Notes under the pieces: model-generated
Databases searched by the model: none
Told to the model about the DNA's origin: nothing
What the model saw: only the letters and a program-made list of their open reading frames with translations
In this document: positions 1 to 40,500 of the stretch, piece by piece
Layout: the number at the start of each line of letters is the position of its first letter
How positions within the stretch are numbered: position 1 is the stretch's first letter
Sequence record: PP083182.1
Source of the DNA: Escherichia phage P151
Length of the DNA: 40,500 nucleotides
Strand: one strand, 5' to 3'
Translations under genes and position numbers: made by a program

Positions 1-211
<211 letters not shown>

Positions 212-257
212 GTGCCAATGTCCGGCATGTGACTGGCCATCTCCGTATAGCAGCCAC

Positions 258-280
258 TAATACAACTCACTAAGGGGACA
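258..280 (+). promoter_or_regulatory. Phage RNAP promoter (phi4.3-like), TAATACAACTCACTAAGGGGACA
   Basis: 18/23 match to T7 promoter consensus, upstream of gene 4.3; followed by a GGGGACAG..CTGTTCCC hairpin at the predicted transcript 5' end. Confidence 0.55.
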
Positions 281-323
281 GACACTCTGTTCCCACTTAT
301 CAATCCGCTTAAGGAGAATCACA

Positions 324-536
324 ATGTTTAAATTCATCAATACTCTTGGTAAGCTGGTAGTTAAAATGTACTTCCGTGAAGCTAAACGTCTTAACGACAA
401 GGCACGTAAGGACGCTGCACAGGCTCAACGCTTGGCTAAACAGGCGCGTCTGCTTTCTGAAGATGCAAGTGCTGGCGTAACGTCTGCTGCTAAGATTGCA
501 GCTAAAGCAACCGACCTCAACAAATTCTTTCTGTAA
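324..536 (+). CDS. gp4.3-like small protein (70 aa)
   Basis: ORF with AAGGAG RBS directly after gene 4; size and position as T7 gene 4.3. Confidence 0.6.
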   Translation: MFKFINTLGKLVVKMYFREAKRLNDKARKDAAQAQRLAKQARLLSEDASAGVTSAAKIAAKATDLNKFFL

Positions 537-548
537 GGAGTACACAAC

Positions 549-851
549 ATGGCTATTAAATTCCCCGGTAACACAATCCGTCTGTCCGACACCATCGACC
601 AGTATGCTCGTCGAGTTCACATCAACGTCCGCAATGGCAAGGTCACTTTGGTCTACCGTTGGAAGGACCATAAGTCCACCAAGGCGCACACACAGCGTGT
701 AACTTTGGATGACACACAGGCAGGTCGTCTGCTGGCTTCTGTTGCTGTAGCTGCGACTGTGGCTGTAGGTGAAGACAAGACTCGTGAACTCCTGCTGTCC
801 AAAGTGGCTGGCGAAGAGGGCATGGTGCTGTCTGCGAAGTCTGGAATCTAA
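549..851 (+). CDS. gp4.5-like protein (100 aa)
   Basis: ORF with AAGGAG RBS; position between 4.3 and 4.7 as in T7. Confidence 0.55.
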   Translation: MAIKFPGNTIRLSDTIDQYARRVHINVRNGKVTLVYRWKDHKSTKAHTQRVTLDDTQAGRLLASVAVAATVAVGEDKTRELLLSKVAGEEGMVLSAKSGI

Positions 852-855
852 AAGA

Positions 856-897
856 GTTAAACTAAAGGTCATCTTAATGGTGGCCTTCGTGATTAAC
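856..897 (+). promoter_or_regulatory. RNase III-type processing hairpin (R4.7-like)
   Basis: Member of the repeated AACTnAAGGTC...GGCCTTyrTGATTAAC motif family; lies upstream of gene 4.7 as T7 R4.7. Confidence 0.6.
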
Positions 898-909
898 TTT
901 TGTATGAAA

Positions 910-933
910 TCTATTCAACTCACTAATGGGAGA
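910..933 (+). promoter_or_regulatory. Weak phage promoter-like sequence (phi4.7-like)
   Basis: ATTCAACTCACTAATGGGAGA: core ACTCACTA and GGGAGA present, upstream half degenerate. Confidence 0.35.
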
Positions 934-941
934 ATAACACT

Positions 942-1352
942 ATGCGTAATCGTAATGTAATCGAAGCTGAAATCTCTAAGCTGCAAGCTGAACTGGCTGA
1001 TGTCAAAGAGTATGAATGTGCTCGTGACTCTGCGATACACATCCTGAAGAACTTAGGGTGGACTCGCAAGTATGGCAAGTGGGTCAAACCAGTAGCCAAG
1101 TGTGGTAGCGTTGGTATGCAGACTTTCGATGCAGACAAGATGACCCACATCAAGGCTGGCGACTTCTGCTCATCAACTGAGACATCCTCTCTGTGGTATG
1201 TGCGCAAGGTCGTTGACAATATCTGCTGGTGTTCCCGTGTGAAGCGTATCGCACCTTTCGGAACCTCTGTGACCAACAACAACGTTGGCATACCTGCGAA
1301 GAACCTCAAGGTTATCGACGCTCGTAAATACATGGGCTACGTTCATAAATAA
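942..1352 (+). CDS. gp4.7-like protein (136 aa)
   Basis: ORF just upstream of the DNA polymerase gene; same size and position as T7 gene 4.7. Confidence 0.6.
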   Translation: MRNRNVIEAEISKLQAELADVKEYECARDSAIHILKNLGWTRKYGKWVKPVAKCGSVGMQTFDADKMTHIKAGDFCSSTETSSLWYVRKVVDNICWCSRVKRIAPFGTSVTNNNVGIPAKNLKVIDARKYMGYVHK

Positions 1353-1369
1353 TTTAAGGAGTAAACACA

Positions 1370-3484
1370 ATGTTACTATCCGACATCGAAGCAAACGGGT
1401 TGCTGCACAACGTTAGTCAATTTCACTGTGCGGTGACTTACGACTACACAACTGACCAGTACATCCGTTATCGACCTGATGACTTTGGGGCATATATTGA
1501 TGCTCTCGAAGCTGAGGTTGCTCGCGGTGGTCTCATTGTGTTTCACAACGGGCACAAGTATGACGTTCCGGTTATCGAGAAGCTGGCAAAGCTGATTCTT
1601 AATCGTGACGTTAAGTTCCCGAAAGAGAACGTATTGGACACCTTGGTGATGTCCCGACTGATTTACTCTAACATCAAAGACACCGATGCTGGTCTGCTCC
1701 GTGCTGGCAAGCTACCGGGTAGTCGCTTTGGGTCTCACGCTCTGGAAGCATGGGGCTACCGCTTAGGCGAAATGAAGGGTGAGTACAAGGACGACTTTAA
1801 GAAGTCACTGGAAGAGTCTGGTGATGAATACGAAGACGGGATGGAGTGGCTGTTCTTCAACGAAGACATGATGGAATATAACGTTCAAGACGTTGTAGTC
1901 ACCAAGGCACTCTTTGAGAAACTGTGTAGTAACACTTTCTATTTCCCTAACGAGACACCCGCTGGAAGCACAGAAGCAGACCGTTTCTGGAATGGTAGCA
2001 TTGAGGCTGTCAAACTGGAACATGATGCTGCATGGTTGTTAGCTAAGATGGAACGTAACGGTTTTCCTATTGACATCAAGTCCTTAGAGAACCTCTACGC
2101 TGAACTGGCTGGTCGCCGTGGTGAACTGCTGGTAGAACTAACCAACACTTTCGGCTCATGGTATCAGGCCAAGGGTGGCGTTGAAGCATTCCGTCATCCG
2201 AGAACTGGTAAGCCTCTCACTAAGTACCCTCGTGTGAAGTACCCGAAACAGGGTGGCATCTTTAAGAAGCCTAAGAACAAGAAGCAACGTGAAGGCTTAG
2301 AACCGTGTGAGTTGGATACCCGCGATTACGTTGAGGGTGCTCCGTATACTCCGGTTGAGCACGTTGTGTTTAACCCTGCGAGCCGAGACCACATCACTCG
2401 TGTGCTTACCAAAGCTGGCTGGGTGCCCGTTGAGTTCACTCCTAGTGGTGCGCCAAAGGTAGACGATGAGGTCTTAGAGCACGTTAAGGTAGACGACCCT
2501 GATGCACAACGTTGCATTGAGTTAATTAAAGAATACCTTATGATTCAGAAGCGTATCGGTCAGGTTGCTGAAGGTGATAACGGCTGGCTCCGAATGATTG
2601 GAGAGGATGGTCGTATTCACGGTAGCGTTAACCCGAACGGTGCGGTAACTGGACGCGCAACCCATAGTTTCCCTAACGTGGCACAGGTGCCTTCAATCCG
2701 TGCTGCTTATGGTGAACCTTGCCGTGCTGCTTTCGGTGCCGAGCACAACATGAAAGACGGTAAGCCAGACCCTTGGATTCAAGTTGGTGTGGATGCGTCC
2801 GGCCTTGAGCTACGCTGCTTGGGCCACTTCATGTATCGTTATGATGAGGGTGAGTACGTTGAGACCATCCTAACGGGTGACATTCATACGAAGAACCAAT
2901 TGGCTGCTGGTCTGCCGACTCGTGACAACGCTAAGACGTTTATCTATGGGTTCCTCTATGGTGCTGGTGCTGCGAAGATTGGACAGATTGTTGGTGGTAC
3001 TGCCGAAGATGGTAAGCGACTCATCAAGAACTTCCTTGAGCAAACTCCGGCTATCGCTGCGTTACGTGAAGCAATCACAGGGACACTCGTCAAGGACTCC
3101 AAGTGGGTTGGCGGTGAACAGAAAGTAACTTGGAAACGCCGTTGGGTTCGTGGCTTGGATGGTCGTAAAGTCCACGTCCGTAGTCCTCACGCTGCGTTGA
3201 ACACCTTGTTGCAGTCTGCTGGCGCTCTTATTTGTAAACTGTGGATTGTCAAGACAGAAGAGATGCTCCTTGAGATGGGCTACAAACATGGCTGGGATGG
3301 TGACTTCTGCCTCATGGGGTGGATACATGACGAGCAACAGCTTGCTTGCCGTACAGAAGAGATTGCCAAAGTTGTAATCGAAGTATCTCAACAGGCTATG
3401 CGCTGGGTAGGCGACCACTTTAACTTCCGGTGCCAATTAGATACTGAAGGAAAGATGGGTCCGAATTGGGCTGTATGTCACTAA
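1370..3484 (+). CDS. DNA polymerase gp5 (family A, 704 aa)
   Basis: Same length as T7 gp5; conserved blocks LIVFHNGHKYDVP (exonuclease), GSHALEAWGYRLGEMKGEYKDDFK, KTFIYGFLYGAG, HDE near C-terminus, ending GKMGPNWAVCH. Confidence 0.97.
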   Translation: MLLSDIEANGLLHNVSQFHCAVTYDYTTDQYIRYRPDDFGAYIDALEAEVARGGLIVFHNGHKYDVPVIEKLAKLILNRDVKFPKENVLDTLVMSRLIYSNIKDTDAGLLRAGKLPGSRFGSHALEAWGYRLGEMKGEYKDDFKKSLEESGDEYEDGMEWLFFNEDMMEYNVQDVVVTKALFEKLCSNTFYFPNETPAGSTEADRFWNGSIEAVKLEHDAAWLLAKMERNGFPIDIKSLENLYAELAGRRGELLVELTNTFGSWYQAKGGVEAFRHPRTGKPLTKYPRVKYPKQGGIFKKPKNKKQREGLEPCELDTRDYVEGAPYTPVEHVVFNPASRDHITRVLTKAGWVPVEFTPSGAPKVDDEVLEHVKVDDPDAQRCIELIKEYLMIQKRIGQVAEGDNGWLRMIGEDGRIHGSVNPNGAVTGRATHSFPNVAQVPSIRAAYGEPCRAAFGAEHNMKDGKPDPWIQVGVDASGLELRCLGHFMYRYDEGEYVETILTGDIHTKNQLAAGLPTRDNAKTFIYGFLYGAGAAKIGQIVGGTAEDGKRLIKNFLEQTPAIAALREAITGTLVKDSKWVGGEQKVTWKRRWVRGLDGRKVHVRSPHAALNTLLQSAGALICKLWIVKTEEMLLEMGYKHGWDGDFCLMGWIHDEQQLACRTEEIAKVVIEVSQQAMRWVGDHFNFRCQLDTEGKMGPNWAVCH

Positions 3485-3503
3485 TTAACAGGAGAAATAT
3501 ATC

Positions 3504-3797
3504 ATGGCTATTACTAAACGTTTTAAAGTATCATTCGAAATGACCGTAAAGGTTGACTCTGAGACTGAAGATATGCTGAAAGAACGTATCTTGGATTTGG
3601 CTCGTAGCATTCGTGATGGTGAGTCCGTGAGTGCACAGGACAAAGAGTTACTCGTGCAGGCTCTTACTCATGGTGCCGATGGTGTTGTTGCCTTTGCTGT
3701 TAAGCAGGGAGTTCGTAATGAAATCCGTGAGATGGGCATTGAGCACCACGGAGAGGGCATTAAGTTTGCACCAGCTACTATTCGTGAGGTGAAGTAA
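3504..3797 (+). CDS. gp5.5-like protein (97 aa)
   Basis: N-terminal M-A-(I/M)-TK-(R/K)-FKVSF and C-terminal ATxREV resemble T7 gp5.5; located directly after gene 5. Confidence 0.7.
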   Translation: MAITKRFKVSFEMTVKVDSETEDMLKERILDLARSIRDGESVSAQDKELLVQALTHGADGVVAFAVKQGVRNEIREMGIEHHGEGIKFAPATIREVK

Positions 3798-4006
3798 TGG
3801 GTGATTATCTACGTGTACTGGCGGCTATCAAAAGCTGCCCTAAGACCTTTCAGTCTAACTATGTGCGCAACAATGCGTCACTGGTGGCTGAGGCTGCGAG
3901 TCGTGGTCATATCTCTTGCCTATCAGTCGATGGGCGTAATGCTGGCGCTTGGGAAGTAACAGGCGAAGGCGTCCGTTTCCTGGCGCTGATGGGAGGTTGT
4001 GTATGA
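3797..4006 (+). CDS. gp5.7-like protein (69 aa)
   Basis: LxAIKSCPKTFQSNYVRNNASLVAEAASRGHISCLS closely resembles T7 gp5.7; start overlaps the 5.5 stop. Confidence 0.8.
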   Translation: MGDYLRVLAAIKSCPKTFQSNYVRNNASLVAEAASRGHISCLSVDGRNAGAWEVTGEGVRFLALMGGCV

Positions 4007-4185
4007 GCATATCTAAAAGTGACACTGTAACTATGCCTCGTGAAGCATGGAACGATGTTAACGCATATATTGAGTTCCTTGAGGGTCGCCTAGCGAAGCT
4101 GAATGCTCTCGAGGCCCACGGTGTAGACAATTGGTGTGGATATGATGATGCCATAACTGAACTCTTTACGGAGGATGACGTATGA
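4003..4185 (+). CDS. gp5.9-like protein (60 aa), possible RecBCD inhibitor homolog
   Basis: ATGA overlap with the 5.7 stop; acidic small protein at the T7 gene 5.9 position. Confidence 0.5.
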   Translation: MSISKSDTVTMPREAWNDVNAYIEFLEGRLAKLNALEAHGVDNWCGYDDAITELFTEDDV

Positions 4186-4475
4186 GTAACCCATTAACTG
4201 CAACAGAAATCCTACTGTCTAACTTACTGGCTGATGTACCTTGGTGCGATGAGTTGCCAGATGAGTTCGAACTGTTCGTGTCTGGAGATTGGACTGACGA
4301 AGGGAAGACCGAAGGTAAACTTGATGTTGTCAAACACTTACCTTCTGGTCGTTTCTTTGAGTGCTTCTTCACTCGACATGGCGACCACTGGCAAGGCTAT
4401 GAGACTTCCTTTGATGGATGTAGTGAAGTAGAACCTTATGAAGCCACTGTAATCTTATGGAAGGAGGTGAAGTAA
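4182..4475 (+). CDS. Hypothetical protein (97 aa), no T7 counterpart
   Basis: ORF with GGAGG RBS; start overlaps the 5.9 stop and stop overlaps the gene 6 start (translational coupling); acidic, Cys/His-containing. Confidence 0.6.
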   Translation: MSNPLTATEILLSNLLADVPWCDELPDEFELFVSGDWTDEGKTEGKLDVVKHLPSGRFFECFFTRHGDHWQGYETSFDGCSEVEPYEATVILWKEVK

Positions 4476-5389
4476 TGAGTGCAATTACACTGAATGAGTT
4501 CTATGAGATTCGCCAAGGTAAATCCGATAAGGGTGTTCTCGTAATGGATGGTGACTGGCTGGTATTCCAAGCGATGGCAGCAAGTGAAGTCGAGACCGAT
4601 TGGGGTGACGATGTGTGGACCTTAGAGTGTGACCACGGGAAAGCGTGGAACATTCTGGTAGACTCCATCAAGTCCTATGCCGGTCGCAAGAAGGCTTGGC
4701 GTGATGCGCCTATCGTATTGGCCTTCACTGACTCTGTGAACTGGCGTAAGGAACTTGTGGACCCAACCTACAAGGAGAACCGTAAGGCATCCCGTAAGCC
4801 TGTAGGCTACCATGCGTTCATCGAGCGTGTTCAAGCCTTTGAGGACTGGACGTCTATCCTTGAGCCTCGCTTAGAGGGTGATGACGTAATGGGAATCATT
4901 GGGTCTGGTGCTAAACATTTTGGTTTCAATAAGGCTGTGCTGGTCTCCTGTGATAAGGACTTTAAGACTATCCCTGATTGTGACTTCTTGTGGTGTACTA
5001 CTGGTAACATCTTGACTCAAGACCAGACGACTGCCGACTACTGGCACATCTATCAGACCATTAAAGGTGACTTGACAGATGGCTATGGTGGCATTCCGGG
5101 CTGGGGCGAGACTACCGCTGAGTGGCTGGAGAACCCATATGCCTTTGAACAGGTTGAGAAAACTTTCAAGTCTGGTGCTCGTAAGGGACAGACAGTTCTC
5201 GAATGGAAAAAGGTTGACATTGGTGAGCGAACCCTATGGGAAGCCATTGTGACACTTGGTGCGAAAGCTGGGATGACCGAAGAGGAAATCATTAAGCAAG
5301 GCCAGATGGCTCGCATCCTACGTTTCGAAGAGTATAACTTTATCGACAAGGAGATTTACCTATGGTCGCCGGAACAGTTGCGTTCATGA
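4475..5389 (+). CDS. 5'-3' exonuclease gp6
   Basis: GVLVMDGDWLVFQAM, PIVLAFTDSVNWRKELVDPTYK, EGDDVMG, DKDFKTIPDCDFLWCTTGNILTQ, KQGQMARILRFEEYNFIDKEIYLW match T7 gp6; ATG at 4475 after AGGAGG. Confidence 0.95.
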   Translation: MSAITLNEFYEIRQGKSDKGVLVMDGDWLVFQAMAASEVETDWGDDVWTLECDHGKAWNILVDSIKSYAGRKKAWRDAPIVLAFTDSVNWRKELVDPTYKENRKASRKPVGYHAFIERVQAFEDWTSILEPRLEGDDVMGIIGSGAKHFGFNKAVLVSCDKDFKTIPDCDFLWCTTGNILTQDQTTADYWHIYQTIKGDLTDGYGGIPGWGETTAEWLENPYAFEQVEKTFKSGARKGQTVLEWKKVDIGERTLWEAIVTLGAKAGMTEEEIIKQGQMARILRFEEYNFIDKEIYLWSPEQLRS

Positions 5390-5448
5390 TGTTCGCAATC
5401 GTAGCCTTCTCTATGGTGTTGGCTGCATGTATAGCTAAGAGTGTGTAA
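5386..5448 (+). CDS. Small hydrophobic ORF (20 aa), gp6.3-like by position
   Basis: MMFAIVAFSMVLAACIAKSV; overlaps the gene 6 stop. Very short, so speculative. Confidence 0.3.
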   Translation: MMFAIVAFSMVLAACIAKSV

Positions 5449-5476
5449 CTCTAGGCATTCTTCTCGACAGTGAAAT

Positions 5477-5499
5477 TAATACGACTCACTATTGAGAGG
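5477..5499 (+). promoter_or_regulatory. Phage RNAP promoter phi6.5 (TAATACGACTCACTATTGAGAGG)
   Basis: Exact match to T7 consensus from -17 to -2; precedes gene 6.5. Confidence 0.85.
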
Positions 5500-5551
5500 G
5501 GTGCCTATATGATACCTACTTTAAGTTCTAACTTTAAGGAGAACATTAACT

Positions 5552-5797
5552 ATGTTAACCCCTATTAAGAAGTACATGGAGAACCCGCAAGATATTCCTA
5601 ATGTGCCTCGTGCAACTATGGAGTACCTTCAGGTTCAATATAACGCTGGATATGCTATGCAGTCTGGTCTAGTCAACCGATTGAAACAGGCTGGGTGGTC
5701 TGAAAGCTACATCGCTGGGTTCCTCGCGGGTCTCAACTATGCGTCTCAAACCTTAGACGACATGGAGGCAATCCGTAAGGAACAGGCAGATTCGTAA
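5552..5797 (+). CDS. gp6.5-like protein (81 aa)
   Basis: ORF with AAGGAG RBS downstream of phi6.5; synteny with T7 6.5. Confidence 0.6.
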   Translation: MLTPIKKYMENPQDIPNVPRATMEYLQVQYNAGYAMQSGLVNRLKQAGWSESYIAGFLAGLNYASQTLDDMEAIRKEQADS

Positions 5798-5806
5798 GGA
5801 GGTCTT

Positions 5807-6079
5807 ATGTGCTTTTCGCCAAAGATTAAGACACCTAAAGTGGATACTAACCAAGTCCGTGCGGTAGACCCTGCACCTCTTACTGAGGAACCGAAAGGCA
5901 TCCTCTTTGGTGGTGACGATGACACTGATAACGGAACCTCTTCTGAGGTGCCAACTGGTGGCAAGAAGTCCCTGAAGGTGGAACTGGATGACTCCGTTGA
6001 GAAATCCAAGAAGGCTGATAATGCGGCTAAGAATAAGTCCAAGTCTGGTATTCGCACCAGTGTCTTTAAGAAGAAATAA
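5807..6079 (+). CDS. gp6.7-like virion protein (90 aa)
   Basis: MCFSPKIKTPK-x-DTNQ-x-RAV-x-PAPLT N-terminus resembles T7 gp6.7; AGGAGG RBS. Confidence 0.8.
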   Translation: MCFSPKIKTPKVDTNQVRAVDPAPLTEEPKGILFGGDDDTDNGTSSEVPTGGKKSLKVELDDSVEKSKKADNAAKNKSKSGIRTSVFKKK

Positions 6080-6097
6080 CTAGGAGGAGTTTGGTAA

Positions 6098-6484
6098 ATG
6101 ATTACAGCACATAAGTGCACAGAACGTGCGGCAGCTATTGTCTGGACTGTGGAGCACTTAGGGTTGCCAGAAGGGTTCACTACGTTAAGCGAGTACGCTG
6201 ACTACGTGGATGGGCTTATGGATGACGCTGGGTACGAAGAGTTCTACTTTAAGAATGCCAAGGGTTATCCTGTGGCTTATGTAGCGCTCTGTATCAGCAA
6301 CGACATACACCATAAGGGTGACATATTGGACATCACCAATATAGTCATTAAGCCATGCTCCGGGTATGCACCTTGGGTCTGGCGCTGGGTGTTAGCTGAG
6401 GCGACTCGTAGAGGTTGCCATTGGGTCTCCCGTTGTGTGCATGAACACGATGGGTCAATTCGAAACGTATTCAAGAGGGTATAA
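6098..6484 (+). CDS. gp7-like protein (128 aa)
   Basis: ORF with AGGAGG RBS at the T7 gene 7 position. Confidence 0.55.
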   Translation: MITAHKCTERAAAIVWTVEHLGLPEGFTTLSEYADYVDGLMDDAGYEEFYFKNAKGYPVAYVALCISNDIHHKGDILDITNIVIKPCSGYAPWVWRWVLAEATRRGCHWVSRCVHEHDGSIRNVFKRV

Positions 6485-6486
6485 TC

Positions 6487-6789
6487 ATGGGTAAGAAGAT
6501 TAAGAAAACAGTGAAGAAGGTTGTTCGTAAAGTCACTAAACCAGTAGAGAAGGCCGTTAAGGGGACTGTAGGTGCGTTAGCTGGAGGCGGTGAACCAGAT
6601 GTTAAGGTAGTGGAACAAGCTGCTCCAGTGGCTGCTCCTGTTGCCGCACAGATTATCGAGCCGCCAAGTAAAGACGAAGTGGATACTGATGATGAGGCAC
6701 AGACAGAGTCTGGTAAGAAGAAAGCGCGTGCTGGTGGTAAGAAGTCTCTGAGTGTCGCCCGTAGCTCTGGTGGTGGTCTGAATATCTAA
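6487..6789 (+). CDS. gp7.3-like tail/host-recognition protein (100 aa)
   Basis: Lys-rich N-terminus and C-terminal ESGKKKARAGGKKSLSVARSSGGGLNI closely resemble T7 gp7.3. Confidence 0.85.
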   Translation: MGKKIKKTVKKVVRKVTKPVEKAVKGTVGALAGGGEPDVKVVEQAAPVAAPVAAQIIEPPSKDEVDTDDEAQTESGKKKARAGGKKSLSVARSSGGGLNI

Positions 6790-6802
6790 TTAAGGAGGCA
6801 CT

Positions 6803-8410
6803 ATGGCAAGCTCACAGAAACGTGAAGGCTTCGCGGAGAATGGTGCCAAGGCGGTGTATGACGCATTGAAGAACGACCGGAACTCCTATGAGACCCGTGC
6901 GGAAAACTGTGCGAAGTACACCATCCCTTCGTTGTTCCCTAAAGACTCCGACAACGCCTCTACTGACTATACCACTCCGTGGCAAGCAGTTGGTGCTCGT
7001 GGCTTGAACAACTTGGCCTCTAAGCTCATGCTCGCTCTGTTCCCTATGCAGACGTGGATGAAGCTAACCATCTCTGAGTTCGAAGCGAAACAATTGGTTG
7101 CACAGCCTGCTGAACTGGCGAAGGTCGAAGAAGGTCTCTCTATGGTCGAGCGAATCTTGATGAACTACATCGAGTCAAACTCATACCGTGTGACACTCTT
7201 TGAGACCCTCAAGCAGTTGGTAGTTGCAGGTAACGCTCTGCTCTACATTCCTGAGCCTGAAGGTACTTACAACCCCATGAAGTTATACCGCTTGTCTTCT
7301 TATGTTGTCCAACGAGACGCATTCGGCACGGTACTACAGATTGTGACCTTGGATAAGACTGCTTATGCAGCACTGCCAGAAGACGTAAGAAACTCTATGG
7401 ACTCAGGTCAGGAACATAAAGGCGACGAAATGATTGATGTGTACACACACATTTATCTTGACGAAGAATCTGGTGAGTACCTCAAGTACGAAGAGATTGA
7501 TGGCGTTGAAGTTGATGGCACAGATGCTTCTTATCCGGTGGACGCTTGTCCGTATATCCCGGTTCGCATGGTGCGTATTGACGGAGAGTCATATGGTCGT
7601 TCTTACTGTGAGGAATACTTAGGTGACTTACGGTCCCTTGAGAACCTCCAAGAAGCTATCGTTAAGATGTCAATGATTAGTGCAAAGGTTATCGGCTTGG
7701 TTAACCCGGCTGGTATCACACAGGTTCGTCGCTTAACGAAAGCACAGACAGGTGACTTTGTGTCTGGTCGTCCAGAAGACATCTCGTTCCTTCAGTTGGA
7801 AAAGGCCGCTGACTTCTCTGTAGCGAAAGCTGTGAGTGAACAGATTGAAGGTCGACTTTCCTATGCCTTTATGTTGAACTCTGCGGTACAGCGTACTGGT
7901 GAGCGTGTGACAGCCGAAGAGATTCGTTATGTTGCATCGGAACTGGAAGATACCCTTGGCGGTGTCTATTCGATTCTCTCACAGGAACTCCAGTTACCTA
8001 TGGTGCGTGTACTGCTGAAACAACTTCAAGCAACCAATCAGATTCCTGAGTTACCGAAAGAGGCCGTCGAGCCTACTATCAGTACCGGGATGGAAGCATT
8101 GGGTCGTGGTCAAGACCTCGATAAGCTGGAACGCTGTATTGCTGCGTGGTCTGCTCTTGCTCCCATGCAGAATGACCCGGACATCAACATTGCGACCATT
8201 AAGTTGCGCATTGCGAACGCTATCGGCATCGACACTTCTGGTATCCTTAAGACACCTGAAGAGAAGCAACAGGAGATGGCTGAGGCCGCTCAAGGTACTG
8301 CACTGGAGAACGCTGCTGCATCTGCTGGTGCTGGTGCTGGTTCACTCGCTACTGCAAGCCCTGAGAACATGCAAGCTGCTGCTGAACAGGCTGGAATGGT
8401 TCCAAATTAA
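6803..8410 (+). CDS. Portal (head-to-tail connector) protein gp8 (535 aa)
   Basis: Extensive identity to T7 gp8, e.g. TDYTTPWQAVGARGLNNLASKLMLALFPMQTWM, GESYGRSYCEEYLGDLRSLENLQEAIVKMSMIS, TAEEIRYVASELEDTLGGVYSILSQELQLP. Confidence 0.97.
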   Translation: MASSQKREGFAENGAKAVYDALKNDRNSYETRAENCAKYTIPSLFPKDSDNASTDYTTPWQAVGARGLNNLASKLMLALFPMQTWMKLTISEFEAKQLVAQPAELAKVEEGLSMVERILMNYIESNSYRVTLFETLKQLVVAGNALLYIPEPEGTYNPMKLYRLSSYVVQRDAFGTVLQIVTLDKTAYAALPEDVRNSMDSGQEHKGDEMIDVYTHIYLDEESGEYLKYEEIDGVEVDGTDASYPVDACPYIPVRMVRIDGESYGRSYCEEYLGDLRSLENLQEAIVKMSMISAKVIGLVNPAGITQVRRLTKAQTGDFVSGRPEDISFLQLEKAADFSVAKAVSEQIEGRLSYAFMLNSAVQRTGERVTAEEIRYVASELEDTLGGVYSILSQELQLPMVRVLLKQLQATNQIPELPKEAVEPTISTGMEALGRGQDLDKLERCIAAWSALAPMQNDPDINIATIKLRIANAIGIDTSGILKTPEEKQQEMAEAAQGTALENAAASAGAGAGSLATASPENMQAAAEQAGMVPN

Positions 8411-8430
8411 TACGACTCACTAATGGGAGA
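8408..8430 (+). promoter_or_regulatory. Phage RNAP promoter phi9 (TAATACGACTCACTAATGGGAGA)
   Basis: Overlaps the gene 8 stop codon; followed by a GGGAG..CTCCC hairpin. Confidence 0.85.
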
Positions 8431-8479
8431 GACAATGCGTCCTCCCTTTGAGTTAAACTTTATGAAGGAGATAACAATT

Positions 8480-9379
8480 ATGGCTGGTGAATCTAACGCT
8501 GACGTATACGCATCTTTTGGTGTGAACTCTGCGGTTGTTGGTGGGTCTACTCCTACTGACCACGAACAGGCTATGCTTGAACTTGATGTTGCTGCCCGTG
8601 ATGGCGATGATGCAATCGAGTTAGTTAGCAACGATGACCCGTATGGCAATCCAGACCCATTCGGTGAAGAAGATGAGAATCGTACTGAGATTCGTATCTC
8701 CACTGATGGTGAACCTGAAGTAACCGAAGAAGGTGAAATTGACTACGAAGAAGGCTCCGAAGAGTTTGAACCAGTTGGGGACGTTCCAGATGAACTGAAC
8801 GAAGCCTCAAGTCAACTCGAAGAGCACGAAGCAGGTTTCGAAGAGATGGTCAGTCAGGCTGCTGAACGTGGTCTGTCAGAAGAAACCATTGTCCGAATCC
8901 AGCAAGAATATGGCGAAGATGGTCTGTCAGAAGAGTCCTATGAAGAACTGGCTAAAGCTGGTTACTCTAAGTCCTTCGTTGACTCCTACATCCGTGGTCA
9001 GGAAGCTCTGGTAGAACAGTATGTTCAGTCCGTTATGGAGTATGCTGGTGGTGAAGAACAATTCCAAGCAATCTACAATCACCTCGAAGTGTCCAACCCG
9101 GATGCTGCTGAGTCTCTGATTAGTGCCTTGGAGAACCGTGACCTCGCAACAGTTAAAGCTATCGTGAATCTCGCTGGTGCAAGCCGTGCGAAGACTTTCG
9201 GTAAACCTGCTGCCCGTAGTATCTCTAAACGTGCCGTACCTGCTGCACCTGTACGCACCAAACAGTCTGGCTTTGAGTCACAGGCTGAGATGATTGCTGC
9301 AATGTCCGACCCTCGCTATCGTCACGACAGTAAGTTCCGTGCGGAAGTCGAGCGCAAGATGATGTACAGTCAGTTCTAA
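8480..9379 (+). CDS. Capsid assembly (scaffolding) protein gp9
   Basis: Start chosen at the ATG after GAAGGAGA (not the upstream ATG inside the promoter); MAGESNADVYASFGVNSAV, highly acidic, SYIRGQEALVEQYV and AMSDPRYR match T7 gp9. Confidence 0.92.
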   Translation: MAGESNADVYASFGVNSAVVGGSTPTDHEQAMLELDVAARDGDDAIELVSNDDPYGNPDPFGEEDENRTEIRISTDGEPEVTEEGEIDYEEGSEEFEPVGDVPDELNEASSQLEEHEAGFEEMVSQAAERGLSEETIVRIQQEYGEDGLSEESYEELAKAGYSKSFVDSYIRGQEALVEQYVQSVMEYAGGEEQFQAIYNHLEVSNPDAAESLISALENRDLATVKAIVNLAGASRAKTFGKPAARSISKRAVPAAPVRTKQSGFESQAEMIAAMSDPRYRHDSKFRAEVERKMMYSQF

Positions 9380-9382
9380 AAT

Positions 9383-9405
9383 TAATACGACTCACTATTG
9401 GGAGA
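9383..9405 (+). promoter_or_regulatory. Phage RNAP promoter phi10 (TAATACGACTCACTATTGGGAGA)
   Basis: Consensus promoter followed by GGGAGAG-loop-TTCTCCC hairpin at the transcript 5' end, as in the T7 phi10 leader. Confidence 0.9.
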
Positions 9406-9511
9406 GACATTACGTTCTCCCACTTTGAGTGATACACAATGAGAACCAACTCGTTTCAAGTAGTACCTCACATTTAAACTTTTATCATAAATCAACAGAA
9501 GGAGATTCAAC

Positions 9512-10546
9512 ATGGCTAACATGACTGGTGGACAACAGATTGGTAAGGACCAAGGTAAAGGCATGAGCGCTGGTGATAAACTGGCTCTGTTCCTGAAGGT
9601 CTTCGGCGGTGAAGTTCTGACTGCATTTACCCGTACCTCCGTAACTATGAACAAACACCTCGTGCGTTCTATTCAGTCCGGTAAGTCCGCGCAGTTCCCT
9701 GTGCTGGGTCGTACCAAAGCTGCTTATCTGCAACCGGGTGAAAACCTCGATGACAAACGTAAAGACATGAAGCACACTGAGAAGACCATTAACATTGATG
9801 GCCTGCTGACTGCTGACGTTCTGATTTACGACATCGAAGACGCAATGAACCACTATGACGTGCGTTCCGAATATACCGCTCAGTTGGGTGAGTCTCTGGC
9901 TCTGGCTGCTGATGGTGCGGTTCTGGCTGAAATGGCTAAATTGTGTAACCTTCCGGCTGCTTCCAACGAGAACATCGCTGGCTTAGGTACTGCAAGTGTT
10001 CTGGAAGTAGGCGCTGCGGCTGACCTGCAAGGCGACCAAGTTAAGCTGGGTCAGGCTATCATTGCACAGTTGACTCTGGCTCGTGCACGTCTGACTAAGA
10101 ACTATGTTCCGTCTGCGGACCGTACCTTCTACACCACTCCTGATAACTACTCTGCGATTCTGGCGGCTCTGATGCCTAACGCTGCAAACTATCAGGCGCT
10201 GATTGACCCGTCTACCGGTTCTATCCGCAACGTCATGGGCTTCGAAGTTATTGAAGTTCCGCATTTGACCGCTGGTGGTGCTGGTAATGACCGTGAAGAT
10301 GCACCTTCTGAACAGAAACACGCATTCCCTGCGACTGCTACTGGCAATGATAAGGTTGCTCTGAACAATGTGGTCGGTCTGTTCTGCCACCGCTCTGCCG
10401 TTGGTACTGTTAAGTTGAAAGATATGGCGCTGGAACGTGCTCGTCGTGCCAACTATCAGGCTGACCAGATTATCGCTAAGTACGCGATGGGTCACGGTGG
10501 TCTGCGTCCTGAAGCAGTAGGTGCGCTGGTTTTCAAAACGGCTTAA
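9512..10546 (+). CDS. Major capsid protein gp10A (344 aa)
   Basis: MxxMTGGQQ-x-G, GDKLALFLKVFGGEVLTAF, SAQFPVLGRT, LIYDIEDAMNHYDVRSEYT, ERARRANYQADQIIAKYAMGHGGLRPEA match T7 gp10A. Confidence 0.98.
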   Translation: MANMTGGQQIGKDQGKGMSAGDKLALFLKVFGGEVLTAFTRTSVTMNKHLVRSIQSGKSAQFPVLGRTKAAYLQPGENLDDKRKDMKHTEKTINIDGLLTADVLIYDIEDAMNHYDVRSEYTAQLGESLALAADGAVLAEMAKLCNLPAASNENIAGLGTASVLEVGAAADLQGDQVKLGQAIIAQLTLARARLTKNYVPSADRTFYTTPDNYSAILAALMPNAANYQALIDPSTGSIRNVMGFEVIEVPHLTAGGAGNDREDAPSEQKHAFPATATGNDKVALNNVVGLFCHRSAVGTVKLKDMALERARRANYQADQIIAKYAMGHGGLRPEAVGALVFKTA

Positions 10547-10671
10547 CTTCTCGCAAACTCGTAGGGGACACTGAGTCTCCTACTGAAGTTGAGCAAGAGC
10601 TAACGCCACAACAGAAAGCTGCTCGTACTCGTGCTGCTAACAGAGCGGCGAAACTGGCTGCTGAACAGTAA
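9512..10671 (+). CDS. Minor capsid protein gp10B, made by -1 ribosomal frameshift near 10528..10534 (G GTT TTC)
   Basis: Heptamer GGTTTTC lies 4 codons before the 10A stop; the -1 frame is open to TAA at 10669..10671 and encodes ...TPQQKAARTRAANRAAKLAAEQ, resembling the T7 10B tail. Confidence 0.6.
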
Positions 10672-10686
10672 GTAAACTATATGAAA

Positions 10687-10724
10687 CCCCTTGGGTGCCT
10701 TCGCGGGTGCTTGAGGGGTTTTTT
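10687..10724 (+). terminator. Tphi-like late transcription terminator
   Basis: CCCCTTGGGTGCC-TTCGCG-GGTGCTTGAGGGG stem-loop (with G-U pairs) followed by TTTTTT, directly after gene 10. Confidence 0.85.
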
Positions 10725-10744
10725 CGCTACAAGGAGGATACACT

Positions 10745-11335
10745 ATGCGTTCCTATGAAACTACCCTAGAGACGGGAGAAGAGTTGTCTGCTATAAATGA
10801 CATCTTGGCATCTATCGGTGAATCGCCTGTCTCCACTTTGGAGGGTGATGCTAACGCTGATGTTGCTAACGCGCGTCGAGTGCTCAATAAGATTAACCGT
10901 CAGATTCAGTCTAAAGGCTGGACGTTCAACATTGAGGAAGGACAACAGTTACTCCCTGATGTGTTTAACGGATTGATTCCCTATATGTCCGACTACCTGT
11001 CTGTACTCTCTGAAGGTGGAGCGACTGCCTATGTGAACCGTGGTGGATACGTCTTTGACCGGACCACTGGTACTGACGTATTTCAGAACCCTATCACAGT
11101 GACCATTATCAAACTGAGAGAGTTCTATGAGATGCCTGAGTGCTTTCGCCACTGGATTGTCACTAAGGCCGCTCGCCAGTTCAACAACCGATTCTTTGGT
11201 GCGCCTGAGATTGACGCGGTGTTAGCTGAAGAAGAACAAGAAGCGAAGATGCAGTGTCACGAGTATGAACTGGACTTTGGTAGCTTTAACATGCTTGATG
11301 GTGATGCCTTCACTGGTGGTCTGCTGTCTCGTTAA
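10745..11335 (+). CDS. Tail tubular protein A gp11 (196 aa)
   Basis: Same length as T7 gp11; [13 protein letters not shown][13 protein letters not shown], [12 protein letters not shown] and [12 protein letters not shown] conserved. Confidence 0.95.
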
Positions 11336-11357
11336 TAACAACATAAGGAGGTCTCTA

Positions 11358-13745
11358 ATGGCTCTTATTTCACAATCCGTCAAGAACCTGAAAGGCGGTA
11401 TCAGTCAACAGCCAGACATCTTAAGGTTCCCCGAACAGGGTGCCGAACAGATTAACGCTTGGTCGTCTGAGACTGAGGGTCTTCAGAAGCGTCCACCTTT
11501 TGTCTTCACTAAGACCATTGGAGACCAGAATGCCCTTGGTGCCAAACCTCTCGTTCACCTCATCAACCGAGATAGTGTCGAACAGTATTACGTAGTGTTT
11601 ACCGGACAGGGTGTTCGAGTGTTCGACCTCAATGGTAAAGAGTATGCTGTGAAGGGTGACTTGTCCTACGTCAAAGTGGGGAATCCTCGTGACGACTTAA
11701 GGATGGTCACAGTGGCTGACTATACGTTTATCGTAAACCGTAACATGGTTGTGCGCGCTGATACTACCCCGTTGTACACACTCAAAGAGAATGGTGATTG
11801 CCTTATCAACGTCCGTGGTGGTCAGTACGGTCGAACCCTAGCGTTCACTATCAATGGCGTAAGGATTTCCTATAAGATTCACAATGGTGTTGGCGATGGT
11901 GCTGAACAGGCAGTACAGGAGACTGACGCACAGTGGCTAGTTAAGAAACTTGCTGGGCTTGCTCGTGCACATGCTTCCTTTAAGGACTGGACGTTCAACG
12001 AAGGTCCGGGGTTCATCCACGTCATTGCCCCGGCTATCAGCCAGATTAACTCACTGTCCACAGAAGATGGCTATGCGAACCAGTTGTTGAATGCAGTGAT
12101 GCACACCAGCCAGTCATTCAGTAAGTTGCCAATTGAGGCTCCTAATGGATACACAGTGAAGATTGTGGGTGACACCTCTAAGACTTCAGACCAGTTTTAC
12201 GTTCAGTATGACAACGTGAAGAAAGTATGGAAGGAATATGCAGGCTGGGGAGTACAGAAAGGACTCAACGGAGGTACTATGCCACACGCTCTCGTGCGCC
12301 AAGCTGATGGCTCATTCCAGATGCAGGCGCTTCCGTGGTCACAGCGTACTTGTGGTGACATGGATACTAACCCTACTCCGTCTATCGTTGACCAGAAGAT
12401 TAATGATGTGTTCTTCTTCCGTAACCGCTTAGGGTTCCTCGCTGGTGAGAACATTGTGATGTCACGTACCTCCAAGTATTTCTCACTGTTCCCTGCATCC
12501 GTAGCTAACCTGTCAGATGATGACCCAATCGACGTTGCCGTGTCCCACAACCGAATCTCAATCCTGAAGTACGCTGTACCGTTCTCTGAAGAGTTACTCC
12601 TATGGTCAGACCAAGCACAGTTCGTACTATCTGCTCAAGGTATCCTATCCCCGAAGACCGTAGAGTTGAACCTCACGACCGAGTTCGATGTGTCGGACCG
12701 AGCGAGACCTTACGGTATCGGACGTGGTGTTTACTTTGCGTCACCTCGTGCTTCCTATACGTCACTGAATCGCTACTATGCGGTACAGGATGTTAGCTCT
12801 GTGAAGTCCGCTGAGGACATGAGCGCACACGTACCGAGCTACATTCCTAATGGTGTGTTCTCTATTCGTGGCTCCGGTACTGAGAACTTTATCTCCGTGC
12901 TGTCTACCAATGCTCCTAGCAAAATCTTCCTCTACAAGTTCCTATACTTGAACGAAGAAGTGGTACAACAGTCATGGTCCCATTGGGAACTTGGTAGTAA
13001 CGTAACGGTTCTGGCATGTGACTCTATCGGGTCCACCATGTACCTTGTGTTGCGAAACCAGTCCCACACTTGGATGTGCCGTGCTCACTTTACGAAGAAC
13101 AGCATTGACTTCCTTGAAGAACCTTATCGCATCTACATAGATAACAAGATGGAGATAACAATTCCAGAAGGCTCCTACGATGATGCCACGTATGAGACTG
13201 TTATCTATCCCAGCCACTTCTACGGAATGAAGAACTATCTAGGTAAGTTCTACATTGTGTCGATGGATGGTAAGGTAACAGGGTTTGATGAGCCTCATGG
13301 TGGATGGCCTGATGGTGAACCTCGCTTGGCTCTTAGTGGGAACCGAGAGGGAGAGAAGGTATACATTGGACTGGCAATTGACTTCCGCTACGTGTTCTCT
13401 AAGTTCCTCATCAAGAAGGCAGCAGATGATGGCTCAACATCTACAGAGGATATAGGCCGCTTACAGCTTCGTCGAGCGTGGGTCAACTATGAGGACTCAG
13501 GCGCATTCGTTGTGGAGGTAGAGAATACATCCAGACTGTTCAGATATGACATGGCAGGTGCCCGTTTGGGTTCCAATGCGCTTCGTGCTGGGGGCCTTAA
13601 CGTAGGGACTGGTCAATTCAGATTCCCTGTGTCTGGTAATGCCAAGTTGAACGAGGTTCGTATCATCTCTGACCACACCACACCACTGAACGTTATTGGT
13701 TGTGGCTGGGAGGGTAACTACCTTCGTCGTTCTTCCGGTATCTAA
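11358..13745 (+). CDS. Tail tubular protein B gp12 (795 aa)
   Basis: Start at the ATG after AAGGAGG; MALISQSVKNLKGGISQQPDIL N-terminus and overall length match T7 gp12. Confidence 0.95.
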   Translation: MALISQSVKNLKGGISQQPDILRFPEQGAEQINAWSSETEGLQKRPPFVFTKTIGDQNALGAKPLVHLINRDSVEQYYVVFTGQGVRVFDLNGKEYAVKGDLSYVKVGNPRDDLRMVTVADYTFIVNRNMVVRADTTPLYTLKENGDCLINVRGGQYGRTLAFTINGVRISYKIHNGVGDGAEQAVQETDAQWLVKKLAGLARAHASFKDWTFNEGPGFIHVIAPAISQINSLSTEDGYANQLLNAVMHTSQSFSKLPIEAPNGYTVKIVGDTSKTSDQFYVQYDNVKKVWKEYAGWGVQKGLNGGTMPHALVRQADGSFQMQALPWSQRTCGDMDTNPTPSIVDQKINDVFFFRNRLGFLAGENIVMSRTSKYFSLFPASVANLSDDDPIDVAVSHNRISILKYAVPFSEELLLWSDQAQFVLSAQGILSPKTVELNLTTEFDVSDRARPYGIGRGVYFASPRASYTSLNRYYAVQDVSSVKSAEDMSAHVPSYIPNGVFSIRGSGTENFISVLSTNAPSKIFLYKFLYLNEEVVQQSWSHWELGSNVTVLACDSIGSTMYLVLRNQSHTWMCRAHFTKNSIDFLEEPYRIYIDNKMEITIPEGSYDDATYETVIYPSHFYGMKNYLGKFYIVSMDGKVTGFDEPHGGWPDGEPRLALSGNREGEKVYIGLAIDFRYVFSKFLIKKAADDGSTSTEDIGRLQLRRAWVNYEDSGAFVVEVENTSRLFRYDMAGARLGSNALRAGGLNVGTGQFRFPVSGNAKLNEVRIISDHTTPLNVIGCGWEGNYLRRSSGI

Positions 13746-13773
13746 ATAGAAATACCCCGACTCAATAAGTGAA

Positions 13774-13796
13774 CAATACGACTCACTATTGGGAAG
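13774..13796 (+). promoter_or_regulatory. Phage RNAP promoter phi13 (CAATACGACTCACTATTGGGAAG)
   Basis: 22/23 consensus match between genes 12 and 13. Confidence 0.8.
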
Positions 13797-13825
13797 GGGG
13801 TGTTTATACTTAAAGGAGAAACTCT

Positions 13826-14239
13826 ATGTTAATAATCAGACCCACCAAAGAATCCGACTTCGAGAGATTCACACCGTCACCGGAAGACATCGCTGAGGCA
13901 AAAGCCTATGGCATTGAACCTAGCTTTCCACCAGCCTCTGAGTGTGTCACTATGTCACTTCATGGGATGCCAGTAGCTATTGGTGGTAACTGTGGGGACC
14001 GAGTGTGGTTCGTAACGTCTGCTGAAGTGTGGAAATTGAGTATGAAGACCCGAAGAGAGTTCCGAAAGCTCATTCTGGAATATCGTGATACCATGCTCAA
14101 ACAGTATCCGATTATCTGGAACTACGTTTGGGTCGGCAACAAGTCCCACATTAGGTTCTTGAAGTCCATCGGTGCGGTGTTCCATAATGAGTTTACTGGT
14201 GACAGTAATCAATTCCAACTATTCACAATAGGAGGTTAA
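13826..14239 (+). CDS. gp13-like virion assembly/internal protein (137 aa)
   Basis: ORF with AAGGAG RBS after phi13; size and synteny as T7 gp13. Confidence 0.6.
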   Translation: MLIIRPTKESDFERFTPSPEDIAEAKAYGIEPSFPPASECVTMSLHGMPVAIGGNCGDRVWFVTSAEVWKLSMKTRREFRKLILEYRDTMLKQYPIIWNYVWVGNKSHIRFLKSIGAVFHNEFTGDSNQFQLFTIGG

Positions 14240-14241
14240 CT

Positions 14242-14784
14242 ATGTGCTGGGTTGAGGCAATCCCTATTGCTATGCAAGGCACTTCCATGCTTATGGGAGA
14301 AGTACAAGCTAATCATGCAAAAGCTGCACAGATTGACCAAGGTCGCCGTCAAAGCTGGCAGATGATTAAGGAGATGAACTATAACGACGCTAACCTAAAG
14401 TTAGAATCTCGTGACCTAATTGACTCTACTGTCCAAGACTTGACTCAAGCCAACATGAACCGAGTGAGGAACATGGGGACAGTCCGAGCGGCTATTGGTG
14501 AGGGAATGCTTGAGGGTAACTCTATGGAACGTGTAGCTCGCGTTACTGAGGGTGACTTCCTTCGAGAGTCCCAAGGTCTCACTGAGAACTACAAACGTGA
14601 CTACAGTGTCATCTTAGGGAAGCGTATTGCTAACCGAGAGAACACAGTGAGTCAAATCAACGAAATCAACAAGTCAGAGCCTAAGCTCAAAAGTGGACTT
14701 GAACAAATCATGGGCCCGTTACTTATGACATCGGGGGCGCTGGCTAGTGTTGCTATTTCTAAAGGTTCCAAAAAAGGGGGGTAA
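14242..14784 (+). CDS. Internal virion protein gp14 (180 aa)
   Basis: MCW-x-AIPIA N-terminus and RAAIGEGMLEGNSMERV-x-RVTEG resemble T7 gp14. Confidence 0.9.
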   Translation: MCWVEAIPIAMQGTSMLMGEVQANHAKAAQIDQGRRQSWQMIKEMNYNDANLKLESRDLIDSTVQDLTQANMNRVRNMGTVRAAIGEGMLEGNSMERVARVTEGDFLRESQGLTENYKRDYSVILGKRIANRENTVSQINEINKSEPKLKSGLEQIMGPLLMTSGALASVAISKGSKKGG

Positions 14785-14788
14785 GAAA

Positions 14789-17068
14789 ATGAGCAAGTTA
14801 GCACAAGCATTAGGCAATATGGGTGCTCCTGCTGTAAGCCGACTCCGTGGTACTGGACGAGTGGACGTAAAGGCCGCGACTGTCTATGAAGACCCAAGCT
14901 ATGCCAAGAAGTCTGCACTGATTGGTACTGTGGGTAAGCTGGCTGAGATGGGTGCTGACGCATATATGAAGTATGACCAGTATCAGAAGGATAAAGCAGA
15001 CGAACGCTCAAACGAGATTATTCGCAAGCTGACTCCTGAACAACGTCGAGAGGCCATTAAGAATGGAACCCTGTTATATCAGGATGACCCATACGCGATG
15101 GAAGCACTTAAGGTGAAGACCGGTCGTAACGCTGCATATCTCGTAGATGACGAAGTGGCACAGAAGGTTAAGAACGGTGAGTTCCGTACTCGTCAGGAGT
15201 TGGAAGAGTTCCGTCATAGCCGACTACAAGAAGCCGCTAAGAACTATGCGGAACAGTTCGGTATTGACGAGACTGATGAGTTCTATCAGAAGGGATTCAA
15301 CTCTGACATCACTGAACGTAACATCGCCCTCTATGGTGCTCACGATAACTTCCTGAGTGACCAAGCTAAGAAGGGTGCTGTCATCAACAGTCGCGTAGAG
15401 TTGAACTCTGTGTTGAACGACCCGGAAACCCTACGTTCTCCGTATGCTGGTGATTTCTTTGAGAACTACTTCAGTGCTGGATTGACGACCGGTAGTATCC
15501 CTAGCGATGACCAAGCGTTCACAATGATTAGCCAAGGTCTGTCTGACGTGGTAAACCGTGAAGGTGGTGGTCAGTTCCTGCAACAGATTGAGAACCGTAA
15601 GGTGAAACTCCACGGAAAAGAGACAACCTTCAAGGAACTGATGGGTGCCGAACAGTGGAACAATCTGATGGTCAAGGCTCAACATAATGAGTTCCAGTTG
15701 AATGCTAAGAAGACCGAGGCGTTCCAACTTAATGTGAACTCTGCGTTGAACCAAGAGAACGTGAACATTGGCTGGGAACAGTTGCAATCCATCAAGGCTG
15801 AACTGGACACACTGCAACCGGGCGAAGAGATGACACCTGAACGTCAGGCGTTAATCAATGCACAGACGCAGATGCAGGACAGGATGAAGCGGGAGACTGC
15901 TGAGTTAGCCAAGCAGATGGACAAGCAACAGAAGTCGATGAACAAGATGAATGTCATTGATGCACAGTTCCAGAAGCGACTCAATGGTCAGTACGTGTCT
16001 ACTGCGTATGGCGATATGCCAACCAACGAGAACACTGGTGAGTTCACTCATAGTGATATGGTTAACTATGCTAACAAGAAGCTGGCTGACATTGATGCTA
16101 TGAACATCCCTAATGAACAGAAGGACCGAATGAAGCTGGACTACCTCAAGGCTGACTCCGAGAAGGGTGCTTTCCGTACTGCGGTTGGTGAACTGATTGG
16201 TGACGCTGAGAAGGAATGGACGTCCGCTGTGATTAACGGGAAGATGCCAGAAGATGGTGGTGTGGCTCTCAATGCCCTACGTCGCGTTCGTAATGCTGAC
16301 CCTGAGTTATTCGCTGCGTTGTATCCTGATAAGGCTGAGATGTTCCTCACTATGGACATGATGGACAACCAAGGGATTGACCCGCAGATTCTCTTAGATG
16401 CTGACAAGGCTCGACAGTCTCTTACCAAAGAGATGCAGTACGAGGATGACAAGGCATGGGCTTCCCTGAAGAACAACTCACAGTCTCCTGAACTGTCCCG
16501 TATGCCAGCCACATTGGATGCTGGTGCTCGTAAGATTTACGACTCCGTTAAGTACCGCACAGGTAACTCCGATTCGGCTATGCAACAGGTCGATAAGTAT
16601 CTCAAAGAGAACACAACGACTCTCACTGCTGATGGTGTTGATGGTGATACCATTGGTGTCTTGACGAGAAACTCTCTGCGTGTGACCGATGACCCGGACT
16701 CTTGGAAACAAGGTAAGGACATCATCGACCAAGCCGCTAAGAAACTCGCTGAGACTAACCCTTGGGTGACTAACAAGCAACTCACTGTGTTCGAGCGTGG
16801 TGACTCTATCTACCTGATGGATACAACCGGACAGGTAAACATTCGGTACGACAAGCAGTTGCTCTCGAAGATGTACCAAGAGAACCAAGCGAAGCTGGAC
16901 GAGGAAGCCCGTAACAAGGCACTCAAAGATGCCAACAAGCGAACCCTACATACACGAGCTATGAACCGCAAGCGTGAACGTGAAGCTAAGAAGCCTAAAC
17001 GCTCTGGCAGCATGTACGATAGCGTGAGTGGTAAAGGTATTCTGGATACGCTGACTGGTAAAGACTAA
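14789..17068 (+). CDS. Internal virion protein gp15 (759 aa)
   Basis: Start at the ATG after GGGGGG; DERSNEIIRKLTPEQRREA-x-NGTLLYQDDPYAMEAL and NTGEFTHSDMVNYANKKLA match T7 gp15. Confidence 0.95.
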   Translation: MSKLAQALGNMGAPAVSRLRGTGRVDVKAATVYEDPSYAKKSALIGTVGKLAEMGADAYMKYDQYQKDKADERSNEIIRKLTPEQRREAIKNGTLLYQDDPYAMEALKVKTGRNAAYLVDDEVAQKVKNGEFRTRQELEEFRHSRLQEAAKNYAEQFGIDETDEFYQKGFNSDITERNIALYGAHDNFLSDQAKKGAVINSRVELNSVLNDPETLRSPYAGDFFENYFSAGLTTGSIPSDDQAFTMISQGLSDVVNREGGGQFLQQIENRKVKLHGKETTFKELMGAEQWNNLMVKAQHNEFQLNAKKTEAFQLNVNSALNQENVNIGWEQLQSIKAELDTLQPGEEMTPERQALINAQTQMQDRMKRETAELAKQMDKQQKSMNKMNVIDAQFQKRLNGQYVSTAYGDMPTNENTGEFTHSDMVNYANKKLADIDAMNIPNEQKDRMKLDYLKADSEKGAFRTAVGELIGDAEKEWTSAVINGKMPEDGGVALNALRRVRNADPELFAALYPDKAEMFLTMDMMDNQGIDPQILLDADKARQSLTKEMQYEDDKAWASLKNNSQSPELSRMPATLDAGARKIYDSVKYRTGNSDSAMQQVDKYLKENTTTLTADGVDGDTIGVLTRNSLRVTDDPDSWKQGKDIIDQAAKKLAETNPWVTNKQLTVFERGDSIYLMDTTGQVNIRYDKQLLSKMYQENQAKLDEEARNKALKDANKRTLHTRAMNRKREREAKKPKRSGSMYDSVSGKGILDTLTGKD

Positions 17069-17091
17069 CAGACCACGATAGGAGGTTCCAA

Positions 17092-20000
17092 GTGGATAAG
17101 TATAACCCGAACGAACCGCATGAATATGATGCGTTATTTCAACAAGCTGCTGACACACATGGAGTCTCCTATGGCCTTCTTCGGAAGGTCGGTTGGGTAG
17201 AGTCCCGATTCAAACCTACGGCCCAATCACCAACAGGGCCACGAGGTGTCATGCAGTTCACTAAGGCAACTGGACAGGCTTATGGCCTACAGTCTGATGA
17301 GGACTTCAACGACCCGGCTAAGTCCATTGATGCAGGTGCTCGTTACCTTGCAGACCTCGTTAAGAAGTACAATGGCGATGAACTTAAAGCTGCCCTAGCG
17401 TACAACCAAGGCGAGGGACGTAATGGTAAACCTCAATTGGAAGCCTATGACTCCGGTAACTTTGCTGGTATCGGTGACGAAGGGCGTAACTATCTTCGCT
17501 CACTTCTGGATGTCGCTAAGTCTCCGAAGAGTGGTGACATTGAGTCCTTCGGTGGTATCACCCCAAAGGGTAAAGGGATTCCGTTCGATGCTGCTATGAG
17601 TGGTATCGGGAAGAAAGGAAAGGTAACAACTGAACTCCCTGAGTCTCACTCAATGTCCTTTCAAGGTAAAGAACAGGCCGCTCCCAATCAGCCGTTCGGT
17701 AAAGACTATTGGGAAGCAAAGGGAACAACTCTTGACGAAGCCAATGAGCGTTCAACCTTCTTCGGATTCGGTAGTGCTACTGAAGCAGAACTCTCCAACT
17801 CAACCTTGGGTGTTGCCTTCCGTGCTGGTAAGCGTGACAATGGTTTTGATGTGCTCACTGATGTACTTCAACCGACACGGTTTAATAGCCACATATGGTC
17901 GCCTGAAGAACTGGAGAAGATTCGGACTGAAGTAAAGAACCCTGCGTACATGAACGTTGTACTCGGTGGCTCCGCTGAGAACCTTGACGAGCTAATCAAA
18001 ATGGCTAACGAGAACTTCGAGGCTGATGCTAAGGCTGCTGATGCTGGACTTGGTGCCAAGCTGTCTGCTGGCCTGATTGGTGCTGGTGTGGACCCGTTGA
18101 CCTACGTCCCACTCGCAGGGAGTACAGCCAAGGGATTCAAACTGGTGAACAAGGCATTGATGGTGGGTGCTCAAGCTGGTGCACTTAACGTTGCCTCTGA
18201 GGGTCTGCGTACATCCGTTGCTGGTGGTGATGCTCACTATGCGGAAGCCGCTCTTGCTGGTATGCTGCTTGCTGGTGGACTCACTGCGATTGCTGATGGC
18301 GTTTCTGCGGGTCTCCGTAAGGCTGGTACTGAACAGATTGAGAACCCATTTGCCCCAGCACAGATGCGCTTCGAGGCTCGTGAGACTGCTCGTAACACTG
18401 GTGGATATGATGCAAGTCGTATGCCTCCTAGTGAAGACCGAGTGTTCTCACAGCACAACGGCGTGGAGTATGCACCACTGGAAACTGAACCGGGTGCTGT
18501 AGTGCTGCGTGATGGTTCCATTATTAGTGATACTAATCTAGCGAACCCTATGACAGCCAGAGAGTTTGCCGAGGTAGACCCTGAACGTGCTGCTTGGGGA
18601 TTGCCTATGCGTGGCCTGAGTGAAATCGGCTTGAGAACTCTACGTTCCGAACACGCTGAAATCCGAGGTCTCGCTAAGGACTTAGTTCGCTCACCTACAG
18701 GTATGGAGTCAGGCTCACATGGTAAGTTTGGGGCTACTGCCTCCGACATTAAAGAGCGACTGCACAGTACCAACCAGCGAACCTACAATGACCTCTATGG
18801 TGCAATGAAGGAAGCACTGGCTGACCCTGAGTGGTCTGTGGGTATGTTCAAGAGTGGTGCTCAAGGTGCCCGTCAAGAAATCTATCGTCGTGCTGCTGTG
18901 GCTATCGAGAGACCTGAACTTCAGGCCAACTTGACCAAGGCAGAACGTAAGGTGATGGACATCATGAAGGAACACTTTGACCTCAAGCGTGAGATGATGG
19001 AGAACCCATCTATGTTCGGTAACAAGGCCAACTCTATCTTCCCTAACAGTCGTCACAAAGGGACTTACGTTCCTCATGTGTACTCACGGGAAGCCAAGCA
19101 GTTGTACTCACAGGCTCTTGGTGGCTCTGATGGTTTACAGGAAGCAATCGCTGCAAGCTGGATGACATCCTATCGTTCACGTCCTGAAGTCAAGGCCCGT
19201 GTGGATGAGCATTTAGCGGAGACATTGGGTATCGACCCGAAGGCTATAACCGAAGAGATGGTGATGAAACATGCCAGCGACAAGGCTTATGGTATTGCGA
19301 AGACCGATGAGTTCAACTCTTCAAGTGTCATTGACGATAACATTGAGGGTCTAGTTGGGATTGAGAACAACTCATTCCTTGAAGCCCGTAACCTGTTTGA
19401 TTCTGACATGCCAGTCACTCTACCGAATGGACAACAGTTCTCTGTGAATGACCTCCGTGACTTCGATATGAAGCATGTGATGCCAGCATATGACCGCCGT
19501 GTTGATGGTGATATTGCTATCATGGGAGGTACAGGCAAGACTACTACTGAACTCAAGGACGCTATCATGGCTCTTGATAAGAAGTCTGAAGGTAAAGGCA
19601 CAATGAAAGGTGAAGTGGAAGCACTTAAGGATACCGTTAAGATTCTCACAGGCCGTGCTCGCCGTAATCAGGATACTGTAGGTGACACTATGGTTCGCGC
19701 TCTGTCCGATATGTCCTTCTTTACGAAGAACGCATATATGGGCTTGCAGAACCTAACCGAAATCTCCGGTATGTTGGCGAAGGGTAATATTCGTGCGATG
19801 CTTCATGGCATTCCGGTACTACGTGACTTAGCGTTCCGCAACAAGCCAGTCTCTGGTAGTGAACTCAAAGAACTCCACTCTATGGTGTTCGGTAAAGAGT
19901 TCGACCAGTTAATCCGACCGACTCGTCAAGACATCATTCAGCGACTCCGTGAGTCCACTGATACACCTGATGTTGCAGCTAAGGTTGTTGGTTCTATTAA

Positions 20001-21039
20001 GCACACAACTCAAGAACTGGCGGCTCGCTCACCTCTGACCAAGTTCCTCAATGGTACTTCAAACTACCTTCTGGACATGGCCCGTCAGGGTGTTATGGGT
20101 GATGTGGTAACTCATGCTATCACTGGCAAGGGTGCCAACAAGTGGATTAAAGGTGACATGCTGAAGTCTGCGAGTATCTCTAAGGAACAGTGGGAAGGCA
20201 TTCAGGCTCTTATCCGTGAGAACGTTACCCGTGGGGAAGATGGTAAGTTCACCTTTAAGGATAAGAAGGCTCTGGCTAATGACCCTCGTGCTATGGACTT
20301 GTGGCGCTTGGCTGACAAGGTAGCCGATGAAACGATGCTTCGACCTCATAAGGTTTCCTTACAGGATTCCCATGCGTTTGGGGCTACCGCTAAGTTAGTC
20401 CTTCAGTTTAAATCGTTTGTCATCAAGTCGATGAACTCTAAGTTTATCCGCTCTGGCAACGAAGCCTTTAAGAACCATCGCGCTATGGACATGGCGCTGA
20501 CCTATGCTATCTCTGGTGGTCTTGCTGGTTCCTACTACGTGGCACAGGCTCACTTGAAAGCTGCTGGTCTTCCTAAAGAGCAACAGAAGGATTACTTGAA
20601 GAAAGCTCTCGACCCTAAGATGATTGCCTACGCTGCGGCCTCCCGAAGTTCACACTTAGGGTCTCCGTTGAGTATCGCTAACTTCTTTATGGGTGCTGCT
20701 GGATACGACCAAGGTCTTATGGTTCGATCTACGATTCTCCCTAAAGGAGAGGATAAGAAAGAACGAAACAAGGCGGTAACTTCTCGTGACATGGGTGATT
20801 CCATTATGGGCGCTATTGGTGAACAGGTTCCTGCTCTTGGGTTCGCTGGTGCTACTTTTGCTGCTGGTCGAAATGCTTATGGTGTCCTTACGGCTCCAAA
20901 CAAAGTGACCGAGCGTGAGATGATGACTGGCTTAATGAACGCCCACAGAGAGATGATTCCTAACGACCCAATCTCCCAACAGATGCTAATCAAGTTCTAT
21001 GAGGCCAATGGTGTTCACCTAAAGTCTGACAAGAAGTAA
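17092..21039 (+). CDS. Internal virion protein gp16 with N-terminal lytic transglycosylase domain (1315 aa)
   Basis: GTG start after AGGAGG; MDKY N-terminus, GPRGVMQFTKATGQAYGL (catalytic Glu region), LKAALAYNQGEGR and long C-terminal identity to T7 gp16. Confidence 0.96.
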   Translation: MDKYNPNEPHEYDALFQQAADTHGVSYGLLRKVGWVESRFKPTAQSPTGPRGVMQFTKATGQAYGLQSDEDFNDPAKSIDAGARYLADLVKKYNGDELKAALAYNQGEGRNGKPQLEAYDSGNFAGIGDEGRNYLRSLLDVAKSPKSGDIESFGGITPKGKGIPFDAAMSGIGKKGKVTTELPESHSMSFQGKEQAAPNQPFGKDYWEAKGTTLDEANERSTFFGFGSATEAELSNSTLGVAFRAGKRDNGFDVLTDVLQPTRFNSHIWSPEELEKIRTEVKNPAYMNVVLGGSAENLDELIKMANENFEADAKAADAGLGAKLSAGLIGAGVDPLTYVPLAGSTAKGFKLVNKALMVGAQAGALNVASEGLRTSVAGGDAHYAEAALAGMLLAGGLTAIADGVSAGLRKAGTEQIENPFAPAQMRFEARETARNTGGYDASRMPPSEDRVFSQHNGVEYAPLETEPGAVVLRDGSIISDTNLANPMTAREFAEVDPERAAWGLPMRGLSEIGLRTLRSEHAEIRGLAKDLVRSPTGMESGSHGKFGATASDIKERLHSTNQRTYNDLYGAMKEALADPEWSVGMFKSGAQGARQEIYRRAAVAIERPELQANLTKAERKVMDIMKEHFDLKREMMENPSMFGNKANSIFPNSRHKGTYVPHVYSREAKQLYSQALGGSDGLQEAIAASWMTSYRSRPEVKARVDEHLAETLGIDPKAITEEMVMKHASDKAYGIAKTDEFNSSSVIDDNIEGLVGIENNSFLEARNLFDSDMPVTLPNGQQFSVNDLRDFDMKHVMPAYDRRVDGDIAIMGGTGKTTTELKDAIMALDKKSEGKGTMKGEVEALKDTVKILTGRARRNQDTVGDTMVRALSDMSFFTKNAYMGLQNLTEISGMLAKGNIRAMLHGIPVLRDLAFRNKPVSGSELKELHSMVFGKEFDQLIRPTRQDIIQRLRESTDTPDVAAKVVGSIKHTTQELAARSPLTKFLNGTSNYLLDMARQGVMGDVVTHAITGKGANKWIKGDMLKSASISKEQWEGIQALIRENVTRGEDGKFTFKDKKALANDPRAMDLWRLADKVADETMLRPHKVSLQDSHAFGATAKLVLQFKSFVIKSMNSKFIRSGNEAFKNHRAMDMALTYAISGGLAGSYYVAQAHLKAAGLPKEQQKDYLKKALDPKMIAYAAASRSSHLGSPLSIANFFMGAAGYDQGLMVRSTILPKGEDKKERNKAVTSRDMGDSIMGAIGEQVPALGFAGATFAAGRNAYGVLTAPNKVTEREMMTGLMNAHREMIPNDPISQQMLIKFYEANGVHLKSDKK

Positions 21040-21040
21040 A

Positions 21041-21063
21041 CAATACGACTCACTATTGGGAAG
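21041..21063 (+). promoter_or_regulatory. Phage RNAP promoter phi17 (CAATACGACTCACTATTGGGAAG)
   Basis: Consensus match directly after the gene 16 stop; followed by GGGAAG..CTTCCC hairpin. Confidence 0.85.
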
Positions 21064-21108
21064 GCTATCACAGCTTCCCTTTATTATAACCAACTAAGGA
21101 GGAACATT

Positions 21109-23250
21109 ATGGCAACGCCCTATAAAACAATCGCCACATATCTACTGGATTCAGTAACCACTGAGTTCGACATTCCATATCAATACCTTGCTCGCCGGTT
21201 CGTTGTTGTAAGTCTTCTGTCAGACTCAGGCGAGCCCCGTGTTCTCAATATGGGTTCAGAGTATCGCTTCGTCTCAAAGACACGAGTAGCCTTGCTTCGC
21301 CCTTGGGGAGCTAATGATGGATATTCTCGCATTGAGATTCGACGTGTGACCTCGGCTACAGACCGAATCGTGGACTTTGCTGACGGTTCTATCCTTCGTG
21401 CCTATGACCTGAACATTGCGCAGCTACAGTCACTTCATGTTTCAGAAGAGGGTCGTGAGCAGACCGCTGATTTAAGTAAGGCTTCCATGGAGCAGTCCCA
21501 ACAGTTCGCTGCTGAGTCCCAACAGTCCGCCACAGAATCAAAAGGTGCTCGTGATGAAACACTTGCTGCCATTGCGAGTGCTGGGGATAAGGCGATGACC
21601 ATTGCTCTGATTGACGATGACCCAACTCGTGGTGATGCCTTGGTTCGTGTTCGCCAGATTATTGATGGCCCAAAGGCTCAGACAGTCCACAGTAAGTTCG
21701 CCAGAATGATTGACGTGCTTGACTTTGATGGTGTGTTGGGTGATGGTGTCAATGATGATGCTAATGGTATCGAGAGAGCAGACCGCTGGTGTGCGACCAA
21801 TGGTTATACCTTAAAGTTCCCTCGGGGTCTCTATCGTATCACGCGCGGTATTGAATCATATGCTGATTGGGTGGGTGAAGGTTCTGCGACAGTTGGTACA
21901 TACCCTCTGTATGATGACAAGCAATTTCTTGTTGCAGGCCAGCGCCAGAAAATTCCTGGCTCTAACATCCTGTTCGATGGTATTTCTACTGCAAAGTTCA
22001 CCACAGCACGCACAGATAAGTTTGCTTCCTTCTCTTATGTGATTCGTAAGAATGGTCGCTCGGCCTACCGGTCAGGTGCTGGTATCCAGAAGATGGGTAT
22101 CATCCTTAACTTCGACTTCAAAGATTCTACAGGTGCTATTACTTACCCAAACAATGACAACAGCTCAACTGCTGACGTCGGTCTGCTTCTGGTTAACGTA
22201 GAGTCCAAGAACATTCGCGAAGTTAACGTTGGGGGCTACTACTCGCTGTCAGGTATTGTACACTTTGGTGTAGACCCTGATAACACACACCTTACCGAAG
22301 TACGTACTATGGGTGACATTGGACTATCTGTCATCGGTGACTCAACCGGAACCAACTCAGGGTTAAACTTGATTGGATGCTTTATTGGTGCAAACGACCA
22401 CCACAGCCGTAGCGTAATCACGGGGAATGAGCGTTGGGGTGACACTGCCTTATACATTGACATCCCGAGTGCTGCGGCTTCAGGTAGTCGTAATGGTATC
22501 TCTATGATTGGTGGTACCATCACAACCAAGACAAACATACCTATGAAGCTCGCTCGCTGTGGGGCAATCAACTTCACCAACGTTGTCTTTGAGAACGCGA
22601 CTCAGGCTGGCTCGTCTCAGGCTGGCGGAACCAAGCGATTCACAGGGACTGCGGATACAGGTGACATTGGGTTTGTTAACTGCCGCTTGAACGCCGAGCA
22701 GATTAAGAACACTGGAGCTCTCCTCGATACGGCGCCTAATGCAACCATTACCGTTATTGGTGGCAACAAGGACTATGGCTTTGAGATTTGGCATGGTAAG
22801 TCAGGTATTCGGATGAATACTGGCTCTGAACAGAACTTCCAGATGACTAACGACCCATCAACCATCACCTCAGGTCTTCGCTTCCGCAGAACCTCTTCTG
22901 GTACTCTCGAAGTAACAGTAGACAATGAGCGTGTTCTCAATATGAACAAAAATGGCATTGGGTTCGTTAAGACCCGTAAGGTTGTCCGTCCAGTGGTAGA
23001 TGGTGCCGTAACTGTTGATACCAACATTGTGTCACTTAGTGGTGGTACACTCGACCTCTCCACAATCACGGGAACTGATGGGCTGAACAGGGTGACGCTA
23101 ATGGCTAACACCTCCGCTGATATAATCACAGTGAAGACGGCTGGTGGTAACATTCGTATCGGGACTGACTTTGTTCTCAGCGGTTTCAAGACCCTGAATC
23201 TGGTATATAACGGTGCATTCTGGCTTCAGGAGGGCGGTCGCCCAGATTAA
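21109..23250 (+). CDS. Tail fiber/tailspike gp17: T7-like N-terminal adaptor domain plus pectate-lyase-like beta-helix C-terminal domain (713 aa)
   Basis: N-terminal ~150 aa (FDIPYQYLARRFVVV, RVTS-x-TDR-x-VDF-x-DGSILRAYDLN) matches the T7 gp17 N-terminus; the rest contains DFDGVLGDGVNDDANGIERA and Gly/Asn/Thr-rich repeats typical of tailspike depolymerases. Confidence 0.85.
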   Translation: MATPYKTIATYLLDSVTTEFDIPYQYLARRFVVVSLLSDSGEPRVLNMGSEYRFVSKTRVALLRPWGANDGYSRIEIRRVTSATDRIVDFADGSILRAYDLNIAQLQSLHVSEEGREQTADLSKASMEQSQQFAAESQQSATESKGARDETLAAIASAGDKAMTIALIDDDPTRGDALVRVRQIIDGPKAQTVHSKFARMIDVLDFDGVLGDGVNDDANGIERADRWCATNGYTLKFPRGLYRITRGIESYADWVGEGSATVGTYPLYDDKQFLVAGQRQKIPGSNILFDGISTAKFTTARTDKFASFSYVIRKNGRSAYRSGAGIQKMGIILNFDFKDSTGAITYPNNDNSSTADVGLLLVNVESKNIREVNVGGYYSLSGIVHFGVDPDNTHLTEVRTMGDIGLSVIGDSTGTNSGLNLIGCFIGANDHHSRSVITGNERWGDTALYIDIPSAAASGSRNGISMIGGTITTKTNIPMKLARCGAINFTNVVFENATQAGSSQAGGTKRFTGTADTGDIGFVNCRLNAEQIKNTGALLDTAPNATITVIGGNKDYGFEIWHGKSGIRMNTGSEQNFQMTNDPSTITSGLRFRRTSSGTLEVTVDNERVLNMNKNGIGFVKTRKVVRPVVDGAVTVDTNIVSLSGGTLDLSTITGTDGLNRVTLMANTSADIITVKTAGGNIRIGTDFVLSGFKTLNLVYNGAFWLQEGGRPD

Positions 23251-23265
23251 CATAAGGAGGACACA

Positions 23266-23472
23266 ATGTTGTCATTAGATTTTAACAACGAGGTAGTGAA
23301 GGCTGCTCCGATTGTAGGGACAGGTGTAGCCGATGGTGCTGCCCGTCTGTTCTTCGGACTGTCCCTTAACGAGTGGTTCTATGTAGCTGCAATTGCCTAC
23401 ACAGTGGCTCAAATTGGTGCCAAGGTAGTCGATGTGATTATCAAATGGAAGAAGGAGGGTAAAGATGTCTAA
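23266..23472 (+). CDS. Type II holin gp17.5 (68 aa)
   Basis: MLSLDFNNE-x-KAAPIVGTGVAD...RLFFGLSLNEWFYVAAIAYTV-x-QIGAKVVD near-identical to T7 gp17.5. Confidence 0.95.
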   Translation: MLSLDFNNEVVKAAPIVGTGVADGAARLFFGLSLNEWFYVAAIAYTVAQIGAKVVDVIIKWKKEGKDV

Positions 23473-23734
23473 CGATAAATCTTTGATTCAATTCCTTGAG
23501 ATGCTGGACACTGAGATGGCTCAACGTATGCTGAAAGACCTTCAGGATGACGAGAAGCGAACGCCTCAACTGTACAACGCAATCGGGAAACTGTTAGAAC
23601 GCCACAAGTTCCAAGTCTCCAAGTTACATCCAGACCGTAACATCCTTGGTGGACTGGCAGATGGACTCGAAGAGTACCAGAACCTAGTGGGTGCTGATGG
23701 TCTCACTGAAGATGAGAAGTACACGCTGAACTGA
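23465..23734 (+). CDS. Terminase small subunit gp18 (89 aa)
   Basis: KSLI-x-FLEMLDT-x-MAQRML-x-DL and PQLYNAI-x-KLL-x-RHKFQ match T7 gp18. Confidence 0.93.
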   Translation: MSNDKSLIQFLEMLDTEMAQRMLKDLQDDEKRTPQLYNAIGKLLERHKFQVSKLHPDRNILGGLADGLEEYQNLVGADGLTEDEKYTLN

Positions 23735-23737
23735 TGG

Positions 23738-23778
23738 AATAACTCAAGGCCACTACATCTAGTGGTCTTTATGATATT
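23738..23778 (+). promoter_or_regulatory. RNase III-type processing hairpin (R18.5-like)
   Basis: AACTCAAGGCCACTA-CATC-TAGTGGTCTTTATGATAT inverted repeat between genes 18 and 18.5. Confidence 0.6.
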
Positions 23779-23832
23779 TCAACACAACTCACGGTAACGC
23801 TACGTGAAATCTGAAAATATGGGAGGGTAGTT

Positions 23833-24279
23833 ATGCTCAAGAATTTAAAGAGCTACGCCATAATCGCTGCGTTTGCCTTGGGGATTACCCTTGCGTATAA
23901 CCACGGCTATGACAAAGCTAACACTAAATGGGAACAGGAGGTGCACAATGAGTACGTTAAGAAAGTTAAGGCGACTGAGGATAAACAAGCTGCTGTCAAC
24001 GAAATCTCACGACAATACCAAGAAGACCTTGCGGCGCTGGAAGGCAGCACTGATAGGGTCATTAATGATTTGCGTAACGATGGTAAGCGCTTGCGCGTCA
24101 AACTATCAGCCACCACACGAGAACTCCAAGATAACGGTGGATGCCTCGTTGATGGTCGAGCCGAACTTGACGAAGAGTTTAGTAAGCGTCTTATCGGAGT
24201 AACTCAAAGAGGGGATGCGTGGATTCGTGCGCTCCAAGATACAATCAAAGAAATGCAAACTAAGAAGGAGGCTAAGTAA
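23833..24279 (+). CDS. Inner-membrane spanin Rz (gp18.5, 148 aa)
   Basis: [37 protein letters not shown] match T7 gp18.5; N-terminal TM segment. Confidence 0.9.
23948..24202 (+). CDS. Outer-membrane lipoprotein spanin Rz1 (gp18.7, 84 aa), embedded in the +1 frame of Rz
   Basis: [11 protein letters not shown]...[18 protein letters not shown] (lipobox-like) ...[11 protein letters not shown] resembles T7 gp18.7; lies entirely within Rz. Confidence 0.8.
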   Translation: MSTLRKLRRLRINKLLSTKSHDNTKKTLRRWKAALIGSLMICVTMVSACASNYQPPHENSKITVDASLMVEPNLTKSLVSVLSE

Positions 24280-26039
24280 TGTCACAATCCCAAGAAGCTA
24301 AGAATGCGTTAATCATTGCGCAACTTAAGGGTGACTTCGTGGCCTTCCTGTTCGTCCTATGGAAGGCTCTTAACTTACCTAAACCAACCAAGTGTCAGAT
24401 TGATATGGCACGTACACTCGCTAACGGAGACCACAAGAAGTTTATCCTTCAGGCGTTCCGTGGTATTGGCAAGTCCTTTATCACCTGTTCGTTCGTTGTG
24501 TGGGTCTTATGGCGTGACCCTCAACTTAAGGTGCTCATCGTGTCTGCCTCTAAGGAACGTGCTGATGCTAACTCCATCTTCATCAAGAACATCATTGACC
24601 TGCTGCCATTCCTCGCTGAGTTAAAACCTCGACCGGGACAGCGTGACTCCGTGATTAGCTTCGACGTTGGATTAGCTAAACCAGACCACTCACCCTCTGT
24701 GAAGTCTGTAGGTATCACTGGTCAGTTGACTGGTAGCCGTGCTGACATCATCATTGCGGATGACGTTGAGGTTCCCGGTAATAGCTCTACGAGTTCTGCC
24801 CGTGAGAAGCTCTGGACGTTGGTAACTGAGTTTGCTGCATTGCTTAAGCCATTGCCCACCTCTCGTGTTATCTACCTTGGCACACCTCAAACCGAGATGA
24901 CGCTCTACAAGGAACTTGAAGATAACAAAGGGTACAGCACTGTAATCTGGCCTGCACAGTATCCACGTAATGACGCTGAGGCTCTCTACTATGGGGACCG
25001 CTTGGCTCCGATGCTTAAGGCTGAATACGATGAGGGCTTCGAGTTACTTCGTGGTCAACCTACTGACCCTATTCGATTCGACATGGATGACCTCCGTGAA
25101 CGTGAACTCGAATATGGCAAAGCTGGCTACACGCTTCAGTTCATGCTTAACCCGAACCTTAGTGATGCCGAGAAGTACCCGCTACGACTCCGTGACGCTA
25201 TCGTGTGCGCTGTGGACCCTGAACGTGCCCCATTGTCTTACCAGTGGTTGCCGAACCGTCAGAACCGCAATGAGGAACTCCCTAACGTTGGTCTGAAGGG
25301 TGATGACATCCATGCGTTCCATACGTGCTCTTCTCGTACCGCTGAGTATCAGTCTAAGATTCTGGTCATTGACCCAAGTGGTCGTGGTAAGGATGAGACC
25401 GGGTACGCAGTCCTCTACTCACTTAACGGTTATATCTACTTGATGGAAGTCGGTGGGTTCCGTGGTGGTTACGAAGATGCTACCCTAGAGAAGCTCGCTA
25501 AGAAGGCCAAGCAGTGGAAGGTACAGACAGTCGTTCACGAGTCCAACTTCGGTGACGGTATGTTCGGTAAGATTTTCTCTCCGATTCTCCTGAAGCACCA
25601 CAAGTGTGCCTTAGAGGAAATCCGTGCTAAAGGCATGAAGGAGATGCGAATCTGCGATACTATCGAGCCGTTGATGGGTGCGCACAAGCTGGTCATTCGT
25701 GATGAGGTTATCCGTGAAGACTATCAGACTGCTCGTGACCTTGATGGGAAACATGATGTTCGCTACAGTGCGTTCTATCAGATGACCCGTATGACCCGTG
25801 AGCGAGGCGCTGTGGCACACGATGACCGACTTGATGCTATCGCATTGGGTATCGAGTTCCTGCGTGAAGGGATGCTTGTGGACAGCCGTGTAGGTGAAGA
25901 AGAGATGACCCTTGAGTTCCTTGAACACCACATGGAGAAACAGACCATTGGTGGTGATGCTATCCATAGCTACGATGTTGGTGGCGTGGACATCTACTAC
26001 GAGGACGATGGAGACTCTAGCTGCTTCATTGAGTGGTAA
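24279..26039 (+). CDS. Terminase large subunit gp19 (586 aa)
   Basis: Same length as T7 gp19; [35 protein letters not shown] (Walker A-like), [30 protein letters not shown] conserved. Confidence 0.97.
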
Positions 26040-26126
26040 TAGATAAGTATGCGGGAAAGGTGCATAAGTACGCATTGAGTACCGCTACGTTACCATTAAG
26101 AAAACATCAATGAAAACAAGAGGTTA

Positions 26127-26149
26127 TTAATACGACTCACTATTGGGAA
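26127..26149 (+). promoter_or_regulatory. Phage RNAP promoter phiOR (TAATACGACTCACTATTGGGAAG)
   Basis: Consensus promoter between genes 19 and 19.5, as T7 phiOR. Confidence 0.85.
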
Positions 26150-26308
26150 GGGCCCCCCTAAGACAACTTAAAGACACTTAAAGACTGCATATGCAAAGTG
26201 CATACTTAGTGACTACTCTTAGAGACCCTTACAGTGAGGGATGATAGTAATAGTAATTACATCCCTAACTATCAGTGTAACCATCAAGTATAACAAGGAG
26301 GACGCTCT

Positions 26309-26464
26309 ATGCGATTACTATCCGTGCTTAAGACACTAGCAACGCATCGAGTGACCTATAAATTTCTCGTTGTACTTGCTGCTTCCATTGGTCTCGCATC
26401 TAGTGCTGAACACATCGGTGAACTGGAGACTCTGCTTTGTTCTCTACTCACTTGTGTTCCTTAG
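26309..26464 (+). CDS. gp19.5-like small membrane protein (51 aa)
   Basis: Hand-translated: MRLLSVLKTLATHRVTYKFLVVLAASIGLASSAEHIGELETLLCSLLTCVP; AAGGAGG RBS; HRVTY-(K/R)-FLVVL resembles T7 gp19.5. Confidence 0.7.
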   Translation: MRLLSVLKTLATHRVTYKFLVVLAASIGLASSAEHIGELETLLCSLLTCVP

Positions 26465-26549
26465 ACTGCTCATTGGCGCTTAGTGCGCGCTCTTAGTGAT
26501 TATGGTCGATATACATCTTCCCTATAATCACTGTAAGAAGTCAACTCTA

Positions 26550-27045
26550 AGAGGTAGCCTTATGTATTCCTTAATGGTCTACAAGGTCTCTTAGGGTCTC
26601 TCACGTAGTCTCACCGCTATGCTCCCTGCGTAGCACCTTATGATAGAGCCTCTGTGGTTAACCTTATGAGATACTTGATGTACCCCTTTAAGAATCCTAC
26701 AGAAAAATCTGAGTGGGTATCTCATAGTTCATACACACCGAGTTCCCCCCTATGGCCTCCTTCAGTTCCACCCAAATAGTGCCACCCCTATGGTAACTTA
26801 TGGCTTACTTAATGTCAATCCTTATGTGAGACATTGAGTTAACTTTGGGATGACCACTAGATATGGTGTGTGGGGGACCTTATGACCACTATATGTAGTC
26901 CTCTCTGTGTCCCTATCTGTAAGTGACCATTGAGTATCACCTTATGTCATCACCTTATGTCATCACCTTGCTAGCCTTATGTTATCACCTTATGACCATT
27001 CCTATCCTTATGTTAACCTTCAGTCAGTGCCTTATGTTTATCAGT
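26550..27045. repeat. Array of about 14 short CCTTATG-type repeats spanning the probable physical genome ends / terminal repeat (collapsed)
   Basis: Motif recurs at irregular spacing; embedded TCTCAC..., CTCTCTGTGTCCCTATCTGT and CCCCTATGG resemble the T7 terminal repeat, where the short repeat is CCTAAAG. Confidence 0.6.
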
Positions 27046-27178
27046 GACCAGTAGGCTTCGTCACAAAGGAGATTCATTATCTTACTCTGTTTATCAGTCT
27101 CTGAGTAATGAGAGAGACACAAGTAATATCGACTGAGTGCCTATAGTGCCTTAAAGATGGCTTAGAGTCAATGGCCTT

Positions 27179-27201
27179 TAATATGACTCACTATTGAGAG
27201 A
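27179..27201 (+). promoter_or_regulatory. Phage RNAP promoter phiOL (TAATATGACTCACTATTGAGAGA)
   Basis: 21/23 consensus match upstream of the host promoters, as T7 phiOL. Confidence 0.75.
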
Positions 27202-27303
27202 GAGAGGGAGAAACACTGCTAATGGTCATTCTCTCTTTATGTCTACTATAAGAGACTATAAGACAACTTAAAGAGAGGCTTTAAGATTCTTTAAGATTAA
27301 GTG

Positions 27304-27333
27304 TTGACATTGATAATGGCTCATGAGACTATA
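27304..27333 (+). promoter_or_regulatory. Host sigma70-type early promoter (A1-like)
   Basis: -35 TTGACA at 27304, 17-bp spacer, -10 region GACTAT/ACTATA; analogous to T7 A1 (TTGACT...GATACT). Confidence 0.6.
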
Positions 27334-27438
27334 TCAACCGTTGAGAGACACAACGCTATCAACTACCAGACAATACCGCGAGTTATCTGGTAAGGCTGAA
27401 GGGTCTCAAGTAGTCATCAACCAGACATATGAAAGTGG

Positions 27439-27467
27439 TTGACTCAACGGTAACAAAGCAGTAAGCT
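27439..27467 (+). promoter_or_regulatory. Host sigma70-type early promoter (A2/A3-like)
   Basis: -35 TTGACT, 17-bp spacer, -10 TAAGCT. Confidence 0.55.
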
Positions 27468-27530
27468 ACACAACGTCAACACAACGACTACCCTCTGAAA
27501 CAACATGAGGTGTCACGGTAAGAAAAGGTG

Positions 27531-27560
27531 TTGACAAGCAGTAAAGATAAGATGTAAACT
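27531..27560 (+). promoter_or_regulatory. Host sigma70-type early promoter (A2/A3-like)
   Basis: -35 TTGACA, 17-18 bp spacer, -10 GTAAAC/TAAACT. Confidence 0.5.
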
Positions 27561-27741
27561 GTACGGCATAACGTTCTTGTGAAGTCCCACACTGAAAGGG
27601 ACTCGGTGCTAACGAAACCTGCACTTAAAGTTCTTTAACAATATGGTCGTGTAATTCCCTTACTGCGAGACAGGTAGTCAAGAACTACGGGGATGACGTG
27701 AACGCACAAGCGTTTAACCAATGATAACGCCGACTGATAGC

Positions 27742-27795
27742 GATTAACTCAAGGGCGCACATTAAGTAACAACGTGTGCTCTTTATGATAATCAC
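27742..27795 (+). promoter_or_regulatory. RNase III-type processing hairpin (R0.3-like)
   Basis: GATTAACTCAAGGGCGCAC...GTGTGCTCTTTATGATAATCAC inverted repeat just upstream of the first early gene. Confidence 0.6.
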
Positions 27796-27821
27796 TAACA
27801 CACACATAATGAGGCACTATC

Positions 27822-28280
27822 ATGATTTACACTAATGAACCTGCAAACGTATTCTATGTACTGGTATCAGCGTTCCGCTCTAACCTCTGCGACGAAGTAA
27901 ATATGAGTCGTCATCGTCACATGGTTAACTCACTGCGTAATGCACCGCTTGAATACGGTAGCGTTGAGTCTACAGACTTGACTGGTTGTTATCGGGAGGC
28001 CATCGCAAGTGCACCGACTGAGGAACTGACCGTTCGTGTACGCTGTGCTAACAGAGCTCAAGCAATAGCGGTTGCACGTCTGGCGTGTAACGAGTTCGAC
28101 CAAGATTGTGTATTGGTCTATAAGTCACAGACGCACACGGCTGGCTTAGTGTACGCTCAAGGCATTACTGGCTATAAAGCTGAACGTCTGCCGGGTAGCT
28201 TCCAAGAAGTGCCTAAAGGCGCACCGCTTCAAGGTTGCTTCACGATTGATGAGTTCGGTCGCCGCTGGCAAGTACAGTAA
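27822..28280 (+). CDS. T3-type gene 0.3 protein: S-adenosylmethionine-degrading enzyme (SAMase/SAM lyase), anti-restriction (152 aa)
   Basis: Same length as T3 SAMase and, from memory, near-identical over MI-x-T-x-EPANVFYVLVSAFRSNLCDEVNMSRHRHMV...KGAPLQGCFTIDEFGRRWQVQ; not checked against a database. Confidence 0.7.
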   Translation: MIYTNEPANVFYVLVSAFRSNLCDEVNMSRHRHMVNSLRNAPLEYGSVESTDLTGCYREAIASAPTEELTVRVRCANRAQAIAVARLACNEFDQDCVLVYKSQTHTAGLVYAQGITGYKAERLPGSFQEVPKGAPLQGCFTIDEFGRRWQVQ

Positions 28281-28328
28281 GTGATAAACTCAAGGTCGCT
28301 CCATGCGAGTGGCCTTTATGATTATCAC
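28281..28328 (+). promoter_or_regulatory. RNase III-type processing hairpin
   Basis: GTGATAAACTCAAGGTCGCTC-CATGC-GAGTGGCCTTTATGATTATCAC; outer GTGATAA/TTATCAC and inner arms are inverted repeats. Confidence 0.65.
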
Positions 28329-28362
28329 TTTAACCTATACACACACTATGAGGTAACACACA

Positions 28363-28725
28363 ATGGCTATGTCTAACATGACTTATAACAACGTTTTCGA
28401 TCACGCTTACGAAATGCTGAAAGAAAATATCCGTTATGATGACATCCGTGACGCTGATGACCTGCAAGATGCAGTGCATATGGCGGCTGATAATGCTGTT
28501 CCGCACTATTACAGCGAAGTTTTCAGCATAATGGCAAGCGATGGCATTGACCTCGAGTTTGAGGACTCTGGTCTTATGCCGGACACCAAGGACGTAATTC
28601 GTATCCTGCAAGCGCGTATCTATGAGCAATTAACGATTGACCTCTGGGAGGACGCTGAGGACTTACTGAACGAGTATCTTGAGGAAGTCGAGGAGTCAGA
28701 AGACTACGAAGAGGATGGAGAGTAA
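28363..28725 (+). CDS. ocr: Ocr (T7 gp0.3), DNA-mimic inhibitor of type I restriction-modification (120 aa)
   Basis: [30 protein letters not shown]...HYY...[50 protein letters not shown] nearly identical to T7 Ocr; highly acidic. Confidence 0.93.
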
Positions 28726-28880
28726 TGGCTAACAATACCACGCAATATGGCCTGACCGCTCAAACTGTACTGTTTTATAGTGACATGGTACGCTGTGGCT
28801 TTGATTGGTTGCTCGCAATGGGACACCTTAAGGAACTGTACGAAAACAACAAGGCAATAGCCTTGGAGTCTGCTGAGTGA
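28725..28880 (+). CDS. gp0.4-like protein (51 aa; T7 gp0.4 inhibits FtsZ)
   Basis: Hand-translated: [51 protein letters not shown], resembling T7 gp0.4; ATG overlaps the ocr stop. Confidence 0.8.
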   Translation: MANNTTQYGLTAQTVLFYSDMVRCGFDWLLAMGHLKELYENNKAIALESAE

Positions 28881-28924
28881 TAGGCTCAAGGTCGCTCCTA
28901 GCGAGTGGCCTTCATGATTACCAC
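28877..28924 (+). promoter_or_regulatory. RNase III-type processing hairpin (R0.5-like)
   Basis: GTGATAGGCTCAAGGTCGCTC-CTAGC-GAGTGGCCTTCATGATTACCAC, near-duplicate of the hairpin at 28281..28328. Confidence 0.65.
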
Positions 28925-28948
28925 TTAACACGCTATAGGACTAATATC

Positions 28949-29149
28949 ATGAGTAAACTTCTGGCAACATCTAAAATCAAAGGCCAACACACTGTAACTC
29001 TGCGTGAGTACGAGCACGGTAAAATGGGGAGCACCTACGTTGTTCGGTACGGTAAACAAGTCACGCATTGGATGAACGAGGTTTTAGCGCAAGAAGAATA
29101 CCAAGCCTGCGTGAAGCACCAAGCAACATGTTCGGGCTGGAATGGCTGA
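28949..29149 (+). CDS. Hypothetical early protein (66 aa), gp0.5-like by position
   Basis: ATG after AGGA RBS immediately downstream of the RNase III hairpin; the ORF-track 28877 start would lie inside the hairpin. Confidence 0.5.
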   Translation: MSKLLATSKIKGQHTVTLREYEHGKMGSTYVVRYGKQVTHWMNEVLAQEEYQACVKHQATCSGWNG

Positions 29150-29182
29150 TAACGCTATTTGCACTCTATGAGGTAACACCAC

Positions 29183-29383
29183 ATGTTATATACACTTGTT
29201 GCACTCGTTTACACTCTAATCGCGCTGTACTTCCTTCGAGACTTCCGCAAGGGTCTCAAGGTACACAAAGCTAACTTCTCGCACCTAAAGTATGGCTTCC
29301 TGCCGCGCTTCACTGTCCGTGAACGCAATGGACGCTTTAAGGCTAACAAGGTGGGAATCTTTTACATCGCAACGCTCAAATAA
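29183..29383 (+). CDS. Hypothetical early membrane protein (66 aa), gp0.6-like by position
   Basis: GAGG RBS; hydrophobic N-terminal segment LYTLVALVYTLIALYFL. Confidence 0.5.
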   Translation: MLYTLVALVYTLIALYFLRDFRKGLKVHKANFSHLKYGFLPRFTVRERNGRFKANKVGIFYIATLK

Positions 29384-29417
29384 CATTAATCTTCTTTCTT
29401 AAATAGGACACAATCTA

Positions 29418-30515
29418 ATGAACTACACCGACATTCAGGCACGTCTGGCAATCATCAAGTCTCTTCCGATTAGCGACTTGGACAAGCGCCAGCCTCTTTT
29501 GGTCGAACTGGCTGCTGACATCGTGAACGGTGAAACATGTGACGGAAACGACACAAACGGGTCGCATTGTCTTGAGTATCACGACTGGTGGAACACCTTG
29601 GGCGCACTGATGCGTGATGCAGGTTTCCACATGTTAGGCAATGGTCACTTCAGTGCGGCCTACTCGCACGAATTGTTACCGGGTCGGGTCATTAAGGTTG
29701 GCTTTAAGAAAGAGGATTCAGGCGCTGCATACACTGCATTCTGTAGGATGCACCAAGGCCGAGCGGGTATCCCTAACGTCTATCACGTAGCACGTCATGC
29801 AGGTTGTTATACGGTCGTACTGGACCACTTAAAAAGCTGTGACGACGATAATGATGACCATGTGGCATACGCTGACCTCGCACGTTACTTTGTGGAGTCG
29901 GATTGCCATGATGCAAGCGACTTTGCACCGGGTGACTACGAGTTCATCGAAACGTGCAAGATGATTCGTGAATTCTTCAAAGGGATTGCATCTTTCGACA
30001 TGCACCGCGGGAACATTATGTTCGACGATAACGATGTTCCGTACATCACTGACCCGGTTAGTTTCTCACATGACCGTGAACGTGAGGACGGTTTGCCTCT
30101 GGACCCTGAAGAACTGCTGGCTGAGGTCGAGGCTGTAGCGCAAGAACGCATGATTGAACGTTGTCGCAACCGCAAGGCCAAGCGTGACCCTAATGGCACC
30201 TACTGGATGAACAAGAAGGCCAACATGAAACGCCGTAAGTGCAACCGTAAGTTACATGCTAAGGTGGCAGAACGTGACCGCTTACACTTTATGGCAATCC
30301 GCAGGGAACGCGGTGTGATTGAGCGCAACGAACGCCGTGCTGATATGCTCATGGGGTCGGCTTGGCATGACTTCTGGTTACGCAATGGTAACTCAACGAT
30401 CCGCAAGATTGACCAAGTGAACGGCCTTAAGTGGCAACTAGGGGACCACCTAGCAATACAAGCGGGTCTCCCTCTGAATATCGACAAGTTACTTGACGCT
30501 CAACTGATGGGCTGA
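29418..30515 (+). CDS. Ser/Thr protein kinase gp0.7 (host transcription shutoff), 365 aa
   Basis: LGNGHFSAAYSH-x-LLP-x-RVIKVGFKKEDSGAAYTAFCRM-x-QGR-x-GIPNVY and GIASFDMH-x-GNIMF...DVPYITDPVSFS match T7 gp0.7. Confidence 0.93.
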   Translation: MNYTDIQARLAIIKSLPISDLDKRQPLLVELAADIVNGETCDGNDTNGSHCLEYHDWWNTLGALMRDAGFHMLGNGHFSAAYSHELLPGRVIKVGFKKEDSGAAYTAFCRMHQGRAGIPNVYHVARHAGCYTVVLDHLKSCDDDNDDHVAYADLARYFVESDCHDASDFAPGDYEFIETCKMIREFFKGIASFDMHRGNIMFDDNDVPYITDPVSFSHDREREDGLPLDPEELLAEVEAVAQERMIERCRNRKAKRDPNGTYWMNKKANMKRRKCNRKLHAKVAERDRLHFMAIRRERGVIERNERRADMLMGSAWHDFWLRNGNSTIRKIDQVNGLKWQLGDHLAIQAGLPLNIDKLLDAQLMG

Positions 30516-30518
30516 TAA

Positions 30519-30566
30519 GGTGTATCTTCAAGGTCGGCACTGACTGCTGGCCTTTATAGATAAACT
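30519..30566 (+). promoter_or_regulatory. RNase III-type processing hairpin (R1-like)
   Basis: CTTCAAGGTCGGCAC-TGAC-TGCTGGCCTTTATAGATAAAC upstream of the RNAP gene. Confidence 0.6.
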
Positions 30567-30588
30567 TTCTTAACAACGTGAGGCAATA

Positions 30589-33285
30589 ATGACTAACGTA
30601 ATCAACGCACCAAAGAACGACTTCTCTGACATCGCTAACGCAATCCAGCCGTACAACATTCTGGCTGACCATTATGGCGCACAGCTTGCAGCTACGCAGC
30701 TTGAGTTGGAACACGAAGCGCACACCGAAGGCGAGAAGCGTTTCCTTAAGGCAATGGAACGTCAAATCAAAGCGGGTGAGTTTGGTGACAACGCAGTAGC
30801 TAAACCGCTCCTGTCATCTCTCGCACCAAAGTTTATCGAGGCGTGGAACACTTGGTTCACTGAAGTGGAGACGAAGCGTGGCAAGCGTCCAGTGGCCTAC
30901 CTAAAGGTGAGGGGGATTGAGCAAGGTGCAGATGGTAAGTATCAGCAAGTGCATCAAGAGGTTGCACCGGAAGCTGCCGCATTCATCACACTGAAAGTCA
31001 CACTGGCTTGTTTGACCAAAGAGGAATACACCAACCTACAATCGGTTGCCACTAAGATTGGTCGTAGCATCGAGGATGAGTTACGTTTCGGACGCATTCG
31101 TGACGAAGAAGCGAAACACTTTAAGAATCACGTACAGGAAGCACTTAACAAGCGCGTAGGCATCGTCTACAAGAAAGCATTCATGCAAGCTGTAGAAGGC
31201 AAGATGCTAGATGCTGGTCAACTGCAAACCAAGTGGACCACATGGACACCTGAAGAATCAATTCACGTTGGTGTGCGCATGTTGGAACTGCTCATCGGGT
31301 CTACTGGTCTCGTTGAGCTACACCGACCGTTTGCTGGTAACGTTGAGAAGGATGGAGAGTACATCCAGTTAACCGAGCAATACGTTGAACTGTTATCTAA
31401 ACGTGCTGGGGCACTGGCTGCAATCGCTCCAATGTACCAACCTTGCGTGGTCCCTCCGAAGCCTTGGACTTCTCCGGTAGGTGGTGGCTATTGGGCTGCT
31501 GGTCGCAAGCCTCTCTCTCTGGTTCGTACTGGTAGCAAGAAGGGCTTAGAGCGTTACAACGATGTGTATATGCCTGAAGTTTACAAGGCGGTGAACATCG
31601 CACAGAATACTCCTTGGAAGATTAACAAGAAGGTTCTGGCAGTGGTCAACGAGATTGTGAACTGGAAGCATTGCCCGGTTGACGATGTACCTGCTCTCGA
31701 ACGTGGTGAACTTCCGGCTAAACCTGAAGACATCGACACGAACGAAGCGTCACTCAAAGCGTGGAAGAAAGCGGCCTCCGCAATCTACCGCAAAGAGAAG
31801 GCACGAGTGTCACGCCGCATGAGCATGGAGTTCATGTTAGGTCAGGCCAATAAGTTCGCACAGTTCAAAGCTATCTGGTTCCCGATGAACATGGACTGGC
31901 GCGGTAGAGTGTACGCAGTCCCAATGTTTAACCCGCAAGGCAACGACATGACTAAAGGTCTGTTAACGCTCGCTAAAGGTAAACCAATCGGTGTTGATGG
32001 ATACTACTGGCTGAAGATTCACGGTGCAAACACTGCTGGTGTGGACAAAGTGGACTTTGCAGAACGCATCAAGTTCATTGAGGACAACCACGAGAACATC
32101 ATGAGCGTTGCGGCTGACCCGATTGCTAACACTTGGTGGGCCGAACAAGACTCTCCGTTCTGCTTCCTCGCGTTCTGCTTCGAGTATGCAGGAGTCCAGC
32201 ACCACGGGATGAACTACAACTGCTCTCTTCCGCTGGCGTTTGATGGTAGCTGCTCCGGTATTCAGCACTTCTCCGCAATGCTTCGTGATGAAATTGGTGG
32301 TCGCGCTGTTAACTTACTGCCGAGCAAGGAAGTCCAAGACATCTACCGCATCGTTGCCGAACGTGTGAACGAGATGCTCCGCGAAGCGGTAATCAACGGC
32401 ACTGATAACGAAGTGGAAACCGTGACAAACAAGGACACTGGTGAAATCACTGAGAAGCTCAAGCTGGGAACGAAAGAGTTAGCTGGTCAGTGGCTGGCCT
32501 ATGGTGTGACTCGCAAGGTAACTAAACGTTCTGTCATGACGTTGGCTTATGGTTCCAAAGAGTATGGCTTCCGTGACCAAGTTCTTGAGGACACCATTCA
32601 GCCAGCTATCGACGATGGCAAGGGATTGATGTTCACTCAACCGAACCAAGCGGCTGGCTATATGGCTAAACTGATTTGGAACGCTGTAACGGTGACTGTG
32701 GTCGCTGCGGTCGAAGCAATGAACTGGCTGAAGTCTGCTGCTAAACTGCTGGCTGCTGAAGTCAAGGACAAGAAGACTAAAGAGGTTCTCCGCAAGCGCT
32801 GCGCGGTACATTGGGTAACACCTGATGGCTTCCCTGTGTGGCAGGAGTATCGCAAGGCAGTACAGACTCGTTTGAACCTGATGTTCTTGGGTCAGATTCG
32901 TTTGCAGCCTACTGTGAATACCAACAAGGATAGCGGAATTGACGCTCGTAAGCAGGAGTCAGGCATCGCACCTAACTTTGTTCACTCAATGGACGGCAGC
33001 CACCTGAGAATGACTGTAGTGCGCTCCAATGAGGTCTACGGTGTGGAATCCTTCGCACTGATTCATGACTCATTTGGTACTATCCCCGCTGACGCTGGCA
33101 ACCTGTTTAAAGCAGTGCGTGAAACGATGGTCAACACTTACGAAGAAAACGATGTACTCGCAGACTTCTATGAGCAATTCGCTGACCAGTTGCACGAGTC
33201 GCAGCTTGACAAGATGCCTGAGATGCCAGCTAAAGGCGCTCTTGACCTGCAAGAAATCCTGAAGTCAGACTTTGCGTTTGCCTAA
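30589..33285 (+). CDS. Single-subunit DNA-dependent RNA polymerase gp1 (T7-type, 898 aa)
   Basis: KNDFSDI, PCVVPPKPWT, YMPEVYKA-x-NIAQNT-x-WKINKKVLAV, MNMDWRGRVYAV, PLAFDGSCSGIQHFSAML, TLAYGSKE-x-GFR, specificity-loop-like NTNKDS...KQESGIAPNFVHS, C-terminal ALIHDSF...FAFA; about 15 aa longer than T7 RNAP. Confidence 0.98.
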   Translation: MTNVINAPKNDFSDIANAIQPYNILADHYGAQLAATQLELEHEAHTEGEKRFLKAMERQIKAGEFGDNAVAKPLLSSLAPKFIEAWNTWFTEVETKRGKRPVAYLKVRGIEQGADGKYQQVHQEVAPEAAAFITLKVTLACLTKEEYTNLQSVATKIGRSIEDELRFGRIRDEEAKHFKNHVQEALNKRVGIVYKKAFMQAVEGKMLDAGQLQTKWTTWTPEESIHVGVRMLELLIGSTGLVELHRPFAGNVEKDGEYIQLTEQYVELLSKRAGALAAIAPMYQPCVVPPKPWTSPVGGGYWAAGRKPLSLVRTGSKKGLERYNDVYMPEVYKAVNIAQNTPWKINKKVLAVVNEIVNWKHCPVDDVPALERGELPAKPEDIDTNEASLKAWKKAASAIYRKEKARVSRRMSMEFMLGQANKFAQFKAIWFPMNMDWRGRVYAVPMFNPQGNDMTKGLLTLAKGKPIGVDGYYWLKIHGANTAGVDKVDFAERIKFIEDNHENIMSVAADPIANTWWAEQDSPFCFLAFCFEYAGVQHHGMNYNCSLPLAFDGSCSGIQHFSAMLRDEIGGRAVNLLPSKEVQDIYRIVAERVNEMLREAVINGTDNEVETVTNKDTGEITEKLKLGTKELAGQWLAYGVTRKVTKRSVMTLAYGSKEYGFRDQVLEDTIQPAIDDGKGLMFTQPNQAAGYMAKLIWNAVTVTVVAAVEAMNWLKSAAKLLAAEVKDKKTKEVLRKRCAVHWVTPDGFPVWQEYRKAVQTRLNLMFLGQIRLQPTVNTNKDSGIDARKQESGIAPNFVHSMDGSHLRMTVVRSNEVYGVESFALIHDSFGTIPADAGNLFKAVRETMVNTYEENDVLADFYEQFADQLHESQLDKMPEMPAKGALDLQEILKSDFAFA

Positions 33286-33292
33286 CGAAATC

Positions 33293-33315
33293 TAATACGA
33301 CTCACTATTGGGAGC
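33293..33315 (+). promoter_or_regulatory. Phage RNAP promoter phi1.1A (TAATACGACTCACTATTGGGAGC)
   Basis: Consensus promoter directly after the RNAP gene, followed by an AT-rich tract with ACTTTAAG repeats. Confidence 0.85.
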
Positions 33316-33375
33316 CTACGGGCTTCCTAAACTTTAAGATAACTTTAAGTTCTAACTCTAAGAGGAAACACAATC

Positions 33376-33648
33376 ATGTTTACTTTCATCACTTCATTGG
33401 CTGCTATCATCTCAACCGTACTTGCTGCAACCTACTACAACCGCTCAAGGGTATTCCTCGTTGAGTTAATCAAAGAGGAAAAGAAATCTCATGAACTCAA
33501 AGAGAGACTAGAAGATGTTCTGCGTGAGAAGCAAGAACTGGCTGGTCGTATACCGATGTTAGAGTGGGAACTCAGAGACGCAAGGGCATTTGAGAGTGAG
33601 CGCACTAAGGCACTCAAAGAGAGAGAGACTAGTAGTTGCTTGGCGTGA
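33376..33648 (+). CDS. Hypothetical coiled-coil protein (90 aa) between gene 1 and gene 1.1; no T7 counterpart (gene 1.05-like position)
   Basis: AGAGGA RBS; N-terminal hydrophobic segment then charged heptad-like KEEKKSHELKERLEDVLREKQELAGR; flanked by phage promoters. Confidence 0.55.
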   Translation: MFTFITSLAAIISTVLAATYYNRSRVFLVELIKEEKKSHELKERLEDVLREKQELAGRIPMLEWELRDARAFESERTKALKERETSSCLA

Positions 33649-33696
33649 GAACCGAGAACTAGCGGGTCGCATTGAGATTGCACGTAAGGTTGCAGA

Positions 33697-33719
33697 CAAT
33701 ACGACTCACTAGTGGGGGA
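33697..33719 (+). promoter_or_regulatory. Phage RNAP promoter phi1.1B (CAATACGACTCACTAGTGGGGGA)
   Basis: 20/23 consensus match. Confidence 0.7.
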
Positions 33720-33730
33720 AACACTGAAAG

Positions 33731-33850
33731 TTAAACTCAAGGTCATTAAACAAGCCGTGACGAATAGCTGTCAAACCAGCGAGTAATCCGTAGTAACATC
33801 ACACCGTCGAACCGGAAAGGATGCTTGATTAGTGGCCTTCATGATTAACT
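33731..33850 (+). promoter_or_regulatory. Extended RNase III-type region (R1.1-like): motif half-sites about 100 nt apart
   Basis: Left half TTAAACTCAAGGTCAT at 33731 and right half AGTGGCCTTCATGATTAAC at 33831 bracket about 85 nt of extra sequence. Confidence 0.45.
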
Positions 33851-33883
33851 GTCAACACATTAACTGCATAAGGAAACAACATT

Positions 33884-34036
33884 ATGCGTACCAACTTTGA
33901 ACCAACCACTAAGCGCAACAACGTAATCAACAATGAACATGGTGCTGAATGGCAGGAACGTAAAGACCGCATGAAGAAACGCCACAAAACAAAGCGTGGC
34001 AACTCTGAGAAACGCAACTGGAAGGAGGCACTCTAA
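33884..34036 (+). CDS. gp1.1-like basic protein (50 aa)
   Basis: Hand-translated: MRTNFEPTTKRNNVINNEHGAEWQERKDRMKKRHKTKRGNSEKRNWKEAL; basic, Lys/Arg-rich like T7 gp1.1; stop overlaps the gene 1.2 ATG. Confidence 0.7.
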   Translation: MRTNFEPTTKRNNVINNEHGAEWQERKDRMKKRHKTKRGNSEKRNWKEAL

Positions 34037-34293
34037 TGGGACGCTTATACAGTGGGAATCTTAGCGCATTCAAGGCCGCTGCCGGTCGAATCTTTAAGCT
34101 GGACTTAGTGGTCACATGTGATGAATGGTATGAAGCACATGTTCGTCTTGAGTGTATCAGGCTGCGCATAGAGGACCGGGGGGGTCGCCTTATCGACTCT
34201 ACTATTTGTAGTCATCATGACGAAGACGTTCTCTATAGCACTTGTACCAATTGGCTGAACCGTATGTATGACCAGTTGAAAGACTGGAAGTAA
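34036..34293 (+). CDS. gp1.2, inhibitor of host dGTP triphosphohydrolase (85 aa)
   Basis: Same length as T7 gp1.2; MGRLYSGNL-x-AFKAA, CIRLRIEDR, HHDEDVL and C-terminal MYDQLKDWK conserved. Confidence 0.9.
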   Translation: MGRLYSGNLSAFKAAAGRIFKLDLVVTCDEWYEAHVRLECIRLRIEDRGGRLIDSTICSHHDEDVLYSTCTNWLNRMYDQLKDWK

Positions 34294-34313
34294 TATGACT
34301 CACTATTGCGAGA
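34291..34313 (+). promoter_or_regulatory. Phage RNAP promoter phi1.3 (TAATATGACTCACTATTGCGAGA)
   Basis: Overlaps the gene 1.2 stop codon. Confidence 0.75.
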
Positions 34314-34314
34314 G

Positions 34315-34356
34315 GTAAACTCAAGGTCATCCGAAAGGTTGACCTTTGTGATTAAC
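34315..34356 (+). promoter_or_regulatory. RNase III-type processing hairpin (R1.3-like)
   Basis: AAACTCAAGGTCATCC-GAAA-GGTTGACCTTTGTGATTAAC upstream of the ligase gene. Confidence 0.65.
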
Positions 34357-34401
34357 TTTTGCTTAAACATTAACCAATAACACATACATAGGAGTTCCAT
34401 C

Positions 34402-35439
34402 ATGGAAATCACATTCAAGACTAACCCACACAAAGCTGTATCATTCGTTGAGTCTTCCGTTAATAAAGCCCTCGACAAAGCTGGATACCTGATTGCTGAC
34501 ATTAAATATGATGGCGTTCGTGGTAACATTGTAGTTGACAATACGGCTGACTCTGCGTGGCTCTCTCGTGTCTCTAAGGAGATTCCTGCTCTGTCACATC
34601 TCAACGGATACGACAGACGCTGGGAGATGCTCCTGAAGGATGACCGCTGTATCTTCCCTGATGGCTTCATGCTTGATGGTGAACTGATGGTAAAAGGCGT
34701 GGACTTTAACACAGGGTCTGGCTTACTGAGGACCAAGTGGCTCAAGGAGACAAACTATGTTTACTCCACCAGCGAGTGGTTCCATGATGAATGGAAGAAG
34801 AACAAACAGCAGTTTGAGTTAGCAGAAGACCGACTCAAGGTTGTTCTCTATGGTGTCATGCCGTTTGACTCTATGGTCTCCGGTGAGACCTACGAAGTGA
34901 TGAACCTACTGATGCGTGAGCACGTTAAGGCTATGCTCCCTGTTCTGCGAGAGCACTTCCCTGAAATCGAATGGGACATCTCTGAGAGCTATGAAGTCTA
35001 CGATATGGTAGAACTGAATGCCCTCTATGAGAAAGCCCGTGCCGATGGTCATGAAGGTCTGGTAGTTAAAGACCCGCTGGGATTCTATATGCGCGGTAAG
35101 AAGTCCGGCTACTGGAAGATGAAGCCTGAGTGTGAAGCTGATGGTGTCATCATTGGACTCAATTGGGGTACTCCGGGTCTGGCTAATGAAGGTAAAGTGA
35201 TTGGCTTCGAGGTTCTCTTGGAGTCCGGTCGTGTAGTCTCTGCCAACAACATTAGCCAAGCGTTGATGGATGAGTTTACTGCTGCCGTCAAACATGCTGA
35301 GTCTGTGGGTATGGGTATGCCGTACACTGGCTTCGCCTGTCAGGTTGCCTACATGGAGGAAACTCCTGATGGTTCTCTGCGTCACCCATCGTTCGTTATG
35401 TTCCGTGGTGTCGAGTCAGACCCAACGGTCAAGATGTAA
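34402..35439 (+). CDS. ATP-dependent DNA ligase gp1.3 (345 aa)
   Basis: IKYDGVRGNI (adenylation motif I, KxDG), FMLDGELMV, HEGLVVKDP, GKKSGYWKMKPE, EETPDGSLRHPSFVMFRG match T7 ligase. Confidence 0.96.
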   Translation: MEITFKTNPHKAVSFVESSVNKALDKAGYLIADIKYDGVRGNIVVDNTADSAWLSRVSKEIPALSHLNGYDRRWEMLLKDDRCIFPDGFMLDGELMVKGVDFNTGSGLLRTKWLKETNYVYSTSEWFHDEWKKNKQQFELAEDRLKVVLYGVMPFDSMVSGETYEVMNLLMREHVKAMLPVLREHFPEIEWDISESYEVYDMVELNALYEKARADGHEGLVVKDPLGFYMRGKKSGYWKMKPECEADGVIIGLNWGTPGLANEGKVIGFEVLLESGRVVSANNISQALMDEFTAAVKHAESVGMGMPYTGFACQVAYMEETPDGSLRHPSFVMFRGVESDPTVKM

Positions 35440-35452
35440 ATTAAAACTCAAC

Positions 35453-35480
35453 GGTCAGTCCTTAATGGGCTGGCCTTTTT
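35453..35480 (+). terminator. Early terminator TE-like (host RNAP terminator after the ligase gene)
   Basis: GGTCAGTCC-TTAAT-GGGCTGGCC stem-loop (two G-U pairs) followed by TTTTT; same location as T7 TE. Confidence 0.75.
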
Positions 35481-35486
35481 GCGTTT

Positions 35487-35509
35487 CTATACGACTCACT
35501 ATGGGAGGA
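35487..35509 (+). promoter_or_regulatory. Phage RNAP promoter (phi1.5-like), CTATACGACTCACTATGGGAGGA
   Basis: Core ACGACTCACTAT present; differs at -17, -16 and -1. Confidence 0.6.
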
Positions 35510-35517
35510 ACAACCTC

Positions 35518-35598
35518 ATGCTATTTCTAATCGTCGCTATCATTGCTGCCACCTTTGCTCTCGTTATCATTGATGACAACTGCTGGCCTGATTGTTAA
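35518..35598 (+). CDS. Small hydrophobic ORF (26 aa), gp1.4/1.5-like by position
   Basis: MLFLIVAIIAATFALVIIDDNCWPDC; GGGAGGA RBS; between two phage promoters. Short, so speculative. Confidence 0.35.
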   Translation: MLFLIVAIIAATFALVIIDDNCWPDC

Positions 35599-35617
35599 TA
35601 CGACTCACCTATGGAGG
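35596..35617 (+). promoter_or_regulatory. Phage RNAP promoter (phi1.6-like), TAATACGACTCACCTATGGAGG
   Basis: Consensus upstream half; one-base insertion before the initiating region. Confidence 0.55.
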
Positions 35618-35625
35618 ACACAACT

Positions 35626-35889
35626 ATGTTAAGACTTCACTTCAACAAATCTAATGGCATCTTCTCTGCTCGTGGCTCTGACCGTTCTACGGTTCTGGCC
35701 TCTGAGAAACATGCAGTCATCCCTAAAGTGCTTGGCTCGACCATTGAGTTAGCACCTCGTGTTCACGCTGTGATTACGACTGGCTTATATAAAGAAGCGA
35801 CCACTGGCTCCCGGCCTTTCATTCCGGTTCTCGTCACCCGTTTCCCTAAAGTCCGTCTGGTCATTGCGCGTATCAAGGAGGTGTTCTAA
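35626..35889 (+). CDS. gp1.6-like protein (87 aa)
   Basis: ATG after GGAGGA RBS; position as T7 gene 1.6. Confidence 0.6.
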   Translation: MLRLHFNKSNGIFSARGSDRSTVLASEKHAVIPKVLGSTIELAPRVHAVITTGLYKEATTGSRPFIPVLVTRFPKVRLVIARIKEVF

Positions 35890-36218
35890 TGGCACACTAC
35901 TGCGTAGACTGTCAGAACGACCACACCGAGTGTACCTGTCATGAGAACGTGCGCCAGGTTCCACCTAGCAAACCACAAGATATAGATGGTGTTCGGACTC
36001 CTAGCCACTATATGTTGTTTGATGACATTGAGGCTATCGAAGTGATTGCCCGGTCGATGACCCGTGAACAGTTCAAAGGGTACTGCTACGGGAACATCCT
36101 TAAGTATCGCCTACGTGCTGGTAAGAAATCTGAACTGGCATTCTTAGAGAAGGACATGGCGAAAGCTGGGTTCTATGGTGAACTGTATGAGAAACATAAG
36201 GACAAGTGCTATGCTTAA
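35889..36218 (+). CDS. gp1.7-like protein (109 aa), shorter than the 196-aa T7 nucleotide kinase
   Basis: Position after 1.6; Cys-rich N-terminus (CVDCQNDHTECTCH) and REQFKGYCYGNILKYRLRAGKK block. Confidence 0.55.
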   Translation: MAHYCVDCQNDHTECTCHENVRQVPPSKPQDIDGVRTPSHYMLFDDIEAIEVIARSMTREQFKGYCYGNILKYRLRAGKKSELAFLEKDMAKAGFYGELYEKHKDKCYA

Positions 36219-36298
36219 TGATGTGCTGTGCTTCGGATTAATCTGTGCTGGAGTAGGTGGATTACTCCGCTTAATGTATTGGGCTATAGAGGTGGAAT

Positions 36299-36397
36299 AT
36301 GGAAAAACCAAGTGAATGGTGTGAGCGTATGTTCGAAAAGACGGGCAACGCTGACTACCTCGAAATGTACAACCTGTGGAAAGGGAGAGAACAATGA
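36299..36397 (+). CDS. gp1.8-like small protein (32 aa)
   Basis: [32 protein letters not shown]; stop overlaps the gene 2 ATG. Confidence 0.45.
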
Positions 36398-36585
36398 GTA
36401 ATTTAAACAAAGGGTCACTGGTTAATAGTGATAAGAAGTTCTTCGCAACGGTAGAAGGCCAAGGCCAATCGTTCGAAGTCCCTGTGTTCGCTGTGTCTCT
36501 TGAAGAGGCCAACGAGTTAGCTGAGTGGCAGTATGTACCTGCTGGCTTCTCAGTGACACGCATCCGTCCAGACCGAAAGGTTTAA
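36394..36585 (+). CDS. gp2, inhibitor of host RNA polymerase (63 aa)
   Basis: MSN-x-N-x-GSL, KKF-x-ATVE, SFEVP and [11 protein letters not shown]-x-VTR-x-RP match T7 gp2. Confidence 0.92.
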
Positions 36586-36605
36586 TAGGACTCACTATTG
36601 GGAGA
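36583..36605 (+). promoter_or_regulatory. Phage RNAP promoter phi2.5 (TAATAGGACTCACTATTGGGAGA)
   Basis: Overlaps the gene 2 stop; followed by GGGAGA..TTTCCC hairpin. Confidence 0.8.
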
Positions 36606-36655
36606 CACATCGTTTCCCGCTTTTAACTTTAAGAAACCTCAAAAGGAGAAACATC

Positions 36656-37360
36656 ATGGCTTTCAATAAACGTAAAGTATTCACTTCCGCTCGTGGCGTT
36701 GCTGAACCTTACTGCTATCTGGCTAAACCAGACTTCGGTAGTGGTGACTTCAAGAACGAACGTGGTGTCTACAAAGTGTCACTGACTGTATCCAACGACG
36801 ACCCTCGCTGTCAGAAAATGATTGACGAGATTGTCGAAGCCCACGAAACGGATTATGCCGCACGTCTCGAAGAGTACGAAGCGAACCCGCCGAGAGCCGT
36901 AAAGGGTAAGAAACCGCTGAAGCCATACGTTGGCGACATGCCTTTCATGGATAACGAAGATGGAACCACTACGTTCAACTTCAAGTGCTATGGCTCGTTC
37001 ACTGACAAGAAGACTGGTGAGAACAAACCAATCGACTTGGCTATTGTGGACTCCAAAGGTAAGCGCATTCGTGGTGAGCGTCCGGCTATCTCTGGTGGCT
37101 CTGAACTGAAGATTAAATACACTCTGTTCCCTTATGGTTGGTCTGCTGTGGCAGGTGCTTCCGTTAAGCTGCAACTGGATTCCGTGATGCTGATTAAGCT
37201 GGTAGAGTTCGGTGGTGGTGAGGATGACTGGGCGGATGAAGTCGAAGAAGACGGGTACGAAGCTGATGAAGCACAGACCCGCAAGCCACAAAACGACTCT
37301 GGCTGGAATGAAGAACCAGAAGAAGAAGAGGACGATGAAGACGAAGATGGTGACTTCTAA
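36656..37360 (+). CDS. Single-stranded DNA-binding protein gp2.5 (234 aa)
   Basis: AEPY-x-Y-x-AKPD, DPRCQ-x-M-x-DEIVE, ANPP, GKKPLKPY, GGGEDDWADEVEE and acidic C-terminal tail ending DGDF, as T7 gp2.5. Confidence 0.96.
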   Translation: MAFNKRKVFTSARGVAEPYCYLAKPDFGSGDFKNERGVYKVSLTVSNDDPRCQKMIDEIVEAHETDYAARLEEYEANPPRAVKGKKPLKPYVGDMPFMDNEDGTTTFNFKCYGSFTDKKTGENKPIDLAIVDSKGKRIRGERPAISGGSELKIKYTLFPYGWSAVAGASVKLQLDSVMLIKLVEFGGGEDDWADEVEEDGYEADEAQTRKPQNDSGWNEEPEEEEDDEDEDGDF

Positions 37361-37806
37361 TGTCTAAGGGTTATGCAGGTCGAGGCACTCGTGTGGGTGC
37401 CTTTCGCTCTGGCTTGGAGGATAAGGTAAGCAAGCAACTCGAAGGGAAGAACATTAAGTTCGACTATGAGCGTTGGCGAGTACCCTATGTTATTCCTGCA
37501 AGCAACCATACCTATTGCCCTGACTTCCTGTTACCTAATGGCATCTTTGTGGAAACCAAAGGTCTGTGGGACAGTGAGGACCGCAAGAAACACTTGCTGA
37601 TTCGTGAACAGTACCCTGAACTTGATGTTCGCATCGTGTTCTCTTCAAGTCGCTCCAAGCTGTACAAAGGGTCTCCGACCAGTTACGGCGAGTGGTGCGA
37701 GAAGCATGGCATTCTGTTTGCTGACAAGTTAATTCCAGTTGATTGGCTGAAAGAGCCTTCTAAGGATGTTCCATTCGATAAATTTAAAGAGGTGAAGAAG
37801 AAATGA
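37360..37806 (+). CDS. Endonuclease I gp3 (Holliday junction resolvase, 148 aa)
   Basis: VGAFRSGLEDKVSKQLE, VPYVIPASNHTY-x-PDFLLPNGIFVETKGLW, KHLLIREQ-x-PELD-x-RIVFSSSR-x-KLYKGSPTSYGE match T7 gp3. Confidence 0.96.
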   Translation: MSKGYAGRGTRVGAFRSGLEDKVSKQLEGKNIKFDYERWRVPYVIPASNHTYCPDFLLPNGIFVETKGLWDSEDRKKHLLIREQYPELDVRIVFSSSRSKLYKGSPTSYGEWCEKHGILFADKLIPVDWLKEPSKDVPFDKFKEVKKK

Positions 37807-38237
37807 TTCTACATAACAAACTTGAGATAGTACCAACCGATTCCTGTGTAGAGTGGACAGGTGCGTACCACAAGAACGGTTATGGAGTAATCTCTTTGAA
37901 TAGGAAACTTGCTAGGGAGTTAGGGCTGGGGCGTGTTCAATTTGTACACAGGGCTTCTTACATCCAGAACGTTGGGTCTATACCCGAAGGGCTGGTTGTT
38001 CGCCACAAATGTGACAATAAGGCTTGCTTCAATCCCGCTCACCTTGAGGTGGGGACACATTATGATAATGCTTGTGATGCAGTTGAGCGCGGGCTATCTA
38101 AACGAAAACTTACAGATACGGAGGCGGAGTTCATACGTGGGTCAATCGAGTCTAACAGAAAGTTAGCGAAGCGATTTGGCGTAAGTTCTACAACCGTCTT
38201 CCACATTAAGAAAGGTAATAAGTGGAGGAATATATAA
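37803..38237 (+). CDS. HNH homing endonuclease (144 aa) inserted between genes 3 and 3.5
   Basis: VRHKCDNKACFNPAHLEVGTHYDN is an HNH-type motif (as seen from sequence, not profile-searched); C-terminal helix-turn-helix-like KLAKRFGVSSTTVFHIKKG; overlaps both neighbours' ends. Confidence 0.85.
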   Translation: MILHNKLEIVPTDSCVEWTGAYHKNGYGVISLNRKLARELGLGRVQFVHRASYIQNVGSIPEGLVVRHKCDNKACFNPAHLEVGTHYDNACDAVERGLSKRKLTDTEAEFIRGSIESNRKLAKRFGVSSTTVFHIKKGNKWRNI

Positions 38238-38692
38238 TGCCAAAGGTACAATTTAAACAGCGCAGTTCTACGGAAGCAATCTTTGTTCACTGTAGTGCAA
38301 CCAAACCATCAATGGATGTCGGTGTTCGTGAAATCAGTCAGTGGCATAAAGAACTCGGTTGGTTAGCAATTGGCTACCACTTTGTTATTCGTCGTGATGG
38401 AACCATTGAGGAAGGCCGTCCGGTAGATGTCGTTGGGTCTCACGTTAAGGACTGGAATAGTAAGTCAGTCGGTGTGTGCCTCGTAGGTGGCATTGATGAT
38501 AAAGGTAAGTTCGAAGCTAACTTTACGCCAGCACAGATGCACTCTCTTAAAGAGAAACTTGCAGACCTGCTGGACATGTATCCAGATGCAGAAATTAAAG
38601 CTCATCATGACGTTGCACCTAAAGCCTGTCCGTCCTTCAACTTGAGCCGCTGGCTGAAGACTGGAGAACTGGTCACAAGCGATTGGGGTTAA
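38237..38692 (+). CDS. Lysozyme gp3.5 (N-acetylmuramoyl-L-alanine amidase; RNAP-inhibitor homolog), 151 aa
   Basis: Start at MPKVQFKQR; AIFVHCSATKPS, VGVREI-x-QWHKE, GYHF-x-I-x-RDGT, VGVCLVGGIDDKGKF-x-ANFTPAQM, HH-x-VAPKACPSF match T7 lysozyme. Confidence 0.96.
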   Translation: MPKVQFKQRSSTEAIFVHCSATKPSMDVGVREISQWHKELGWLAIGYHFVIRRDGTIEEGRPVDVVGSHVKDWNSKSVGVCLVGGIDDKGKFEANFTPAQMHSLKEKLADLLDMYPDAEIKAHHDVAPKACPSFNLSRWLKTGELVTSDWG

Positions 38693-38711
38693 TAGAACTC
38701 ACTATGGGAGG
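38690..38711 (+). promoter_or_regulatory. Phage RNAP promoter phi3.8-like (TAATAGAACTCACTATGGGAGG)
   Basis: Overlaps the 3.5 stop; followed by GGGAGG..TCTCCC hairpin. Confidence 0.6.
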
Positions 38712-38762
38712 ACCGAAAGGTTTCTCCCTTTGTTCGCTAAAATTGTATAAGGAGTAACCACT

Positions 38763-40500
<1,738 letters not shown>

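Follow-up and report, generated by a model that had tools for sequence, protein, structure and literature searches.

Bacteriophage T7 blocks H-NS with gp5.5, the sigma-S RNA polymerase with gp5.7 and RecBCD with gp5.9, and it has no gene between 5.9 and 6. In T4-like phages the interval between nrdC and pin, a Lon inhibitor, harbours gene 49.2, whose T4 product is the 12.6-kDa protein of the pin-nrdC intergenic region known as Y04K. This interval is polymorphic in the T-even phages, T4 and T2 carrying Y04K where T6 carries a 56-aa protein. Defence by OLD proteins meets both places. Gp5.9 is reported to trigger P2 OLD, and another phage is reported to encode an OLD inhibitor close to its trigger (bioRxiv 10.64898/2026.07.10.737580). 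At the T-even position, a protein named 'Gp49.2' abolishes P2 OLD defence, the protein tested coming from T6 (PMC13096335).

Here we follow up a reading frame of Escherichia phage P151, in a window (the whole stretch of DNA analysed) of 40,500 nucleotides (PP083182.1). The frame lies between gene 5.9 and the exonuclease gene 6 and, as judged from profile comparisons, it codes for a member of the Y04K family. The features that matter are the following, numbered from the first letter of the window.

1370-3484: DNA polymerase, a T7-like neighbour
3504-3797: gp5.5 (PF11247)
3797-4006, plus strand: gene 5.7 (phrog_1334, E 1e-37), the conserved left border of the slot discussed below
4003-4185, plus strand: gene 5.9, RecBCD inhibitor family, 60 aa (PF25708, E 1.7e-18), the other cassette of the slot
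4170-4174, plus strand: GGAGG, ribosome-binding site of the target gene as read from the sequence, 7 nt 5' of its ATG
4182-4185, plus strand: ATGA, overlap of the target start with the gene 5.9 stop, as read
4182-4475, plus strand: target gene, coding for a 97-aa acidic protein assigned to PF26835 (Phage_T4_Y04K, T4 gp49.2 family)
4463-4467, plus strand: GGAGG, ribosome-binding site of gene 6 as read, within the 3' end of the target frame
4473-4477, plus strand: TAATG, overlap of the target stop with the gene 6 start, as read
4475-5389, plus strand: gene 6, 5'-3' exonuclease (phrog_107, E 2.4e-77 for the protein starting at 4475), the conserved right border of the slot
5477-5499, plus strand: T7-type phage promoter downstream of gene 6, the first promoter match of the region

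The target frame reads from ATG at 4182 to TAA at 4473-4475, and an exact-sequence look-up retrieves its product at NCBI as WVW36862.1, a 'hypothetical protein'. The initial annotation had described an acidic frame of 97 residues with a GGAGG ribosome-binding site, start and stop codons overlapping those of both neighbours, and a gene 5.9 next to it, at a place where T7 has no gene. This description stands in full: there are 97 codons, the net charge is -13 with a pI of 4.3, GGAGG lies 7 nt ahead of the ATG, the two codon overlaps are present, the adjacent frame matches the gp5.9 model, and the T7 arrangement fits the loci where gp5.9 abuts gene 6. Two starts around the target deserve a word: that of gp5.9 is the ATG at 4003, as against a TTG at 3949 in the list of open reading frames, and that of gene 6 is the in-frame ATG at 4475, with its GGAGG 7 nt upstream.

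Between positions 1 and 5476 no T7-type promoter was found at three mismatches or fewer, and the segment 3300-5800 displays no prominent sigma-70 promoter or terminator signal. Because the target gene is upstream of the first T7-type match of the region, which occupies the position of phi6.5 in T7, it belongs to the class II unit together with genes 5 to 6, in line with the expression class that had been proposed for it. Eight such matches occur on the plus strand of the window (at 5477, 8408, 9383, 26128, 27179, 33293, 34291 and 36583) where none is expected by chance, and most of them carry ACTCACTATTGGGAGA, as against ...TATAGGGAGA in T7.

That the frame is a real gene is borne out by its relatives. 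The initial annotation had named a non-coding substitution pattern as the finding that would overturn it, and the comparison with ten homologues speaks the other way, synonymous sites being saturated (pS 0.74-0.90) with pN at 0.20-0.39: the frame evolves under purifying selection. Matches to it are present in 105 phage records, with hosts that include Salmonella, Yersinia, Klebsiella, Erwinia and Dickeya (tblastn), and a profile search of 1.84 billion representatives retrieved 188 clusters at 50% identity (E <= 0.001), nearly all of 85-115 aa. We are thus dealing with a genuine, conserved, translationally coupled phage gene.

The family to which this gene belongs could be named by indirect routes. 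The target itself had no match in Pfam at E <= 1, in a copy searched without the PF26835 model, and searches of NCBIfam, PADLOC and the PDB by sequence also returned zero matches, so that none of the four sequence searches indicates a catalytic feature. In PHROGs it falls into phrog_18166 (E 1e-40; function not assigned), with a weaker match to phrog_2294, labelled 'ribonucleotide reductase'. Precomputed Pfam matches, however, place all 14 homologues in PF26835, one of them being 97% identical to the target, and likewise a cluster-mate of the target that lies in the same context, between 5.7 and 6. The profile search of the kind that had been suggested (PSI-BLAST or HHpred) points to the same family, T4 gp49.2 aligning with the profile of 66 diverse members at a probability of 98.4% (E 6e-15; hhalign), and T7-like Vibrio phages are reached from T4 gp49.2 by tblastn at E 7e-5. 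By these comparisons the target is a member of PF26835, an uncharacterised family: it is a single domain in the range of about 90-110 aa and bears the core motifs. A literature search on PF26835, Y04K, the PHROG identifiers, 'nucleotide reductase subunit C' and accessory hotspots at gp5.7/gp5.9 retrieved nothing. The word 'extra', which had been used for the frame, therefore holds in one sense, as the gene is accessory in T7-like phages, and fails in another, since a member of PF26835 is no orphan.

Names are a treacherous guide in this family, and two of them suggest functions that have to be weighed. The labels 'ribonucleotide reductase' or 'nucleotide reductase subunit C' stand on phrog_2294, on the RefSeq entry of T4 49.2 (NC_000866 47506-47826; L010:5507-5827, minus strand), on VP4 orf22, and on UniRef and other records, the oldest that we found being the VP4 entry DQ029335 (orf22). 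Were these labels right, the target would be a reductase subunit or a redoxin. Among the 66 members there is no Pfam match to any family of reductases, thioredoxins or glutaredoxins, and the family alignment has neither a conserved cysteine pair nor a CxxC, so that we reject this identity and give it practically no chance. Because the T-even gene sits near nrdC, the label was probably positional to begin with and then propagated. As a result, a reductase label that the tests made here do not support is attached to a family shared by T4, T2 and hundreds of further phages, be they T7-like, T4-like or of other kinds.

The second name is 'Gp49.2' itself. As T4 gene 49.2 is homologous to the target and 'Gp49.2' has been shown to block P2 OLD (PMC13096335), one might take the target for an OLD inhibitor. 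This is a collision of names. The protein tested is T6 EcT6_00080 (AP018814 44192-44386; L011:2193-2387, minus strand), of 56 aa, whose residues M13, T15 and W32 match the numbering of the published mutants (PMC13096335). It differs from T4 gp49.2 in length and sequence, a comparison drawn without a direct pairwise alignment. Being a different protein, it does not lend its function to the target; we reject an anti-OLD function deduced from the name, and hold it to be very improbable. The risk remains that the Y04K family inherits this function in databases through the shared gene name. EcT6_00080 may be a gp5.9-like protein, given a sub-threshold match to PF25708 (E 5e-4, 20.3 bits, residues 13-31) that T4 gp49.2 does not show. 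The matching stretch includes M13 and T15, important according to the paper, and the protein aligns with a gp5.9 variant of locus L097 (33% over 39 aa). Two further OLD inhibitors were set aside as relatives of the target from their published descriptions: Oad1 is ICP1 Gp205, the tagged form of which runs at about 22 kDa, and HK446 Oad2 is related to P22 EaE. Records of the size of ICP1 or of lambdoid phages are absent among the tblastn matches listed for the target.

The position of the gene is telling in another way. A census of 80 IMG/VR loci (L024-L103), picked solely by homology to gp5.7 and regardless of what followed, gives the content of the interval between 5.7 and 6: it is empty in 20 loci, holds gp5.9 in 28, Y04K in seven, and other genes in the remaining 25. 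The latter include an HNH (homing) endonuclease, a small beta-barrel family also seen in phage JSS2, a family of 129-149 aa and one of 58-60 aa; outside the census, the corresponding place in phage PHB19 has a 42-aa CxxC protein. This interval is a hypervariable cassette slot with at least seven gene families, and the distribution across T7-like genomes, which had been proposed as a check, makes the Y04K gene a non-essential accessory gene. In all 18 other distinct T7-like loci examined (BP12A, fPS-53, Pisces, phi1_146013, Bas105, VP4, IMG/VR contigs and one ENA contig among them), Y04K lies directly between 5.7 and 6 and gp5.9 is absent; no gp5.9 homologue was found anywhere in bases 1-23196 of BP12A or in the whole genome of Pisces. 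Among the loci examined, the P151 window is alone in combining gp5.9 with Y04K, an arrangement that no phage record matched. The gp5.9 DNA of the window is 93% identical to that of PHB19 and its Y04K gene 97.6% identical to that of BP12A, so that on these identities the window looks like a mosaic. As for phenotypes, the paper on the BASEL collection reports none that would set Y04K-bearing Bas105 apart from other T7-like phages.

The borders of the cassettes have a signature of their own. The motif GGAGG-N6-7-(T/A)ATGAG(C/T) is present at 9/9 slot junctions compared in five phages, an empty slot included (window 3990-4010, 4168-4188 and 4461-4481; L001, L006, L024, L025), and the cassette proteins at these junctions all start with Met-Ser. 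We infer that such a repeated motif would supply translational coupling together with microhomology for the exchange of cassettes. Cassette proteins that are not related to one another share the C-terminal tail ...ATVPAMSKAKAVSDE, or a close variant of it, in Klebsiella-type (Przondovirus-like) phages (L063, L049, L050, L094; P0009, P0011, P0012, P0014), and this tail seems to be part of the conserved junction ahead of gene 6, not of the cassette. Again within the slot, a divergent gp5.9 variant (L031) resembles, by its N-terminal part, the C-terminal part of the 129-149-aa family (L050, L089, L094), with 40-48% identity over 25-40 aa (E 1e-3 to 6e-6), and the two may share a module. The beta-barrel frame of the JSS2 slot (L006:1889-2098) for its part weakly resembles '49.3' of T6 (DUF7205, L011:2366-2581), with 50% identity over 20 aa and an E value of 0.005, the database searched being tiny; up to three gene families may thus be common to the nrdC-pin interval of T-even phages and the 5.7-to-6 slot.

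Beyond the T7-like phages, a motif-based scan, built on a subset of 10 sequences as the alignment of 66 was too diverse, detected 87 Y04K loci in viral contigs, as against two in 185,579 bacterial species, each represented by a single genome: the family is nearly restricted to phages. In 49 non-redundant diverse loci its commonest neighbour is a FEN-type 5'-3' exonuclease, which comes as the next gene in 7 loci and no more than three genes away in 13; in most cases the stop and start codons overlap. DNA polymerase A, a gp2.5-type SSB, thymidylate synthase and dNMP kinase come next, and because of this company the Y04K gene can be said to travel with replication modules. One neighbour in these loci has an Acb2/Tad1 hairpin domain. 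A 518-aa protein encoded in an IMG/VR contig (L153:4956-6512) unites, in a single frame, a Y04K domain and a complete DUF2800 PD-(D/E)XK nuclease. We did not retain this fusion as a Rosetta-stone clue: it is a singleton absent from the database, where the best 120 of 3166 DUF2800 matches, about 375-440 aa long, are unfused without exception, and as a singleton it may simply reflect a lost stop codon.

The structure of the protein is predicted by a model. AlphaFold2, fed with 15 homologues, yields with confidence a single domain (pLDDT 89.9, pTM 0.74) in which one helix (residues 7-18) would pack on a four-stranded antiparallel sheet (29-34, 44-52, 57-68 and 72-83). Foldseek found no match to this model below E 0.1 in the PDB, and its good matches in BFVD are only family members, from Vibrio, Serratia, Bacillus, Mycobacterium, Pseudomonas and Aeromonas phages. 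The best-conserved positions are G35, W37, K42, Y43, H52, G56, R65, G67, S68, Y69, Y73, E82, V83 and W93, largely in two hairpins, GDW..GKY and R.GSY.SDY.Y; G35, W37, K42, R65, G67 and V83 are each kept in at least 56 of the 66 members, and the target has all six. Acidity is a trait of the whole family (net charge -10.7 +/- 2.5, range -17 to -5 in the 66 members), and since many small early phage proteins are acidic, charge is weak evidence of function. The initial annotation had remarked on cysteines and histidines; the remark carries no functional weight, as C22, C61 and C80 are all variable and H52 is the one conserved histidine out of three. A metal site was rejected on the same ground, the cysteine positions varying across the family. 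Some other members (VP4 orf22 at L009:2809-3219, P0015, L079 / L016) are longer at the N terminus by about 25-40 aa, a stretch that shows the pattern CxxC...CxC (MSHYDCKxCG...) and is a possible zinc ribbon; the target is without this extension.

What, then, might such a protein do? The reading that we find most likely, while holding it tentatively, is that of an accessory class II protein without catalysis, which binds a host protein and blocks it; both the binding and the inhibitory effect are inferred. The gene is transcribed with the class II genes of DNA metabolism, its translation is coupled to that of genes 5.9 and 6, and its product, a strongly acidic, single-domain protein of about 11 kDa, would bind one host protein one-to-one. 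The surface thus blocked would probably be one that normally holds nucleic acid, and the block would serve host takeover or counter-defence, as with the slot-mates. Because the gene sits in a hypervariable accessory slot, a role in host interaction or anti-defence, already proposed in the initial annotation, is probable. The company of the family agrees with host interference: gp5.9 occupies the same slot in 28 of the 80 loci, the T-even gene 49.2 adjoins pin, an OLD inhibitor of T6 holds the T-even position, and an Acb2/Tad1-domain gene is among the neighbours. Against this, a variable slot means dispensability and is no indication of function, all the more as this one also houses a homing endonuclease. 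Further, the best-conserved positions are aromatic or basic (W37, K42, Y43, H52, R65, Y69, Y73, W93) and are kept across phages of very different hosts, Bacillus and Mycobacterium included, a pattern more readily expected of a structural core, or of binding to a universal small ligand, than of a protein interface that evolves fast.

Several other functions have to be balanced against this one. The target might be a functional stand-in for gp5.9, inhibiting RecBCD or silencing one of its guard systems, OLD or certain retrons for example. Y04K takes the place of gp5.9 in 18 of 18 other T7-like loci that carry the family, BP12A (over bases 1-23196) and Pisces have no gp5.9 elsewhere, and in T6 the Y04K position of T4 and T2 goes to a 56-aa protein that weakly matches PF25708. 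That gp5.9 is reported to trigger P2 OLD, with the reported precedent of an inhibitor encoded near its trigger (bioRxiv 10.64898/2026.07.10.737580), goes in the same direction. The exclusion of the two genes in the census is, however, statistically weak (0/7 with gp5.9 against 2.5 expected, P ~0.05, relatedness ignored), and most slots hold one cassette, so that it may reflect space and not function. The predicted fold is mainly beta-sheet, while gp5.9 is helical. T2 and T4 have the family and are nevertheless restricted by P2 OLD (PMC13096335), and ICP3, which also carries a Y04K member, is still inhibited by Vc OLD. A stand-in for gp5.9 is therefore unlikely. The broader proposal, that Y04K is an unrecognised counter-defence family which two phage lineages without relation to each other (T7-like phages, in the 5.7-to-6 slot, and T-even phages, in the nrdC-pin interval) use in place of gp5.9-like proteins, and which is directed at the RecBCD axis or its guards (OLD, retrons, Gabija), appears doubtful as well; were it true, P151, with both genes, would have two stacked layers. 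Given the published trigger role of gp5.9 in P2 OLD and the precedent of an inhibitor beside its trigger, the pairing seen in P151 is worth testing. Phages with Y04K usually have no gp5.9, which speaks against a pair of trigger and antidote as a general rule.

The conserved residues lead to a different thought, that of a sponge which, like Tad1, Tad2, Acb2 or Lockin, would sequester a small nucleotide used as an immune signal. Aromatic and basic residues that are near-invariant in a protein variable elsewhere gather in two hairpin loops, the family resembles sponge families in extending over phages whose hosts are distant, and one neighbour gene has an Acb2/Tad1 hairpin domain. The conserved residues could simply make up the core of the protein, and anionic ligands are no obvious fit for so negative a surface. 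The model has no structural match to known sponges, the best match to Lockin reaching TM 0.33 (probability 0.47, E 0.26; Foldseek), and Pfam sponge domains are absent from the target and the 66 members; we consider a sponge quite improbable. The target might also assist the phage exonuclease, or more generally the machinery of replication and recombination, since a FEN-type exonuclease is its commonest neighbour (7/49 and 13/49, as above), the L153 protein joins it to a nuclease, and endonuclease VII is encoded a few genes downstream in T4-like phages. T7 and most T7-like phages, however, have gp6 without the target gene, and unrelated genes fill the same position, which makes adjacency a property of the slot. 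Moreover, the fusion is a single case that may come from a lost stop codon, and in T4-like phages RNase H is not adjacent to the gene. Such an accessory factor strikes us as rather improbable. Binding and blocking of a host protein thus stays our preferred reading.

In itself, the target gene is one more member of a catalogued, uncharacterised family, and more use can be made of the slot and of the corrections to annotation. Between genes 5.7 and 6 lies a compact cassette slot, with which the T-even nrdC-pin interval shares Y04K and, on weak evidence, two more families; as a compact slot with many families, it is a defined place to look for genes of host interference. Being the only genome seen with both genes, P151 is a natural construct for asking whether gp5.9 and Y04K are redundant or complementary.

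Set beside the known systems nearest to it, the target shows partial likenesses to each. With T7 gp5.9 (PF25708), a DNA mimic that inhibits RecBCD, it has in common the slot, class II expression, the coupling motif, small size and strong acidity, and the two usually replace each other. There is no sequence relationship between them (the target has no match to the gp5.9 model, and in the window the local gp5.9 HMM matches 4003-4179 only), and gp5.9 is helical where the target is predicted to have a helix and a four-stranded sheet. To T4 gp49.2 it is homologous over the whole core, with the motifs GDW..GKY, KH.P.G, R.GSY.SDY.Y and EVEP common to both, and each is an acidic, phage-encoded protein of about 100 aa; identity is only about 20-30%, and the T4 gene belongs to another phage family and another genomic neighbourhood. 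T6 Gp49.2 (EcT6_00080) holds in T6 the position of the T4 homologue of the target, but differs by its 56 aa, its sequence and its sub-threshold match to the gp5.9 model. Finally, the predicted topology, a helix across a curved antiparallel sheet, resembles that of small alpha+beta inhibitors of the cystatin or NTF2-like type, as in the anti-adaptor IraD and an NTF2-like anti-Cas9 (PDB 7jta), both of them small non-catalytic binders.

Follow-up and report, generated by a model that had tools for sequence, protein, structure and literature searches.

The gene located at 21109..23250 on the + strand of Escherichia phage P151, in the window that was analysed (the whole stretch of 40,500 nucleotides), encodes a protein of 713 aa in which a tail anchor of the T7 gp17 type is followed by a right-handed parallel beta-helix. 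We consider it probable, at roughly 65%, that this protein forms a trimeric tailspike anchored in the manner of gp17, with a beta-helix that binds and most likely cleaves a surface polysaccharide of the host, and that its gene entered the phage backbone as a complete cassette. It would be the single receptor-binding protein of P151, a Berlinvirus-like relative of T7.

The original prediction had placed the ORF at these coordinates, and its ATG start and its length were confirmed. The gene occupies the T7-type position of gp17, being preceded by the gene of a gp16-like internal virion protein of 1315 aa and followed by the holin and small terminase genes, and its product (WVW36877.1) is annotated as "tail fiber protein". 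Upstream of it, at 21042..21061 (+), there is an exact match to the promoter of the phage RNA polymerase, AATACGACTCACTATTGGGA, which is the counterpart of T7 phi17. When up to three mismatches are allowed this promoter has 12 copies in the window, all of them on the + strand, where 0.01 would be expected by chance. The twelve sites span 259-36603 (for example at 9384, 13775, 21042, 26129 and 33294) and their consensus is near the T7 promoter, with TTGGGA where T7 has TAGGGA. The gene has its own Shine-Dalgarno sequence, AAGGAGG, at 21097..21103 (+). Between the gene and its ortholog in Rahnella phage Sarma103 there are 223 synonymous and 55 non-synonymous codon differences, and in the beta-helix alone these are 133 and 22, respectively. 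The tailspike gene is under purifying selection in this comparison, and it is a real gene and not a chance ORF. The P151 genome (40,500 nt) is permuted relative to the usual T7 map, with the DNA polymerase near the start, the terminase at about 24.3-26.0 kb, a region of low GC (0.42-0.43) after it at 26-28 kb, and an RNA polymerase of 898 aa at 30589-33285. In the literature we found nothing about P151 or Sarma103 but a taxonomy listing.

In the first 25 kb of the window the backbone of P151 is 95.3% identical to Yersinia phage vB_YenP_WW1 (WW1); with PYPS50, FE44, BSP161 and further Studiervirinae of the Berlinvirus type it shares about 90-93% identity. Within positions 1-25000, megablast leaves only one large block unmatched to WW1, 21103..23248 (+), which is essentially the tailspike ORF and represents the exchanged cassette. 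Identity to WW1 is about 97% to the left of the cassette and about 99% to its right, whereas inside the cassette it is 17-55%, rising to about 70% at most over a conserved stretch of the anchor (21325-21474). Identity to Sarma103, conversely, is 77-96% inside the cassette and 52-77% in the flanks (52-73% in the left one), and the cassette DNA matches only ORF45 of this phage. A three-way alignment shows the switch from WW1-type to Sarma103-type sequence between 21103 and 21104, so that the left recombination junction coincides with the Shine-Dalgarno sequence of the tailspike gene. The right junction is found at 23248..23259 (+) in TAACATAAGGAG, which comprises the stop codon and the Shine-Dalgarno sequence of the holin and occurs in WW1 as well as in Sarma103; past it the window returns to WW1-type sequence. 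The phi17-like promoter is WW1-type sequence and is therefore part of the backbone and not of the cassette.

In the WW1 lineage the displaced gene codes for an unrelated fibre of 622 aa. This WW1 gp17 (WW1 21094-22962) has a C-terminus, ...VSDRRLKENI..., which resembles the S74-type intramolecular-chaperone domain of self-cleaving fibres. In P151, a complete cassette from another phage lineage would have recombined at the two conserved Shine-Dalgarno sequences flanking gene 17, taking the place of this different type of fibre. The anchor came with the cassette, because it is 93% identical in amino acids to the anchor of Sarma103 and only 56% to that of WW1. For this reason the description of the protein as chimeric, made in the original prediction, holds for its deep history and not for the event in the P151 genome, where a whole gene, anchor included, was exchanged. 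That such a foreign anchor fits this tail is assumed from the viability of the phage. A second, small block without a megablast match to WW1 (4008-4462, 455 bp) is located where small genes follow that of the DNA polymerase. Two ORFs, of 78 aa (3949-4185) and 97 aa (4182-4475), are found there, and the block looks like another mosaic patch.

ORF45 of Sarma103, a "tail fiber protein" (UKH49720.1), is placed in the same gene slot as the P151 tailspike and is its ortholog, with 713 aa, no gaps and 85.9% nucleotide identity over the full length. Besides the anchor, the amino acid identity is 84% in the linker, 94% in the beta-helix and 92% in the C-terminal domain. Sarma103 differs, however, in having another Studiervirinae backbone and a host, Rahnella (Yersiniaceae), that belongs to another family. 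As to the substrate, it may be either that the hosts of P151 and Sarma103 share a glycan or that a few substitutions shifted the specificity.

The N-terminal anchor comprises aa 1-122 (21109..21474, +). It was recognised by PF03906, the N-terminal domain of the phage T7 tail fibre, with an E-value of 1.1e-30 (106.9 bits, cutoff 25.2), and its sequence matches PDB entries 7boz and 8e4g (T7 gp17) with E-values of about 1e-38. Foldseek aligned it to 7ey9, 7ey7 and 7boz with E-values of about 2e-08, a target-normalised TM of 0.53-0.61 and 54-56% identity. The anchor was modelled with a pLDDT of only 63-80 as far as about aa 80, and from aa 82 onward the value drops below 50. The original prediction had assigned about 150 aa to the T7-like N-terminus, which is fair, as the alignment of other anchors of the gp17 type extends to about aa 146-165. 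The anchor is followed by an Ala/Ser/Gln-rich helical linker (aa 123-197; 21475..21699, +), presumed to be a trimeric coiled coil. DSSP assigned helices in the predicted model at 103-167, 175-186 and 193-198. The linker has a pLDDT under 50, which a trimeric stalk modelled as a monomer would be expected to give. The linker is the part that diverges most from Sarma103, and its length varies among homologs.

Compared with T7 gp17 (PDB 7boz, 8e4g, 8dsp), the P151 protein shares the anchor (aa 1-122, about 55% identical), the gene position, a promoter of its own and a helical stalk after the anchor. In T7 the coiled-coil shaft is long and rough LPS is bound by a small domain at the tip, whereas the shaft of the P151 protein is short and leads into a beta-helix of some 350 aa and then a beta domain of 164 aa. 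Judging from T7 gp17, the P151 protein may form homotrimers, six per virion, whose N-terminal 122 aa or so would dock on the tail where gp11 and gp12 meet, while the beta-helix and the C-terminal beta domain would be held out by a short coiled-coil stalk.

The beta-helix (aa 198-549; 21700..22755, +) had been predicted from the residue composition and a sequence motif. In the structure predicted for the monomer it is formed by three-stranded rungs, is right-handed and was recognised as such by structure comparison. It is followed by an all-beta C-terminal domain (aa 550-713; 22756..23247, +), for which no confident structural assignment was obtained. The richness in Gly, Asn and Thr on which the prediction drew is present, with 12.9, 7.4 and 9.1% in aa 198-560 against 4.9, 2.5 and 7.4% in the anchor, and so is the motif DFDGVLGDGVNDDANGIERA at aa 205-224 (21721..21780, +). 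This is a variant of the N-terminal cap motif (DFDGVLGDGVNDD...), whose canonical form in the homologs is DFGAKGDxVxDDT and from which P151 and Sarma103 diverge, with an insertion of one residue. The family profile aligns the same cap motif in GH55, PfbA, 7chu, the Sf6 tailspike, AlgE, the phiAB6 tailspike and phi92 gp150. When PDB sequences were searched with this profile the cap motif alone aligned, and no characterised enzyme was matched across the catalytic region. PF12708 (Pect-lyase_RHGA_epim), which covers the cap motif DFGAxGDGxTDDT and the first rungs, gave no match to the P151 protein at E<=1, although it is matched by 12 of 14 close and 40 of 62 distant homologs. Membership of this family thus applies to the P151 protein only by transitivity, since the homologs match while its own motif diverges. 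NCBIfam gave no match for the tailspike protein either.

The assignment to an enzyme class was approached through signature motifs. Pectate lyases of the PL1 type carry the signatures vWiDH and RxPxxR (the catalytic Arg and the Ca2+ site), and neither was found in the P151 protein by a regular-expression search. The GH28 family is defined by four ordered motifs, NTD, G/QDD, G/SHG and RIK, none of which is present in the protein. The catalytic loop of AlgE-type mannuronan C5-epimerases/lyases is YG(F/I)DPH(D/E), and the P151 protein departs from it, with Phe386 and Asp391 at the Tyr and His positions. We have therefore rejected an assignment to GH28, PL1 or AlgE on the basis of signature motifs. 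Pfam showed no Peptidase_S74 domain (the endosialidase-type chaperone) in the protein, although two of the 62 distant homologs have one, and no SGNH or deacetylase domain. With these signatures absent and the PF12708 threshold missed, the term pectate-lyase-like, used in the original prediction, is valid for the fold only and does not extend to the enzyme class.

The family comprises 62 sequences which are 26-68% identical to the P151 protein and have a mean column identity of 15%. Nevertheless K271, R301, T345, D350, Y377, D391, D430, H431, H432, R434, D451 and E495 are kept in 54-62 of the 62 sequences, and it is the conservation of these polar residues in spite of such a low mean identity that argues for catalysis. 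Two motifs were distinguished by their conservation. GVDPD (aa 387-391; 22267..22281, +) lies in a T1 turn and contains the candidate active-site residue D391, present in all 62 sequences, together with P390 (58/62) and D389, which is D or N in all of them. The other candidate active-site motif, NDHHSR (aa 429-434; 22393..22410, +), lies in a long T3 loop and is invariant in 14 close homologs; in the whole family H432 is found in 62/62, R434 in 61/62, H431 in 59/62 and D430 in 54/62. According to the strand register of the model (DSSP), D350, Y377, D391, D430, H431, H432, R434, D451 and E495 are placed in or beside the T1 and T3 turns, and the PB1 strands flanked by those turns belong to five successive rungs (357-362, 381-386, 404-409, 446-451 and 479-481). 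In known beta-helix enzymes the substrate groove is located at the T1/T3 turns flanking PB1. We infer from the model that the conserved polar residues constitute a candidate active site in this position.

Solved beta-helix tailspikes and depolymerases, namely GVE2 ORF18 (7chu), Depo32 (7vz3), AS12 gp42 (6eu4), Fri1 gp49 (6c72) and CBA120 TSP1/2, are 10-16% identical to the P151 protein. Catalytic residues are not transferable from them, and none of these matches is better than the others by a clear margin. The combination of a gp17 anchor with a horizontally acquired enzymatic module is well established in Autographiviridae, with examples in K1F, in KP32-type Klebsiella phages, in Pectobacterium phages and in O16-dependent Teseptimavirus and Kayfunavirus phages (PMC7693777; PMC11990801). 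The gp17-anchored spikes that are like the one of P151 include the K1F endosialidase and the KP32-type, Kp9 and Kp7 depolymerases of Klebsiella phages (PDB 7xy1, 7y5s, 8x8m, 9m4d), and the SGNH spikes of Pectobacterium phages follow the same logic of a gp17 anchor joined to a glycan-active module. The P151 protein differs from these enzymatic spikes in that it has no detectable sequence similarity to them past the anchor, no S74 chaperone domain and no second spike docked on the first.

The beta-helix module is rare and belongs to an uncharacterised beta-helix family. A tblastn search found it in four of 50,697 phage records, which are those of Sarma103, of alia (two records) and of vB_Eco_J-01, the last two being E. 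coli myophages of 147 kb. A HMMER scan of 1.84 billion proteins yielded 136 clusters at 50% identity, and a search at the DNA level for the module in 5,426 complete E. coli genomes gave no match. The module was also found in two MAG contigs (GTDB representatives) and three loci of IMG/VR. The homologs are joined to anchors of the types T7 gp17 (5), CBA120 Tail_spike_N (4), P22 Head_binding (2), tail-collar (2) and Mtd_N (1), and 20 of the 62 carry a Phage_depo_C domain. Their genomic contexts include the gp17 slot of a T7-like contig, a SU10-like podovirus, the multi-tailspike locus of alia and an E. coli prophage. This variety of anchors and contexts indicates that the family behaves as a mobile tailspike module. 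The contigs JBLXCH010000019.1 (40,136 bp) and JAEZZU010000064.1 (43,537 bp) are of phage size and were binned as "Motiliproteus sp." and "Proteobacteria bacterium" MAGs. The first of them is probably a mis-binned phage genome, since it has the T7-like order gp15, gp16, spike, holin and terminase.

The same beta-helix and C-terminal module is present in alia gp023, a "tail protein" of a Justusliebigvirus (YP_009985126.1), and in the prophage protein WP_097490404.1. Both are 46-48% identical to the P151 protein over aa 183-713, approximately, and keep all the candidate active-site residues. However they have other N-terminal anchors and belong to other virion types, and their specificity may differ. 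In alia, a phi92-like myovirus, gp023 (8764-10488 of the locus analysed) fills one slot of a locus with several spikes. The genes of two larger tail proteins (958 and 719 aa) come directly before it, and a spike that degrades colanic acid (colanidase) is encoded about 4.6 kb downstream. The slot appears to be swappable, as among the deposited phi92-like phages only alia and vB_Eco_J-01, whose module is about 47% identical, carry it. The prophage protein is an E. coli tailspike of 710 aa, 48% identical to the module, found at 3402-5534 of a locus from the E. coli 2013C-3033 chromosome and at 8001-10133 of a second locus. Its gene directly precedes those of two holins, a GH19 endolysin and a spanin-like DUF2514 protein, beside yfgI/yfgH/pdeF. 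Seven of the 5,426 complete E. coli genomes carry this homolog, which exists there in two sequence variants (99% and 92%), and it is also present in 378 contigs. NCBI calls it "GH28-related protein" on the strength of the N-cap region alone, with 24 bits where the cutoff is 500. O146 appears in one cluster name for a carrier of this prophage homolog. The genome records state no serotypes, however, and the homolog is only 48% identical to the P151 module, so that it was set aside as a guide to the target glycan.

The groove on one face of the beta-helix would bind a polysaccharide of the host surface, which could be an O-antigen, a capsule or another exopolysaccharide. Most likely this glycan would also be cleaved, allowing the virion to cross the glycan layer and reach the outer membrane, with K271, R301, D350, Y377, D391, D430, H431, H432, R434, D451 and E495 as the candidate active site. 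The reading of the protein as a glycan-directed spike, already made in the original prediction, is thus supported as to the fold and the probable role, with catalysis being putative and argued from sequence. The presence of the module in the Justusliebigvirus phage alia led us to consider the N4 glycan receptor (NGR) as a target. This was rejected, because the NGR binder of such phages is a deacetylase fibre of the gp142 type (bioRxiv 10.64898/2026.04.02.716166) and the module was not found in N4 or Bas60-62 by tblastn against the 50,697 phage records. We would also suggest, although tentatively, that the P151 tailspike belongs to an uncharacterised family of glycan-active beta-helix enzymes with a constellation of its own (GxDPD in T1, NDHHSR in T3 and the invariant K271, T345, Y377 and E495), to which none of the current GH or PL signatures corresponds. 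It is mildly unusual that copies which are 92-94% identical in the receptor-binding part (aa 198-713) serve phages of E. coli and of Rahnella, and for this reason the target could be a glycan that Enterobacterales have in common, as opposed to an O-antigen specific to a strain.

The same conserved residues could be read in another way, as the binding site of a tailspike whose beta-helix recognises a glycan without any catalysis. We think this possible but rather unlikely, since Asp, His, Glu, Arg, Tyr and Lys residues that are invariant across 62 sequences are more typical of catalysis, while binding sites usually vary with specificity, and most of the solved tailspikes of the same architecture are enzymes. 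Less probable still is an enzyme that modifies the glycan and leaves its backbone uncut, for instance an epimerase or an esterase. The catalytic Tyr and His of AlgE are replaced by Phe386 and Asp391, the profile match to AlgE is confined to the N-cap motif, and the protein has no SGNH or deacetylase domain.

The C-terminal beta domain, having no confident structural assignment, could in principle be a tip domain with a protein receptor or the LPS core as its ligand, in the manner of the T7 fibre tip, the beta-helix then being only a rigid shaft. This seems very improbable to us, as the fold, the family and the distribution of anchors are all typical of glycan-directed tailspikes and the conserved residues belong to the helix rather than to the C-terminal tip. 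A tailspike that binds and most likely cleaves a surface polysaccharide is therefore the reading that we prefer.

Swapping in a spike of this kind is a well-known route of phage host change, and in other respects the P151 tailspike is ordinary; the current understanding of phage host recognition is unchanged by it. The module is rare and without an assigned enzyme class, which makes it a reasonable choice for biochemical work on depolymerases. [quoted passage not shown] For P151 itself, the exchange explains how an ordinary Berlinvirus-type backbone gained a different host-recognition device.

What the first reader, a model, noticed from the sequence alone, without database searches (positions are those of the whole stretch)
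26150..27300. Shared AAGACAACTTAAAGA motif downstream of both phiOR and phiOL
The same 15-mer follows the right-end promoter (about 26155..26170, then ACTTAAAGAC again) and the left-end promoter region (about 27256..27270, followed by TTTAAGATTC tandem repeats). A GGGATG-loop-CATCCC hairpin lies at 26236..26265. These may be conserved end-proximal elements involved in replication or packaging.
Basis: seen in the sequence. Interest (0 to 1): 0.25.

Follow-up and report, generated by a model that had tools for sequence, protein, structure and literature searches.

The report
Conserved repeat box after terminal promoters
A short repeated DNA motif (ACTTAAAGA) sits just downstream of both end-proximal phage-polymerase promoters of this T7-like phage and of most of its relatives, so it is a real conserved control element of the "replication promoter" regions already known from T7, not a chance AT-rich match.

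Summary
An exact 16-mer, TAAGACAACTTAAAGA, lies at 26159-26174 (after phiOR) and 27259-27274 (after phiOL). It is two adjacent units of a 10-11-bp repeat, ACT(T/A)(A/T)AAGA(C/G). Tandem arrays of this unit occur only at these two places in the 40.5-kb genome (about 0.005 expected in shuffles). In T7, the strict tandem test finds only phiOL. phiOR has a degenerate three-unit 11-nt array.

The window is a circularly permuted Berlinvirus (BA14/Kvp1/P483 group). The box is conserved well beyond that genus. All 20 distinct phiOL-to-A1 intervals examined (T7, T3, K11 and Berlin types) carry ACTTAAAG. In 18 of 20 phiOR lineages an AC..AAAG box starts at about +12 of the transcript, against 2 of 28 other promoters.

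The GGGATG/CATCCC hairpin is also real. Its position is conserved, with six to seven different, fully complementary stems.

Most likely the box is the conserved downstream part of the phiOL/phiOR "replication promoter" modules known from T7. That function is inferred, not shown. This region is not unusually AT-rich here, so sequence, not composition, is conserved.

It is a new member of a known kind, of modest interest.

The parts
26127..26150 (+). phiOR, a phage-RNA-polymerase promoter (TTAATACGACTCACTATTGGGAAG); the transcript starts at 26145
   Evidence: It matches the window's 15 promoter-like sites. It is homologous to the annotated phiOR of BA14 and to phi19.2 of Kvp1.
26155..26185 (+). 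Right-end box array of three phased units: CCCCTAAGAC (degenerate), AACTTAAAGAC and ACTTAAAGAC, starting at +11 of the phiOR transcript
   Evidence: TRF reports period 10 and 2.5 copies. It is one of only two tandem clusters in the genome. The 85-nt module is at least 95% identical in 85 phage records.
26159..26174 (+). Copy 1 of the exact shared 16-mer TAAGACAACTTAAAGA
   Evidence: D9
26190..26204 (+). Mini-hairpin TATGCA-AAG-TGCATA, overlapping the palindrome TGCATATGCA at 26187-26196
   Evidence: Read from the sequence and paired in the predicted fold. T7 has TGCATA-AAG-TATGCA at the same place, with the arms swapped.
26237..26266 (+). Stem-loop AGGGATG / 16-nt AT-rich loop / CATCCCT, 42 nt upstream of the gene 19.5 start codon
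   Evidence: Present in both the MFE and centroid folds. A hairpin sits at the same position with 6-7 different, perfectly complementary stems across lineages.
26309..26464 (+). Gene 19.5 (51 aa), the only gene between phiOR and the terminal repeat
   Evidence: ORF list. BA14 and Kvp1 annotate gp19.5 at the same place.
26720..26914 (+). Terminal repeat (context only; one copy in this permuted assembly), followed by the concatemer-junction signal CTATCTGT at 26913-26920
   Evidence: Alignment by eye to the annotated 194-bp BA14 repeat and its 'concatemeric junction' feature.
27178..27201 (+). phiOL, a phage-RNA-polymerase promoter (TTAATATGACTCACTATTGAGAGA); the transcript starts at 27196 and is followed by a purine-only GA-rich run at 27196-27215
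   Evidence: and 64 (D4, 91% identical to phiOR). BA14 annotates phiOL at the equivalent site.
27245..27275 (+). Left-end box array of three phased units: ACTATAAGAG, ACTATAAGAC and AACTTAAAGAG
   Evidence: TRF reports period 10. It is the second of the only two tandem clusters in the genome. K11 phiOR carries the identical 20-mer ACTATAAGACAACTTAAAGA.
27259..27274 (+). Copy 2 of the exact shared 16-mer TAAGACAACTTAAAGA
   Evidence: D9
27279..27298 (+). CTTTAAGATT x2. The core is the same as in the box but in the opposite orientation, and it abuts the host promoter -35 hexamer
   Evidence: I2
27304..27309 (+). TTGACA, the -35 hexamer of the first host-RNA-polymerase early promoter (A1 equivalent)
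   Evidence: Homologous to the 'host RNAP promoter' annotated at 460-496 in BA14. The simple consensus scan did not call it, because its -10 hexamer is weak.

Best explanation
The shared 16-mer is not a lone motif. It is two neighbouring units of an orientation-specific 10-11-bp repeat, consensus ACT(T/A)(A/T)AAGA(C/G) with core ACTTAAAG. This repeat forms short phased arrays immediately downstream of the two terminal phage-polymerase promoters, phiOR and phiOL.

These promoter-plus-box modules are the Berlinvirus versions of the T7 'replication promoters'. The most likely mechanism is inferred, not shown. The phage RNA polymerase starts at the promoter, makes a purine-rich first ~12 nt, and then enters the box. 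There the nascent transcript or the opened DNA is used in cis: to prime or hand over to the phage DNA polymerase (secondary-origin function), and, for phiOR, to send transcription into the concatemer junction for genome maturation.

Shown here: the elements exist, are unique to these two sites, keep a fixed position (about +12) and orientation at phiOR, and persist across genera whose flanking non-coding DNA is no longer alignable.

Inferred: the origin or packaging role, and that the sequence itself, not mere AT-richness, is what is read.
For: (1) Uniqueness. Tandem units matching ACT[AT]{3,4}AG[AGC] occur only at 26166/26176 and at 27245/27255/27266 in the window. Shuffles give a mean of 0.005 clusters. 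In T7 the only strict tandem cluster is after phiOL (415/425). phiOR has three units at 11-nt spacing, the middle one degenerate.

(2) Conservation at phiOL. All 20 distinct phiOL-to-A1 intervals contain ACTTAAAG. T7 has GACAACTTAAAGAG directly after phiOL.

(3) Conservation at phiOR. In 18 of 20 lineage representatives the first (A/T)AAG lies at +14 to +17. Among other promoters, 1 of 15 in T7 and 1 of 13 in the window have it within +12 to +20. ACTTAAAG is the most widely shared 8-mer (10 of 20 lineages), and its reverse-complement core occurs in only 3 of 20.

(4) K11 phiOR carries the same 20-mer as this window's phiOL.

(5) The 85-nt phiOR module is at least 95% identical in 85 records. 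Over the full 1.5-kb query (which contains this module), 142 of the 186 matching records are only 80-90% identical.

(6) Function of the homologous T7 elements. phiOR works as a T7-RNA-polymerase-dependent, RNase-H-sensitive plasmid origin, and phiOR and phi6.5 are secondary origins (PMC8373140). The polymerase-lysozyme complex pauses at the concatemer junction to start packaging (PMC3276506).

(7) The T7 primary-origin promoter phi1.1B is followed by related units, ACCTTAAGGTTTAACTTTAAGAC.
Against: In this phage the stretch after phiOR and phiOL is not more AT-rich (0.60) than other promoter leaders (0.55-0.72). The classic 'promoter plus AT-rich region' description therefore fits T7 phiOL (0.85) better than it fits this phage.

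In Berlinvirus the phiOL units sit at +39 to +71, not at +12. Their distance to the A1 -35 hexamer (about 42-52 nt in most phages) is better kept than their distance to phiOL, which points to a link with the host promoter.

T7's own phiOR has only degenerate units (ACGAAAG, ACTATATAGA, ACTTATAGA).

The regular expression used was written after seeing the sites. One search's k-mer count is the unbiased check. Sampled lineages are not phylogenetically independent.
Confidence: 0.45

Rival explanations
1. The left-end array is an upstream activating element (UP-like or intrinsically curved DNA) of the strong host-polymerase early promoter A1. Phased A-tracts from about -85 to -40 help E. coli RNA polymerase bind. 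On this reading the right-end copy is a separate or vestigial relative.
For: The units and the CTTTAAGATT repeats run at 10-11-bp phase right up to the -35 hexamer (27245-27298, TTGACA at 27304). In BA14 four ACTT-starting units at 11/11/10/10-nt spacing abut the annotated host promoter. The distance from the first unit to the -35 hexamer is about 42-52 nt in most phages, although the distance to phiOL varies from +8 to +50. In T7- and T3-type phages the same 9-mer also lies inside the A1 spacer, as TTGACTTAAAG/TTGACTTTAAG.
Against: No sigma-70-like promoter follows the phiOR array. Yet phiOR carries the most strictly positioned and most widely conserved box. The orientation bias (CTTAAAG 31 against CTTTAAG 7 in phiOL intervals) is not expected for simple curvature.
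Confidence: 0.2
2. The boxes are packaging signals: binding or coupling sites for terminase (gp18/gp19) or for the polymerase-terminase complex. They would be placed in direct orientation on either side of the concatemer junction, like the pacL/pacR boxes of other phages.
For: One array lies 535 bp left of the terminal repeat and the other 331 bp right of it, in the same orientation. Plasmids need a T7 origin plus the concatemer junction to be packaged (Chung and Hinkle 1990, as cited in PMC13236587). Polymerase pausing at the junction recruits gp18/gp19 (PMC3276506).
Against: The arrays that actually flank the terminal repeat have diverged between genera: CCTAAAG in T7 against CCTTATG here. 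The box stayed ACTTAAAG throughout, so the box does not co-vary with the candidate terminase-site arrays (inference). No binding data exist.
Confidence: 0.2
3. The units are primase start sites. ACTTAAAGAC reads GTCTTTAAGT on the other strand, that is, the GTC recognised by the phage primase followed by an AT-rich flank.
For: In this phage the complementary strand has GTGTC + TTTAAGTT after phiOR. Kvp1 and S523 have TGGTC + TTTAAGTT after phiOL. An AT-rich 3' flank improves primase binding (PMC12839067).
Against: The GAC ending is not conserved outside Berlinvirus and K11. T3 has AAAGCT, T7-type phages have AAAGGTT or AAAGAG, and others have AAAGTT. The GGGTC inside the T7 primary-origin AT-rich cluster is reported not to be used for priming (PMC12839067). 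The sites lie on the transcribed strand, which is not the displaced strand in an R-loop (inference).
Confidence: 0.05
4. The units are leader or translation signals, like the T7 'epsilon' enhancer (UUAACUUUA upstream of ribosome-binding sites).
For: ACTTTAAG precedes the ribosome-binding sites of several genes here and in T7.
Against: The OL and OR boxes are in the opposite orientation (CTTAAAG). No Shine-Dalgarno sequence or start codon follows them. Gene 19.5 starts about 125 nt after the right array, and nothing is coded after the left one.
Confidence: 0.03
5. It is a chance match in AT-rich, low-complexity non-coding DNA.
For: The motif is A/T-rich, and similar 7-mers are common in the genome.
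Against: The local AT content is unremarkable.
Confidence: 0.01

Closest known systems
T7 'replication promoters' phiOL and phiOR (secondary origins; a promoter followed by an A+T-rich stretch)
   Same: The genomic positions match: between gene 19 and the right terminal repeat, and between the left terminal repeat and host promoter A1. The promoter type is the same. T7 phiOL is followed by GACAACTTAAAGAG, almost the same string as here. The T7 phiOR region has demonstrated origin activity (PMC8373140).
   Different: Here the stretch is not especially AT-rich. The phiOL units are displaced about 40 nt downstream. T7 phiOR carries only degenerate units. No origin mapping exists for Berlinvirus.
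T7 primary origin (phi1.1A/phi1.1B plus the AT-rich region)
   Same: A phage promoter is followed by related units: T7 has ACCTTAAGGTTTAACTTTAAGAC, and the window's phi1.1 has AACTTTAAGATAACTTTAAGTTCTAACTCTAAG.
   Different: The core is in the opposite or palindromic orientation (CTTTAAG). It also overlaps the translation start region of gene 1.1, so a coding-related explanation cannot be excluded there.
Short repeat arrays flanking the T7 terminal repeat (CCTAAAG family; named SRL/SRR from my own recollection of Dunn and Studier 1983)
   Same: Short A-rich repeats lie near the genome ends. The T7 unit ACCTAAAGAC differs from ACTTAAAGAC at one base.
   Different: In this phage the repeat-flanking arrays are CCTTATG (26558-27036), while the promoter-proximal box stays ACTTAAAG. 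They therefore behave as separate elements.
UP elements or phased A-tract curved DNA upstream of strong sigma-70 promoters
   Same: The left array is phased at 10-11 bp and ends at the -35 hexamer of the A1-type promoter.
   Different: The right array has no host promoter after it. The orientation is also conserved.
Iterons of plasmid and phage origins
   Same: Tandem, helically phased direct repeats lie next to a site of replication initiation.
   Different: There are only 2-3 units of 10-11 bp, and no cognate initiator protein is known in T7-like phages.
Transcript-primed origins using a T7-like polymerase (mitochondrial LSP/CSBII; ColE1-type R-loop origins)
   Same: A promoter is followed by a purine/G-rich initial transcript and then a defined downstream block. 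The phiOR plasmid origin is RNase-H-sensitive (PMC8373140).
   Different: There is no G-quadruplex block. The conserved block here is A/T-rich. The analogy is mechanistic only.

Membership tests
T7-group terminal replication-promoter module (phiOL / phiOR) | A phage-RNA-polymerase promoter lies in the non-coding DNA between gene 19 and the right terminal repeat, and another between the left terminal repeat and the first host promoter | tested here: met
   Promoters at 26127-26150 and 27178-27201. The equivalent sites are annotated phiOR and phiOL in BA14, T7, T3 and K11.
T7-group terminal replication-promoter module (phiOL / phiOR) | The downstream sequence is homologous to that of T7 and T3 | tested here: met
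   T7 phiOL has GACAACTTAAAGAG, T3 phiOL has ATACTTAAAGAGGG, T3 phiOR has GGGGACTTAAAGCT, and K11 phiOR has ACTATAAGACAACTTAAAGA.
T7-group terminal replication-promoter module (phiOL / phiOR) | A markedly A+T-rich segment follows the promoter | tested here: not met
   AT content over +10 to +49 is 0.60 for both promoters, within the 0.55-0.72 range of the other 13 promoters. T7 phiOL is 0.85.
T7-group terminal replication-promoter module (phiOL / phiOR) | It supports initiation of DNA synthesis dependent on the phage RNA polymerase | not testable with these tools
   Known only for T7 phiOR (PMC8373140).
Iteron-type origin repeats | Several tandem direct repeats in helical phase | tested here: inconclusive
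   There are 2.5-3 units of 10-11 bp at each site. That is fewer and shorter than typical iterons.
Iteron-type origin repeats | A cognate sequence-specific initiator protein | not testable with these tools
   To my knowledge none is known in T7-like phages.
Sigma-70 UP element / upstream curved DNA | It lies directly upstream of the -35 hexamer of a host promoter | tested here: inconclusive
   Met for the left array: 27245-27298 precedes TTGACA at 27304, a site homologous to the BA14 host promoter. Not met for the right array, which has no promoter-like site at 26150-26400.
Terminal-repeat-flanking short repeat arrays (T7 CCTAAAG family) | It belongs to the multi-copy array that abuts the terminal repeat | tested here: not met
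   The arrays abutting the repeat here are CCTTATG: 11 of the 15 + strand copies lie at 26558-27036. The box arrays lie 535 and 331 bp away and have a different sequence.
Epsilon-type translational enhancer | UUAACUUUA-like sequence just upstream of a Shine-Dalgarno sequence and start codon | tested here: not met
   The orientation is opposite, and no ribosome-binding site or ORF follows.
Known structured RNA families (for the 26237-26266 hairpin) | A match to a curated covariance model | tested here: not met
   There is no Rfam match at E <= 1 in 25900-27900. The whole leader does not fold better than shuffles, z = -0.71.

The most novel reading that the evidence does not exclude
The ACTTAAAG box is a dedicated, sequence-specific cis signal that marks 'replication promoters' throughout the T7-like phages. 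It is read at a fixed distance (about +12) from the transcription start. It might act, for example, as the place where the phage RNA polymerase releases or hands its short purine-rich transcript to the DNA polymerase/helicase, or where the polymerase becomes competent to recruit terminase. On this reading, origin and packaging functions depend on the box itself and not on general AT-richness.
Probability: 0.3. Interest if true: 0.55.

Novelty: new member of a known kind. Interest (0 to 1): 0.3.

Why it matters
T7 is a textbook system. Even so, what distinguishes its origin-type promoters from ordinary ones is still described only as 'a promoter followed by an AT-rich region'. A discrete, position-fixed box shared by phiOL and phiOR across genera with different promoter specificities would give a concrete, mutable target. 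It could be used to test how transcription is converted into DNA synthesis or into packaging initiation. It could also improve the design of T7-origin plasmids and transducing phagemids. If the box proves dispensable, it remains a useful marker for annotating genome ends in permuted assemblies of T7-like phages.

Tried and rejected
(1) I scanned IMG/VR for the exact 14-mer AGACAACTTAAAGA. It returned mostly unrelated contigs, chance hits in a huge collection, and I did not use it.

(2) I made a MAFFT alignment of the hairpins for formal pair counting. The stems were misaligned because loop lengths differ, so I replaced it with independent hairpin detection per lineage plus shuffles.

(3) A full-text search for the motif string found only unrelated primer sequences. 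Searches for T3 pacB and for T7 origin papers gave background but no description of the box. Saito et al. 1980 is not held.

(4) I tested 'plain AT-rich unwinding region' as the explanation. I rejected it for this phage, because the AT content is ordinary.

(5) I tested the primase-site idea. The GAC ending is lineage-restricted.

(6) There is a long-range 36-nt inverted repeat between the right array and 26561-26596. It is significant here (0 of 300 shuffles) but is not conserved in BA14, Kvp1, T7, T3 or K11, so I do not consider it part of the element.

(7) I looked for a purine-rich initial transcript as a general feature. It holds for most phiOR lineages but not for Berlinvirus phiOR (GGGAAGGGCCCC).

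(8) Four entries in the k-mer counts were corrupted by a file-name collision. One search supersedes them.

Full report
**What the window is**

The 40.5-kb window is a complete, circularly permuted genome of a T7-like phage of the genus Berlinvirus. The closest records are P483, BA14, Kvp1, 285P and FE44.

The region of the finding is the joined genome ends. In order it holds:
- gene 19 (terminase large subunit), ending at 26039;
- the phage-polymerase promoter phiOR at 26127-26150, with the transcript starting at 26145;
- gene 19.5 at 26309-26464;
- an array of CCTTATG repeats;
- one copy of the terminal repeat at 26720-26914, with the junction signal CTATCTGT;
- more CCTTATG repeats;
- phiOL at 27178-27201, with the transcript starting at 27196;
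- the first host-polymerase promoter, with its -35 hexamer TTGACA at 27304.

These assignments rest on the annotated BA14, Kvp1, T7, T3 and K11 records.

**Checking the observation**

- The 15-mer occurs exactly twice, at 26160-26174 and 27260-27274.
- The exact identity is 16 nt, TAAGACAACTTAAAGA (D9).
- ACTTAAAGAC is repeated in tandem at 26166-26185.
- CTTTAAGATT is repeated in tandem at 27279-27298.
- ACTATAAGAG/ACTATAAGAC is repeated at 27245-27264.
- The GGGATG...CATCCC hairpin is at 26238-26265, or a 7-bp stem at 26237-26266.

**What the motif really is**

The 16-mer spans the junction of two units of a 10-11-bp repeat.
- After phiOR the units are CCCCTAAGAC, AACTTAAAGAC and ACTTAAAGAC (26155-26185).
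- After phiOL they are ACTATAAGAG, ACTATAAGAC and AACTTAAAGAG (27245-27275).

With the pattern ACT[AT]{3,4}AG[AGC] and a spacing of 9-14 nt, these are the only two tandem clusters on either strand of the genome. Two hundred dinucleotide-preserving shuffles gave a mean of 0.005 clusters.

That pattern was written after seeing the sites, so I repeated the test on the complete T7 genome. The only strict tandem cluster there is after phiOL (415/425). phiOR has ACTATATAGA, ACTGAATGA and ACTTATAGA at 11-nt spacing.

**Conservation**

Within Berlinvirus, the 85 nt from phiOR through the array and the following mini-hairpin are at least 95% identical in 85 records from eight host genera. Over the full 1.5-kb query, which contains this module, 142 of the 186 matching records are only 80-90% identical.

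This phage's version of the phiOL region is shared by only 8 records. The other Berlinvirus versions still carry two or three ACTTAAAGA units, for example BA14 with ATAACTTAAAGACTACTTAAAGACGAC.

Beyond the genus:
- T7 phiOL is followed by GACAACTTAAAGAGACTTAAAAG.
- T3 phiOL is followed by ATACTTAAAGAGGG.
- T3 phiOR is followed by GGGGACTTAAAGCTACTATATAGG.
- K11 phiOL is followed by ACACTTAAAGT.
- K11 phiOR carries ACTATAAGACAACTTAAAGA, identical over 20 nt to this window's phiOL array.

A scan for relatives of the gene 19 product brought in 66 further T7-like loci.
- All 20 distinct phiOL-to-A1 intervals contain ACTTAAAG.
- Among 20 lineage representatives of phiOR, which include promoters of clearly different specificity, 18 have the first (A/T)AAG at +14 to +17. 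That is a box of the form AC(N)1-2AAAG starting at about +12.
- Only 1 of 15 other T7 promoters and 1 of 13 other window promoters have the first (A/T)AAG within +12 to +20.
- An unbiased k-mer count gives ACTTAAAG as the most widely shared 8-mer (10 of 20 lineages). Its reverse-complement core occurs in 3 of 20 (which corrects).

Orientation is conserved. There are 31 CTTAAAG against 7 CTTTAAG in the phiOL intervals. Genome-wide on the + strand the counts are 11 against 20.

**What it is not**

- It is not explained by base composition. AT content after phiOR and phiOL here is 0.60, which is ordinary for promoter leaders in this genome. T7 phiOL is 0.85.
- It is not a translation signal. The orientation is opposite to the ACTTTAAG that precedes ribosome-binding sites, and no start site follows.
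- It matches no Rfam family, and the leader as a whole does not fold unusually well.
- The primase-site reading (GTC on the complementary strand) fits Berlinvirus and K11 only. The analogous site in the T7 primary origin is reported to be unused (PMC12839067).

**Most likely function**

The box belongs to the promoter modules that in T7 are called replication promoters.
- The T7 phiOR region acts as a plasmid origin that needs T7 RNA polymerase and the absence of RNase H, which indicates R-loop priming.
- phiOR and phi6.5 are secondary origins (PMC8373140).
- Transcription into the concatemer junction, where the polymerase-lysozyme complex pauses, starts packaging (PMC3276506).
- Junction plasmids need a T7 origin to be packaged (Chung and Hinkle 1990, cited in PMC13236587).

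The fixed +12 position and the fixed orientation at phiOR argue for a role coupled to transcription from that promoter. The T7 primary-origin promoter phi1.1B is followed by related units. So are phi1.1 and phi6.5 here, although there the units overlap translation start regions.

I therefore favour a cis role in converting terminal transcription into DNA synthesis and/or junction processing (confidence 0.45). This is inference.

**The main rival for the left copy**

In Berlinvirus the phiOL units are not at +12 but at +39 to +71. What stays roughly constant across phages is their distance to the A1 -35 hexamer, about 42-52 nt. The phased units run up to that hexamer. In T7- and T3-type phages the same 9-mer is also inside the A1 spacer.

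An upstream activating or curved-DNA role for the host promoter is thus credible for the left array. It cannot explain the right array, which has no host promoter after it.

A packaging-site role is also open. However, the arrays that actually abut the terminal repeat changed from CCTAAAG (T7) to CCTTATG (here) while the box did not. This suggests they are separate elements.

**The hairpin**

A stem-loop 20-45 nt upstream of the gene 19.5 start codon is present in nearly all lineages. Each stem is fully complementary but the sequences differ:
- GGGATG/CATCCC (here);
- GGATGG/CCATCC;
- GGTGAT/ATCACC (T7, T3);
- GGTTGT/ACAACC;
- GTGGTG/CACCAC;
- GAGGGT/ACCCTC;
- AGAGGGT/ACCCTCT (K11).

Loops are always AT-rich and 10-19 nt long. 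Each hairpin alone is only marginally better than shuffles, at about the 95th percentile. The repeated compensatory change at one position is good evidence that pairing is selected.

Whether it acts in RNA (the gene 19.5 leader or the phiOR transcript) or in DNA cannot be decided here. The annotated T7 and T3 records mark no feature there.

**Verdict**

It is the Berlinvirus instance of a known kind of element, the T7 phiOL/phiOR modules. The added detail is that the conserved part is a discrete, oriented, position-fixed box rather than AT-rich DNA in general. Interest is modest (0.3).

Noticed in passing
window 26558-27036: CCTTATG repeats are concentrated around and inside the terminal repeat: 11 of the 15 + strand copies lie here, including a 13-nt-period array at 26936-26994. 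They stand where T7 has its CCTAAAG arrays, so the repeat-flanking motif has changed between genera while the promoter-proximal box has not.
   Followed up: partly
window 26190-26204 and 26048-26066: Two small TATGC(A)...(T)GCATA hairpins bracket phiOR. One lies just after the gene 19 stop codon (TATGC-N9-GCATA). The other lies just after the box array (TATGCA-AAG-TGCATA). T7 has TGCATA-AAG-TATGCA at the second position, with the arms swapped.
   Followed up: partly
window 26156-26191 versus 26561-26596: There is a 36-nt imperfect inverted repeat (27 of 36 matches) between the right box array and a stretch about 125 nt before the terminal repeat. It beats all 300 shuffles here. Only a 9-nt core (ACCCTAAGA) is shared in BA14 and Kvp1, and nothing comparable is found in T7, T3 or K11.
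   Followed up: yes
window 27196-27215; L127 (P483) equivalent: The phiOL transcript starts with a purine-only GA-repeat run, GAGAGAGAGAGGGAGAAACA. Its GA-repeat length differs in P483, which suggests slippage-prone DNA.
   Followed up: no
L204 977-1080 (Yersinia phage Berlin 37697-37800): Phage Berlin has an eight-fold tandem expansion of CTTAGTGACTACT immediately after the mini-hairpin. It is annotated only as 'repeat_region'. The window has about 1.6 copies at 26205-26225.
   Followed up: partly
L144, L146, L147, L150, L151, L154, L157, L158, L162, L172, L178, L194; L204 376-834: Many relatives carry an extra ORF inserted between gene 19 and phiOR. In phage Berlin it is annotated as an HNH endonuclease. 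This window has no such insertion. SWJM-03 has a different ORF inserted after the box array.
   Followed up: no
window 26790-26818 (- strand): A leftward sigma-70-like promoter (TTGACA, 17 nt, TACCAT) lies inside the terminal repeat. The A0 leftward promoter of T3 also lies inside its terminal repeat; that of T7 lies just outside it.
   Followed up: no
window 33329-33370 and 5519-5545: Tandem AACTTTAAG units, with the opposite core orientation, follow the phi1.1-type and phi6.5-type promoters. In T7 the corresponding promoters are the primary origin and a secondary origin. Here the units also precede ribosome-binding sites, so their meaning is ambiguous.
   Followed up: partly
L186, L187, L188 (more distant T7-like contigs): In these phages the +12 box itself (CCTAAAGG, TAAGG or TAAAG) pairs with a downstream complementary copy (CCTTTAGG, CCTTA or CTTTA) to form a 5' hairpin of the phiOR transcript. 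Berlinvirus has no such partner.
   Followed up: no

Follow-up and report, generated by a model that had tools for sequence, protein, structure and literature searches.

A preliminary description of the leading region of Escherichia phage P151, made from the sequence alone, placed a T3-type SAM-degrading enzyme directly upstream of a T7-type Ocr DNA mimic, and read the tandem as a double layer against host restriction-modification (R-M) that arose by recombination between lineages. The locus raises the question of whether the two genes are what they seem to be, whether they truly lie side by side in one genome, how they came together and what a phage may gain from carrying both. The window analyzed here is a stretch of 40,500 nucleotides (sequence record PP083182.1), and P151 positions are counted from its first letter.

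The P151 record is, judged by its alignments, a circularly permuted Berlinvirus-like T7-group genome with the physical left end near 26720, the position at which nucleotide 1 of phage pO103 aligns. Positions 1-25000 showed up to 95 % identity to Berlinvirus-type phages, of which WW1 was the closest. The genome is a public annotated record in which Ocr is labelled 'Ocr-like anti-restriction', and no paper on phage P151 was found in the literature searched. Three putative TTGAC(A/T) promoters precede the SAM lyase gene, whose start lies approximately 1.1 kb in from the left end of the physical genome. When the open reading frame (ORF) listing was combined with direct reading of the sequence, a compact plus-strand block was observed, consisting of a hairpin, a 152-codon ORF, a second hairpin, a 28-nt leader, a 120-codon ORF, a 51-codon ORF and a third hairpin. 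The two longer ORFs occupy 27822-28280 and 28363-28725, exactly as first described. The features of the locus are as follows.

27304-27332, plus strand: putative early promoter 1 (A1/A2/A3 equivalents), sigma-70-type, TTGACA(17)GACTAT, read directly from the sequence.
27439-27467, plus strand: putative early promoter 2 (A1/A2/A3 equivalents), sigma-70-type, TTGACT(17)TAAGCT, read directly from the sequence.
27531-27560, plus strand: putative early promoter 3 (A1/A2/A3 equivalents), sigma-70-type, TTGACA(18)TAAACT, from the consensus scan.
27741-27795, plus strand: hairpin preceding the SAM lyase gene, equivalent to R0.3, a Berlinvirus variant with a longer apical part (fold, homology).
27822-28280, plus strand: predicted SAM lyase gene ('SAMase', T3 gp0.3 type), 152 aa (PF23780, T3 7OCK/8BB1, conserved residues, dN/dS).
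28280-28332, plus strand: intergenic hairpin between the SAM lyase gene and ocr, equivalent of T3 R0.5 and phiYeO3-12 R0.45 and left copy of a 51-nt direct repeat (fold, repeat D1).
28335-28362, plus strand: ocr translation leader CCTATACACACACTATGAGGTAACACACA with Shine-Dalgarno GAGG (junction alignment; matches WW2, EG1 and T7).
28363-28725, plus strand: predicted ocr gene (T7 gp0.3-type DNA mimic), 120 aa (PF08684, 1S7Z, acidity, dN/dS).
28725-28880, plus strand: gene 0.4 homologue, 51 aa, with a start codon overlapping the ocr stop (TAATG).
28876-28929, plus strand: hairpin after gene 0.4, T7 R0.5 equivalent and right copy of the direct repeat (fold, repeat D1, homology).

The promoter consensus scan as a whole showed no enrichment over shuffles, so the three promoters were assigned from their position and by analogy with the annotated T7 and phiYeO3-12 promoters. 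Antisense ORFs (e.g. 28330-28629, minus strand, 99 aa) were discounted, as they lie wholly within strongly supported plus-strand genes and the genome's genes are all on one strand. Downstream of the third hairpin lie small ORFs followed by a 365-aa protein (29418-30515), and the exact protein is named serine/threonine kinase in a public record.

The product of the upstream gene matched the Pfam family S-AdoMet_lyase (PF23780) with an E-value of 4.6 × 10−41 and 140 bits (cutoff 28), and matched the T3 SAM lyase chains 7OCK/8BB1 over its full length (residues 1-152) with 88 % identity and an E-value of 1.8 × 10−89. The T3-type SAM-degrading enzyme first proposed for 27822-28280 is thus borne out, and the lack of similarity to the SAMase/SAM lyase family that would have spoken against it was not observed. 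Mutagenesis of the T3 enzyme identified E68, Q94 and D95 as conserved active-site residues, and its MetK-binding surface consists of the N-terminus (I2, T4 and K5) and the beta4-beta5 loop (Q103/T104); the triple mutant I2A/T4S/K5S lost MetK binding (bioRxiv 10.1101/2023.02.27.530186). When the P151 protein was aligned to the T3 enzyme, all three catalytic residues were identical and the MetK-contact residues I2, T4, Q103 and T104 were unchanged, with substitutions of F3 to Y and K5 to N. The pO103 SAMase protein is 100 % identical to that of P151, and the two genes differ by two synonymous changes only. The dN/dS of the SAM lyase gene was 0.06-0.13 (Nei-Gojobori). The product of 27822-28280 is a predicted SAM lyase and an ordinary member of the known family.

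The product of 28363-28725 matched the Pfam ocr family (PF08684) with an E-value of 1.4 × 10−61 and 205.7 bits (cutoff 25), and the T7 Ocr structure 1S7Z with an E-value of 7.7 × 10−67 and 92 % amino acid identity, which agrees with the T7-type Ocr originally named at this position. It contains 35 D+E and 6 K+R residues (pI 4.05), compared with 34 and 6 in T7 Ocr, and given the 92 % identity the acidic residues are probably arranged in the same DNA-mimicking spatial layout. This protein had been called nearly T7-identical; that holds approximately for the amino acid sequence but was an overstatement for the gene, as the DNA is only 86 % identical. The closest relatives are other Berlinvirus/Teseptimavirus isolates (A7 with 95 % amino acid identity; EG1 and WW2 with 93-94 % nucleotide identity), and the exact P151 Ocr sequence was absent from the gene-position records that were looked up. 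The dN/dS of ocr was 0.06-0.20 (Nei-Gojobori). This product is likewise an ordinary member of a known family, a predicted Ocr.

The 28-nt ocr leader ends in GAGGTAACACACA. In the junction alignment it matched the sequence upstream of ocr in WW2, EG1 and T7, and matched neither pO103 nor phiYeO3-12. The gene 0.4 product was 82 % identical to T7 gp0.4 and 96 % identical to the P694 and EG1 proteins (tblastn), and its homologue in L038 has a precomputed Pfam match to PF26807 (Phage_T7_GP04).

The preliminary description had listed two hairpins (27742..27795 and 28281..28328), and both proved to be real. The folding energy was -18.6 kcal/mol (z = -4.15) for the region 27735-27800 and -22.9 kcal/mol (z = -5.75) for the region 28278-28335; for each of them, none of 200 shuffles folded as well. 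A third hairpin of the same family (28876-28929; -20.4 kcal/mol, z = -2.82 against dinucleotide shuffles), which the first reading had not used, closes the ocr-0.4 cassette and is near-identical to T7 1427-1483. The sequence type of the first hairpin is also found in P694, pO103 and WW1, the core of the second is identical to the phiYeO3-12 R0.45 and pO103 sites, and the second and third form repeat D1, in which the copy at 28280-28332 is 88 % identical to the copy at 28876-28926. The P151 hairpins align with the annotated RNase III sites R0.3 (822-875) and R0.5 (1359-1408) of T3 (AJ318471) and R0.3 and R0.45 of phiYeO3-12 (AJ251805); the phiYeO3-12 sites are annotated as 'putative' only.

Across the aligned sites the hairpin cores CTCAAGG...CCTTTATGAT were invariant. 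When 14 diverse copies from P151 and related loci were folded with RNAalifold, the consensus had a lower stem of 8 pairs and an upper stem of 10 pairs, separated by an internal loop, with compensatory changes at seven of the 18 pairs. In each of the 12 reference loci covered by a motif scan, these hairpins were located between the early genes. No Rfam match was found in P151 26500-31000 (E-value-mode scan), and the hairpins have no curated family there. They are predicted T7-group RNase III processing sites, with cleavage suggested by homology to the annotated sites. The order first described for the locus, SAM lyase gene before ocr with a processing hairpin ahead of each, is therefore retained.

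As both hairpins of the direct repeat are of a kind common to many co-occurring T7-like phages, and assemblers can switch templates in such repeats of about 50 nt, the locus could in principle be a chimera in which reads of a SAMase phage and an Ocr phage were joined at the common hairpin. We consider this extremely improbable. The cultured isolate P694 has a collinear architecture with 93.4 % identity over 27567-29373, and contigs from five different samples (SRR13801624, SRR13089945, SRR20950772, SRR13089955 and ERZ4239850) span 28280-28363 at 94-97 % identity. P694 and these contigs differ from P151 by 3-6 % in sequence, and they must thus be independent genomes rather than assemblies of the same reads. 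The mis-assembly named earlier as a possible objection, with nothing spanning 28280-28363, is therefore answered by five independent assemblies.

To find how often the two genes occur together, a SAMase-Ocr fusion was used as a tblastn query against 50,697 phage records. A total of 1,043 records contained either gene. Coverage of the fusion reached 80 % or more in 14 of them and was 79 % in two further Ebrios records. These 16 paired records represent approximately 10 distinct phages, and pairing was observed in about 1.5 % of carriers (16/1,043). The double carriers are listed below.

P694 (Escherichia phage, Berlinvirus): SAMase, ocr and gene 0.4, with the order and junction sequence of P151.
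vB_ShiP-A7 (Shigella phage, Berlinvirus): reversed order, ocr before SAMase, without gene 0.4.
AV103 (Escherichia phage, Teseptimavirus): both genes, with another hairpin and leader at the junction.
vB_SAg-RPN15 (Salmonella phage, Teetrevirus): both genes.
IME15, Ebrios, avDM11-UST, KFSA9 and PZL-Ah1: both genes, separated by gene 0.6A; the Ocr-like protein is divergent (174 aa).
IME278: both genes.

The adjacency of SAMase and ocr thus spans Berlinvirus, Teseptimavirus and Teetrevirus, with differing junctions. Comparison with the early regions of related phages had been proposed at the outset, and the arrangement does recur, in about 10 deposited phages of three Studiervirinae genera, one of them in reverse. 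A look-up of the exact SAMase sequence also revealed the SAMase-ocr-0.4 layout in contigs of five further samples. When IMG/VR was scanned with Ocr, 25 loci were found, in which SAMase was present only in the isolates A7 and P694, and there were no new metagenomic double carriers. The tandem pairing is rare but recurrent, and it is already known in the sense that it is deposited and annotated, the P151 record included. No discussion of Ocr and SAMase co-occurrence was found in the literature searched; the A7 genome paper merely lists both ORFs. In several genome papers the two gp0.3 proteins are described as if they were one. In addition, the pair is hidden by annotation noise, since the SAM lyase appears as 'SAM-dependent methyltransferase' in RefSeq and Ocr as 'protein kinase' in several GenBank records.

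The origin of the tandem was approached by aligning P151 to the SAMase-only Berlinvirus pO103. The pO103 sequence matched P151 27722-28334 at 98.9 % and then resumed at 28876-29381, the collinear flanks being 98.9 % and 89.5 % identical. Its single hairpin (1543-1597) aligned to both 28280-28334 and 28876-28930 of P151, which are 596 bp apart. The segment present in P151 and absent from pO103 is as follows.

28335-28930, plus strand: 596-bp segment comprising the leader, ocr, gene 0.4 and one hairpin copy (alignment to pO103).

Direct repeats of a 51-nt hairpin on both sides of a 596-bp insertion are what is expected when a cassette is inserted by homologous recombination. The junction alignment placed the crossover within the hairpin: the sequence is of the R0.45 type as far as CACTTTAA, as in pO103 and phiYeO3-12, and from CCTATACACACACTATGAGGTAACAC on it is the ocr leader as in WW2 and EG1. 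We propose that a T7-type cassette (leader, ocr, gene 0.4 and hairpin) entered a SAMase-only, pO103-like backbone, and that insertion would have proceeded by homologous recombination in the conserved hairpin of about 51 nt, leaving a direct repeat on either side. The crossover junction of P151 is common to P694. The different hairpin and leader of AV103 and the opposite gene order of A7 point to separate joining events. Genes may also be lost from such an array: WW1, the closest whole-genome relative of P151, has the order hairpin, 0.4, hairpin, 0.45, hairpin, SAMase, and its gene 0.4 without ocr indicates that ocr can be lost.

A direct hybrid of T3 and T7 was ruled out. The identity of P151 to phiYeO3-12 is about 80 % in the SAMase gene, and that to T7 is 86 % in ocr-0.4; both segments are nearest to phages of the Berlinvirus pool, the SAMase gene to pO103 and the ocr cassette to EG1-, WW2- and HZ2R8-type phages. 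The suggestion of recombination between lineages at the leading end of the genome is consequently upheld as to a recombinational origin, but the partners are relatives from the Berlinvirus pool and not T3 and T7 themselves.

A wider role of the hairpins in such exchanges was also considered. Of 120 long-alignment endpoints in the region 27700-29400 (42 loci), 48 were located within 10 nt of a hairpin, compared with 13 % expected; this clustering is descriptive only, since the loci share ancestry and the endpoints are biased by conserved islands lying between unrelated genes. The remaining endpoints were mostly at adjacent leaders and other gene boundaries. It is conceivable, at somewhat less than even chances in our estimation, that the RNase III sites of T7-group phages have two roles, separating the RNA messages and serving as portable DNA homology 'joints' for early-operon cassettes. 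If so, co-infection would allow hairpin-leader-gene units to be gained, lost, rearranged or stacked, which would account for the SAMase-only, ocr-only, SAMase-ocr, ocr-SAMase and 0.4-0.45-SAMase layouts among close relatives. T7-group phages would then have a built-in means to combine anti-defence genes, analogous to the T4-type PeSLs. No relevant account of recombination at RNase III sites in the early regions of T7-like phages was found in the literature searched, and the modestly new element of this analysis is that these sites appear to serve as cassette joints.

What the pair may do in P151 can be approached from each protein's action in the phage that carries it alone. By cleaving SAM and binding MetK, the T3 SAM lyase defeats Type I R-M and BREX (PMC12707154; bioRxiv 10.1101/2023.02.27.530186). 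T7 Ocr, which is made before the whole genome is inside the cell, binds the Type I methyltransferase core and BREX BrxX/PglX, and Type III enzymes are reported to be unaffected by it (PMC12707154). In P151, the operon would be transcribed by host RNA polymerase, starting at the A-type promoters, while the leading end is entering the cell. Cleavage by RNase III at the three hairpins would release each unit, with its own ribosome-binding leader, as a separate mRNA, and both proteins would be made in the first minutes. The SAM lyase would then remove SAM by cleavage and MetK binding, starving defences that need SAM, Type I R-M and BREX among them, and Ocr dimers would fill the sites at which Type I R-M methyltransferase cores and BREX BrxX/PglX bind DNA. 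SAM-dependent and DNA-tracking defences would in this way be hit simultaneously, through cofactor removal and active-site occupation. The double layer that was initially proposed against R-M, extended here to BREX, is plausible on these grounds, by extension from the lone action of each protein in T3 or T7, and the SAM lyase may widen the cover to SAM-dependent systems untouched by Ocr. We think it likely that the locus is a tandem early-operon pair that arose from hairpin-mediated cassette insertion and attacks the same defences by two independent mechanisms, although the substitution of K5 in the MetK-binding N-terminus and the overlap in targets count against this reading.

The tandem might instead be a transient by-product of cassette shuffling, in which one gene is superfluous and awaits loss and there is no real double layer. 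The pairing is indeed rare (16 of 1,043 records with either gene), WW1 as the closest whole-genome relative has gene 0.4 without ocr, and both proteins are known to act on Type I R-M and BREX. However, the ORFs are intact and both genes are under purifying selection (dN/dS 0.06-0.20, Nei-Gojobori, double-carrier comparisons included), even where the double carriers compared are separated by a dS of 0.11-0.23. Moreover, the pair arose or persists in three genera with differing junctions and orders, five more independent samples carry it, and the reported inactivity of Ocr on Type III enzymes leaves room for non-overlapping cover. We therefore regard a superfluous gene as unlikely, and the rarity of the pairing fits a weak or conditional advantage.

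Another reason for keeping both genes could be protection against counter-counter-defences. The PARIS abortive-infection system is triggered by T7 Ocr, with Ocr F54V as the escape mutation (PMC12707154). As F54 is kept in the P151 protein, P151 Ocr is expected to stay a PARIS trigger. If PARIS forced the mutation or loss of ocr, the SAM lyase would keep the anti-R-M and anti-BREX cover, and WW1 would be an example of an ocr-less derivative that still has SAMase. This argument is purely inferential, and a trigger-competent Ocr would still bring about PARIS abortion with or without SAMase. We give it very little weight as the main reason for which the pair is kept, more than we give to the assembly chimera and less than to a tandem awaiting loss. 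Attack on the same defences by two mechanisms, after insertion of the ocr cassette at a hairpin, remains the preferred reading.

P151 is a natural example of a T7-like phage with two mechanistically different anti-restriction/anti-BREX proteins. The practical value is modest and concerns host-range prediction and the engineering of therapeutic phages. Natural variants with SAMase only, ocr only or both genes in either order exist on backbones of about 90-95 % identity, and could be used to examine whether the two proteins are redundant, additive or complementary. Should the role proposed for the hairpins hold, RNA-processing sites would supply the homology for shuffling early anti-defence cassettes in T7-group phages.

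When compared with T3 gp0.3, the P151 SAM lyase has the same length (152 aa), 88 % identity, the catalytic residues E68, Q94 and D95 and most of the MetK-contact residues. In both phages its gene is the first of the early operon and lies between R0.3- and R0.5-type RNase III sites. The P151 enzyme differs by F3Y and K5N in the MetK-binding N-terminus, and it is nearest to that of the Berlinvirus pO103 (100 % amino acid identity) and not to T3. The next gene is ocr in P151, whereas it is gene 0.6 in T3.

Similarly, P151 Ocr shares with T7 gp0.3 92 % amino acid identity, an equally extreme acidity and F54. Both phages have the leader GAGGTAACAC and an overlapping ocr-0.4 pair followed by an R0.5-type hairpin. 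In contrast to T7, where ocr is the first gene of the operon, it is the second in P151; the acidic C-terminal tail of the P151 protein is three residues longer, and the DNA identity between the two genes is merely 86 %. At the leading end of the other public double carriers, as in P151, a SAM lyase gene and a gene of the Ocr family lie within about 1 kb; in most cases RNase III-type hairpins separate them.

A further parallel is found in the PeSL cassettes of T4-type phages, with which the P151 repeats have no sequence in common. According to two reports (PMC2839356, PMC4122927), short conserved intergenic motifs are repeated between small accessory genes there and supply the homology for modular insertion, deletion and shuffling. 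The likeness is one of analogy: PeSLs consist of a promoter and a stem-loop (terminator) and are located in T4-type hyperplastic regions, whereas the repeats of P151 are predicted RNase III sites within one early operon.

The window (1-40500) is identical in extent to the complete Escherichia phage P151 record (40,500 bp), whose numbering is a circular permutation of the one conventional for T7. When nucleotides 1-330 of pO103, a Berlinvirus with the SAM lyase (SAMase) gene but no ocr, were aligned to the window, they matched 26720-27041, placing the left end near 26720, and a gp19.5-like stretch was observed at 26344-26455. Therefore, the physical ends and the terminal repeat lie inside the P151 record.

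A 25-nt leader (CTAT..AC.CTATGAGGTAACAC) is present twice in the window, and the two copies are 84% identical. The copy at 28335-28359 precedes ocr and that at 29155-29179 precedes an ORF starting at 29183. The endpoints of long alignments to the comparison loci cluster at the second copy as well (29140-29169), and thus recombination may also take place at conserved leaders that carry ribosome-binding sites. The core of the early hairpins recurs in the late region, directly before two ORFs (23833-24279 and 24279-26039):

23743-23775, + strand, fourth hairpin, with the CTCAAGG...TCTTTATGAT core of the early hairpins

This hairpin probably serves as an RNase III site of the late region.

The T3 record annotates gene 0.3B as an in-frame internal start at Met28 within the SAMase gene, and places an E. 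coli 'B' promoter close to the gene's 3' end. When the T3 protein was aligned with the SAM lyase of the window, Met28 was found to be kept (context NMSRHRH); the corresponding region is 27903-28280.

The pairing of SAMase and ocr is hidden in public records by wrong names. SAM lyase is named 'SAM-dependent methyltransferase' in RefSeq. In GenBank, the entries for P694, CICC 80001 and Salmonella phage C2 call Ocr 'protein kinase', as does the UniRef name of the Ocr protein of Salmonella phage 3A_8767.

Further features were observed in related phages and contigs:

L004 (IME15), 1673-2194, gene for a 174-aa 'ocr-like' protein
L005 (Ebrios), 1670-2194, gene for the 174-aa 'ocr-like' protein
L045 and L047, 255-626, HNH_3 (PF13392) endonuclease gene, upstream of the SAM lyase gene

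The last two are SAMase-only relatives (Logan ERR13865442 and ERR13865447, respectively), in which the HNH_3 gene occupies a region where normally only early promoters are found. In the group formed by IME15, Ebrios and Aeromonas phages, SAMase is accompanied by the 174-aa protein, a putative DNA mimic that shares just 46-56% identity with the Ocr of the window across 82-98 residues and has extra sequence.

The nearest whole-genome relative of the window is Yersinia phage vB_YenP_WW1 (95%), whose early region lacks ocr and is ordered as follows:

L010 (WW1), 2570-3664, hairpin, gene 0.4, hairpin, 0.45-like gene, hairpin, SAMase

This layout is another permutation of the cassettes, in which gene 0.4 is parted from ocr.

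Follow-up and report, generated by a model that had tools for sequence, protein, structure and literature searches.

The primary replication origin of bacteriophage T7 consists of two phage promoters (phi1.1A and phi1.1B) and an AT-rich region that together follow the RNA polymerase gene (gene 1). In phages T3 and T7M, this part of the genome is organized as a cassette in which a promoter, an AT-rich region, gene 1.05, a second promoter that overlaps the stop codon of that gene, an RNase III hairpin and gene 1.1 follow one another in that order; the T7M record places a 'primary origin of DNA replication' directly 3' of the first promoter, phi1.05. Gene 1.05 is common among T7-like phages, and the domain that defines its product (PF25755, Phage_T3_1_05, or 'T3 1.05') is present in 555 phage records. 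The T3-type protein is essentially this domain by itself (90 aa), while the long forms found in phages BA14, CECAV058, WW1, PYPS50, BP12A, SWJM-03 and JSS1 extend over 185-189 aa and comprise a membrane helix, a coiled coil and the domain, which scores 101.7 bits in BA14 (residues 106-176) and 101.9 bits in WW1. The papers found on gp1.05 list the protein as no more than hypothetical, and a search of PDB sequences with BA14 gp1.05 and with a shorter homologue described below (P0002) returned chance matches only (E 0.08 or worse). The RNase III site of the cassette, R1.1, is typically a compact hairpin, about 50 nt long and capped by a small apical loop, in which the two conserved halves lie 7-8 nt apart in BA14, T7M, BP12A, SWJM-03 and metagenome relatives.

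Escherichia phage P151 (PP083182.1; 40,500 nt, hereafter 'the window') is a Berlinvirus-like relative of T7, and positions 33293-33883 of its genome, which separate the RNA polymerase gene from gene 1.1, constitute a known gene 1.05 cassette of the T3/BA14 type. Its elements (phi1.05, AT-rich leader, gene 1.05, phi1.1, R1.1 and gene 1.1; Table 1) are arranged as in the annotated BA14 and T7M records, and alignment with these T3/T7-type regions demonstrated that the cassette is collinear with the annotated gene 1.05 arrangement. All of the features named in a preliminary description of the interval were recovered from the window at the positions given there. We consider it probable that the interval represents a gene 1.05 cassette in which the coding part has decayed and the cis-acting parts have remained intact, and of which the history is legible from its relatives.

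Table 1. Features of the gene 1.05 interval and its flanks in Escherichia phage P151.
Feature	Position	Strand	Basis
Gene 1, T7-type RNA polymerase, 898 aa	30589..33285	+	ORF list; relatives annotate RNA polymerase
phi1.05 phage promoter (TAATACGACTCACTATTGGGAGC)	33293..33315	+	Zero-mismatch consensus match 33294-33312; aligns with BA14 phi1.05
Predicted 5' stem-loop of phi1.05 transcript, GGGAGCC-UACG-GGCUUCC	33310..33327	+	Read from sequence
AT-rich translation leader, three AACTYTAAG motifs (33330, 33341, 33354)	33328..33375	+	Motif count, GC
Dispensable cassette (gene 1.05, phi1.1, R1.1)	33371..33878	+	Flanked by similar ribosome-binding leaders 33353-33383, 33861-33891
Truncated gene 1.05, 90-aa ORF	33376..33648	+	ORF list; BLASTP to BA14 gp1.05
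Repeat copy 1 (…SHELKERLEDVLREKQELAGRI)	33488..33551	+	Maps to BA14 codons ~38-59 inside collinear match 33376-33571
Repeat copy 2 (…KALKER then LVVAWRENRELAGRI after 4-nt removal)	33605..33672	+	Second match to BA14/PYPS50 codons 39/42-59
(AG)5 tract, frameshift site	33618..33627	+	Alignment with L007, L008, L009
Deletion junction	33655..33672	+	Overlap of blastn matches to codons 42-59 and long-form codons 167-186
gp1.05 C-terminal relic (AGRIEIARKVADNTTH*)	33662..33712	+	+1 frame; stop codon inside phi1.1
phi1.1 phage promoter	33697..33719	+	Zero-mismatch consensus match 33698-33716; aligns with BA14, T7M phi1.1
R1.1 RNase III-type hairpin, extended form	33726..33853	+	Aligned with T7M 'RNAse III recognition site R1.1'; folds
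Apical-loop insertion in R1.1, 85 nt	33747..33831	+	Versus 7-8 nt in canonical hairpins
Gene 1.1, 50 aa	33884..34036	+	PF08200 Phage_1_1, E 1.8e-11; phrog_2490

Searched with its own promoter consensus, the window contains 15 mismatch-free sites (0.04 expected), among them the two promoters that, as had been noted, surround the 90-aa ORF; the annotation of BA14 and T7M identifies these as phi1.05 and phi1.1, and not as the phi1.1A and phi1.1B of T7 for which they had been taken. The promoter, the 5' hairpin and the AACTTTAAG leader are kept in all relatives, even in those that are without gene 1.05, and these elements are not 'remodelled' as had been proposed. The predicted stem-loop at the 5' end of the phi1.05 transcript, which presumably resembles the hairpin in the T7 phi10 leader, differs among relatives either in its loop or in both of its arms (...CCTTAGGG... 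in the related contig L007, GGGAGACCCTTGGGGTTTCC in BA14). The AT-rich tract that follows the first promoter is real (GC 0.27 at 33330-33389), holds three of the nine AACTYTAAG motifs of the window (whole-window expectation 0.78), and includes a Shine-Dalgarno sequence, AAGAGGA, at 33360-33366. As in the primary origin of T7, a phage promoter and then an AT-rich tract stand right after gene 1, and the tract is a candidate replication origin solely by its position, which matches the T7M annotation. The promoters would be expected to fire, and transcription from phi1.05 across the tract may prime replication as in T7 and T3.

The 90-aa ORF, the product of which is identical to NCBI entry WVW36888.1 of Escherichia phage P151, encodes a membrane helix (aa 1-21; Kyte-Doolittle 19-residue maximum of 1.87 at residues 1-19), a coiled-coil helix and seven out-of-frame residues (ETSSCLA). 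A BLASTP comparison aligned it with residues 1-65 of BA14 gp1.05 (50/65 identities, 77%; E 3e-34), that is, with the membrane helix and coiled coil that form the N-terminal part of the Berlinvirus long forms. PF25755 is absent from the ORF at the gathering score of 27 bits; the ORF displays no match of any kind in Pfam or PHROG, and the peptide of the +1 frame none in PHROG. Relative to a full-length gene of 185-189 codons with the domain in frame, roughly 113 codons are gone and the tail stands in another frame, such that the stop codon inside phi1.1 is reached in P151 only in the +1 frame.

The coding region contains a true internal duplication, as the preliminary description had suspected from a 27-mer (33522-33548) that recurs at 33643-33669 with 23/27 identities. 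The full repeat is considerably larger, with 51 of 64 positions identical and a single 4-nt gap between the copies, and its best ungapped score (21) was reached by none of 500 dinucleotide shuffles (maximum 14) and by none of 500 codon shuffles (maximum 16). Mapping of the segments by blastn placed 33376-33571 on BA14 codons 1-66, 33589-33616 on BP12A codons 72-81 (93%) and 33611/22-33672 on codons 39/42-59 for a second time, so that both copies correspond to codons ~39-59 of the coiled coil. Because copy 2 falls on codons 39-59 and not on codons 75-92, its orthology to the second coiled-coil stretch of BA14 (ELIERLRAEAVEYRKEL) was rejected. A long form with a coiled coil of the PMLEWELRDARAFESERTK type was looked for, including in scans of IMG/VR and of JGI metagenomes, and none was found.

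Immediately beyond the second copy, coiled-coil-like sequence (…GAACTAGC) gives way to the C-terminal end of PF25755 (GCGGGTCGCATT…), and the stretches that encode ELAGRI and DVAGRI are microhomologous at this junction (in the part that encodes AGRI). Positions 33655-33711 are 96.5% identical to BA14 codons 167-186 by blastn, and what remains of the domain in P151 is its last 16 codons, out of frame. The +1 frame had been reported to encode a further stretch, and an ORF at 33590..33712 does read ...WRENRELAGRIEIARKVADNTTH*; since a C-terminal GRIE motif also terminates the domain in T7M and in KP32, the +1-frame tail of P151 can be identified as a relic of the domain.

The suggestion that the two frames had once formed a single gene was borne out by related phage contigs, in which an in-frame 110-aa homologue carries the same repeat. 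The frames of P151 part at the AG tract, which reads (AG)3 in the in-frame alleles L007 and L008 (110 aa), (AG)4 in L009 (84 aa) and (AG)5 in P151 (90 aa); removal of 4 nt at the P151 tract yields an ORF of 110 aa whose end lies in the phi1.1 promoter. The architecture of the DNA is identical to that of the short form, in P151 without its one-frame reading. The region of the P151 ORF is identical to L007 at 248 of 278 positions and to L009 at 270 of 279. In-frame short proteins are represented by P0002 (three contigs) and P0004 (another contig, of 39.5 kb); in all, the short form is known from only five or six sequences, and its in-frame version from three or four metagenome contigs. Scans of IMG/VR and of JGI metagenomes for the deletion junction, for the context of the AG tract and for the LEWELRD segment recovered no further short-form alleles, and an IMG/VR scan for related loci with the 90-aa ORF returned nothing, which indicates that the short form is rare in those collections. 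The in-frame homologue was modelled as a single helix from residue 2 to residue 108 (pLDDT 93). Between P151 and L007, codons 31-83 differ by four synonymous changes and one non-synonymous change (dN/dS 0.06) and the tail by none and three, respectively, while the two frameshifted alleles (P151 and L009) differ by one synonymous and six non-synonymous changes; all of these are very small counts.

Several other accounts of the ORF and of its two frames can be weighed against these observations. The preliminary description had treated the ORF as an extra coiled-coil gene, in effect an independent gene inserted between the promoters and unrelated to known genes; T7 is not known to carry a gene there, and the ORF is without a Pfam or PHROG match of its own, but its identity to the BA14 N-terminus over 65 residues, together with the collinearity of its start, leader and end with gene 1.05 of the seven long-form relatives and the mapping of its segments, refutes that account, to which we assign virtually no probability, and establishes the ORF as what remains of the N-terminal part of gene 1.05. 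It is unlikely, although considerably less so, that the frameshift is an artefact of sequencing or assembly and that the real gene possesses (AG)3 (110 aa) or (AG)6 (112 aa) and encodes an intact short gp1.05. Such an error would explain why the removal of 4 nt restores the exact 110-aa architecture of P0002 and P0004, and the P151 record is an untrimmed, unpolished assembler contig with a 127-nt terminal k-mer overlap; against it, short-read assemblies do not usually err by 4 nt in a dinucleotide run of 10 nt, and an independent assembly of a near-identical allele (L009, SRR19631114) displays (AG)4 at the same tract, so that either the tract is polymorphic in nature or two assemblies erred differently at one spot. 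We infer that the frameshift in P151 is biological.

A biological frameshift might in principle be put to use. If the AG tract were a contingency switch that reversibly adds and removes a 27-residue C-terminal tail, with both states used, then the occurrence of three tract lengths among five or six closely related alleles, the fact that repeat copy 1 has an identical (AG)3 of unvarying length and the apparent constraint on the N-terminal 83 codons would all be accommodated; the tract is nevertheless short for high-frequency slippage, neutral drift after a first inactivating slip explains (AG)4 and then (AG)5 equally well, the frameshifted alleles differ mainly by non-synonymous changes, and the entire cassette is dispensable in relatives, all of which render this very unlikely. 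Fusion of the two frames into a P151 protein of about 111 aa, by programmed ribosomal frameshifting or by transcriptional slippage, appears extremely improbable: T7-group phages do employ frameshifting elsewhere (for example, in gene 10) and the downstream frame contains no stop codon between 33590 and the conserved one in phi1.1, but in the overlap (33590-33648) neither a known +1 slippery motif nor a stop or rare codon that could act as a stimulator can be recognised, and the relationship between the frames is not conserved, since L009 would need the opposite shift and L007, L008 and P0004 none. The domain loss and the frameshift of P151 gene 1.05 probably represent ordinary decay of an accessory gene. 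That its 90-aa product has little or no function we do no more than infer, since the product retains a part that looks constrained.

Downstream of phi1.1, the conserved lower stem and internal-loop sequence of R1.1 were identified by alignment with T7M and BA14, in the form of two halves, GAAAGTTAAACTCAAGGTCAT (33726-33746) and GTGGCCTTCATGATTAACTGTC (33832-33853), that are separated in P151 by 85 nt, in agreement with the expanded RNase III region noted previously; the compact form of the hairpin is not found here. Structure prediction yielded an extended, branched fold in which the lower stem and the internal loop are kept, with an unremarkable folding z-score (-0.93 in P151, -2.38 in PYPS50). 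The extended hairpin exists as two sequence types only, between which two pairs change on both sides, and these are too few to claim a conserved structure. The insertion is present in only eight phage records; no second copy was found in the window and no match in E. coli genomes, a search of IMG/VR returned one contig, and a scan of GTDB genomes returned a single match of 20 nt, due to chance and located in an unrelated bacterial gene. Rfam assigned no family to 33200-34100 at E values up to 5 (a chance hit, STnc630, reached 16.9 bits where the gathering score is 55). RNase III would be expected to cut R1.1, parting the 1.05 message from that of 1.1-1.3 and leaving a stabilising 3' hairpin. 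The insertion could turn a site that is cut once into a longer duplex cut on both strands, freeing a structured phage RNA of about 100 nt, just as the AG tract could switch the C-terminal tail of this membrane-anchored coiled-coil protein on and off, in a T7-like phage that is strictly lytic; the chance that at least one of these two possibilities, slippage switch or released RNA, is true appears small.

Comparison with other close relatives, from which it is absent, demonstrated at the level of the genomes that the gene 1.05 cassette is dispensable. Ship_A7 and P1338 have the phi1.05 leader joined directly to gene 1.1 (...TAACTCTAAGAGGAAACA then ACATTATG), with the junction in the repeated ribosome-binding leader, while in P694, pO103 and RN5i1 the match to the query is confined to its first 121 nt. 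The ancestry of the interval is likewise seen to be mosaic when its parts are aligned separately: the flanks are nearly identical to those of Yersinia phage WW1 (298/300 over the last 300 nt of gene 1, 127/128 on the other side), and the P151 ORF, close to that of L009, is unrelated to the WW1 allele. A history consistent with these relationships would begin with an ancestral protein of 185-189 aa, with membrane helix, coiled coil and PF25755 domain, in which recombination within the coiled-coil region would have produced a mosaic with the segment of codons ~39-59 present twice; a deletion between the ELAGRI and DVAGRI microhomologies would then have removed the remaining coiled coil and the whole domain, leaving a membrane-anchored single helix of 110 aa that still ended in the phi1.1 promoter, after which a slipped-strand expansion from (AG)3 to (AG)5 would have shifted the frame and created the 90-aa ORF and its orphan +1-frame tail. 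Up to this point the steps hold as relationships among the sequences. Finally, the allele may have been exchanged, by way of conserved promoter-proximal sequences, into a WW1-like backbone that supplied the R1.1 hairpin with its 85-nt insertion; the order in which duplication, deletion and allele exchange took place is presumably as given.

It follows for annotation that the 'hypothetical protein' WVW36888.1 of P151 should be described as a truncated, frameshifted gene 1.05, and that the orphan +1-frame ORF should not be annotated as a gene. More generally, this lineage provides a natural allelic series of gene 1.05 (full length, domain-less, frameshifted and absent) which shows that gp1.05 is dispensable and that the module of membrane helix and coiled coil can be retained when the domain is lost, and which represents ready material for testing the role of the protein. 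The interval also illustrates the mosaicism of T7-like phages, through exchange via conserved promoter and leader sequences, deletion at coding microhomology, and slippage in a dinucleotide run.

Set beside the systems that it most resembles, the P151 locus shares with contingency loci a coding dinucleotide tract in which the number of units varies between close relatives and determines the frame that is read; it differs in that the tract is short (3-5 units) and lies in an accessory gene of a lytic phage. Compared with the primary origin of T7, P151 has one promoter ahead of the AT-rich tract where T7 has two, and in P151 the same tract also serves as the leader from which gene 1.05 is translated; in relatives without the cassette it serves gene 1.1 in this way. 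The lower stem, asymmetric internal loop, flanking sequence and location of R1.1 are common to P151 and the T7 group, whereas the apical loop of P151 comprises 85 nt predicted to fold into an extended, branched upper part. The P151 product corresponds to the N-terminal extension without the domain, and is thus complementary to the T3-type protein; that both measure 90 aa is a coincidence. With BA14 gp1.05 (AS7_0005/ACF15732.1) and the other Berlinvirus long forms, P151 gene 1.05 shares its position, phi1.05 leader, start codon, N-terminal membrane helix, first coiled-coil segment, last 16 codons and a stop in phi1.1, and it is distinguished from them by the loss of the codons that include all of PF25755, by the doubled segment of codons 39-59, and by the (AG)5 frameshift.

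The 90-aa open reading frame (ORF) between the two phage promoters is present as described, and corresponds exactly to NCBI protein WVW36888.1 of Escherichia phage P151. It had been taken for an extra gene, and is instead a decayed allele of a known accessory gene, gene 1.05, inside a known cassette (gene 1.05, promoter phi1.1 and the RNase III hairpin R1.1). In the Berlinvirus relatives BA14, CECAV058, WW1, PYPS50, BP12A, SWJM-03 and JSS1, the gene product (gp1.05) is 185-189 aa long and comprises an N-terminal hydrophobic helix, a coiled coil of at least three divergent allele types, and a well-conserved C-terminal domain (Pfam PF25755, 'Phage_T3_1_05'; 101.7 bits at residues 106-176 of BA14 gp1.05); it ends in ...KKDVAGRIEIARKVADNTTH*, with its stop codon within phi1.1. 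A tblastn query with BA14 gp1.05 matched 555 phage records, the weakest matches spanning little beyond the domain. The window ORF is 77% identical to BA14 gp1.05 residues 1-65 (E 3e-34), displays no PF25755 profile match, and lacks about 113 codons of the long form. Neither the literature nor a PDB sequence search yielded a function for gp1.05, and the loss is nameable only as that of 'the conserved domain'.

The continuation in the +1 frame suggested by the preliminary description was also found, as an ORF whose tail, AGRIEIARKVADNTTH, aligns with long-form codons 167-186; the GRIE motif at the domain end recurs in T7M (...CGRIERTYS*) and KP32 (...VGRIEFRHGKI*). The tail is therefore what remains of the PF25755 domain, and the short form arose by deletion. 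The 27-nt repeat recurs with 23 of 27 identities, as claimed, and belongs to a longer repeat than was reported (51 of 64 positions identical, with a single 4-nt gap), the score of which (21) exceeded the maxima of 14 and 16 reached in 500 dinucleotide and 500 codon shuffles, respectively (0 of 500 in either). Sensitive blastn of the window against seven long-form genes mapped the second copy again to codons that the first had already matched, thus bearing out a real duplication of the LKERLED.WREKQELAGRI-coding segment. The coiled-coil and tail matches overlap at 33655-33672, where GAACTAGCGGGTCGCATT switches from coiled-coil-like to tail-like sequence; the long-form stretches GAACTAGCTGGTCGAATC (ELAGRI) and GATGTAGCGGGTCGCATT (DVAGRI) share 13 of 18 positions, and may plausibly have provided microhomology for the deletion.

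Features of the gene 1.05 cassette and its borders in the window
Feature	Coordinates	Match or property
First promoter	33294-33312	0 mismatches to the genome's own consensus
AT-rich tract	33330-33389	27% G+C
Upstream ribosome-binding leader	33353-33383	
90-aa ORF (+)	33376..33648	
Segment 1	33376-33571	BA14 codons 1-66, 80% identity
Repeat copy 1	33488-33551	
Segment 2	33589-33616	BP12A codons 72-81, 93% identity
+1-frame ORF	33590..33712	...WRENRELAGRIEIARKVADNTTH*
Repeat copy 2	33605-33672	
Segment 3	33611/33622-33672	PYPS50/BA14 codons 39/42-59, second time, 76-78% identity
AG tract	33618-33627	(AG)5
Segment 4	33655-33711	long-form codons 167-186, 96.5% identity
Second promoter	33698-33716	0 mismatches to the genome's own consensus
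R1.1 hairpin	33726..33853	
Insertion in R1.1	33747-33831	85 nt
Downstream ribosome-binding leader	33861-33891	

Among 5.8 billion predicted proteins, a homologue search picked out two clusters. One protein of 110 aa (P0002), which reads ...FESERTKALKERLVAAWRENQELEGRIEIARKVADNTTH* and is encoded by three Logan contigs (two of them L007 and L008), has the duplication and deletion architecture of the window, but in one frame that ends in phi1.1; a second in-frame 110-aa allele (P0004) derives from a 39.5-kb contig, and an 84-aa protein (P0001, contig L009) is truncated at the same site as the window ORF. These in-frame homologues bear out the frameshift remnant that had been suspected. In the DNA alignment, the tract that follows CTCAA is (AG)3 in L007 and L008, (AG)4 in L009 and (AG)5 in the window, and this difference in length is the sole cause of the frame break: deletion of 4 nt from the window, or of 2 nt from L009, restores the 110-aa ORF. 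The main rival explanation, that the AG tract of the window reflects a sequencing error, is rather improbable, set beside a contig that carries its own frame break at that tract. An identical (AG)3 in the first repeat copy is of constant length in every sequence aligned, and a frameshift there would cost most of the protein.

Biological decay is the best explanation and a likely one: a deletion would have removed the PF25755 region of gene 1.05, and slippage at the AG run would then have shifted the frame. Neither a functional slippage switch nor recoding is likely. Between the window and L007, codons 31-83 contain 4 synonymous and 1 non-synonymous substitutions (dN/dS 0.06) and tail codons 84-110 contain 0 and 3; between the window and L009, both frameshifted, the whole gene contains 1 and 6 (dN/dS 1.8). 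These counts are small; the pattern fits a helix under constraint, a tail under little constraint, and constraint that was relaxed once the frame had shifted, but proves none of these. The in-frame short form, modelled from a single sequence, is an unbroken helix from residue 2 to residue 108 (mean pLDDT 93), and the first 19 residues of the window ORF have a Kyte-Doolittle mean of 1.87; the predicted product is probably a helix anchored in the membrane by a single pass.

The RNase III region is indeed expanded, the conserved halves of R1.1 being 85 nt apart, versus 7-8 nt in canonical relatives. The predicted fold of BA14 R1.1 is a compact hairpin closed by a 4-nt loop (-18.1 kcal/mol, z = -2.8); that of the window keeps the lower stem and internal loop intact, and the apical part is replaced by the insertion, which extends the stem and branches. 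Only eight Berlinvirus records share the insertion (WW1, CECAV058, SPLA4, four PYPS50-type records and JSS1), in two sequence types, both of which maintain pairing at the base of the extension, but through different sequences; two pairs are changed on both sides between the types, too little for a claim of covariation. It matches no Rfam family, is not repeated elsewhere in the P151 genome and was not found in E. coli genomes; the single bacterial-genome match was a chance 20-mer. In L009, a near-identical 1.05 allele adjoins a canonical R1.1 hairpin, so the decay of gene 1.05 and the insertion are independent.

The phi1.05 leader is joined directly to gene 1.1 (...TAACTCTAAGAGGAAACA followed by ACATTATG) in Shigella phage A7 and Escherichia phage P1338, and in P694, pO103 and RN5i1 the match to the query likewise stops after its first 121 nt. 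The cassette-less junction falls within the similar ribosome-binding leaders by which the cassette is flanked in the window; the whole block of gene 1.05, phi1.1 and R1.1 is therefore dispensable, and the phi1.05 promoter and AT-rich leader are retained in all of these relatives. The gene 1.1 allele of P1338 (L006, 1327-1458) is different from, and shorter than, that of phage A7 (L005, 1328-1477), encoding 43 aa (MRNLEKMTKRSNRNAHDF...), another sign of allele shuffling at the leader/gene 1.1 junction.

P151 is a mosaic. It agrees with WW1 at 298/300 positions at the end of gene 1, 127/128 in the R1.1 hairpin and 177/183 in gene 1.1; its ORF is identical to L009 at 270/279 positions, and has only the first 51 nt in common with the WW1 gene 1.05 allele. 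The points of exchange fall at the conserved promoter/leader and tail/promoter segments. A stretch of ~90 nt (33655-33745: gp1.05 tail, phi1.1 and R1.1 5' half) is near-invariant among the phages compared, whereas their gene 1.05 coiled-coil regions are only ~80% identical or unalignable; it coincides with apparent recombination breakpoints.

Judged by its alignments, P151 is a T7-like, Berlinvirus-like phage: window 27000-40500 is 94% identical to phage P483 across 86% of its length, and 1-25000 is 95% identical to Yersinia phage WW1 across 89%. The record is a circular permutation in which gene 1 lies at 30.6 kb. Its ends are identical (1-127 and 40374-40500; non-redundant length 40,373 nt), as is typical when an assembler run at k=127 leaves untrimmed the contig of a phage genome that is circularly permuted or concatemeric; neither the true genome ends nor the terminal repeats are represented in it. 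The RNA polymerase ORF (30589-33285) encodes 898 aa, as in WW1 (2,697 nt), and is 15 residues longer than the 883 aa of BA14, CECAV058, PYPS50, Ship_A7 and L007. A second (AG)5 run (27197-27206) shares its first two bases with the end of a promoter-like site, AATATGACTCACTATTGAG (2 mismatches versus consensus); both lie within 27180-27206, probably near the left genome end.

Both flanking promoters and the AT-rich tract were confirmed, and promoter-consensus sites number 15 in the window (0.04 expected). The annotated order in BA14 is phi1.05, gene 1.05, phi1.1, gene 1.1, and that in the T3-like T7M is phi1.05, 'primary origin of DNA replication', gene 1.05, phi1.1, 'RNAse III recognition site R1.1', gene 1.1; the window aligns with both element by element, which identifies its two promoters as phi1.05 and phi1.1. 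The architecture is accordingly of the known T3/BA14 type, rather than a reworked T7 phi1.1A/B region, and the AT-rich tract, conserved among relatives, is not remodelled; by correspondence with the T7M annotation, it is a candidate origin. In T3-type phages, the PF25755 domain makes up almost the entire gp1.05. AACTYTAAG motifs occur nine times in the window (0.78 expected), three of them inside the tract, and AACTTTAAG also lies ~40-50 nt after the promoters at 5478 and 36584. The T7 gene 10 leader exemplifies a late-gene form consisting of a 5' hairpin, an TTAACTTTA enhancer-like element and a Shine-Dalgarno sequence; the window resembles it, with GGGAGCC-UACG-GGCUUCC followed by AACTTTAAG motifs and then AAGAGGA.

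Follow-up and report, generated by a model that had tools for sequence, protein, structure and literature searches.

Free-standing homing endonuclease genes of T4-like phages are preferentially inherited together with their flanking markers through co-conversion, as two reports describe (PMC2790892, PMC2330249), and in other phages homing endonuclease genes have been documented at the edges of exchanged blocks (PMC10448857). The MobE, SegB, and SegG genes of T4-like phages are intergenic endonuclease genes located beside essential genes, as is the HNH gene of Escherichia phage P151 that is the subject of this analysis. Cleavage and homing have been shown experimentally for these T4-like systems, whereas for the P151 counterpart both are read from sequence patterns. 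The Seg enzymes, moreover, are members of the GIY-YIG family from another phage group, whereas the P151 protein is of the HNH type.

In T7, the putative HNH homing endonucleases gp7.7 (39% amino acid identity over aa 13-144, 5e-30) and gp2.8 (37%) are full-length paralogues of the P151 protein with the same layout of HNH plus putative helix-turn-helix (HTH), and each is encoded directly upstream of a conserved gene, gp7.7 overlapping gene 8 and gp2.8 overlapping gene 3. We know of no published cleavage site for either enzyme. I-HmuI of Bacillus phage SPO1 (PDB 1U3E), an HNH nicking homing endonuclease, is 24% identical to the P151 protein; it is intron-encoded and 174 aa long, whereas the P151 gene is free-standing and encodes 144 aa. 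Finally, at the junction of genes 3 and 3.5, the Teseptimavirus members Yersinia phage phiA1122 and Escherichia phage Bas65 (JacobBurckhardt) carry full-length homologues with 69% amino acid identity to the P151 protein, annotated as "protein 3.3" in phiA1122 and as "putative homing endonuclease" (bas65_0025) in Bas65. Among the papers covered by a literature search, none was found to mention gp3.3.

The HNH gene at the gene 3/3.5 junction

The window, by which we mean the whole stretch of 40,500 nucleotides analyzed (PP083182.1), is a Berlinvirus genome (Autographiviridae, Studiervirinae) whose closest isolate is Shigella phage A7, followed by Escherichia phage P483. Positions 1-127 are identical to 40374-40500, so the window is a circularly closed assembly (with an overlap of k-mer size) of a genome of ~40,373 bp. 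Because of its permutation both ends fall within gene 4 (primase/helicase), and the true terminal repeats lie in the interior.

An earlier note, made from the bare sequence, had called an HNH homing endonuclease between endonuclease I and lysozyme, and profile searches bear out both the call and its neighbors (Table 1). The ORF matches Pfam HNH_3 over aa 47-90 with 47.5 bits (cut-off 24.8, E 1.3e-12) and PHROG 59 "HNH endonuclease" at 9e-32, scores that are far above chance. The protein consists of an N-terminal beta region that includes C15, the HNH_3 core, a helical linker, and a putative C-terminal HTH at aa ~105-137. In an alignment of 49 homologues, C15, H68, C70, C75, H80, L81, G84, N89, and D92 are invariant, and N77 is kept in at least 90%. 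By analogy with I-HmuI, H68, N77, and N89 would constitute an intact HNH motif, made up of a catalytic His, a structural Asn, and a metal-binding Asn, while C15, C70, C75, and H80 make a probable Cys3-His zinc site; these four invariant Cys and His residues are a feature of the P151 family, unlike I-HmuI. A sequence search of the protein against all PDB chains returned 0 matches, and I-HmuI was reached by structure prediction followed by a fold search. The beta-beta-alpha-metal fold (HNH_3/His-Me finger), on which the original call hung, is present. The check proposed with that call was for HNH plus DNA-binding domains. The HNH match stands above its cut-off; a DNA-binding tail is probable, though the several HTH Pfam families that match aa 116-137 all fall below the Pfam cut-offs, and NCBIfam likewise returned only a sub-threshold HTH match. 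A terminase-associated packaging HNH protein, as in cos phages, was considered and rejected, as the gene belongs to the DNA-metabolism unit and is separated from gene 19 (24288-26036) by about 13 kb.

Table 1. Features at and around the HNH gene in the P151 window
Feature	Position	Strand	Basis or remark
Phage RNA polymerase promoter, phi2.5-like; starts the 2.5-3-HNH-3.5 unit	36582..36604	+	match to the promoter consensus annotated in FE44
Gene 3, endonuclease I (Holliday-junction resolvase), upstream flank	37360..37806	+	Pfam Phage_endo_I 3.3e-78
Minimal block 100% identical in the window, L094, L095, and L096; apparent mobile cassette	37750..38382	+	mismatch maps
Shine-Dalgarno GAGGTGA within the last part of gene 3, used here by the HNH gene	37789..37795	+	direct reading of the junction
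HNH homing endonuclease gene, free-standing, counterpart of phiA1122 gene 3.3	37803..38237	+	144 aa, ATG start
Shine-Dalgarno GGAGGA for gene 3.5, in the last HNH codons	38224..38229	+	reading of the junction
Gene 3.5, amidase/lysozyme, downstream flank	38237..38692	+	Pfam Amidase_2 1.1e-16
Putative co-conversion tract, 5' end of gene 3.5	38237..38391	+	100% among the HNH-carrying Berlinvirus genomes
Phage RNA polymerase promoter, phi3.8-like, directly after gene 3.5; closes the HNH unit	38689..38711	+	
32-aa hydrophobic ORF at the T7 gene 3.8 position, not HNH	38763..38861	+	conserved in A7 and L091

As suggested in the earlier note, the ORF overlaps the stop of gene 3 and the start of gene 3.5. 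Gene 2.5 precedes gene 3, the HNH ATG overlaps the gene 3 TGA (ATGA, 37803-37806), and the HNH TAA overlaps the gene 3.5 ATG (TAATG, 38235-38239). The latter is the ATG at 38237 (MPKVQFK...) rather than the mechanically listed GTG at 38222, as alignment with the gp3.5 proteins of A7, FE44, and T7 indicates. The empty site in A7, AAGAAGAAATGAGTAAGGTACAATT, reads ...AAAGAGGTAAAGAAGAA-ATGA-GTAAGGTACAATTC, with the gene 3.5 ATG overlapping the gene 3 TGA. Relative to this intact site the net insertion is 434 nt, and the clean junction anticipated in relatives that lack the ORF is thus found.

The arrangement of the translation signals is a simple exchange. The HNH gene takes over the ribosome-binding site (RBS) and the ATG that serve gene 3.5 in HNH-less genomes: the GAGGTGA element at the end of gene 3 now serves the HNH gene, whereas in the empty site of A7 it is gene 3.5 that is served by its counterpart, GAGGTAA, together with the same ATG. 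The 3' end of the HNH gene gives gene 3.5 a new GGAGGA RBS and a new ATG, and the essential neighbors are therefore left undisturbed. The GGAGGA element is conserved, within AAGTGGAGGAAT, in Serratia phage SALSA, phiA1122, L091, and L092. The HNH gene is probably translationally coupled to its neighbors. As for transcription, the promoter matches place the gene in a class II unit, 2.5-3-HNH-3.5, that is bracketed by two predicted phage promoters (Table 1). No phage promoter was found inside the unit between them, so that the HNH gene is co-transcribed with its neighbors. Scans for sigma-70 promoters and terminators around the ORF gave background levels only.

The protein shows no sign of decay. 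Pairwise dN/dS values with five homologues are 0.06-0.10, so purifying selection acts on the HNH protein. Once fixed, a homing endonuclease gene is generally expected to degenerate, and one might on that ground suppose that the ORF is an inactive, decaying remnant that is passively carried. We regard this as very improbable, since the catalytic and putative zinc-ligand positions are all intact and invariant, the protein is full length relative to its homologues, and the dN/dS values are low. The gene, moreover, is not at fixation, there being relatives without a copy, and an identical copy has recently spread between backgrounds, as described below.

Slots for HNH genes in P151 and in other phages

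The T7 slots of gp2.8 and gp7.7 differ from that of the P151 gene, and both are empty in the window. By tblastn with T7 proteins, gene 5 (ending at about 3484) is followed directly by gene 5.5 (starting at 3504), and gene 7.3 (ending at about 6789) by gene 8 (starting at about 6809), in agreement with the earlier note's reading of the 5.3 and 7.7 positions as unoccupied; genes 2.5 and 3 abut at 37360, leaving the 2.8 slot likewise unoccupied. Neither gp3.8 nor gp5.3 of T7 matches anything in the window by tblastn or phmmer, and the 32-aa hydrophobic ORF is, as had been stated, all that the gene 3.8 position holds. Its 30-aa counterpart in A7 (L001, 3163-3255) is annotated as "carbohydrate ABC transporter permease", a label that is almost certainly an annotation artefact. 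Among the 668 six-frame ORFs of the window, the HNH-family HMM matches a single ORF, with no second HNH of the same family, and phmmer with the four T7 HNH proteins finds nothing besides the P151 HNH ORF. The empty 5.3, 7.7, and 3.8 slots are normal for Berlinvirus; A7 has zero annotated HNH genes.

Three segments without a counterpart in A7 (4008-4475, 28697-29398, and 33378-33871) contain no nuclease domains, only homologues of gp5.9 and gp1.1. Within A7-absent sequence there is a 97-aa ORF between genes 5.9 and 6 (4182-4475) and a 90-aa ORF after gene 1 (33376-33648), neither with a Pfam match; the latter has a hydrophobic N-terminus, and the remainder is charged and helical. The tail-fibre gene matches A7 and T7 gp17 in its N-terminal part only (21109-21471), the rest (21471-23252) having no nucleotide match to A7, which is the usual swap of a host-range module.

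The earlier note further described the position of the P151 gene as non-canonical. This does not hold beyond the comparison with T7: the 3/3.5 slot is occupied in phiA1122, Bas65, SALSA, Klebsiella phage mtp8, further Klebsiella phages, and Salmonella phage PRF-SP1. Homologues with 67-90% amino acid identity sit at this junction in Teseptimavirus (the Yersinia relatives of phiA1122 included), Teetrevirus, and Przondovirus, the last represented by about 40 Klebsiella phages, and Kayfunavirus adds a 54% homologue in PRF-SP1. The closest isolate homologues are those of the Teetrevirus members SALSA (SALSA_25, "hypothetical protein"; 90% amino acid identity) and mtp8 (86%), and they show the same ATGA and TAATG overlaps as P151. 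In phiA1122 and Bas65, which are Teseptimavirus, whereas P151 is Berlinvirus, the start codon also overlaps the gene 3 stop and AAGTGGAGGAAT at the 3' end provides the gene 3.5 RBS; the phiA1122 ORF is longer than that of P151 (152 versus 144 aa) and overlaps gene 3.5 by 29 nt. Indeed, in the junctions that were read, the HNH start and the gene 3 stop share 4 nt, and AAGTGGAGGAAT occurs at the 3' end. In PRF-SP1 (L098, 1041-1905), two ORFs of 141 and 149 aa lie between genes 3 and 3.5, the second of which is the HNH homologue. Within IMG/VR nothing is closer than 74% amino acid identity to the P151 protein.

Slot and start-codon overlap thus recur in five genera, Berlinvirus included, and the gene 3/3.5 junction is a slot that this HNH family uses repeatedly and for which annotations exist. 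The novelty of the P151 gene is limited to its occurrence in Berlinvirus, as both gene and position are already annotated in phiA1122 and Bas65.

Separate histories of the HNH gene and its flanks

In a collection of 50,697 phage records, the HNH gene is absent from every Berlinvirus isolate, A7 and P483 included. All 34 records that cover at least 80% of a 2.5-kb query end at about 83% coverage, which corresponds to the query minus the HNH ORF. These data support a compact insertion that the closest relatives lack and whose junction is clean in them. The earlier note had proposed a compact mobile insertion and had allowed that an orthologue in all close relatives would instead mean inheritance; the close Berlinvirus isolates lack the gene, and the substitution data below speak for the mobile reading as well.

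The informative relatives that do carry the gene were obtained by exact-protein look-ups in Logan assemblies. Five metagenome-assembled contigs encode the exact HNH protein; the four that were read are all Berlinvirus-like and have the gene in the same slot. The HNH gene is 100% identical at the nucleotide level in L094, L095, and L096 (pS 0.000). For L095 and L096, identity to the window is 91% in gene 3 (pS 0.26-0.29) and about 95-96% in genes 2.5 and 3.5 (pS 0.16-0.17). At a pS of 0.16, the probability of 0 changes in ~98 synonymous sites is about 4e-8. The identical block extends over 37708-38391 in L095 and 37750-38382 in L096, with divergent flanks in both cases, and comprises the HNH ORF with about 50-95 nt before it and about 150 nt after it, or about 630-680 nt in all.

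L091 shows the reverse pattern: its backbone is 97-98% identical to the window, whereas the HNH gene is 89.7% identical and the start of gene 3.5 is divergent. A third pattern is seen with SALSA, in which the HNH gene is 84% identical at the nucleotide level and genes 2.5, 3, and 3.5 are just 65-73% identical; the HNH gene has therefore crossed genus boundaries. Taken together, these comparisons indicate that the history of the HNH gene is independent of that of its flanks, and its mobility is well supported by the substitution patterns. Arrival of the gene in P151 together with SALSA- or mtp8-like flanks was considered and rejected, as gene 3.5 of the window is of Berlinvirus type (90-93%) and not of Teetrevirus type (65-69%).

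That the slot and the start-codon overlap are common to five genera could also be read as a sign that the HNH gene is ancestral to Studiervirinae at this junction and was lost many times, being inherited vertically rather than mobile. We give this reading very little credence. HNH divergence is decoupled from that of the flanks in both directions, with 100% identity beside flanks at pS 0.16-0.29 and 89.7% beside flanks at 97-98%; the SALSA comparison departs likewise from a shared vertical history, and the mosaic breakpoint coincides with the HNH insert.

HNH content varies among otherwise similar genomes. L095 carries extra HNH_3 genes at 4058-4420 and 6105-6435 (in the 3.8 slot and after gene 4) besides the identical 3.3-type gene, and in L093 gene 3 is flanked by a gp2.8-type and a 3.3-type HNH gene (393-824 and 1231-1665).

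The gene 3.5 tract, homing, and its alternatives

The two sides of the insertion differ in their relation to HNH-less A7. Gene 3 is 99.3% identical at the nucleotide level right up to the insertion point, whereas over the first 150-190 nt of gene 3.5 identity drops to 70-78% before returning to 96-100%. There are 41 mismatches in 38240-38425, the dense mismatches reaching to about 38425, and 12 of the 14 amino acid changes between the two gp3.5 proteins fall in residues 2-50. A tract of 150-190 nt of gene 3.5 that appears to travel with the HNH gene, together with an upstream boundary at most 53-95 nt away, is consistent with co-conversion. The downstream bias of the tract suggests that the cut site would lie in the 5' part of gene 3.5.

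The gene 3.5 allele of P151 also occurs apart from the HNH gene. FE44 and PcCB251, which are Berlinvirus members without a 3.3-type HNH gene and with a gp2.8-type HNH gene upstream of a divergent gene 3, are 100% identical to the window over 38237-38336, with the first mismatch near 38350. The downstream tract alone is therefore no mark of a carrier and no demonstrable immunity allele. For the same reason, comparison of carrier and non-carrier alleles yielded no target or immunity site: over its first 113 nt, gene 3.5 is the same in FE44-type non-carriers as in the carrier.

The gp2.8-type genes offer a parallel. In FE44 (L007, 2151-3000), pO103 (L008, 2146-2998), and PcCB251 (L009, 2118-3000), gene 3, compared in bins of 50 nt, has 46-84% identity to the window, against ~90-100% for gene 2.5, a block pattern of HNH plus downstream gene that resembles the 3/3.5 junction. 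In phiA1122 (L003, 2073-2500, compared with T7 10278-10702), gene 3, upstream of the HNH gene, is 74% identical to that of T7, versus ~95% elsewhere and 94-96% for the flanking genes, a divergence for which the presence of T7 gp2.8 at that place is a confounder; it forms a mosaic patch between the T7 gp2.8 slot and the phiA1122 gp3.3 slot. The gp2.8-carrying Berlinvirus genomes and the phiA1122-T7 comparison hint at a rule for the family, in which the HNH gene moves together with the start of the next gene.

Our favored explanation, to which we assign a probability of about 0.72, is that the P151 ORF encodes, as a free-standing gene, an active HNH homing endonuclease that belongs to the gp2.8/gp7.7/phiA1122 gp3.3 family and has an I-HmuI-like architecture. 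When a carrier and an HNH-less relative infect the same cell, the enzyme would nick or cut the relative's genome at the junction or shortly downstream of it, probably inside the initial ~150 nt of gene 3.5. Repair by recombination with the carrier would then copy the 434-nt insert along with ~150-190 nt of donor gene 3.5 and a stretch of gene 3 shorter than ~50-95 nt. On this account, the P151 genome may be an A7-like backbone that was given its cassette by a Berlinvirus with an FE44-type gene 3.5 allele. Cutting, and with it every later step of homing, is proposed here from the pattern of identity and divergence.

The alternative that deserves most attention is that the gene is kept because it benefits the phage and has spread by ordinary homologous recombination and selection, and not by cutting its own empty site. 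The benefit might take the form of interference with co-infecting relatives or of a nuclease-independent attenuation of break-sensing host defence. An HNH protein of Bas24 and a catalytically dead T7 gp3.8 are reported to attenuate the GAPS4 defence (bioRxiv preprint 10.1101/2025.09.07.674715), and the same preprint describes a T7 mutant without three homing endonuclease genes, gene 2.8 among them, that was competed against wild type. The dN/dS values indicate sustained selection on the protein, and purifying selection is likewise expected of a gene useful to the phage, while the family persists at the 3/3.5 slot over five genera. T7-like phages also recombine very often, such that a selected module would leave the same block pattern, and the identical block by itself does not separate homing from a selective sweep. 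However, that block is very short and centered on the ORF, the insertion point is kept to the nucleotide, and the divergent tract is one-sided, which are signatures of endonuclease-initiated gene conversion; in addition, all sequenced close isolates manage without the gene. As a replacement for homing we consider this account unlikely, although a benefit to the phage is plausible in itself and is compatible with homing.

The role of gene 3.5 gives the exchanged tract a possible further significance. The T7 gene 3.5 lysozyme also regulates the phage RNA polymerase, and each homing event would also replace the first ~50 codons of the lysozyme/amidase gene. It is conceivable, though we think it a long shot, that the cassette is more than a selfish passenger and drives exchange of functional alleles of a transcription regulator (gp3.5), or that the HNH protein doubles as a competition or anti-defence factor, a role that the GAPS4 preprint proposes for the homing endonucleases of T7. 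If true, the gp2.8/3.3/7.7 family would be a set of modules, each carrying the 5' end of the essential gene downstream.

The importance of the P151 gene is modest; it is an ordinary, well-illustrated case rather than a new kind of system. The locus nevertheless provides a clean natural example of an HNH cassette in several closely related T7-like genomes, and the defined bounds of the cassette (from about 37708/37750 to 38382/38391), together with the one-sided tract, narrow the search for the target of the gp2.8/gp7.7/gp3.3 family. For engineering and comparison of Berlinvirus genomes, mosaic breakpoints at genes 3/3.5 probably stem from endonuclease action, and the inheritance of markers could become biased in co-infections that involve HNH-less therapeutic phages.
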